Positions 1 through 35,543 of a DNA stretch of 35,543 bases are shown piece after piece; position 1 is the first letter of the stretch, and each line of letters opens with the position of its first letter. The notes under the pieces were generated by a model, which was given only the letters and a program-made list of their open reading frames with translations, ran no database searches and was not told the origin of the DNA. Position numbers and translations under genes: made by a program. This stretch comes from Planctomycetaceae bacterium. GTDB taxonomy: Bacteria; Planctomycetota; Planctomycetia; Pirellulales; Thermoguttaceae. The stretch covers positions 1-35,543 of the forward strand of contig WRMR01000001.1 in the NCBI GenBank assembly GCA_009776995.1, written 5' to 3'.

Positions 1-924
1 GCCGTTGGTCAGAAAGATTCGACCGTTGCGGGCATCATTGAAACGCTCCGCGAAAACGGAGCGATGGACTACACGACGGTCGTTGTGGCCGGTGCAAGTA
101 CGGCGGCCCCGTTGCAATACATCGCCCCGTATGCCGGTTGCGCGATGGCCGAGTATTTCATGGCCAAAGGTGAACACGCTTTGGTCGTGTATGACGACCT
201 TTCCAAACAGGCGGTGGCCTATCGCCAGTTGTCACTGCTCATGCGGCGCCCTCCGGGACGCGAAGCCTATCCGGGCGATATTTTTTACTGCCACAGCCGG
301 TTGCTCGAACGTGCGGCGAAACTGTCCGACGACCTCGGCGGCGGGTCGCTGACGGCACTGCCGATTGTTGAAACGCTCGAAGGCGAAGTGTCCGCTTATA
401 TTCCAACGAACGTCATTTCGATCACCGACGGGCAGATTTACCTGCAACCCGACCTGTTCTTTCGCGGGCAGCGGCCGGCCATGAACGTCGGGATTTCGGT
501 CAGCCGCGTGGGCGGTTCGGCGCAGGTGCCCGCGATGAAACAGGTGGCCGGCGGATTGCGGCTCGACCTGGCGGCGTTCCGCGAACTGGAAGCGTTCGCG
601 CAACTCGGTTCCGACCTCGACGCGGCCACGCAGTCCCAGCTCGACCGCGGCTACCGCATGAACGAACTGCTCAAACAGGGACTCTGCAAGCCGATGCACG
701 TCACCGACCAGATTCTGGTCATTTACGCCGGGACACGCGGGTTCCTCGACAACATCGACATCCCGCAAATCGGCAAGTGGGAAGTGGAATTCCTCGATCA
801 CGTCCACACGGAAAAACGTGACCTGTGGAACGCCATCACCGACGGCAAAAAATTGACCGATGACCTGAAATCCCAGGTGGAAGAGGCACTCACGGCGTTT
901 AACCAACGGTTTATTAAAGGTTAA
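1..924 (+). CDS. atpA: F1 ATP synthase alpha subunit, C-terminal part (5' end outside window)
   Basis: Frame 1 is open from base 1 ([33 protein letters not shown]...), so the Met at 64 in the track is internal. Alpha-subunit hallmarks are present: [45 protein letters not shown] and ITDGQIYL. Stop TAA at 922-924. The gamma subunit follows. Confidence 0.95.
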
Positions 925-975
925 TCATCATTTTTATTCACCACGAAGGAATGGTTCTGAAAAGAGCAAGAGGGG

Positions 976-1095
976 TTGTCCTGAAAGGACAAAATGTCTA
1001 TAACCCCCGGTTTAAACCGGGGGGAGTGGCAAGAAAAATACCATAATAGCCCCAACGGGGCGCAACAGAGCCGAGCCGGTCATGCCCCGTTGGGC
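976..1095 (+). other. Cluster of hairpins/palindromes in the atpA-atpG spacer
   Basis: TTGTCC-tgaaa-GGACAA (976-992). Perfect 20-bp palindrome CCCCCGGTTTAAACCGGGGG (1004-1023). GCCCC-aac-GGGGC (1049-1061), whose complement-like copy CCCCGTTGGGC recurs at 1085-1095. Function unknown; it could be a terminator, attenuator or processing site. Confidence 0.35.
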
Positions 1096-1135
1096 CAAAT
1101 TCAATATCCATAACATTCCAGCAATCCCCAAAACC

Positions 1136-1375
1136 ATGTCCACGCAACAAACAACGGAACTTCGTCCCGGTTATGGGTTTGCTGTCACTTCACTCACATT
1201 GGGAATTTTATGTTTGTTGATCCTGGGGTGGGGATTTAGCATACCTGGAATTGCGTTCGGCGTTTTATCCCTCAAGACACAAGGACGTGATATCGGTATT
1301 GCCGGATTGATCCTTTGTATTATTGCGACGATCTACCGGGTTGCCCAAACATTGGTGATTTACAACATCATTTGA
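1136..1375 (+). CDS. Small two-TM membrane protein (DUF4190-like), inserted between atpA and atpG
   Basis: The ORF 1082-1375 has an in-frame ATG at 1136 (MSTQQTTELRPGYGFAVTSLTLGILCLLILGW...GIAGLILCIIATI) and two hydrophobic helices. Start is uncertain (1082 or 1136). Confidence 0.5.
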   Translation: MSTQQTTELRPGYGFAVTSLTLGILCLLILGWGFSIPGIAFGVLSLKTQGRDIGIAGLILCIIATIYRVAQTLVIYNII

Positions 1376-1389
1376 CGTAATGGAGAACA

Positions 1390-2397
1390 ATGGCAAAAGC
1401 ACGAGCACTTGACAGGCGTCGCAAGTCGATACGCAGTACGCGGAAGATCACGCGGACGATGGAGCTGGTGGCCACGGCGCAGTTTCGCCGGGCGATGGAC
1501 CGCGCGGTGGCGGCCAGTTCCTATACGAAGCGGATCGTTTCGCTGGTGAACGATCTCGCTCACGCAGGCGTGACCGTAACGCACCCGTTGCTGGAAGAGC
1601 GGCCGGAAATCAAAAATGTTGCCCTGCTCGTGCTGACGGCCAATCGCGGGATGTGCGGCGGGTACAACGCGAACATGATTCGCCTGTCGATGGCGCGCTG
1701 GAAGGAACTGCAAGCGGAATTCGGCGACGGCGCAACGCTCGAACTTTCCGGCAAGCGCGGGATTTCCGCCTTCCATTTTCGTGGAATCCAGCCGGATCGC
1801 AGCTACACCCAATTTGAACACAAGCCGACCTACGACGAGGTGGACGAACTGGCGTCGCGTTATATTGAGGAATATTACCACAACAGGATCGATCGGCTCG
1901 AAATCATTTACACGAAATTCATTTCGATGAGCAAGCAGGAAGCCGTTCGCGAAACGCTGCTTCCGATGACCGAACTGGTCTCGGAGGATGACGTACTCAA
2001 CGTGATGGTACAGGAAACGGCGATTCCCGATGACATTAAGAAGTCGGAAGCGGAATTACGGAAGGAAGCGATGATCCGTGCCGCGCAGGCCAAACTGGCC
2101 AAGTCCCGCAGTGCGACCACCCGTCGGGGCGGCGAAATCCCCTTTGAGTTTTACCCTTCGGCGCAAAGCGTTATGGAGGAAATCGTACCCAGTGCGTTTC
2201 GAATCAAGCTGTTCAAGTGTTTTCTCGACGCGGGCGTCAATGAACAGATTTCCCGCATGGTCGCGATGAAAGCGGCCACGGAAAACGCGGACAAGATCAT
2301 CAGTGCGTTGAGTACGGCATACAACCGTGCCCGGCAAGGCCAAATCACCAACGAGATCATCGAGGTCACGAGTGGTTTTGAGGCGTTGGGCGGATAG
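1390..2397 (+). CDS. atpG: F1 ATP synthase gamma subunit
   Basis: The N-terminus RRRKSIRSTRKITRTMELVATAQFRRA and the C-terminus ATENADKIISALSTAYNRARQGQITNEIIEVTSG are canonical gamma motifs. The position after atpA fits. At 335 aa it is longer than usual because of an internal charged insert. Confidence 0.93.
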   Translation: MAKARALDRRRKSIRSTRKITRTMELVATAQFRRAMDRAVAASSYTKRIVSLVNDLAHAGVTVTHPLLEERPEIKNVALLVLTANRGMCGGYNANMIRLSMARWKELQAEFGDGATLELSGKRGISAFHFRGIQPDRSYTQFEHKPTYDEVDELASRYIEEYYHNRIDRLEIIYTKFISMSKQEAVRETLLPMTELVSEDDVLNVMVQETAIPDDIKKSEAELRKEAMIRAAQAKLAKSRSATTRRGGEIPFEFYPSAQSVMEEIVPSAFRIKLFKCFLDAGVNEQISRMVAMKAATENADKIISALSTAYNRARQGQITNEIIEVTSGFEALGG

Positions 2398-2421
2398 AAC
2401 AAGCGCAGAGTGCAAAGTTCA

Positions 2422-2488
2422 AAATTCAGAATGCTGTGATTTTATATTCTCCACTCTGAATTTCATTCGTGTTTTTTGCAACAAAAAA
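2422..2488 (+). terminator. Putative terminator-like hairpins after atpG
   Basis: AAATTCAGA (2422-2430) pairs with TCTGAATTT (2455-2463). A T6 run lies at 2472-2477, and an A/T-only hairpin TTTTTTG-caa-CAAAAAA at 2472-2488. The T run is not directly adjacent to the first stem, so this is not a textbook intrinsic terminator. Confidence 0.3.
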
Positions 2489-2527
2489 AAATTCAATTCA
2501 CCCCCCTTTTTTTGAGACTATAACCCA

Positions 2528-5302
2528 ATGAAACACACAAACCCAATGAAACACACAAAACTTCTTTTAACGCTATTTACGGTCGTCCTTTTTGCGGCGG
2601 CAGCCTGGATTGTCGCGCAACAGGTACTGGCACAGAGTCTGGGTCTGGACACGGGAGGAGCGGCAAGCGTTGCCGTGACTTCCGATGAAGACGGCATTCA
2701 GGCGGCAGCCCCAACCGCTGTTCCCGTTGCTGCCAAAGGCGGTTCCGAATTCAAGTTTACCGTCTTTTGGCTTTTCGCACTCGGCTGTTCGGTTGCCGCG
2801 CTTTATTACGCCTTTAAGTTTTATAAGGAAATGAAAGCGGCTGACCCCGGTACGCAAAAAATGATCGACATTGCCGCCGCTGTTCAAAAAGGTGCCTACG
2901 CCTACTTGAAACAGCAGTACAAGGTGGTGGCGATCTTTTTTGCCGTTATGTTCGTATTCTTTGGTTTCCTGTCCTGGTATCTGCGTGTTCAAAGCGACAT
3001 TGTCCCGATCGCCTTTCTGACCGGCGGGTTCTTCTCCGGTCTGGCAGGGTTCTTCGGCATGAAGACCGCCACTTGGGCCTCGAACCGAACCGCCGCTGCC
3101 GCACAAAAATCACTGAACCAGGGGTTGCAAGTCGCATTCCGCAGCGGTGCGGTCATGGGCTTGACCGTCGTGGGACTTGGCCTGCTCGACATCGTACTTT
3201 GGTTTGGAATCCTTTACTGGCTCTTCCCGATCCTGGCAGGCAAGCCGATGGACCTGATCGACATTACCGTGACGATGCTCTGTTTTGGCATGGGAGCTTC
3301 GTCGCAAGCCTTGTTTGCACGTGTCGGCGGCGGTATCTTCACCAAAGCCGCCGACGTTGGCGCCGACTTGGTGGGTAAAGTCGAAGCCGGAATTCCGGAA
3401 GACGACGAACGTAACCCCGCCACCATCGCGGACAATGTCGGCGACAATGTCGGTGACGTTGCCGGGATGGGTGCCGACCTTTACGAGTCGTATTGCGGTT
3501 CGATCCTCGCAACCTGTGCTCTCGGCGCCGCAGCGTTTTCCGGGTCTTCCCTTCCGATGCCGGATGGAGTTTCCGCCCATATCATGCAATTGAACGCCCT
3601 GTTCCTGCCGCTCGTCCTTGCCGCCGTTGGGATTCTCCTTTCGATCGCGGGCGTCTTCCTCGTCAAAACGGAAGAAAGTGCCACGCAGGGAACGTTGCTC
3701 AAGGCTCTCGGACGCGGAACGAACATTTCCAGCATCGCCATAGGAATTCTCGCACTGATTCTCTCCCCCATTCTGTTGCCGGGTTACGGGGGCGTTGGTT
3801 TCAGTGTTGTTTTTGGTTTGCTCGCAGGTGTGTTGATCGGAAAATGGACGGAATACTCGACCAGTGACGAATACCAACCGACCAAAGATTTGGCGAAACA
3901 GGCGGAAACCGGTCCGGCCACGGTCATTATCGGCGGGATTGCCGATGGGATGATGAGTGTTTGGTGTCCGGTTGTCATTGTCGGAATTGCCACGTTGCTG
4001 GCATTTGGCTGTGCGGCCAAAGGCAATTTTGCAGACGTGACCTACTTCTCAATCGGCCTGTATGGAATCGGGATCGCCGCTGTTGGAATGCTCAGTACGC
4101 TTGGCATCACGCTTGCCACCGATGCTTACGGTCCGATTGCCGACAACGCTGGCGGAAACGCCGAAATGTCCGGCCTTGACCCGGAAGTCCGCAAACGAAC
4201 CGACGCGCTCGACTCGCTCGGCAATACCACCGCCGCAACCGGCAAGGGGTTTGCCATCGGTTCCGCCGCGTTGACCGCGCTGGCTCTCCTGGCCGCTTAC
4301 GTCGAGGAAGTCCGTGTCGGCTTCAACCGTTGGGCTGATTCCGCCATGACGCAAATCATCGACAAAGATAAAGAAGGAGTGAAGGAAGGGTTCTATAAAT
4401 TGAACAATTCCTTTATTGTTCAAATCCAAAAGGCCGACAATACCGCAACCCAGGCGAAAATTCACAACGGTTACAAAATTGTTCCCTTCCTCCTGCTTCC
4501 CGGTCAACTTCCTGCGGAAGCCCAAGTTGTGTGGGATGAATTGATTGTGGGTAAGAATCCCGTTTTGATTCCCGCCGAAGGTGCGTTGGACATCACCGAC
4601 CTGCCCGCCGTTTACATGCCGAGCGGCGATATGCAGGAAGCGGCAAAATTCACAGCCGCGCATGGCGATTTGATTCACGTCAAGTGGGCCGGCATGAAAG
4701 ATTGGATGCACTATTATTCCTGCGACCTGATGAACCCGAAAGTCATCGTCGGAGTGTTCCTCGGTGCGATGGCCGTATTCCTCTTTGCCGCCATGACGAT
4801 GAAGGCCGTTGGCCGGGCCGCATTCGGCATGGTCGAAGAAGTGCGGCGCCAGTTCCGTGAAAAGCCAGGCATCATGGATCGTACCGAAAAACCGGACTAC
4901 GAAGAGCCTGTCCGCATCAGTACTACGGCGGCCCAGAAAGAAATGATACTCCCGTCGATCCTCGGTCTGATTCTGCCGCTGGGCGTCGGTTTCTTTCTTG
5001 GCGTCGGCGGAGTAATTGGCCTGCTCATTGGAACATTGACTTGCGGTTTCTGTGTTGCGGTCTTCATGGCCAACGCGGGCGGAACCTGGGACAATGCGAA
5101 AAAATACATCGAAGCGGGCAACCTCGGCGGCAAGCGCAGTGAATCCCACAAGGCCGCCGTCGTTGGTGACACAGTTGGCGACCCGTTCAAGGACACCAGC
5201 GGTCCGAGCTTGAATATTTTGATCAAGCTGATGAATATGGTCAGTGTTGTTGCAGCAGGACTCATTGTCCGCTACAGCCTTGAAGCGATGGGCTGGTTTT
5301 AA
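2528..5302 (+). CDS. hppA: Membrane-bound K+-dependent-type pyrophosphatase (ion-pumping PPase), unusually long at 924 aa
   Basis: Diagnostic motifs [87 protein letters not shown] and [22 protein letters not shown]. It also has an N-terminal extension with a signal-like helix and a large internal insert. Confidence 0.95.
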
Positions 5303-5316
5303 TTTGGCAAAGGCAG

Positions 5317-5337
5317 GGCGGTCACGTCGTGACCGCC
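5317..5337 (+). terminator. Perfect 9-bp-stem hairpin GGCGGTCAC-gtc-GTGACCGCC, 15 nt after the hppA stop
   Basis: The inverted repeat is seen directly and is duplicated at 7290-7310. No T tract follows, so it could equally be the operator of the TA cassette that follows it. Confidence 0.35.
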
Positions 5338-5370
5338 ACATGTTTATGGGTCACTGAATGGAGAGTAAAA

Positions 5371-5626
5371 ATGGCAACAGCGGAATTGAGTGACACGCAA
5401 CTGTTAAAGGACGCCATCGCGATGCGGCTTGCCGGCATTGATGACCGGGTTTTTTTTGAATGCTCTTTTGACGCTGGCCGACAGATTCCACAAACCAAAA
5501 CCTCTGACTGCGGAACAGTGGGAGGACTTTGAAATCGGACGACAGCAAATCGCAACAGGAAAGACGATTTCACACGAAGAGGTCATGAAAGAATGAGACG
5601 CATTATACCCCAATGACGAAGATTGA
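5371..5626 (+). pseudogene. Antitoxin pseudogene (copy 1)
   Basis: It begins MATAELSDTQLLKDAIAMRLAGIDD like the intact copy at 7344. It has one extra T in a T8 run (about 5450-5457) that shifts the frame, plus a TGA where copy 2 reads TTA (gaaTGAgac vs gaaTTAgac, about 5593). Confidence 0.8.
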
Positions 5627-5896
5627 GTGGACTTTCCGTGCCGAAAGACAACTGGACGAATATACTGAAGTTTTACACCCGTCGGAACGGTTCGTCGGGT
5701 TACAGTAAACGTCACAAGAAAGAGTTTTGGAAAGTTGTTCGACTCATTCGTGTCAATCCGCATCTCGGCGAAACGGTGCCGGGATATGACAACCGAAGGA
5801 GGACGGTTGTTGGCAATTTTGTTTTGGCCTATGAACTTGCGAAAGATGTCGTTTACATCCCACTCCATCCGGGACGGCAGACGCGACGATGAGTAA
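5613..5896 (+). pseudogene. ParE/RelE-family toxin pseudogene (copy 1)
   Basis: MTKIEWTFRAERQLDE is in one frame, ILKFYTRRNGSSGYSKRHKKEFWKVVRLIRVNPHLGE in a second, and the conserved end IRDGRRDDE* in a third. The length of 284 nt is not a multiple of 3. Confidence 0.8.
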
Positions 5897-6052
5897 AGCA
5901 TCGAAATGACATGTTTATACCGAAGCCGGTTGAAAAAACCCGACAATGTGACTCGGGAGTCCGTTTTCTCAAAGGGTAAACGGACGCGCTTACCGGAATT
6001 TACAATTGGCGATAGTATAACCCTTGAATGATAACATACAGGAGAGATTGCC

Positions 6053-7267
6053 ATGAAACGAAATTTGACAATGCTTGTTTTGGTTGCGGTTCTTTGTGCC
6101 GTGAGTGGAATAACCGTGTTTGCCCAGCCTGTCGGACAGGGAGGTCAGCGGTTTCAACCGCGTTTTAACGGGCTTGCGGTTGACCAGACGAATCTGCATT
6201 TGCTCTCCGACGCGGTGACACGTTCGATTTCCCCGGAGAATTTCACCGGCGAAAAAGGAAAAGCGGCCATGGCAAAGGAAGAAGGTTCCGCTTGGAACGC
6301 CGCCCGTGACCTGGGGCAAGGCTGGAAGGTATCGCCCTACGTGCGCATTCCCGCCAACTCGACCTTTACCCTGGCCGAAATCGAAGGCAGCGGTGCCATT
6401 CAACAAATCTGGCTGACGCCCGCCCCGCTCAACAAGACGCGGAACATGATCCTCCGGTTTTACTGGGATGACGAGGAAACGCCGTCCGTCGAAGTGCCGC
6501 TTGGCGACTTTTTCGCCTGCGGCTGGCAGGAGTATTGCCAGAACAACTCGCTTATGGTCAACGTCAATCCCGGCAGTGCGTTCAACTGCTATTGGACGAT
6601 GCCCTTCCGCGAAAAAGCGAAAGTGACCATCGAAAACCTCGACGACAACCAGATCACGATTTATTACCAGATCAATTACGTACTGGGCGATGTACCGGAC
6701 AATGCCGCGTATTTTCACGCCCAGTTCCGCCGCGTCAATCCCCTCAAGGCGAAAGACGTTGTGACGCTTGTTGATGGCATCAGGGGCAAGGGGCATTATG
6801 TCGGCACCTACATGGCTTGGGAAGTGTTCAGTCCGGGCTGGTGGGGCGAAGGCGAAATCAAGTTTTACATGGACGGTGACAAGGAATTTCCGACCATCGC
6901 CGGGACGGGCACGGAAGATTATTTTTGCGGTTCCTACAATTTTGATCGCGGTGGGTTTTATCGCGAATTCAGTACGCCCTACGCCGGTTTGGTGCAGGTG
7001 TTGCCGCGCGACACAAAAGCCTACATCCCCGGTCAGCGTTTCGGGCTTTACCGCTGGCACATCACCGACCCGGTGCGCTTCGAGCAGGATTTGAAGGTCA
7101 CGATGCAGGCACTCGGCTGGCAGGACGGCGGACGTTATCTGCCGCTGGAAGACGATATTTCCAGCACGGTGTTCTGGTATCAGACCGAACCGCACGCCCC
7201 GTTCCCGAAACTGCCCTCGAAAGAGGAATTGCAGATCAAACCGCTCGAACTCAGACCGGTGAATTAA
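6053..7267 (+). CDS. Secreted DUF2961 / glycoside hydrolase family 172-like protein
   Basis: Signal peptide MKRNLTMLVLVAVLCAVSGITVFA. Family-typical blocks GSGAIQQIWLTP, ILRFYWDDEETPSVEVPLGDFFACGW, NCYWTMPFREKAKVTIENL and WWGEGEIKFYMDGDKEFPTIAGTGTEDYF. Confidence 0.75.
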   Translation: MKRNLTMLVLVAVLCAVSGITVFAQPVGQGGQRFQPRFNGLAVDQTNLHLLSDAVTRSISPENFTGEKGKAAMAKEEGSAWNAARDLGQGWKVSPYVRIPANSTFTLAEIEGSGAIQQIWLTPAPLNKTRNMILRFYWDDEETPSVEVPLGDFFACGWQEYCQNNSLMVNVNPGSAFNCYWTMPFREKAKVTIENLDDNQITIYYQINYVLGDVPDNAAYFHAQFRRVNPLKAKDVVTLVDGIRGKGHYVGTYMAWEVFSPGWWGEGEIKFYMDGDKEFPTIAGTGTEDYFCGSYNFDRGGFYREFSTPYAGLVQVLPRDTKAYIPGQRFGLYRWHITDPVRFEQDLKVTMQALGWQDGGRYLPLEDDISSTVFWYQTEPHAPFPKLPSKEELQIKPLELRPVN

Positions 7268-7289
7268 CATGACAGCATAACTCAGGCAG

Positions 7290-7310
7290 GGCGGTCACGG
7301 CGTGACCGCC
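7290..7310 (+). terminator. Hairpin GGCGGTCAC-ggc-GTGACCGCC, 23 nt after the GH172 stop
   Basis: Second copy of the 5317-5337 hairpin. Only the loop differs. Confidence 0.35.
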
Positions 7311-7343
7311 ACATGTTTACGGGTCACTGAATGGAGAGTAAAA

Positions 7344-7598
7344 ATGGCAACAGCAGAATTGAGCGACACCCAACTGTTAAAGGACGCTATCGCGATGCGG
7401 CTTGCCGACATTGACGATCGGGAATTTTTGAATGCTCTTTTGACGCTGGCCGACAGATTCCACAAACCAAAACCTCTGACTGCGGAACAGTGGGAGGACA
7501 TCGAAATCAGCCGACAGCAAATTGCCGCCGGACAGACGATTTCACACGAAGATGTCATGAAAGAATTAGACGCATTATACCCCGATGACGAAAATTGA
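7344..7598 (+). CDS. Putative antitoxin (copy 2, intact)
   Basis: ATG at 7344 is preceded by GGAGAG. The 84-aa product is MATAELSDTQLLKDAIAMRLADIDDREFLNALLTLADRFHKPKPLTAEQWEDIEISRQQIAAGQTISHEDVMKELDALYPDDEN. It overlaps the downstream toxin remnant in typical TA fashion and is paralogous to 7746-8033. Confidence 0.65.
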   Translation: MATAELSDTQLLKDAIAMRLADIDDREFLNALLTLADRFHKPKPLTAEQWEDIEISRQQIAAGQTISHEDVMKELDALYPDDEN

Positions 7599-7719
7599 GT
7601 GGACTTTCCGTGCCAAAAGGCAACTGGACGAAATCCTGAAGTTTTACACCCGGCGGAACGGTTCACCAAGTTACAGTCAACTTCACTCAATCCGGGACGG
7701 CAGACGCGACGATGAATAA
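7585..7719 (+). pseudogene. ParE/RelE-family toxin remnant with in-frame internal deletion (44 codons)
   Basis: MTKIEWTFRAKRQLDEILKFYTRRNGSPSYSQLHSIRDGRRDDE*. The N-terminal roughly 31 aa and the C-terminal IRDGRRDDE are retained, and about 50 central codons present in the 8012-8302 paralogue are missing. Confidence 0.75.
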
Positions 7720-7745
7720 AAGACGGAGAATCAAGCGAGGCAGTT

Positions 7746-8033
7746 ATGGCGATGGCTGAACAGACAGACCAGGAATACCGCTTGAAGGTGAAACTGTTCG
7801 GACGCATTGAGAGGACGCATAATCTCTCGTTGCTCCGAAAAGTCGAATCGTTATTGGACGAACAGTTGCCGGAAAATGTTTATCTCCTTTCTGCGGAAGA
7901 ACGGGAAGGCATGAATCTTGCCCGCCAGCAACTGGATGCCGGGTTGGGTATCCCGCATGAAATCGTGGAAGGCGAATTGAATCGCTGGCTGGATGAACTG
8001 GAACGGAATGAATGCGAAACAAACGGAAACTGA
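7746..8033 (+). CDS. Putative antitoxin (copy 3, divergent, intact)
   Basis: 95 aa. The C-terminal half LSAEEREGMNLARQQLDAGLGIPHEIVEGELNRWL parallels LTAEQWEDIEISRQQIAAGQTISHEDVMKEL of copy 2. It overlaps the toxin start by 22 nt. Confidence 0.65.
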   Translation: MAMAEQTDQEYRLKVKLFGRIERTHNLSLLRKVESLLDEQLPENVYLLSAEEREGMNLARQQLDAGLGIPHEIVEGELNRWLDELERNECETNGN

Positions 8034-8302
8034 TATGGTCTCCTGGAGCGCAAGAGCAATGGAAGGAAATCCTTCGTTTTTATACAAAACGCAATGGTTC
8101 TGCCGACTATTCGCGCCGGTTGAATAAACAATTGCTTGCCATGCTTCGCATGATACGCCTTTGGCCTGAAATCGGTGAGGAAACGGACGGTGTGAGAAAT
8201 TATCGACGGCATGTTGTCGGGTACCATGCGGTTTATTACTGGATAACCAATGACGAAATTGAGGTCGCTGAAATCCGGGACGGCAGACGCGACGACGAAT
8301 AG
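8012..8302 (+). CDS. ParE/RelE-superfamily toxin (copy 3, intact)
   Basis: 96 aa: IWSPGAQEQWKEILRFYTKRNGSADYSRRLNKQLLAMLRMIRLWPEIGEE...VVGYHAVYYWITNDEIEVAEIRDGRRD. This is the typical ParE-like architecture, downstream of and overlapping a small antitoxin ORF. Confidence 0.7.
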   Translation: MRNKRKLIWSPGAQEQWKEILRFYTKRNGSADYSRRLNKQLLAMLRMIRLWPEIGEETDGVRNYRRHVVGYHAVYYWITNDEIEVAEIRDGRRDDE

Positions 8303-8320
8303 TGCAAAGGAACCTTGAAC

Positions 8321-8725
8321 ATGAGCAATGAAAACGAACCTATTGACGTTTCCCCTGAAAACCCGGGTGAAACGACTCCGCTACAAAAGACGTGGGGGAT
8401 GACGGAACATACCTACTGTATGTTAATGCACCTGTCAACCCTTTTGTCCGGATCGGGATTTGGAATTGCCGTTCCCATTGTCTTATGGGCGGTCAACAAA
8501 GACCAGTCGCAAGTCATAGATCAACATGGCAAGAACGTTTTGAATTTCATCATCAGCATGTTGATCTATGCTTTTGCATCCATTCCCTTGACATTCGTTG
8601 GTATTGGAATTGTAACCCTCATTGCGATAGCCATTGTTGCGATCGTATTCCCGATCATCGCCGCAGTCAAGGCCAATGACGGCAAGTATTGGCCTTACCC
8701 GTTGTGTATTCGGTTTTTCAAATAA
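8321..8725 (+). CDS. DUF4870-like membrane protein
   Basis: MLMHLSTLLSGSGFGIAVPIVLWAVNKDQSQVIDQHGKNVLNFIISMLIY plus further TM helices. The ORF opens at TTG 8315, and ATG 8321 is the likely start. Confidence 0.6.
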   Translation: MSNENEPIDVSPENPGETTPLQKTWGMTEHTYCMLMHLSTLLSGSGFGIAVPIVLWAVNKDQSQVIDQHGKNVLNFIISMLIYAFASIPLTFVGIGIVTLIAIAIVAIVFPIIAAVKANDGKYWPYPLCIRFFK

Positions 8726-8736
8726 CAAAACCTTAA

Positions 8737-10236
<1,500 letters not shown>

Positions 10237-10244
10237 TTGTTGTT

Positions 10245-10399
10245 GTCTGAACCAGGATTTTCATAAGATTTTTAAGAGTTTGCCAAGATGATTTTTTTCA
10301 GTAGAATCCTGGCCATTATGTAAACCTTGTGAAAATCCTGGTTCAGACTGAAAGAATCCCGGTGAATCATACCAATCCCGGAAAAATCCCGGTTCAGAC
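10245..10399. repeat. Inverted-repeat element filling the atpD-atpC spacer
   Basis: Perfect 19-bp inverted repeat GTCTGAACCAGGATTTTCA (10245-10263) / TGAAAATCCTGGTTCAGAC (10330-10348). A third imperfect copy GAAAAATCCCGGTTCAGAC lies at 10381-10399. The AATCC(T/C)GG motif recurs five times. Confidence 0.8.
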
Positions 10400-10402
10400 A
10401 AA

Positions 10403-10813
10403 ATGAAATGTTTAGTCGTCACTCCTGAAGAAACGGTTCTCGATGTTGATGCAACGTTTGTTGCGTTGCCGCTATATGACGGCGAAATCGGGATTGCGGA
10501 AAATCACACGCCGCTCGTCGGACGGCTTGGCTACGGCGAACTGCGCATCAGCCGGGATAAAAACGTGACGAGCGACGTGACCAGCTATTACGTCGAGGGC
10601 GGCTTCGTTGAGGTGCTGAACAACACCGTTTCGCTCTTGACGAACAAGGCCGTTCCCTTGGGCAGTCTCAACCTTCAGGAATCGCAGGCTGAACTCGAAT
10701 CGGCACTCAAAAAAACGGTGCAAACCGAGGAACAACTCCATCTGAAAGAGCAAACCGTTGCCGCCGCCCGTGCGCAGGTTCACCTGGCACAAAAATCCGC
10801 CGGCAAATCGTGA
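10403..10813 (+). CDS. atpC: F1 ATP synthase epsilon subunit
   Basis: MKCLVVTPEETVLDVDATFVALPLYDGEIGIAENHTPLVGRLGYGELRI... is the typical epsilon N-terminal beta-sandwich, followed by a helical C-terminus. It follows atpD. Confidence 0.9.
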   Translation: MKCLVVTPEETVLDVDATFVALPLYDGEIGIAENHTPLVGRLGYGELRISRDKNVTSDVTSYYVEGGFVEVLNNTVSLLTNKAVPLGSLNLQESQAELESALKKTVQTEEQLHLKEQTVAAARAQVHLAQKSAGKS

Positions 10814-10853
10814 TCCCGAAGGAGTTGCGCTAGACTCACGCGACCATTTCCAT

Positions 10854-10934
10854 CAGAGCCGCGAGAGTCATTGAGCGGTTGAAGCGGAGCAGAGTTTCAA
10901 ACCGTTCGACCGCTCCGCAACCATCGCGGCTCTG
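10854..10934. terminator. Compound hairpin between convergent atpC and hemC (possible bidirectional terminator)
   Basis: The outer stem is CAGAGCCGCGA (10854-10864) / TCGCGGCTCTG (10924-10934). An inner stem pairs GGTTG.AGCGGAGC with GCTCCGC.AACC. There is no flanking T tract. Confidence 0.4.
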
Positions 10935-10963
10935 AGGGATCGAACAACTTGTTTCGCGAGTCT

Positions 10964-11929
10964 TTAGCGCAGCAACTTCCCGGCTCCGGCGGCAATCAGT
11001 TCATCGGCAACACGACTGCCAAGTTGCACGGCGGTTTCGATGATTCTGTCGGTTTCCTGTGAGAAATGAACCATTGTTCCTTGCTTTTCGAGACGCCGGC
11101 TGCCATCGGGCGAAAGCACGCGTGCGAGAAGCGTCATCAATGCAACGGATGACAATTCGACCACACAGATCGCGGCAACCGGTGCCAGACAACCGCCGTG
11201 AAGCGAACGCAACAGCGAACGCTCGGCGGTCACTGCAACGTAAGTCGGCAGGTCGTTGAGGCAATCCAGCGCGGGGCGAAGTGTTTTCCTGTTTTCGGAA
11301 CGTACCTCAATCCCAAGTGCCCCTTGCCCGATGGCCGGCAGAAAGAACGGCAGGTCGAGCAGCGATGTGACGCGTTCCTGCAATCCGAGTCGCACAAGTC
11401 CCGCTTCGGCCAGAATAACGGCATCGTAATCCCCGGCGTCCAGCTTTTTCAAGCGAGTTTCGACGTTCCCGCGAATATCGGTGATTTGAAACCGTGAGCC
11501 GTACAGGTGGAGCAACTGGGCCTTGCGCCGGATACTGCCAGTGCCGATTCGCGAACCTTCGGGCAGTGCGTCAAGCGATGCAGCCTTGCGGGAAACAAAA
11601 GCGTCGCATAACGGTCCGCGTTTGGGTGAAGCGGCGAACTCCAGCCCCTCCACTTTTTCCGTCGGCAGGTCTTTGAGACTATGCACGGCCAAGTCGATTT
11701 CACCGTCAAGCAGGGCGCGTTGGATTTCCTTCGTAAACACCCCTTCGACGCCAAGTCCTGCGATTGGCCGGCCACGATCATGGTCGCCGCTGGTCCCGAT
11801 TTCGATGATTTGCGTGACGAAACCATGCCGCCGCAGTTCCGCTTCGACCCAATGAGCCTGCCATAAGGCCAACGTACTGCCGCGCGTTCCGATGCGAATG
11901 GGTTTCATGGGCAAAAATTCCTCGTTCAT
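10964..11929 (-). CDS. hemC: Hydroxymethylbilane synthase (porphobilinogen deaminase)
   Basis: IRIGTRGSTLALWQAHWV, GDHDRGRPIAGLGVEGVFTKEIQRALLDGEIDLAVHSLKDLP, IGTGSIRRKAQL and RGNVETRLKKL. Start is ambiguous (TTG 11932, ATG 11929 or ATG 11908). Confidence 0.93.
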   Translation of the reverse strand: MNEEFLPMKPIRIGTRGSTLALWQAHWVEAELRRHGFVTQIIEIGTSGDHDRGRPIAGLGVEGVFTKEIQRALLDGEIDLAVHSLKDLPTEKVEGLEFAASPKRGPLCDAFVSRKAASLDALPEGSRIGTGSIRRKAQLLHLYGSRFQITDIRGNVETRLKKLDAGDYDAVILAEAGLVRLGLQERVTSLLDLPFFLPAIGQGALGIEVRSENRKTLRPALDCLNDLPTYVAVTAERSLLRSLHGGCLAPVAAICVVELSSVALMTLLARVLSPDGSRRLEKQGTMVHFSQETDRIIETAVQLGSRVADELIAAGAGKLLR

Positions 11930-11932
11930 CAA

Positions 11933-12280
11933 TTACAAAACATAATCCATCGCATACAGGATGGCCGACGAATTCATTCCCCGTGTTCCGGCAAATTGGA
12001 CGATAATATTCCTCAGTTCCTGTTCATTTTTTGCGGAATGAATGCGTTGAACGGTGTCTTGCGTAAGCAGAAAATACCGGGTCATAAACGCCAGCTTTGC
12101 CGTGTCCGTATTGGGATACCGCGCAATGAACTCGTCGAGCGAATCGGCGTCGGCATGGCTGGGCAGGGCGTTCCAATACCGCTCCGCCGCCTGCTCTGCG
12201 GAATTCTGGCCAAATAACGGGCAGGACAGGAACGCTACGAAAAGGACAAAGAGAAACGTGGAGCAGGGGTTGGGTTTCAT
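11933..12280 (-). CDS. Small secreted hypothetical protein
   Basis: 115 aa with signal peptide MKPNPCSTFLFVLFVAFLSCPLFG. Its stop abuts the hemC start. No recognisable family. Confidence 0.5.
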   Translation of the reverse strand: MKPNPCSTFLFVLFVAFLSCPLFGQNSAEQAAERYWNALPSHADADSLDEFIARYPNTDTAKLAFMTRYFLLTQDTVQRIHSAKNEQELRNIIVQFAGTRGMNSSAILYAMDYVL

Positions 12281-12343
12281 TGAGGTTACTCCGTTGGTTG
12301 TTGTGAATTTTTTGAATCAATGATGTCTCTTGGCTTCGTTTAA

Positions 12344-13771
12344 CTACTCCTCGCGAACCAGGGACAAACGCAAGCCCGCGGCGTCGCCCCGGCCCGACGG
12401 GCCGTTGCTGCCCCGATACGCAGACCGGCAGTACCTGGCGTCGTCGCACCAGCTCCCGCCACGCAGGACGCGGCCCGAGCCCGTCGGTGGCCCCACGGGA
12501 TCAGTCACATTACCGTTCGGGTACTCTCCGTACCAATCCCAACACCACTCCCAAACGTTGCCGTGCATGTCGTAGAGTCCCCAGGCATTCGCAGGATAGG
12601 AACCTGTAACAGTCGTTTTTTCCACATACGGGCCATTCGTGGACGTGCCGTAAGGATAATTCCCTCTACAGTTCGCCTTGTCACCATTCAAAACACTGCC
12701 AAAATGAAACGGCGTCGTCGTTCCCGCACGACAGGCATACTCCCACTGCGCTTCCGTCGGTAACGAAAACCGGTAACCCGCAGGAGCCATGTTCAACGCA
12801 TTGAATTTGCGTATAGACTCCTGGCAATCCTCCCACGAAACCATTTCCACAGGCAGCTTGCTGTTGCCTTTAAAATGACTTGGATTATTGCCCGTCACAC
12901 TTTCCCACATCTCCTGCGTCACCTCTGACTCAAGCATCCAAAAACCTTTCGTCAATGTCACCTGATGCTGTGTTTCACCATCAATTCGCTCCGCTTCTGT
13001 GGGCGGACTTCCCATCATAAATGTCCCGGCCGGACACCAGCGGAAAGGATACTCCACACCCTTGATCGTCAAAACCATCCGTGTGCCTGCTCTGCGGTTG
13101 TTCTCTCCTATGTTTTCTCTGCCGTTGTTCTCTTCACGCCCTTGGGCCGTCCATTTCACTGTGGCCGGCTTACCGTCGAGTATCCTGTCCGGTATTGGTT
13201 CCGTTTGCGTGATGACCAGCCCGCCGAAATTCCGCGACGGATAAGGAATCGCGCATCGGAATGTGACACTCCGGATTCCGACTGTTCCTTCCGTGGCGAG
13301 AATCTTCAGCGAGTTTTCACGCTGGAACTCATCCAACTTCAACGTTTCGGTAAAATCGCGGCCCCCGGTGAATTCAAAAACACGGGTTTTACCTGTTTCA
13401 TCGGTTAAAGATTGACTGTTCCAGCGAATCCGGGCTTTTCCCGTCACTTCCGCATTGAAAACACACTGGATCACGGCCTCCACGGTTTTCACGTCCTTCG
13501 GCAACGAGAACTTGAACTCTAGGGAATCATCCACTTTTCCAAGTTTCCAGAATTGATAGCTGCCGCCTTCCGCAATGCCGCCGCCATCAAGTCCAACCCC
13601 AACAGCGTTGTCCGGCGACACCGCCTCGCCGTCTTTCAGTGAAACAAACAACGTGCGGGGGTAAGTCAATTCCCCGGCGTCAAGTTCCCGGGCTGAAGCG
13701 GATGCAAAAACCGTGAGAATCAGAGACAGGAACAAAAACTGCTTCAAGATGCTCATTGGCCATTGACGCAT
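12344..13771 (-). CDS. Secreted protein with C-terminal formylglycine-generating-enzyme (SUMF1/FGE-sulfatase) domain
   Basis: Signal peptide, then a roughly 240-aa unknown N-domain. The C-terminal domain has CPAGTFMMGSP, VTLTKGFWMLESEVTQEMW, LPVEMVSWEDC, RFSLPTEAQWEYACRAGT, YDMHGNVWEWCWDWY and VLRGGSW. Confidence 0.85.
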   Translation of the reverse strand: MRQWPMSILKQFLFLSLILTVFASASARELDAGELTYPRTLFVSLKDGEAVSPDNAVGVGLDGGGIAEGGSYQFWKLGKVDDSLEFKFSLPKDVKTVEAVIQCVFNAEVTGKARIRWNSQSLTDETGKTRVFEFTGGRDFTETLKLDEFQRENSLKILATEGTVGIRSVTFRCAIPYPSRNFGGLVITQTEPIPDRILDGKPATVKWTAQGREENNGRENIGENNRRAGTRMVLTIKGVEYPFRWCPAGTFMMGSPPTEAERIDGETQHQVTLTKGFWMLESEVTQEMWESVTGNNPSHFKGNSKLPVEMVSWEDCQESIRKFNALNMAPAGYRFSLPTEAQWEYACRAGTTTPFHFGSVLNGDKANCRGNYPYGTSTNGPYVEKTTVTGSYPANAWGLYDMHGNVWEWCWDWYGEYPNGNVTDPVGPPTGSGRVLRGGSWCDDARYCRSAYRGSNGPSGRGDAAGLRLSLVREE

Positions 13772-14019
13772 GGGATTTCCTCACTTGAAAATTGAATCGT
13801 ACTTGTATCAAAACTGTAAACTATCAGTAAACTATATCAAAAAGGCATCTCAAATGCAATCCGTTTGTCCATTCGATTTTGATAATTTACCGATAGATTT
13901 CCCGTTTCATTTCTTAAACATAACATAAATCAAAAATCTTTAAAAACCACAATTTCGGTTTACCCTGACGAAAGTTCAGCACAAATATCAATAATTCCAA
14001 GTGTCAGGCGGCTTTATTC

Positions 14020-14048
14020 TTGACAGAATCGTTCAAAAAACACATAAT
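14020..14048 (+). promoter_or_regulatory. Sigma70-like promoter candidate upstream of the metallophosphoesterase gene
   Basis: TTGACA (14020-14025), a 17-nt spacer, then CATAAT (14043-14048), inside a 340-bp AT-rich divergent spacer. Promoter rules for this phylum are poorly known. Confidence 0.35.
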
Positions 14049-14109
14049 AGAAGAATTACCATTAGATTACAACCCGGCGTCAAGCCATTGACACGAATGT
14101 GGTGTTCCA

Positions 14110-14862
14110 TTGAGACGTGCCATCATCAGTGACATTCACAGTAACCTCGAAGCCTTGGACGCGGTGCTGAAAGACATTGAGTTGCAAGGGGCGGACGAGA
14201 TTTTCTGTCTCGGCGATTCGGTCGGTTACGGTCCCAATCCGCTGGAGTGCATCGATTTGGTGATGGAAAAAGCCAAGGTCTGCCTGCTCGGAAATCACGA
14301 TCAGGCAACGCTTTTCGACCCGGAAGGCTTCAACATCGGGGCGGAACAGGCGATTTTCTGGACGCGGGACCAACTTGAGAATTTCCACGACCCCAAGGCG
14401 AACGCCCGCTGGGATTTTCTTGGAGCCTTGCCCCGCTCCTATCGGGTGGACGACTTTTTCTTTGTCCACGGCAGCCCCCGCAACCCGCTCAATGAGTACG
14501 TTTTTCAGGAAGATATCTTCGACGAGCGAAAAATGGACCGCCTTTTCGACATTGTGCCGCACTGCTCGTTTCAGGGACACACCCATGTCCCCGGCGTTTT
14601 CACCGAAGACCGCAAATTTTACACTCCCGCCGATATGGACATGGTTTACACCATCGAACCGGGATTCAAGGCCATGATCAATGTCGGTTCGGTCGGGCAG
14701 CCGCGAGACCACGATCAACGGGCCTGTTACGCCATCTGGGACGACGAAACGGGAACAGTCACCTATCGCCGCGTCGAGTATCACGTCAAAATCACCGTCG
14801 AGAAAATCCACCAGATGCCGGTTGACAGGTTTCTCGGCGACCGGTTGCTCGACGGAAAGTGA
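14110..14862 (+). CDS. Metallophosphoesterase (calcineurin-like phosphoesterase family)
   Basis: ISDIHSNLEALDAVL, FCLGDSVGYGPNP, LLGNHD, FVHGSPRNP and QGHTHVP form the standard D-x-H / GD / GNH(D/E) / H / GH motif set. TTG start. Confidence 0.85.
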   Translation: MRRAIISDIHSNLEALDAVLKDIELQGADEIFCLGDSVGYGPNPLECIDLVMEKAKVCLLGNHDQATLFDPEGFNIGAEQAIFWTRDQLENFHDPKANARWDFLGALPRSYRVDDFFFVHGSPRNPLNEYVFQEDIFDERKMDRLFDIVPHCSFQGHTHVPGVFTEDRKFYTPADMDMVYTIEPGFKAMINVGSVGQPRDHDQRACYAIWDDETGTVTYRRVEYHVKITVEKIHQMPVDRFLGDRLLDGK

Positions 14863-14863
14863 G

Positions 14864-14895
14864 GCAGAATGCAGAATGCAGAATGCAGAATGCAC
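14864..14895. repeat. Tandem heptamer array (GCAGAAT)x4 + GCAC, left arm of an inverted pair
   Basis: Read directly. It starts 2 nt after the phosphoesterase stop. It is complementary (about 26 of 27 positions) to 15417-15447. Confidence 0.9.
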
Positions 14896-15032
14896 TTGCG
14901 CAACTGGTGATTAAGGTGAAATAACGATATACGAAAACGAAAAAGGAAGTTTAGTGCAAAATAGAGTTATGTGCAAGTGCTGGTGAATGTTCCCTCATTC
15001 TGTATTTTCCATTTTGCATTCACTGGGTTACC

Positions 15033-15416
15033 ATGAAAGAATCCATACTTCGCGACAAAAGCTATGCGTTTGCCTTGCGAATAGTGAATCTGGCAAAGTA
15101 TTTGCAGACGAAAAAGCGCGAATTTATCCTTAGTAAACAGATACTTCGGAGTGGAACCGCTATTGGAGCATTGGTCAGAGAGTCTGAACGCGCAGAAAGT
15201 ACAGCGGATTTTGCTCACAAACTGAATATCGCGTTGAAAGAAGCCGACGAGACAGACTTTTGGCTTTCATTATTGAAAGACTCAGATTTTATGAATGAGA
15301 AATCTTACGTGAGCATTTCAAGAGATTGCCAGGAACTGATTTCCATTCTTGTTGCTTCCATCATAACAGCCAAGAAGAATGCCAAACGAAAAACACAGAA
15401 TGAGAACAAAGAATGA
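15033..15416 (+). CDS. Four-helix-bundle protein (23S rRNA intervening-sequence protein family, TIGR02436-like)
   Basis: 127 aa: SYAFALRIVNLAKYLQTKKREFILSKQILRSGTAIGALVRESERAESTADFAHKLNIALKEADETDFWLSLL is the family signature. Confidence 0.85.
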   Translation: MKESILRDKSYAFALRIVNLAKYLQTKKREFILSKQILRSGTAIGALVRESERAESTADFAHKLNIALKEADETDFWLSLLKDSDFMNEKSYVSISRDCQELISILVASIITAKKNAKRKTQNENKE

Positions 15417-15447
15417 ATTCTGCACTCTGCATTCTGCATTCTGCATT
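15417..15447. repeat. Heptamer array ATTCTGC-ACTCTGC-ATTCTGC-ATTCTGC-ATT, right arm of the inverted pair
   Basis: It starts immediately after the stop codon of the four-helix-bundle gene. Its reverse complement is AATGCAGAATGCAGAATGCAGAGTGCAGAAT. Confidence 0.9.
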
Positions 15448-15489
15448 ACCATATAACCACAAAGCCACACTTTTCATATTCCGTTCCCC

Positions 15490-18042
15490 ATGAACCAATT
15501 CGAGAACCCGAACGACCGTTACGCCGCGTCACAACGCCAGATGATCACGTTTATTTTTCTGATGGCGGCGGTTTTTCTTTTTTTGCAATGGATGCGACCG
15601 CCACAGCAGCCCAGGCAAGGGAACAATCCGGCGCAACAAACCGAAGATGATCCGGTGAACGCCCTTTTCAACGGTAACGAAACGACAGGCGATGACGCCG
15701 TTGAGACGCTTGATGTTCCGGTGTTTCCGGGTTCTTACGTAACACTCGGTTCGGCGGATCCGAAAAGTCCGTACAACATGCTTGTCACGCTGTCCAGCCG
15801 GGGAGCGACTGTGCGGCAGATCGACATGAACAAGCCGCAATATCGTGACACGCAAGACTCGACCGGCTGGATGGGACAGATCGTTGTTGAATTGGCCGAC
15901 ATGCCCGAATACGGTTGCCCGGTGCAGGTGGTCGGTCAGGGAACACCGGCGGAAGCGGCGGGACTACAGCCGGGCGACGTGATTGTCCAATTCAACAACA
16001 CGGACATTGCGTCGTTTGAGGATTTGCGAAAAGCCCTGCTTGCAACGAAGCCGAATCAAACCTGCAAGTTGACCGTCCAACGTGCTGAAGCCGAAGTCAA
16101 ACTGGAAGTCAGGCTGACACAAGCTCCTCTGTCGATTGTGCGACCGGAAACGCCGGTGACCGACTTCGAGTCCTACAAGAATCTGACCGGCTTGCACGCT
16201 TACGATGCAGAAACGCAACCGCCGCTGTCGTTCGCGATGACATTCGAGCGGATCGACAGTGCTGAGTTGCCGATGCCTCTGTGTCTCCGCCCCGCCCGGG
16301 ATGACCAGGACTTTGACAGCCGTCCGGCACGATTTGGGCAGGACACGCCGCGCGACACCGGCATCGAAAACGAACTGCCAGGCGTCAAGCTCCGCTCGGA
16401 TCACTGGAAACTCGAATCAGTCGATGAAAACGAAGTGGTTTTTTTGCAATATATTCCCAAGTCGCGGCTGGAGGTGCGAAAGACCTATCGTTTGGAAAAA
16501 ACCGCGAATGACGCCGACCCCGGTTATGCCCTGACACTCAAAATTGACATCAAAAATACCGGGGAACGGGAGCGTAAAGTTGCCTACCTGCTTGACGGTC
16601 CGTCGGGATTGCCGATTCAGGGTGCCTGGTATGCGGCCGGCCGCAAAACCGGTCCCGGCTGGTCGGGCTACGGAATGCGGGATATTGTCTATCAACTCCA
16701 TGACAAGCCTTCCGATGTTCTGACATGCAACAAGATTGCTGCCGACAAACACGACAAAATTGCGGTTGACCTTGCAACCCGCCGAAAACTGCTGGATTAT
16801 ATCGGCGTCGATACGCAGTATTTTCAATGCACGATGATCACAGACCGGGAGGACTTGGAGGAATCGAATCTCGAATACGTCGTCCCCATGCGGGTTGGCA
16901 CATTCACGAAAGCTTGGCCTGTTGTCACAAATGTGTCGTTTCGGCTTGTCAGTGCCGAAAAAACATTGCAACCGGAGGAAACGCTCTCGCACGAGTACAA
17001 AATTTTCGCCGGCCCGAAACAACCGGAGACGCTGGAAGCCTACGGATTGCGCGACACCTTGTACTACGGCTGGTTTGCCTGGTTCGTCAAGCCGTTGCTT
17101 TGGCTGTTGCACGTGTTCCATTTTTTCATTCGCAGCTATGCACTGGCGATCATCCTGCTGACCATCGTGGTGCGATTGCTCCTTTATCGCTTGAACCGCA
17201 AGCAGATGCTCAGCATGATGCGCATGCAGGAAATGAAACCGGAAATGGAGAAAATCACCGAAAAATACAAGGACGACATGCAGGAACGCTCGAAGGCATT
17301 GCAGGAATTGTACCGGAAACACAATTTCAATCCGCTTTCGGGCTGTTTGCCGATGCTGATCCAGTTGCCGATTTTGGTCGCGCTGTACAAGGCACTTTCG
17401 GTCGATGTCGAGTTGTACGGTGCCTCACTGCTGGGAAGCGGCGTTCGCTGGTGTTCCGACATGGCCGCCCCGGACCGGCTTTGGGATTGGAGTAACCTCT
17501 GGATTTCCCTGGGCTGGACGAGTTTCAATAACGGGTACAACATGTTTGCGCTCGGCCCGTACCTGAACGTGCTGCCGGTCATCACGATTATCCTGTTTCT
17601 CGTGCAACAGTCCGTCATGATGCCTCCGCCGACCACCGATCAGGAAAAACAAATGCGCACGATGATGAAATTCATGATGATCTTTATGGCCTTCATGTTT
17701 TTCAAAGTGCCGAGCGGTTTGTGTATTTATTTTATCGCCAGTTCGCTCTGGGGCTTTGCCGAGAAGAGATTTCTGCCGAAACCCAAACCGGTAAGCGCGT
17801 CCGACGGCACATCTCCGCCGCCGGCTGAAGTGACCGTGACCGACCGCAAATACCCTGTTCGCCCGGTCGATGACCGCGAATCGAAAAAGAAAAAGAAGCA
17901 CAAGCAGTCGCCGACCAACGAAGACGAGCCGCAGGGTTTTTGGCAGGAGATCAAATCCCGCTGGAAACGGGTTCTCGAAGAAGCCCAACATCGCCCCGGT
18001 GACTCCCAAAAACCGGGACGAAGACGGACGCGGAAGAAGTAG
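15490..18042 (+). CDS. yidC: Membrane protein insertase YidC, long form with PDZ-like insert and basic C-terminal tail
   Basis: The conserved core is YGWFAWFVKPLLWLLHVFH...YALAIILLTIVVRLLLYRLNRKQMLSMMRMQEMKPEMEKITEKYKDD...ELYRKHNFNPLSGCLPMLIQLPILVALYKAL. A PDZ-like segment GTPAEAAGLQPGDVIVQFNNTDIASFEDLRKAL lies in the periplasmic domain. The tail is Lys/Arg-rich. Confidence 0.92.
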   Translation: MNQFENPNDRYAASQRQMITFIFLMAAVFLFLQWMRPPQQPRQGNNPAQQTEDDPVNALFNGNETTGDDAVETLDVPVFPGSYVTLGSADPKSPYNMLVTLSSRGATVRQIDMNKPQYRDTQDSTGWMGQIVVELADMPEYGCPVQVVGQGTPAEAAGLQPGDVIVQFNNTDIASFEDLRKALLATKPNQTCKLTVQRAEAEVKLEVRLTQAPLSIVRPETPVTDFESYKNLTGLHAYDAETQPPLSFAMTFERIDSAELPMPLCLRPARDDQDFDSRPARFGQDTPRDTGIENELPGVKLRSDHWKLESVDENEVVFLQYIPKSRLEVRKTYRLEKTANDADPGYALTLKIDIKNTGERERKVAYLLDGPSGLPIQGAWYAAGRKTGPGWSGYGMRDIVYQLHDKPSDVLTCNKIAADKHDKIAVDLATRRKLLDYIGVDTQYFQCTMITDREDLEESNLEYVVPMRVGTFTKAWPVVTNVSFRLVSAEKTLQPEETLSHEYKIFAGPKQPETLEAYGLRDTLYYGWFAWFVKPLLWLLHVFHFFIRSYALAIILLTIVVRLLLYRLNRKQMLSMMRMQEMKPEMEKITEKYKDDMQERSKALQELYRKHNFNPLSGCLPMLIQLPILVALYKALSVDVELYGASLLGSGVRWCSDMAAPDRLWDWSNLWISLGWTSFNNGYNMFALGPYLNVLPVITIILFLVQQSVMMPPPTTDQEKQMRTMMKFMMIFMAFMFFKVPSGLCIYFIASSLWGFAEKRFLPKPKPVSASDGTSPPPAEVTVTDRKYPVRPVDDRESKKKKKHKQSPTNEDEPQGFWQEIKSRWKRVLEEAQHRPGDSQKPGRRRTRKK

Positions 18043-18158
18043 CAAACATTTCAGCGGATGATTTGCCAAAGTGGTCTTGAACGTGCCGAAAACTCTTGCT
18101 ATAACGTTTTCTTAGCCGTTCACGATTTTTCAACTTACCCCTTTCCTGGAAATGACTG

Positions 18159-19073
18159 ATGATGACTGTGACACGACGACAATTCATGGCAACCGCTGCG
18201 GCGGTTGGAACTTTTGGTGCCGTTCCCGTTTGGGCTTCGGCGTCAAGCACTGATTTTACACTCTGGCAAATTCCGTTGCACCAGACGCAAACGCAGGGAA
18301 ATTCCTACGTGTTTCAAATGAACGACGGCAAAGTCGTCGTCATGGACGGCGGGGTTGCGCAGGAAGCCGGCTATCTGCGGGGTTTTCTGGGGGCATTGGG
18401 GAACGAGGTGGAAGCCTGGTTCATCTCCCATCCGCACAGTGACCATATCGGGGCCTGCAATGAAATTCTCAAGAATCCCGACGGCATTCAAATCAAAACC
18501 ATTTACCACTCTGAGTTCTCGAAAGACTTTTACGCCAAGGTCGAACCGGGCAGCCGGGAGTTGACCGAAGAGTTTTACGCGAATTTGAGAAAACCGGACT
18601 GGCAAGAAGCAGACTCCTCAGTTGTTGATGTGACCGAACCGGGCTTGACGGTAAAAATCGGTCAAACACATTTCAAAATTCTCGACGTGAAGGATGAAAG
18701 CGTCACGAATAACGCCTACAATAATTCCTGCATGGTCATTCGGGTTTGGGATGACGCGAGGTCCGTCGTTTTCCTTGGTGACGCCGGTGTCGAACAGGGG
18801 GACCGGCTTCTGAACGGCCCGTTCCGCAAGGAACTCGACTGCGATTTTCTCCAACTGGCGCATCACGGCCAAAGGGGGGTTCGCAAGGAGTTTTATCGTG
18901 CCATCAAGTTCAACGCCTGTCTCTGGCCGACGCCCCTTTGGCTTTACAATAACGACGCCGGAAAGGGGTTTAACACACATACCTGGGAGACTGTGGAAAT
19001 TCGCAACCTGATGGATGAACTCGGCATTGAAAAGCATTTCATCGGATGGCAGGGACTTGGGGTCGTCCGATGA
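18159..19073 (+). CDS. Tat-exported MBL-fold metallo-hydrolase
   Basis: Twin-arginine signal TRRQFMATAAAVGTFGAVPVWASA and the HxHxDH motif in WFISHPHSDHIGA. A TTGAAC-N17-TATAAC promoter-like site lies at 18077-18105 upstream. Confidence 0.8.
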   Translation: MMTVTRRQFMATAAAVGTFGAVPVWASASSTDFTLWQIPLHQTQTQGNSYVFQMNDGKVVVMDGGVAQEAGYLRGFLGALGNEVEAWFISHPHSDHIGACNEILKNPDGIQIKTIYHSEFSKDFYAKVEPGSRELTEEFYANLRKPDWQEADSSVVDVTEPGLTVKIGQTHFKILDVKDESVTNNAYNNSCMVIRVWDDARSVVFLGDAGVEQGDRLLNGPFRKELDCDFLQLAHHGQRGVRKEFYRAIKFNACLWPTPLWLYNNDAGKGFNTHTWETVEIRNLMDELGIEKHFIGWQGLGVVR

Positions 19074-19384
19074 ATCATTGGATTGATTGCGTAACAGTGC
19101 CGCAATCGTAAGATTACACAAATGGTACGCGTTCATGGTTTTTTTCTCAACATCTGGCACGAAGAAAATGATCGGAAAGAATTTTCTCGCAGAAATCGCT
19201 GAGGACGCAGAGAATTTTTTCCTGCGTCCAAGACGTTGGGGTTAAACACCTTTGCGGCCTCTGCGCCCTTTGGGAGAAAAAATCCTTCATGCCTTCATAG
19301 TGAATACTTCGTGAATGGTTATCGCAAATGCACTCCGGTGGAGCGTAACCGCTTCCATGCTCAAAGGAAGGCACAGATTTTCAA

Positions 19385-19660
19385 ATGATGCAACTCATTT
19401 CCGAAGGCAAACTGTATTGGTGGCTCCCTCTGGTGTATCTCGCAATTGGTTTGGCTGTCGGAATCCTCGTTGCGAATTACTTGTTCCGGGATGTGTCCTG
19501 GTACCATCTGATAACGAGCAAGTCCCTCGTAAGCTGGACAGCAAAAGGCGAAATGCGACACAACGCGTTTGAACGGTATTTGGAAACCATCGTCTTGCCG
19601 ACCCTCATCGTTTGGGTGGTTTTGATTTATTGCACCATCCGTTACGTGAGAGGTTTTTAA
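19385..19660 (+). CDS. Hypothetical small membrane protein
   Basis: 91 aa with two hydrophobic segments (WWLPLVYLAIGLAVGILVANYLF and IVLPTLIVWVVLIYCTI). Weak RBS and no family recognised. Confidence 0.35.
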   Translation: MMQLISEGKLYWWLPLVYLAIGLAVGILVANYLFRDVSWYHLITSKSLVSWTAKGEMRHNAFERYLETIVLPTLIVWVVLIYCTIRYVRGF

Positions 19661-19799
19661 CAGGTTTTCGCGGGATGTGGGAAACCACTTGCGCTGGGAT
19701 ACCTTGCGTGAAAAAGTGAAAACCCTCTTGTGTCCGACCCGCCAAACAGGTACAATGCAATGATTCCTGAAGCATTTGAATCTTTCTTTGAGTGCCTGC

Positions 19800-22355
19800 A
19801 TGATGAAACTCGAACAGTATATTGCCCTGCATTTGGCCTTCATCGTTTGTCTCAGTTCGTACATGCTGGGCATGGGACAGGGTGATGTTGTCCTGCCGAT
19901 ACTCACACTCATTGCGGCAAGTGTCAGTCTCTGGGTCACGGACTTTCAGAAGTGGTTTTTCATTGGTCCCATCCTCAGCAATGTCCTCATCCTGGTCATA
20001 TTACTTGCCTCGGTCGGATACCTGATTCAGGCGTTCGACGCAACGTTCGGCGGCAGCCTCTTTTCCATTGCCATTCTCCGGGTACTCGTATTTTTCCAAT
20101 GGGTTCTCCTGTTCCGCAAGAAGGAGAACCGCGTCTGTTGGAACATCATGTCGGTTTCGTTTCTCGAAGTGATCGTTGCAACGGTGTTCCAGCAGACGGC
20201 TGTTTTCGGCCTGTTTGTCGTGCTGTATCTGTTTGCCGGCCTGACCGTCGTAACGTTGATGCACTTGAACCGCGACCGAATCCATTTCACGCAACACATT
20301 TTCCTGCGTTCCCTGTTTCGGGTGAAGTGGAAAGAGAAGGTTTCGTCAGGGAAAACATCCCCTGTCCGGGAAACCCCGTCACGCTGGCCTTTGGCCAATG
20401 AAAAAGCGTCATTTTCCGGCAGCGCGGCCAACCTTGGCGGCATGATCGGCATTGGCCGCGAATTTTACTATCGGCTGGTCGTTACGACGATTGCTTCGCT
20501 GGTTGTCGGCCTGTTGATTTTCTTTCTGACGCCACGGCAGGATTTCCGCATCTCTTCGCTCGAAATGCAGCGGGAAAACTGGCGCAGCCCGGCGGCCGCC
20601 GGCTTTCTGAATGCCGTGGGGTTCGCGCAGGAAATCCGGCTCGGCTCGCTCGGAACGGTTCTCGACAATCCCACAGAGATTATGAATGTGACGTTCTCGC
20701 AGCTTGAGGATGACGCACCGCCGGAAGCATCGGGGGAAACCGAGTACACGGCCATCAGCAACCGTTCGGTCTATTTTCGCGGGCTGGCATTGCAAAACTA
20801 CGCACGGGGCCGCTGGAGCAGCGACGATTTGCGGCACTATCCCAATCAAGTTGTACGTGGGCCGTTGGGAAGCAATCCGTCGCCCGGCATTCCCATGTTC
20901 CAGGATTCCGTGGATTTTCCGATTGACAGCGTGGTTGTCACGTCTCAGCTTCCGGCTGCAGTTCCTCTTCCGCAAGAGCGGGCCGAATTGCGATTTCAGC
21001 CCGGCACACAGCTTGTTTATGTCCAATGCGATTACCTTGCCGAAGCCCAGGAAACTTTTTTTGCGGTCTGGCCGTATTTCTTTTTGAACACTCGGGCAGG
21101 CGGGAGGGTGAGTTTCGTTCAGGATCGCATCGTCCGTCCGCAAACATACAATTCCCGAAGGAATCCCGCGTTTCGTTTTTTGACCTATTCGTTCCGTCAC
21201 GGAGATCAGCTTGACTTGATCCCGTGTCAGGAGCCGGTCGATCTGCACTCGCTCCTCGCGTTCGATGACGCGGCACTGCCCACCGTCGCTCAGACGGCGC
21301 AGCAATGGGATATTTCAACACGCGACAGGGGATTGATCGAACGGGCAAAAAATCTGGAAAACCGTCTTATGTCCGACGAGCGTTTTTATTACGCGTTGGG
21401 GGGAATTGCCCGCAGTGCAACACTCGACCCGCTGGAAGATTTTGTGCGTGATCATCCCGGCGGTCACTGCGAGTATTTTGCCGGCGCGTTGGCCATGATG
21501 TTGCGTAAGATCGGCATTCCGGTACGCGTGATTGTCGGTTATCGCCTTGATACCGACGCAGGAAATCAGGTCAAGGGGCGTTATGTGGTGCGGGAGTCGG
21601 ACGCGCACTCTTGGGTCGAGGCATATATTCCGCCGCACGAAATTCCCGAATCGCTCCGCAACGGCCCTCATGCCGACTGGTGGGGACGCGGCGGCTGGTT
21701 GCGGCTCGACCCGACCGCCCCCTTGCGCGACGTCATGGCGCAAACCGGTTTCTGGGCGTCCCTGAAATACCGCGCAACGAGCTTCTGGAACGATTACGTC
21801 ATCAATTTTAACGCCGCCCGCCAGGAAGGGGCGATTTATTTGCCCGTCGCCGATTTCTTCACGTCGATGAAAGCACGCTTTTTCGACGCACAATACTGGA
21901 AAACCATCGGTCGTGCCGTCCAACACCGTTATGTCGAAATTTTCCGGTCCTTGCGTCAGGGAAACTGGCAGGGGAACGACTTGGTGCTGCTCGGCATTCC
22001 CATTGTTCTCGTTGTGGCCATTGGCTACGTCGTTTACCGGGTGGTACGGCGTGTGATTCGCGAAGTCCATGGCCGCAGACTGATCCGCGAACAACGCCAG
22101 CGACTCGTGACAGTCGAATTTTACCGGCGGTTTGAACGCATCATGCAAAAGCTCAACCTCACTCGCGTATCCACCGAAACCCAGCGCGAGTTCGCCCGTC
22201 GCTGCGTCCCGGAATTTGTGCCGATGGCCGATCTGCCCGTGCATGTGGCGGAAACGTTTTACCGCGTCCGTTACGGCAACATAACACTGACGCCAGGCGA
22301 AGCCGACGAAATTCATGCCATTTTGACGCGGCTTGAAACTGTGGTTCCTGTCTGA
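19800..22355 (+). CDS. Transglutaminase-like (TgpA-type) multi-pass membrane protein
   Basis: The N-terminal TM bundle is DUF3488-like. The Cys-His-Asp core is GGHCEYFAGALAMMLRKIGIPVRVIVGY, ESDAHSWVEAYI and WLRLDPT. There is a C-terminal TM helix. The start could be TTG 19776 or ATG 19800/19803. Confidence 0.85.
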   Translation: MMKLEQYIALHLAFIVCLSSYMLGMGQGDVVLPILTLIAASVSLWVTDFQKWFFIGPILSNVLILVILLASVGYLIQAFDATFGGSLFSIAILRVLVFFQWVLLFRKKENRVCWNIMSVSFLEVIVATVFQQTAVFGLFVVLYLFAGLTVVTLMHLNRDRIHFTQHIFLRSLFRVKWKEKVSSGKTSPVRETPSRWPLANEKASFSGSAANLGGMIGIGREFYYRLVVTTIASLVVGLLIFFLTPRQDFRISSLEMQRENWRSPAAAGFLNAVGFAQEIRLGSLGTVLDNPTEIMNVTFSQLEDDAPPEASGETEYTAISNRSVYFRGLALQNYARGRWSSDDLRHYPNQVVRGPLGSNPSPGIPMFQDSVDFPIDSVVVTSQLPAAVPLPQERAELRFQPGTQLVYVQCDYLAEAQETFFAVWPYFFLNTRAGGRVSFVQDRIVRPQTYNSRRNPAFRFLTYSFRHGDQLDLIPCQEPVDLHSLLAFDDAALPTVAQTAQQWDISTRDRGLIERAKNLENRLMSDERFYYALGGIARSATLDPLEDFVRDHPGGHCEYFAGALAMMLRKIGIPVRVIVGYRLDTDAGNQVKGRYVVRESDAHSWVEAYIPPHEIPESLRNGPHADWWGRGGWLRLDPTAPLRDVMAQTGFWASLKYRATSFWNDYVINFNAARQEGAIYLPVADFFTSMKARFFDAQYWKTIGRAVQHRYVEIFRSLRQGNWQGNDLVLLGIPIVLVVAIGYVVYRVVRRVIREVHGRRLIREQRQRLVTVEFYRRFERIMQKLNLTRVSTETQREFARRCVPEFVPMADLPVHVAETFYRVRYGNITLTPGEADEIHAILTRLETVVPV

Positions 22356-22493
22356 ATTAGAGAGTTTGAACAGGGTATTTTCAAGATTGAGAAGATGAAC
22401 GTGGTTGTTTTTCTTGAAAAGCGTGAAGATTCCGGTACAATTACACCCAGGTGCGGTGTGATCATGACATCATAAAAATTCGTGGTTTTGACA

Positions 22494-23138
22494 ATGCTGT
22501 TTGCCCAGAAAATTCCGTTTGACATCTCGTCGATGACCGGCACGGTGGGAAATCTTACTTACCTTGCTTTGGCCGCCATTGCCCTTTGGGGGTCCTATTG
22601 CGTACTCATCGCCTGGCGGCGGATCGGCCAGTTGAATTTCAAGCGGGAGTCGCAACAATACGATTTTCTCGCCGCGATGCACCAATGTTACCTCGCAGGC
22701 GACATGGAAGCCATCCGAAACGAGTGCCAGGGCGACAAACGCGCCGTCCCGCAATTGGTTCTCATCGCGCTGAAAAACATGTCGTTGCCTGCGACCAAAC
22801 TGCACGACCTGCTCATTGAGCGGTTCCAGCGTGACGTGCTGGTCGAAATCGATTATCGTACCACCTGGGTGCATACGGTCATCAAATCGGCCCCGATGCT
22901 CGGACTGTTCGGCACGGTTCTCGGCATGATGGGGGCTTTCAGCAAGCTGGGCGCACAAACCCGGGTCGAGCCGACAATGCTTGCGTCGGACATTATGCTC
23001 GCGCTGATTACGACCGCGATTGGCCTGACCATTGCCGTCCCGTTGATTTTCGCCACAGCAAGTCTCAGCATCCGCACGGCCAAACTCGAAGATTACGTCA
23101 GTTCGGCCATTCTCAATATCGTGGAATGGAAAAAATAG
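22494..23138 (+). CDS. MotA/TolQ/ExbB-family proton-channel protein with no ExbD/TolR/MotB partner in the window
   Basis: Three-TM layout. Family motif IKSAPMLGLFGTVLGMMGAF ... ASDIMLALITTAIGLTIAVPLIFA. The ORF opens at GTG 22482, with an in-frame ATG at 22494. Confidence 0.8.
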   Translation: MLFAQKIPFDISSMTGTVGNLTYLALAAIALWGSYCVLIAWRRIGQLNFKRESQQYDFLAAMHQCYLAGDMEAIRNECQGDKRAVPQLVLIALKNMSLPATKLHDLLIERFQRDVLVEIDYRTTWVHTVIKSAPMLGLFGTVLGMMGAFSKLGAQTRVEPTMLASDIMLALITTAIGLTIAVPLIFATASLSIRTAKLEDYVSSAILNIVEWKK

Positions 23139-23548
23139 GGTTTTCGCCCGAAATTCCGCGTTGGAATAAGTGTCAAGCCGTTGCTTCTGTGCCTGTAGTC
23201 TGGAATCGGGAAATCCAGCAATTTTTAATTTTTGAGACTGTAGTATGAAAATGGTTGTTTTGTAAGTTATTTACACAGAGTACATTACGACGATTATCGT
23301 CCATTATATTGCTACTTTGACTGTATAATCAACTTGTCAAGATATATGAAACGTAAAGTCGTGGCCGGAAAATATGTGAACCGTTGAACAATTTGGGGAA
23401 AACAGGAGGTTTAGGTAAATGAAAAAATTCCCTATTTCACCATGCTTTCTCTGCAATTTCGGCGAGCATTCAACAAGGCAGTGCTGACAGGCATTGTCGC
23501 AACGGTATGTAAGCATGACGCCGCCTGAATGCAGATGAGGCATGGTGA

Positions 23549-26515
23549 ATGATTCATTCCGCAATTGTTTCATGGCCTGAATTCTACCACACACCAATTT
23601 TTTCGGCAACAATCCGATGGCTTGCCACTTTTAACCCGTTTCCAAAATGTTACAATCATTCTGATCGTCCAAATGATTTCTCCTGTTCGCTTTTCCGATG
23701 GATCACCATGCTTGCGTCGTTTTCGATTGCCGTTTGTATTTCGCCGATGGGGCATCCCTATCTGGACAGTGTGAACAACGGTGACGTCGCTACTTCAGGA
23801 AATGTCGAAAGCAAGTTCACGTCACCACTGGAAAACCGGCTTATGGCCGCGTTTTCTTCGGATTTGCAGTATGCCAAAGGTTTGCTGCATCTGGCAACGG
23901 TCGAGTTGCAAACGTTGTTGCCGCCGGATTTTGATTTCTTGCGGTCGTTTGCGAAAAGTTACATGACGCGGTTGTGTCACCTGCCGGAAATGGCCGGGGC
24001 AGGCACCAACGGCAATACGGCGCAAGTGGTGCAAAAAATTTCGCCGCTTGAACCGCCGTCGCTTGCCGAATTTGAGTTTTTTCTCGCCGGGATGCCGCCC
24101 ATGTTTGGGGCGGAGTATCTCACGTCGGAAGTACTCGGCCAGTGGTGGCGGGAACTCGACCGCCATGTCCGGGAAAAAATCGCAAAACACCAGAATTGTT
24201 GCGCTGGTGGCACTAACGGTGCCGCCGATTGGATTCGACAGCAAAACCCGCTGTGGCGAACCGTTGGCAGGGTTACGTTTCATCTGGCGGAAAACAAACG
24301 GGACGAGCAACGCCCCTTTGCGTTCATGGCGACTTACACCGACAAGGTATCGACCAACGCCAAGCCCGTGCAATTGCCGCTTGCCAAAGCACTCAACGAA
24401 TACGTGTCGGCCAAAGATCGCGACGCCCTGTTGCGACTGTTGCAACCGATCACCGTCGCTGCGGAAAAGTGCGACTGGGTGCAAAACATGGTAAGCGACC
24501 AGACGATATACCAGCCGCGAGCCTGGTCGGTCAGGCAGGCATACCAGTTACTTCAGGACATTCCGGTGCTCGAAGAGGCGGGACTCATCGTGCGTGTGCC
24601 CGACTGGTGGCACAAAAGCCAACCGTCGCGGCCCAGGGTCAAAGTCAGCCTCGGGGCGGGAAGCGGGGCGAAAACGCTGACCGCCGATTCGCTCTTGAAT
24701 TTCCGCATAGAAACCGTTTACAATGATGAAACGTTGACGCCGGAAGAACTTGCCGAACTGCTTGCCGCCGATGCGCAGCTTGTCCGGCTTCGCGGCGAGT
24801 GGGTCGAAATCGACCGTGAGCAACTCAAGGCGACGCTTGACCATTGGAAAAAAATCGACACGATGGTTCGCGAGGACGGCATTTCATTTTACGAAGGAAT
24901 GCGGCTGCTTTCGGGTTTGCCGGTGGACGGAAAATGGGACGCCGCTGAAAAAGAGACGATGTTCCGCAATTGGTCGGAAGTCGTGCCGACCTCACAATTC
25001 GCGGAGTTGCTTGCCGCCATGCGCAACCCGAATAAACTGGACAGGTCTGATATTGGCCTTGCAAAACTCAATGCCACATTGCGTCCGTATCAGGAAACCG
25101 GCGTTCGGTGGTTGCATTTTATGACGCAAATTGGACTGGGAACGTGCCTGGCCGATGACATGGGGCTTGGTAAAACGATCCAGGTCATCGCTCTGTTGCT
25201 CATGCAGCAACAAGAGGTGCGACTGCAAAAAGAGTCGCTTGCGACATCGCTGTTGATTGCCCCGGCATCGCTGCTGGCGAACTGGGAATCGGAAATCCGG
25301 CGGTTCGCCCCGTCGCTGAAAACGCATATCGCGCATGGGAGTGGTGCCGGAGCGGACGAGCCGGAGCATCTCGGCACCGTGCAACTCGTCATGACAACTT
25401 ACGGAATGCTCGACCGACTTGACTGGATCAAATCGAAAACGTGGCGCAACGTCATCATCGACGAAGCCCAGGCGATCAAAAACGCCGGGACGCGACAGTC
25501 GAAAGCGGTCAAAAGCGTTCGCGCGACCGGCCGCATTGCACTGACGGGCACGCCGGTTGAAAATCGCCTTTCGGACTTGTGGTCGCTCTTCGATTTTATC
25601 AATCCGGGACTGTTGGGAACAAGTGCCGCGTTCAACAAATTCACCAAATCGCCGGCCACGCAGCAAAACCGCGAGTCAACATACGCCCCGTTACGACGGC
25701 TGGTGCAACCCTACATTTTGCGGCGGCTCAAAACCGACAAGACGATCATCTCCGACCTGCCCGACAAGACGGAAGTGACGGCGTGGTGCAGTCTCTCAAA
25801 AGATCAGGTGAAACTGTACGCCCAATCGGTGAAGCAGCTTGCCGGCGACTTGAAAGCCAACGAGGAAGGCATCAAGCGTCGCGGTGTTATTCTTTCGTAC
25901 CTGATGCGCTTCAAGCAGATTTGCAATCACCCGGCACAGTGGTCGGGGGACGGCGATTATGCCCCGGCGAAAAGCGGCAAGTTCGAGCGATTGCGTGAGA
26001 TTTGTGAAGAGATTGCCTCGCGTCAGGAAAAAGTGCTCGTGTTTACGCAGTTTCGTGAAATCACCGGAGCACTGTCGTATCACCTGCAAAACGTGTTCAA
26101 AAAGCCCGGCCTCATTCTCGACGGCAGTACGGCGATTGCGAAGCGGCGGCAGATGGTCGAGGCATTTCAAACGGAATCGGGGCCGCCGTTTTTTATTCTC
26201 TCGCTCAAGGCGGGCGGCACGGGCTTGAACCTGACGGCGGCTTCGCATGTCGTGCATTTTGACCGATGGTGGAACCCGGCGGTCGAAAATCAGGCGACCG
26301 ACCGCGCGTTCCGCATCGGCCAGAAGAAAAACGTGCTCGTGCATAAGTTCGTCTGTCGCGGTACGATTGAAGAGAAAATCGACGAACTGATCGAAAGCAA
26401 AAAAGCACTCGCCGGCGAAATCGTCGATGCCGGCGGCGAGTCGCTTGTCACCGAAATGAGCGACGCCCAACTCATGCAGATGGTTTCGCTCGATTTGGAA
26501 AAATGCCGGGGGTAA
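23549..26515 (+). CDS. SNF2/Swi2-family helicase (bacterial type that pairs with SWIM proteins)
   Basis: LRPYQETGVRWL, motif I LADDMGLGKTIQ, motif II IIDEAQAIKN, motif III LTGTPVENRLSDLWSLFDF, SLKAGGTGLNLTAASHVVHFDRWWNPAVENQATDRAFRIGQ. The true start is uncertain. The first roughly 55-100 codons are AT-rich and W/F/C/H-rich and look non-coding; in-frame ATGs lie at 23708, 23747 and 23843. Confidence 0.9.
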   Translation: MIHSAIVSWPEFYHTPIFSATIRWLATFNPFPKCYNHSDRPNDFSCSLFRWITMLASFSIAVCISPMGHPYLDSVNNGDVATSGNVESKFTSPLENRLMAAFSSDLQYAKGLLHLATVELQTLLPPDFDFLRSFAKSYMTRLCHLPEMAGAGTNGNTAQVVQKISPLEPPSLAEFEFFLAGMPPMFGAEYLTSEVLGQWWRELDRHVREKIAKHQNCCAGGTNGAADWIRQQNPLWRTVGRVTFHLAENKRDEQRPFAFMATYTDKVSTNAKPVQLPLAKALNEYVSAKDRDALLRLLQPITVAAEKCDWVQNMVSDQTIYQPRAWSVRQAYQLLQDIPVLEEAGLIVRVPDWWHKSQPSRPRVKVSLGAGSGAKTLTADSLLNFRIETVYNDETLTPEELAELLAADAQLVRLRGEWVEIDREQLKATLDHWKKIDTMVREDGISFYEGMRLLSGLPVDGKWDAAEKETMFRNWSEVVPTSQFAELLAAMRNPNKLDRSDIGLAKLNATLRPYQETGVRWLHFMTQIGLGTCLADDMGLGKTIQVIALLLMQQQEVRLQKESLATSLLIAPASLLANWESEIRRFAPSLKTHIAHGSGAGADEPEHLGTVQLVMTTYGMLDRLDWIKSKTWRNVIIDEAQAIKNAGTRQSKAVKSVRATGRIALTGTPVENRLSDLWSLFDFINPGLLGTSAAFNKFTKSPATQQNRESTYAPLRRLVQPYILRRLKTDKTIISDLPDKTEVTAWCSLSKDQVKLYAQSVKQLAGDLKANEEGIKRRGVILSYLMRFKQICNHPAQWSGDGDYAPAKSGKFERLREICEEIASRQEKVLVFTQFREITGALSYHLQNVFKKPGLILDGSTAIAKRRQMVEAFQTESGPPFFILSLKAGGTGLNLTAASHVVHFDRWWNPAVENQATDRAFRIGQKKNVLVHKFVCRGTIEEKIDELIESKKALAGEIVDAGGESLVTEMSDAQLMQMVSLDLEKCRG

Positions 26516-26647
26516 CAATCATTTTTTCACAAGGCACAGTGGCAAAAGATTGTTTTGTACCAATGATACACAATATCCTGACGGAATCATCCGCATGCAC
26601 GTTAAAACATGCCGTTTTTCGCCTAGAACACCGCGCTCGCGGGATAC

Positions 26648-26920
26648 TCGAATACCAAAAAAGACGATTCGAATACCCTCAGAGTGTACTCGAATACCCC
26701 GGGGGACTATTCGAATACCCCCGGAGAGTACTCGAATACCCCGGGGGACTATTCGAATACCCCCGGAGAGTACTCGAATACCCCGGGAGACTATTCGAAT
26801 ACCCCCGGAGAGTGCTCGAATACCAAAAAAGACGATTCGAATACCCTCAGAGAGTACTCGAATACCCCCGGAGAGTACTTGAATACCATCAATGTGAATT
26901 CGAGTACACCAAAAGTGCGC
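26648..26920. repeat. Tandem array of 13 units of exactly 21 bp, core TCGAATAC(C)
   Basis: Core starts are at 26648, 26669, 26690, 26711, 26732, 26753, 26774, 26795, 26816, 26837, 26858, 26879 and 26900, a constant 21-bp spacing. The last two units are degenerate. Confidence 0.95.
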
Positions 26921-26997
26921 CATTGACCGCCCTGACTGCGACACTGTGTTATCGTATTTTACAATCTCAATCACTCAAAAATGAAAGGAATCACATC

Positions 26998-27972
26998 ATG
27001 TCTTATTACGGTTTCGGTTGGCGGCCTTACGTTCCGGTTGCTCAAAAACGGGCGAATGCGGTTCGGTACGTCAATAAAAAACTCGGCAAGAAGGCGAACC
27101 CCATCAACATCGAAGGGAAGAAGATCGCCAAAACGTTTTGGGGAATTGCCTGGTGCGACAATCTGGAATCGTACAGCGATTACGCAAACCGGATGCCGCG
27201 CGGCAGGACATATATCCGTAACGGCTCGGTCGTGCATCTCGAAATCGACAAGGGCGTGGTGCGTTCGTATGTCGCCGGGTCGGATACCTACAAAATCGAG
27301 GTGAAAATCGAGCCGCTCAAGCCCGCTGCCTGGAAACGGCTCAAGCAAAAATGTGCCGGAGAAATCGCGTCGGTCGTTGAACTCCTGCAAGGCAAACTCT
27401 CGAAAAACGTGCTTGCCATCGTTACGGACAAAAAGGAAGGCTTGTTCCCTTCGCCGAAAGAAATCACACTCGATTGCTCGTGCCCGGATTGGGCGGTCAT
27501 GTGCAAACACGTTGCGGCGACACTTTACGGCGTCGGGGCATTGCTTGATAAAAGCCCTGAACTGTTTTTCAAGCTGCGCGGCGTCGATCACCTCGCACTG
27601 ATCGAAACGTCGGTCGCCATTCCGGCGGGCAAAGCCGATTCTGAAACGCTGGACACCGAAAGTCTGGAAGGCATTTTCGGCGTCGAACTGGCGACTTCGC
27701 TGGAAGACAAGCCCGCCCCGGCAAAGAAGACCAGCAAAAAAGCGGTCAAAAAAACCGCGAAGAAGTCAACCAAAAAAGCGGTGAAGAAACAGGCACCGAA
27801 AAAAACGACCGGAAAAGTCGCTAAAAAATCAACGCCGGCATCGGAAAAGGCATTGAAGAAGCCCGTGAAAAAGAAGGCGGCGAAGAAAGCAACGATCAAG
27901 CAAATTTCCCCGAAGAAAGTAGCCGGAAAAAAGACAAAGAAGACCGGCAAGAATGCTTCCGGGAAAAAATAA
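26998..27972 (+). CDS. SWIM zinc-finger protein with Lys/Ala/Pro-rich histone-H1-like C-terminal tail
   Basis: ATG 26998 is preceded by AAAGGA. The N-terminus MSYYGFGWRPYVPVAQKRANA...IAKTFWGIAWCDNLESYSDYANRMPRGRTYIRNGSV is typical of the SNF2-associated SWIM family. The SWIM CxCxnCxH motif is in LDCSCPDWAVMCKHVAA. The tail is KKTSKKAVKKTAKKSTKKAVKKQAPKK... Confidence 0.85.
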   Translation: MSYYGFGWRPYVPVAQKRANAVRYVNKKLGKKANPINIEGKKIAKTFWGIAWCDNLESYSDYANRMPRGRTYIRNGSVVHLEIDKGVVRSYVAGSDTYKIEVKIEPLKPAAWKRLKQKCAGEIASVVELLQGKLSKNVLAIVTDKKEGLFPSPKEITLDCSCPDWAVMCKHVAATLYGVGALLDKSPELFFKLRGVDHLALIETSVAIPAGKADSETLDTESLEGIFGVELATSLEDKPAPAKKTSKKAVKKTAKKSTKKAVKKQAPKKTTGKVAKKSTPASEKALKKPVKKKAAKKATIKQISPKKVAGKKTKKTGKNASGKK

Positions 27973-27981
27973 AACCATACC

Positions 27982-28164
27982 TCACACCGCCATTAAGCTG
28001 GTATTTTTCAGGTTTTGGAAATTTGGCTGCATGAGGGTTTCGATTTCAGCTTTGTCTTCGGTTTCGACCCGGTCGAGGCAATCGTTGATGCCCGTTTTGA
28101 AGTCATCGAAGGTTTCATAATACGGATTGTAAAAACACTTTTTCTTCACAAATTTCCACAGCCG
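27982..28164 (-). mobile_element. IS630-family (DDE_3) transposase C-terminal remnant, 60 codons with no start; not in the ORF track
   Basis: The minus-strand translation directly after the LRR stop reads RLWKFVKKKCFYNPYYETFDDFKTGINDCLDRVETEDKAEIETLMQPNFQNLKNTSLMAV*. The (I)ERLWKFxKKxxxxNxYYxxFxxF block is the conserved IS630 transposase C-terminus. Confidence 0.75.
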
Positions 28165-29439
28165 TTATTGTTGCGAATTGGTTGTCAGCACTTTGAGGGA
28201 TTGCATTTTCCGAACCGTCTCCAGTGCCGTATCATCCAGTTGACACCCCGTCAGGTTGAGTTGCTCCACGGTTTTAAGTTCGGCAATCGCTTCCAAAATA
28301 TCCGGCGTCAGCATGTTATGGGACAAATCAAGTTTTTTCAAATTGGGAAACTGATTCAAAACTCTCATATTTTGAGCTGTCAGGTAGGTTTTGGGGAACG
28401 ACAGGGACTCCAGTCGTGTTCGAATGGTCTCCGTCTCCGCAAGAGCATGGAAAAAAACGCCGGTGACCATCATGTCGGAAACAGCCAATCTCTTCAAACC
28501 GCGAAAAGCGCGAAGCGAATCCAGACCCGCGTCGTAAATCGCAGTATTGCGGGCCAGAACCAGAAGTTCCAATTGTGCCGCCCATTCCTCATGGGAAGCA
28601 AGTTCGGCGAAACCTTCCCCGGTGATGGATGTCCCCTCAATCGACAAACCCCGGAGCTGCGGCAAGCCAGGCAAGATTTCCAACACGGAATCGTCAACGG
28701 CAAAACCGCCGATTTTCAAGTCGGCCAGCCGTGTCATCGTGCCAAGAATCCTGTAATCCTCCTGCGTCAAATTGCTGCACTGCCGCAAATCCAACGCTCT
28801 CAGATCAGGTGACCCGGCGATTTTTTCGATCACCACCCGGGTTGGACTCATCTCGATGAGAGCCAGCGACTGCAATGGCACAGTCTCAAGTGCCGCCGTG
28901 ATTCCCGGTTCGCCGACCTTGTTCAGGCGACGAAGCGTCAAACGGCGAAGCGTGGGAACCGATGCAACCATTGCTTCCAGGTTGCTGTCAGTGAGCGGAA
29001 CGTCCTGGAGAAAAAGAGTTTCAAGATGCTGCTGTTTCGCGAGGCCGGAAAACGCTTCATACGACAAGCTTCCTCCGGCCACGGCCAGGTTTTTCAGATT
29101 CGGGATTAAAAGGGCTTGCCGCAAAACAGCGTTGGTGACCGAAGTCCGCTCTGCAGCAAGATTGACACCGGCAACCACACCCTTGGCGTCACGTTCGATT
29201 TTTCCGCCCGCGTCTTCGATGGCCCGGATGATTTCCATTGATACGGTTTCCACAGCTTTTTCAGGATCAGGCTGTGCCTGTTCGACCGGAGATTGCCGGG
29301 GCATCTCCTTGTGACAGCCAAAAACAAGAAAACAAACGACGAACAAACACACCAGCAGTTCCGGGTTGGTGTGCGTTTCCAAAAAACGGCGGAACAATGT
29401 TGTGTCCTGATTTGTCATTAGGATTCGCATAATAATCAT
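28165..29439 (-). CDS. Leucine-rich-repeat (RNI-like) protein with N-terminal membrane anchor or lipoprotein-like signal
   Basis: There are about 12 repeats of roughly 24-28 aa: LKNLAVAGGSLSYEAF, LETLFLQDVPLTDSNLEAM, LRRLTLRRLNKVGEPG, LRALDLRQCSNLTQED, LRGLSIEGTSITGEGF, LKKLDLSHNMLTPDILEAI and LNLTGCQLDDTAL. The N-terminal hydrophobic segment is LLVCLFVVCFLVFGC. Alternative starts at 29430 and 29418. Confidence 0.8.
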   Translation of the reverse strand: MIIMRILMTNQDTTLFRRFLETHTNPELLVCLFVVCFLVFGCHKEMPRQSPVEQAQPDPEKAVETVSMEIIRAIEDAGGKIERDAKGVVAGVNLAAERTSVTNAVLRQALLIPNLKNLAVAGGSLSYEAFSGLAKQQHLETLFLQDVPLTDSNLEAMVASVPTLRRLTLRRLNKVGEPGITAALETVPLQSLALIEMSPTRVVIEKIAGSPDLRALDLRQCSNLTQEDYRILGTMTRLADLKIGGFAVDDSVLEILPGLPQLRGLSIEGTSITGEGFAELASHEEWAAQLELLVLARNTAIYDAGLDSLRAFRGLKRLAVSDMMVTGVFFHALAETETIRTRLESLSFPKTYLTAQNMRVLNQFPNLKKLDLSHNMLTPDILEAIAELKTVEQLNLTGCQLDDTALETVRKMQSLKVLTTNSQQ

Positions 29440-29685
29440 GTGAACATTTCAATGTCGTTTTTGGTAAATGCACGATGCCGGCGTTCCATAATTGCCTCCT
29501 TGTTGCAGGGATTGAAACGCTGTAAAACAACAAAAACCACAAAATACAGTCAACAGCAAAGTGTTCTCATGACTGATCAAATGGTTGAGTGAATGTTGAT
29601 GCAAATGAATTCGCGATCATTCAAGCAGAGGAGTCGTGCCAAAATAACATTGGTAAAAGTGTGATATTGATATTGACACGTCTCC

Positions 29686-31584
29686 TTACTTCCGCTCCTT
29701 ATACCTCAAAATCCGCTCCTTGTGTGAATTATCATTCGTAATATTATAAACCTTATCCAACACCCGGTTGATCTCCTCGCGGTGCTGTCCGTGGAACGGG
29801 CTGTCGTTCGCCATATCGACGATTGCCCGGCAGGCCGCCTGCTGGAGATCGGCATCGTCGAGATACCGGGCGGCGAAGCGGAACACTTCGATGCTTCGGA
29901 CGGTGTTGACACGGCTCAGCAACAGGTTACGGTCTTCGTTTGTCTTTGCAAGGTCCATGGCTCGCTTAAACAACTCCAGCGAATCCTCGAAAGAACGCCC
30001 TTCTTCGTGTAGCGTAACCACGCGGATGTAAGCGCGCGCGGCCTGACGTGTTCTCGCGTTGTCTCCCTGCTTCGCAAAACGGTACAAATCGTCGGCCACC
30101 GCCGCGTCCGGCCAGTTACACAGAGCCCGAAATGCCGCAACTTTGAGCTCCTCGGAACCGTTATTAAGGAAATTGAGCACCAGTTCTTTCGCCCGCTCTC
30201 CACCGACACGCCCGATCATCGGGAGCATATCCGCTTTTTCCGCATCGTTTTTGTCGTTGACCGCACGACACAGAACCACGCCTCGCCCGTCGGCATCGGT
30301 AACCCGCACGCTGATGCTAACAATCACATTCTCAATCCGTTCCCGCAGACCTTGATCTTCCGTTTCCCGGTGGAATTGATTCACAAGTGCCGGAATAGCA
30401 CTTGCATCGGCGATTCCTTCCAAGCCCCCGACACATGCATGCCGGGTACCGCCTTCCTTATGGGAAAGAAATTCCTGGAACAGCGGGATGAAGCAAACGG
30501 CCCGTCGCATACTGATCGCTTCCAGAACACGGTTCCGCGTGTCGTTATCCTCCGCGCGGCGGACGGCGTCGATGAGATGTTGGTCCGCGCCGTCATAATT
30601 CAGTTTTCCCAGCGAAACGCGTATGGTTCCCCAGACACTGTCACGCGTCCGGACATTCTGGAGAAGCACATCCTTTGCCGTGGAATCGCCCAGAACACCC
30701 AATGCCCGAAAACCGGCCAGTTGCACTTTTTCCCGGGCGATTCGCTGATCCTCGAGTTGTTTCTTTTCTTCGTCGCTCTGATTCTCGCTCGGGTCGTCCG
30801 TCTCCAGCAACGGAGCATATTGCTTCACCAGGTATAATGCCAGCGGCAGGGCACTGCGGTCGCCTGCCGATGTCAGGGCATCCATCAGCAGAATCTGCAC
30901 TTCAGGCGAGAGACGCTCGAAACGCTCCTGCCAGTTCGGGACGTCCGTGATCTTCACGTTCGGCAACCACGCCAATTGCGACAGGGCCGTGTCCCAAGCG
31001 GTTTTATCGGAACCTTCCAAGACGCTGACGATTTCATCCAACGTCCGGACCGTCGCCGCATCGCGCTTCAGGACATAATCCAGCGCGTTCTGGACGGCGA
31101 TTTTTCTTTCTTCGTTGTCTTCCCGATTCAGGCGTTCTCGCAAGGCATTCTTCGTTTCCTGATTCGGAATATTTGCCAGTGCCCAGAGTGCTTCGTCGCG
31201 GATCAAGCGGTCATTGTGATCCAGGAATTTTGCAATCGTCGGCACACAGGTACTGTCTCCCAGACGGCCAAGCTGGCGGAGGAACCAGAAATGGGCGTTC
31301 TCATTGGCGTCGTCCAGGAGGGCTTCCGTCATGAGCTTCACCGCCAGGGCTTTATCCGCCTGCCGGTTCGGCGCACCGAGCGCAAAACAATATCTTTGCC
31401 AGTTGCTGCGGGCGTTACGGGCTTCGTCGGGATTTCCTGTCTGGATCATTTTCTCCAGACAATCCGCGAAATACTCTGCCGCGGGCCGTTCTTCTTTGTA
31501 AGAACGGTTATCCTCCGCGAAAATGACGGCGGAGCTGAAAAGTAAAAAACACCAGAAGGTGAGGGTTATTTTTATGGTTTTCAT
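29686..31584 (-). CDS. Secreted HEAT/ARM-like repeat protein
   Basis: Signal peptide MKTIKITLTFWCFLLFSSAVIFA. Repeated PBS-lyase/HEAT-like units include LGRLGDSTCVPTIAKFLDHNDRLIRDEALWALANI, LGVLGDSTAKDVLLQNV and GLEGIADASAIPALVNQF. Confidence 0.7.
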   Translation of the reverse strand: MKTIKITLTFWCFLLFSSAVIFAEDNRSYKEERPAAEYFADCLEKMIQTGNPDEARNARSNWQRYCFALGAPNRQADKALAVKLMTEALLDDANENAHFWFLRQLGRLGDSTCVPTIAKFLDHNDRLIRDEALWALANIPNQETKNALRERLNREDNEERKIAVQNALDYVLKRDAATVRTLDEIVSVLEGSDKTAWDTALSQLAWLPNVKITDVPNWQERFERLSPEVQILLMDALTSAGDRSALPLALYLVKQYAPLLETDDPSENQSDEEKKQLEDQRIAREKVQLAGFRALGVLGDSTAKDVLLQNVRTRDSVWGTIRVSLGKLNYDGADQHLIDAVRRAEDNDTRNRVLEAISMRRAVCFIPLFQEFLSHKEGGTRHACVGGLEGIADASAIPALVNQFHRETEDQGLRERIENVIVSISVRVTDADGRGVVLCRAVNDKNDAEKADMLPMIGRVGGERAKELVLNFLNNGSEELKVAAFRALCNWPDAAVADDLYRFAKQGDNARTRQAARAYIRVVTLHEEGRSFEDSLELFKRAMDLAKTNEDRNLLLSRVNTVRSIEVFRFAARYLDDADLQQAACRAIVDMANDSPFHGQHREEINRVLDKVYNITNDNSHKERILRYKERK

Positions 31585-31631
31585 ATATAGGTTCTCGCAA
31601 AAGATGATTCTGTGTTAAAGATGAGCGGCCG

Positions 31632-32882
31632 CTAAATATCGATTTTCCATGGGGCACGTTTCGGGCGGTCAAGCCACCGTGCTGCTTCAGGATCGCCGAG
31701 GATTTCTTCCTTATCGGGATCCCACTTAATTCCCCGGCCGAGCCAGTACACGATATTTCCCAAGTGGCACATGATCAGTGCCCGTTGCGCCGCTTCGATG
31801 TTCCTGAATGGTTTTTGCCGCGTTTTAGCACAATACACGAAATCGCCAAAGATATTCCGGTTTTCCCATGGATTAAACCATTTGTAACCGGGGATTTCCA
31901 CGCGTTTTTCGGGTTTATGGTGCCGGCCGACCAACGTGTTGTTCCGACCGATTCGCAGGGAACCCTCTGTTCCAACATAAACGTTATCGCCGGTATTTGC
32001 ATGATACATTTTCAGGCCGTCGGCGAAATGATAGATGATACGGCGTTTTTCGTCTCCCGGCTCGCCTGGAAGGACTTCCACCGGCCCGGAGTACAAGTGG
32101 TTCGTGGCATACAGAGCCGCACCGAAACGGTGGGCTCCCCAGTCGGTCATTCCGCCGCCGGAGTAATCACGATAGTTGCGGAATCCGCCGGTAACCAAGT
32201 CATGGTGATACGGCCGCCAGGGGGATGGGCCGACCCACATCTCCCAGTTCAGACCTTCCGGTTCCGGTTCCGCCGGGAGGTTGCAATCGCCGGACGGGCC
32301 GCCGCAGTCAACGAACGCTTCCTGAATTTCACCGATGGCACCGCCCCAGAGCAACCGGGGGAGGTCGCCGTAATCGCCGATGACCCGCTGGCTACCGCCG
32401 GAAAAGACGATTCCATATTTTTTGATCGCTTCGGCCATCGCCCGCCCTTCCGCGATTGTCAGTGTTTCCGGTTTTTCACAGTACACATCCTTTTTCTTTT
32501 TCGCCGCAGCAATCGTGATCAGAGCGTGCCAGTGGTCCGGAGTGCCGATAAGGATCGCATCAATATCCTCACGATCCAGGATGGGACGGAAGTCGTCGTA
32601 AGCAGCACAATCATTATGATTATATCGGCTGTTCACCTGCCGGCGCGCTTCTTCGCGATGATCCTTGACCGGGTCGCAGACGGCAACCATCTGAACTTCG
32701 TTAAAGCTCATCATGCCACCCATGTCACCCCGGCCCTGACCGCCGCAACCGATTAAGGCCATGACCAGCCGTTCGCTGGGAAGCGTTTTTCCATCTTTCC
32801 CTAAAACGGCACCCGGAACGACCATCGGTGCCGCAACGGCAACCGCCGCCGATTTCATAAAATTTCGTCTTGATAATACCAT
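31632..32882 (-). CDS. Tat-exported Gfo/Idh/MocA-family oxidoreductase
   Basis: Twin-arginine signal SRRNFMKSAAVAVAAPMVVPGAVLG, Rossmann motif MALIGCGGQGRGD, and IDAILIGTPDHWHALITIAAAKKKKDVYCEKP. Confidence 0.88.
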   Translation of the reverse strand: MVLSRRNFMKSAAVAVAAPMVVPGAVLGKDGKTLPSERLVMALIGCGGQGRGDMGGMMSFNEVQMVAVCDPVKDHREEARRQVNSRYNHNDCAAYDDFRPILDREDIDAILIGTPDHWHALITIAAAKKKKDVYCEKPETLTIAEGRAMAEAIKKYGIVFSGGSQRVIGDYGDLPRLLWGGAIGEIQEAFVDCGGPSGDCNLPAEPEPEGLNWEMWVGPSPWRPYHHDLVTGGFRNYRDYSGGGMTDWGAHRFGAALYATNHLYSGPVEVLPGEPGDEKRRIIYHFADGLKMYHANTGDNVYVGTEGSLRIGRNNTLVGRHHKPEKRVEIPGYKWFNPWENRNIFGDFVYCAKTRQKPFRNIEAAQRALIMCHLGNIVYWLGRGIKWDPDKEEILGDPEAARWLDRPKRAPWKIDI

Positions 32883-32938
32883 GATATTCTCCCTGAATTT
32901 TATACGTGAAATGAGTCAACGTGATTCTGGCACAGTTC

Positions 32939-33826
32939 CTATTTGTCCGCTCCCGGCGTCGCAATATCAAAATTCGTCGTCGTATCCATATCGAAACGTC
33001 CCACGGACCATTCGATCATTTCGCCGATTCGACGAACGTTCTCATCTTTCCGGAAGAAATCGTTATCGTGACCGTAAGTGGTGTATGCGACTCGTCCGGA
33101 ACCCTCCATGCGAATCCAGGCAGCCGGGTATGGAACCCGATGATAGCAGTCACCGTCCATTCCTTCCGTCTGCAACACCATTACCACATGCATGTCCGTA
33201 TTCAGGTGATTATTCGCGTACCATTCTTCGTGGTCGGCACTTTTTTTCTCTTCTTTTTCCTTCATCCAGGGAAACTGGACGGGGTCGGTAAACGTGACGG
33301 TTGCGACCTGCATGGGGCCGTGTCCGCAGAACCGCCCCCCCATCACTCTGGTGTACAAGTCATTGCCGTCTTCGTCATTGACGCCGCAGTAAGAATCCGT
33401 CGCAGCGTGGATGCCGACAAGACCTTTTCCGGACCTTACCGCCTCAAAAAATTTCATCAAACCGTCTTTCGAGATGGGACAGGCATGGTCTTTGTCCTGG
33501 TCCGACTTGGCCAGAAGATTTCCCGTGGCGTAAAAAATAAAACCATCGTACTGGTCAAGGTCTCCGTCGAAAACGCGGCCGTCCTGGGTTTCGACCAGTT
33601 CGATGTTCCGCTCGGCACAATACTTTTCCAGGACTTCTCCGGAGAATGAAGAACCCTGATCAGTGCGCCATGCGACCGGGCCGTGAGTGAATCCCTGGGA
33701 ACGGGAGAAATATAAAACTTTCGACTTGGCGACATCGTCCGCCCGGGCGGGGAGGACCATGTTCATCACGGCGGCCAGGGACAACAAGCAGAGCGTACCG
33801 AGGGTGGGGGTAAAAAAACGTTTCAT
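32939..33826 (-). CDS. Secreted ThuA-domain (trehalose-utilisation-like) protein
   Basis: The ATG at 33826 gives MKRFFTPTLGTLCLLSLAAVMNMVLPARA. Then KVLYFSRSQGFTHGPV, DGFIFYATGNL, GLVGIHAATDSY, RFCGHGPMQ and TYGHDN. The track ORF extends 42 codons further upstream without support. Confidence 0.8.
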   Translation of the reverse strand: MKRFFTPTLGTLCLLSLAAVMNMVLPARADDVAKSKVLYFSRSQGFTHGPVAWRTDQGSSFSGEVLEKYCAERNIELVETQDGRVFDGDLDQYDGFIFYATGNLLAKSDQDKDHACPISKDGLMKFFEAVRSGKGLVGIHAATDSYCGVNDEDGNDLYTRVMGGRFCGHGPMQVATVTFTDPVQFPWMKEKEEKKSADHEEWYANNHLNTDMHVVMVLQTEGMDGDCYHRVPYPAAWIRMEGSGRVAYTTYGHDNDFFRKDENVRRIGEMIEWSVGRFDMDTTTNFDIATPGADK

Positions 33827-34265
33827 GTTTTGTTCTTTCCGTTCTTGGTTGGTTTGGAAACGATCAATGTGACCGATTGGGTTATGCACGAATTTACGGT
33901 ATCTGTGTCCCGGCGGGACATCATTGTCACGCAATACCAATGCCGGATACACAAAAAACAGAGGCTTGGGAAGTTATCAGAAATAGCCTTTGCAAACGTT
34001 GCGTTGATCCTGGTTGAAAAATACCAGGCACCTGTGAACTGTACTCTATCAATTTTACGTCCACATGTCAATATCCTGTTTCCTCGTTCGTATAGAAGGC
34101 GTCTGAAATGAGGCTAACTGCACGGGAATTACTTCCCTACTCCAAACGCCTGATACGAACGCCGTTGATTGATCGTTGGAGCCTTTTTATCAAACCACTA
34201 AAACTTGCCGGTTAATTTCTGGCGAAAGCCATATAATCACGCGCTTTGAGTTGTTGCGACCTCGC

Positions 34266-34620
34266 ATGAAGATGAGCAATGTTACGTGTAAACATTGGCA
34301 AGTTGGCGATGCGATAGATGCTCCGACTAATAAAGGGTATCCAAGTTGGAAAACAGTCCAACAAAGATATTGGAAGAATGAAGCGGCACTCCACACAAAT
34401 TCTGGAAAGTATTCCCAAGCGAACTTGCCTAGGATGCAAAAGGGAGAAGCACCACTCTTGCAGGTGCTGGTAGATCGTGAGAGATGTAGGTGCTGCCGGA
34501 ATGCACGCACAAAGCAATTTGCAGGCTTTAACACCCTGGGCACATGCCGCAGTAGATAAGTTTAGACATACAGGATATACTTTTATAAAAATTCTACAAG
34601 GCATCAATATTTTCAAGTAA
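34266..34620 (+). pseudogene. Degraded colicin/pyocin-type HNH DNase toxin domain (orphan, frameshifted)
   Basis: Frame A reads GYPSWKTVQQRYWKNEAALHTNSGKYSQANLPRMQKGEAPL, which resembles [20 protein letters not shown]...VSKGYSPF of colicin E9 and pyocin S DNases. Frame C reads AGAGRS and stops. Frame B resumes IVRDVGAAGMHAQSNLQALTPWAHAAVDKFRH, resembling ADGGGVYNMGNLVAVTPKRHIEIH. The ELHH catalytic block between them is absent. Confidence 0.5.
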
Positions 34621-34664
34621 CAAGTTCGAAAACCATAGTATTACTTTATTCAGAAAGGCAATCC

Positions 34665-35438
34665 ATGGATATATATGGAAAAGAGCCAGAATTTGATTTT
34701 GATTATCCGGTGTTCGGAGACAACAAACCGCTGTATATCGGCATGATCGACCTCAGCGATCCGGAGGTCATGGTCAAACTTGGTACAAAGATGCCGCGCA
34801 AACTGTTCCTGTTCGGCGGTAAGGCACCTTATCCCAATGATCCGCAATATACAACTGTCAATTATAATGTTGTAGAGCATAATACCACGACAAAACAGAC
34901 TGTATCGCATTATTTGGCGCAATTTGGCGAAGAATCTGTATTTTGGCACGAAGAAGGTATAACCACACATGGTAAATGCGCGGATATGCTGAAAAAAAAG
35001 GATTGCCCTTCCTTGTTTCGGCATCCCAAATGGAAGTTGGATGGAATGGCATGGCCCACTTACCAAGATCAAATGTTCTTTTTTGCGCAGCAGATACATG
35101 TTCCTGAAAACAAATTCACATCAGATACACTTTCTTGCCACACAACGCTTTATGTTTTTGTCTTGTTGGCGGAGAACGACAGGCTATTGGTTCAACTGAT
35201 TGGACAAGATACAAGTGCGCAGACAGCAGAGCAGCACTACAAGCTGGAACAGGCAATGATTGACTATGAGCAGAACTGCGATAATCCAGAAATTATCGAA
35301 AAGTTGATTAAAACAAACAGCAAAGATTTTCACCAATATCTGTTGGATGATACAACTATCACTAAAACAACACTTGAGTTTCTGGTGGAACACGGAAAAA
35401 CAAAAAGAATTAAGGATGAAGCCAAAAAACGATTATAA
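34665..35438 (+). CDS. Hypothetical protein, possibly DUF1963/YwqG-like immunity-associated
   Basis: 257 aa, AT-rich codon usage. FLFGGKAPYPNDPQY ... WKLDGMAWPTYQDQMFFFAQQIHVPEN ... TLYVFVL loosely matches the DUF1963 pattern (GG.P...WP....M.F.AQI...G.LY.F). Its position directly after a toxin remnant fits an immunity role. Confidence 0.4.
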   Translation: MDIYGKEPEFDFDYPVFGDNKPLYIGMIDLSDPEVMVKLGTKMPRKLFLFGGKAPYPNDPQYTTVNYNVVEHNTTTKQTVSHYLAQFGEESVFWHEEGITTHGKCADMLKKKDCPSLFRHPKWKLDGMAWPTYQDQMFFFAQQIHVPENKFTSDTLSCHTTLYVFVLLAENDRLLVQLIGQDTSAQTAEQHYKLEQAMIDYEQNCDNPEIIEKLIKTNSKDFHQYLLDDTTITKTTLEFLVEHGKTKRIKDEAKKRL

Positions 35439-35543
35439 TGGCGAATGGCAACCGATCTTTGACAATGAGTGTGCGGCAAGAAGTCCGTAGAAAGGAGCAA
35501 AATCATGTAAAAGTCAACATGTACAACACCTTTCGTTGAGTAC

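Follow-up and report, generated by a model that had tools for sequence, protein, structure and literature searches.

A phased 21-bp tandem-repeat array between SNF2 and SWIM genes of a Planctomycetaceae bacterium, probably a lineage-specific insertion of a dispersed intergenic element

The REP/BIME elements of enterobacteria and pseudomonads are built of units of ~35–40 nt in alternating orientation, which fold into stable hairpins to which host proteins bind. Shorter repeats serve plasmid replication and partition, such as the 20-bp repeats of pSK41 parC and the Rep iterons of 19–22 bp, and these arrays adjoin the genes for their own binding proteins, rep or par. MIRUs, the interspersed repetitive units of mycobacteria, are tandem repeats in short spacers within operons; they lie at scattered loci, vary between strains and have a length that is a multiple of three, and their units, of ~40–100 bp, are fairly uniform. 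The MIRU-VNTR repeats are the subject of Supply et al. (1997, 2000), going by references 121–122 of PMC3914561. Here, we describe an array of 21-bp units in the spacer between an SNF2-family helicase gene and a SWIM zinc-finger gene of a Planctomycetaceae bacterium. The array lies in a 35,543-nucleotide stretch of DNA, called the window hereafter. The features of the locus, in window coordinates, are as follows.

23549–26515, plus strand: SNF2-family helicase gene (Pfam SNF2-rel_dom, E=9e-67; DUF3670; Helicase_C); context, outside the element
26515–26647, plus strand: leader, the non-repeat left part of the proposed insertion, with no counterpart in relatives
26648–26920, plus strand (as the core is written): 13 units of 21 bp arrayed head-to-tail, 11 with perfect TCGAATAC cores and units 12–13 degenerate
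26648–26689, plus strand: A-B pair (units 1–2), which recurs with 1 substitution as units 9–10 (26816–26857), 168 bp on
26690–26815, plus strand: 42-bp C-D higher-order repeat in three copies, copies 1 and 2 identical and copy 3 with 2 substitutions
26825–26863, minus strand: terminator-like hairpin and T-run from units 10 and 9, a 13-pair stem followed by CGTCTTTTTT
26921–26968, plus strand: trailer, the right part of the proposed insertion; relatives re-align only from 26969–26984 or later
26969–26997, plus strand: native SWIM 5′ leader with its ribosome-binding site (GAAAGGAAT...ATG), conserved in array-less relatives and outside the insertion
26998–27972, plus strand: SWIM zinc-finger gene, start ATG 26998; context, outside the element

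The window is otherwise ordinary chromosome, carrying genes for ATP synthase subunits, an H+-pyrophosphatase, porphobilinogen deaminase (hemC), YidC (yidC), a transglutaminase-like protein, and LRR and HEAT proteins, and neither tRNA genes nor Rfam families were found in it. The nearest protein relatives come from Planctomycetaceae MAGs, whose locus-tag style and sample identifiers point to a termite-gut origin. The Pfam SWIM match of the SWIM gene fell slightly under the cut-off, and the last ~85 residues of its product form a lysine/alanine/proline-rich tail; Pfam and tail composition together agree with the preliminary description of this DNA, which had named as neighbours an SNF2 gene and a SWIM gene whose product has an H1-like DNA-binding tail. 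In the closest relative with a long contig (L022), the SWIM gene is followed by a gene for a WYL/WCX-domain regulator (HTH_11 plus WYL; L022 7092–8078) and, further on, by an AAA ATPase gene, where the window instead has an opposite-strand LRR protein downstream of SWIM. Elsewhere in the window, (GCAGAAT)x4.4 at 14864–14894 and its inverted complement (ATTCTGC)x4.4 at 15417–15447 bracket a gene of 127 aa (15033–15416) that matches TIGR02436, a four-helix-bundle family (23S rRNA intervening-sequence/Avd-like); this 14864–15447 stretch resembles an inserted cassette, with a metallophosphoesterase gene on one side and yidC on the other.

In the short-read metagenome assembly, in which the copy number of an array may be inaccurate, the perfect core recurs 11 times at exact 21-bp steps (26648, 26669, 26690 ... 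26858), the units that carry it spanning 26648–26878, and the two degenerate units follow with TTGAATAC at 26879 and TCGAGTAC at 26900. A single further exact core is present in the 35.5-kb window, at 16871, and just one copy of the array. Tandem Repeats Finder reported periods of 21, 42 and 84 with scores of 256, 312 and 374, respectively, and the units are ordered A-B-C-D-C-D-C′-D′-A-B′-D-x-x. The palindrome TATTCGAATA is found at 26708–26717, 26750–26759 and 26792–26801, and CCCCGGGG is found in the C units, for example at 26697–26704. When the four unit types were compared, they differed at 0 of 8 core positions versus 3–8 of 13 non-core positions, and across the 9 distinct units of the window, core positions 1–8 and the G at unit position 16 (G16) are invariant. 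The regularity of the array is far above chance. The preliminary description had read this anatomy correctly: its 13 phased cores, 11 perfect and 2 degenerate, match in position exactly, its four unit types in a higher-order pattern with units 1–2 recurring as units 9–10 at 168 bp were borne out, and both the palindromes at the unit junctions and the second palindrome in the C units were located.

On either side of the array, the putative insertion continues into non-repeat sequence. The leader stretch 26580–26647 is readable as three decayed 21-bp units, and the leader motif is ATCCGCWTGCACGTTAAAA. The trailer holds a weak sigma-70-like match (GCGACA, 16 nt, TACAAT; hexamers spanning 26938–26965), and such matches were at chance level (2 found versus 1.0 ± 0.9 expected). 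The ribosome-binding site of SWIM is at 26985–26992. No terminal inverted repeats were found at the ends of the insertion; by eye, a 6-bp CAATCA, the only candidate target duplication, is seen at each end, as well as a 7-bp CACAGTG/CACTGTG pair, and no significance is claimed for either.

Eight related SWIM-gene loci were compared with the window, with the upstream gene visible in six and the SWIM side only in L091 and L092. The flanks of these relatives are 75–92% identical to the window at the nucleotide level; their left-flank alignments end at 26484–26514 and their right-flank alignments restart at 26969–27018, and nucleotide alignment found no counterpart of window 26515–26968 in any of the eight. 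Neither a 21-bp array nor even one TCGAATAC core was found at the junction in these eight loci, which answers in the negative a check that the preliminary description had proposed, namely the inspection of homologous SNF2–SWIM junctions for phased repeats. The SNF2 stop and the SWIM ATG are 482 bp apart in the window. In L022/L023 this distance measures 24 bp (SWIM 90% identical, SNF2 confirmed by tblastn), in L025 27 bp (upstream SNF2 confirmed by tblastn), in L112 55 bp and in L110 83 bp, the upstream gene of the latter two being without a Pfam record and unconfirmed as SNF2. The gaps of L024 (156 bp) and L093 (516 bp) are each filled by other small insertions; in L091, 48 bp are visible upstream of SWIM, and in L092 the upstream gene appears to be a different one. 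As judged from these alignments, the array is a lineage-specific insertion of ~450 bp.

Since relatives carry other, unrelated small insertions at the same place, the junction appears to tolerate or attract insertions, and the SNF2–SWIM junction can be regarded as a hot spot for varied small non-coding elements, which is useful to know when these operons are annotated. In L024, a ~130-bp palindromic element lies at the SNF2–SWIM junction (827–982). In L093, a GC-rich hairpin with a T-run and a MITE-like element whose inverted ends are long (AGCCGCTCACGAA...CTCGCAGAGA) are found at 538–1053. In L110, (AGGGCAT)x4.4 and then (ACTCATC)x4.4 occupy the gap upstream of SWIM (9924–9989), and in L068, a contig taken up below, (GCCGTCT)x5 and (CTAGCCA)x2.9 lie beside a 21-bp array (55–107). 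Such heptamer blocks, of ~31 bp and ~4.4 copies each, recur in the intergenic DNA of related contigs and are reminiscent of the cyanobacterial STRR heptamer repeats. A 30-bp array in L025, considered as a relative of the window array, reads by eye as a coding pentapeptide repeat and was rejected as unrelated.

A homologous array was found on the metagenome contig Ga0209737_10188576 (L054), which carries ~21 units with the same core as the window. The L054 array opens with A-type units TCGAATACCAAAAAAGTGGTC (first unit TCGAATACCAAAAAAG...), versus TCGAATACCAAAAAAGACGAT in the window, and B-like units come next. The sequence preceding it is homologous to window 26580–26647 (GGAATaATCCGCtTGCACGTTAAAA...): the local alignment score of the two leaders was 41, or 12 sd above the scores of leaders from 69 other arrays (14.9 ± 2.1, maximum 20), and BLAST gave 92% identity across 25 nt. 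The similarity of the trailers is modest (score 25 versus 15.9 ± 2.0). Downstream of the L054 element comes an unrelated DUF6985 gene, in the orientation seen in the window; the contig ends inside the leader, and the upstream flank of the array is missing. In L085 and L086, the orthologues of this DUF6985 gene (81% identity) are accompanied by a TauE gene and by a 310-bp spacer that lacks an array, and no SNF2 or SWIM gene was found near the DUF6985 orthologous loci. The units of the L054 array all keep G16 and have an almost invariant core, and their spacers differ from those of the window. The expansions differ as well, with A repeated seven times in L054 versus C-D three times in the window, so that the arrays appear to be dynamic.

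A similar array of 10 units (TCGAATACCCCGGCGGGGTCT), with no leader homology detected, adjoins a histidine-kinase gene in L068, which is from the metagenome of the closest SWIM relative. So far, the window and L054 are certain sites of the element and L068 is a probable one; they are on separate contigs that may come from different genomes, and the putative dispersed family thus counts few cases. The element is absent from the orthologous loci both at the window site and at the L054 site. The same repeat is present at unrelated intergenic sites, one certain and one probable, an outcome that the preliminary description had itself set against its reading of the array. At the end of a Treponema MAG contig (L016), a unit 19/21 identical to B′ was found and judged to be chance or convergence: leader similarity is lacking, the gene content is spirochaetal (TatT/TRAP), and the fold asymmetry is opposite to that of the window.

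A search for three cores at 21-bp spacing returned 21 loci in species-representative genomes, 53 in metagenomes and 5 in viral contigs, from many phyla, where ~0.004 hits would be expected in random sequence by the analyst's rough estimate. Most of these hits are plain 21-bp tandem repeats that contain the 8-mer by chance, and in the viral collection, three shuffled cores gave 3, 11 and 2 loci versus 5 with the real core. Because the shuffled-core controls match the counts of the real core, the core hits in other phyla are taken as background, and conservation of the core across phyla was rejected. In the viral contigs, the 16-mer shared by A units had 26 single matches, unphased and at chance level, and the leader motif had 0 hits. 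A literature search with the core sequences yielded primers and unrelated sequences only.

Three TCGAATAC cores at 21-bp spacing were seen in the viral contigs L079 (263–325) and L082 (6904–6966), with spacers unrelated to those of the window (38% identity). In L079, the cores are inside the called ORF of a DnaD_N/HTH_36-like replication gene beside recT, and in L082, they overlap the 3′ end of a shorter ORF called for that gene. They are plausibly origin iterons of that phage, and their having the 8-mer in common with the window is most likely a coincidence. On another unrelated, AT-rich contig (L113, 2380–2600), a 21-bp quasi-palindromic array (TTGAACACnCCAGGTGATyAy), just downstream of two apparent tRNA genes identified by eye, was called as a 120-aa gene, which shows how gene callers turn such arrays into spurious heptad ‘proteins’.

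The folding of the array was predicted for both strands. The plus strand of the window array gave −128.8 kcal/mol (z −6.6 versus shuffles) and the minus strand −178.5 kcal/mol (z −9.9 versus shuffles). The greater stability of the minus strand is also seen in L054, is absent in L068 and is reversed in L016. It arises because A.C positions of the plus strand become G.U on the minus strand, as is the case for most non-Watson–Crick positions in the unit hairpins. Since the window and L054 share ancestry, the asymmetry is not counted as evidence for a minus-strand RNA. An analogous minus-strand hairpin sequence, from units 2 and 1, is present at ~26657–26695, and terminator-like sites occurred at chance frequency (1 found versus 1.3 expected in shuffles). 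The Rfam covariance models gave 0 hits at gathering thresholds, and at E<=1 nothing but sub-threshold hairpin noise appeared. The dyad symmetry of the units and their very stable predicted folds may be compatible with a role at the RNA level or as a cruciform. As to reading frames, the one that starts at ATG 26503, 13 nt before the SNF2 end, is open across the 482-bp spacer into SWIM (489-aa ORF to 27972), and a minus-strand ORF of 151 aa is open at 26519–26974.

Several other explanations of the array were weighed against these results. That it is a coding repeat, either a 165-residue N-terminal extension of SWIM with 13 heptads (L/F)EYPxxx or the 151-aa minus-strand gene, has next to no probability in our assessment. 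Its unit length is divisible by three and 2 of the 6 frames are open through leader, array and trailer, but no Pfam domains occur in these frames, a six-frame concatenated peptide search found no homologue, a heptad-frame search (SNT frame) against 1.84 billion representatives returned 480 heterogeneous, spurious heptad ORFs, and the SWIM proteins of all relatives begin at the M1 equivalent, behind a conserved ribosome-binding site; the open frames are probably a by-product of a stop-free repeat. We consider it highly improbable that the units are iterons or a centromere left by a plasmid or phage, or a replication origin. Among the scanned ORFs of the 35.5-kb window, none was recognised as a rep, par, integrase or phage gene, and the insertion is only ~450 bp, against which stand the three phased copies of the 8-mer in or near the DnaD-like replication gene of the L079/L082 phage. 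In unit length and phasing the array is indeed like plasmid iterons and ParR-type centromeres; the 482-bp spacer showed no similarity by BLAST to 72,556 plasmids or 50,697 phages, and no DnaA boxes were found near the array. An element acting at the RNA level, in which the transcribed array folds into long hairpins and works like a REP/BIME, could protect the SNF2 message, attenuate read-through into SWIM or terminate antisense transcription on the minus strand. The predicted folds, far more stable than shuffles on both strands, speak for such an element, as do the strand asymmetry repeated in L054, the A.C/G.U bias of the unit hairpins and the hairpin plus T-run motifs of the minus strand. 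This explanation is nonetheless unlikely: the asymmetry does not hold in L068 or L016 and its two positive cases are not independent, conservation lies in the primary sequence of the 8-mer and not in pairing, the L054 units are much less palindromic, Rfam offers no match, and a convincing minus-strand promoter to the right of the array was not found.

The position of the array exactly between the two genes, its phased-site architecture and the basic H1-like tail of the SWIM protein would all suit a dedicated platform on which the SNF2 translocase, the SWIM protein or both bind for autoregulation or loading, as the preliminary description had proposed. This proposal has become very unlikely, since the array is missing at all eight related loci despite their high nucleotide identity and its L054 homologue belongs to a DUF6985 locus, near the orthologues of which there is neither an SNF2 nor a SWIM gene. 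A basic low-complexity tail, moreover, is not expected to read an 8-bp sequence, which counts against binding by SWIM. Because the array is a lineage-specific insertion by these comparisons and has a homologue beside unrelated genes, it does not appear to be part of the SNF2–SWIM machinery, and its link to the pair is best explained as positional and incidental. An attractive but wrong lead is thereby removed, and the array says nothing specific about how bacterial SNF2–SWIM pairs work. The array could instead be a neutral minisatellite without any binding function, whose core is invariant as the units are recent copies and whose spacers were changed by replacement. The identical 42-bp blocks and the near-identical 168-bp repeat would fit this, 21-bp tandem repeats are common in genomes of all kinds, and in the viral collection the real core, with 5 loci, was within the range of the shuffled ones (2–11). 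We give a neutral origin little probability, however, for the independently expanded L054 array keeps the core and G16 though its spacers differ, and all differences among the four unit types fall outside the 8 core positions (p ~0.002, a rough estimate).

The explanation that we prefer, and regard as on balance probable, is that window 26515–26968 is a dispersed, probably mobile and expandable intergenic tandem-repeat element, present here as a lineage-specific insertion. Under this explanation, a non-coding element of ~450 bp, made up of leader, 21-bp array and trailer, would have been inserted into the normally very short SNF2–SWIM junction, in this lineage only, and would be a member of a small homologous family that occupies unrelated intergenic sites in termite-gut Planctomycetaceae. 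The array would grow and shrink by slipped-strand mispairing or by unequal recombination between units, changes of size that quasi-palindromic units should favour, and the identical 42-bp blocks and the near-identical 168-bp repeat show that blocks were duplicated recently. Locally, the insertion would have left the two genes 482 bp apart with strongly self-pairing sequence between them, while SWIM would keep its own ribosome-binding site.

Each unit of the proposed element would be a putative head-to-tail site recognised by a sequence-specific protein whose gene lies elsewhere in the genome; copies of this protein would align on one face of the helix. Because the core and G16 are preserved and the other unit positions diverge, also in L054, a constraint appears to act on TCGAATAC-N7-G, and this pattern is as expected of a protein that would contact two successive major grooves, every two helical turns. 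The invariant core would be best explained by a phased array of binding sites. The part of the preliminary description that read the array as phased and binding-site-like is upheld by the invariant core, G16 and the unit length of 21 bp, equal to two turns; the part that tied it to SNF2 and SWIM fell away. Its further statement that the region resembles neither a CRISPR nor a promoter nor a coding repeat was supported, in that the region is not a CRISPR, is no obvious promoter and is very probably non-coding.

Going beyond the dispersed-element explanation, the leader-plus-array elements might be previously undescribed mobile chromosomal binding-site cassettes of Planctomycetes, on whose 13–21 phased TCGAATAC-N7-G sites a dedicated protein polymerises head-to-tail. 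We hold this stronger version to be quite improbable. If it were true, the element could act on the gene downstream (SWIM in the window, DUF6985 in L054) by insulating, silencing or activating it, and the element would spread and resize between strains. What is described here is apparently an undescribed small family of intergenic tandem repeats with a strictly conserved core in uncultured termite-gut Planctomycetaceae. Should a cognate binding protein exist, the arrays would serve as natural multi-site scaffolds and as markers for strain typing; should there be none, they would be one more case of bacterial minisatellites.

Among the known systems, CRISPR resembles the element in its leader and in the conserved repeats that come after it at regular spacing, separated by variable sequence. 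In the window, however, the ‘repeat’ would be 8–9 bp and the ‘spacer’ 12–13 bp, and the spacers fall into a few recurring types that are in part complementary to the core; a CRISPR was rejected on these lengths, which are too short (repeats should be 23–47 bp), on the recurrent spacers and on the absence of cas domains from the window. With plasmid iterons and ParR/omega-type centromeres, the array shares many head-to-tail sites of ~20–22 bp on one helical face, in which the core is conserved and so is a second contact roughly one turn from it (G16 in the window), but it lies in a housekeeping chromosomal region without a rep or par gene. The likeness to REP/BIME lies in palindromic units that are dispersed between genes, often those of a single operon, and alternate in a higher-order pattern, whereas in the window every unit is 21 bp long and has the same head-to-tail orientation; neither a RAYT-type transposase nor a GTAG-type motif was found within the 35.5-kb window. 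Like MIRU-VNTR, the element consists of intergenic repeats in an operon spacer, with a length divisible by three and an open frame that shares sequence with the end of the preceding gene (here from ATG 26503), and the behaviour of a dispersed repeat, with differences in presence and expansion between relatives, was observed at the window and L054 sites. It differs from MIRU-VNTR in its 21-bp units with an invariant 8-bp core and strongly divergent spacers, in its conserved non-repeat leader, and in phylum (Planctomycetaceae here, Mycobacterium there), with 2–3 loci known so far; MIRU proper was rejected on the 21-bp unit and the Planctomycetaceae neighbours. By analogy, then, the element would be best filed as a dispersed, expandable intergenic tandem repeat similar to MIRU-VNTR and BIME, and set apart from them by its 21-bp unit, its design of constant core and variable spacer, and its conserved leader.
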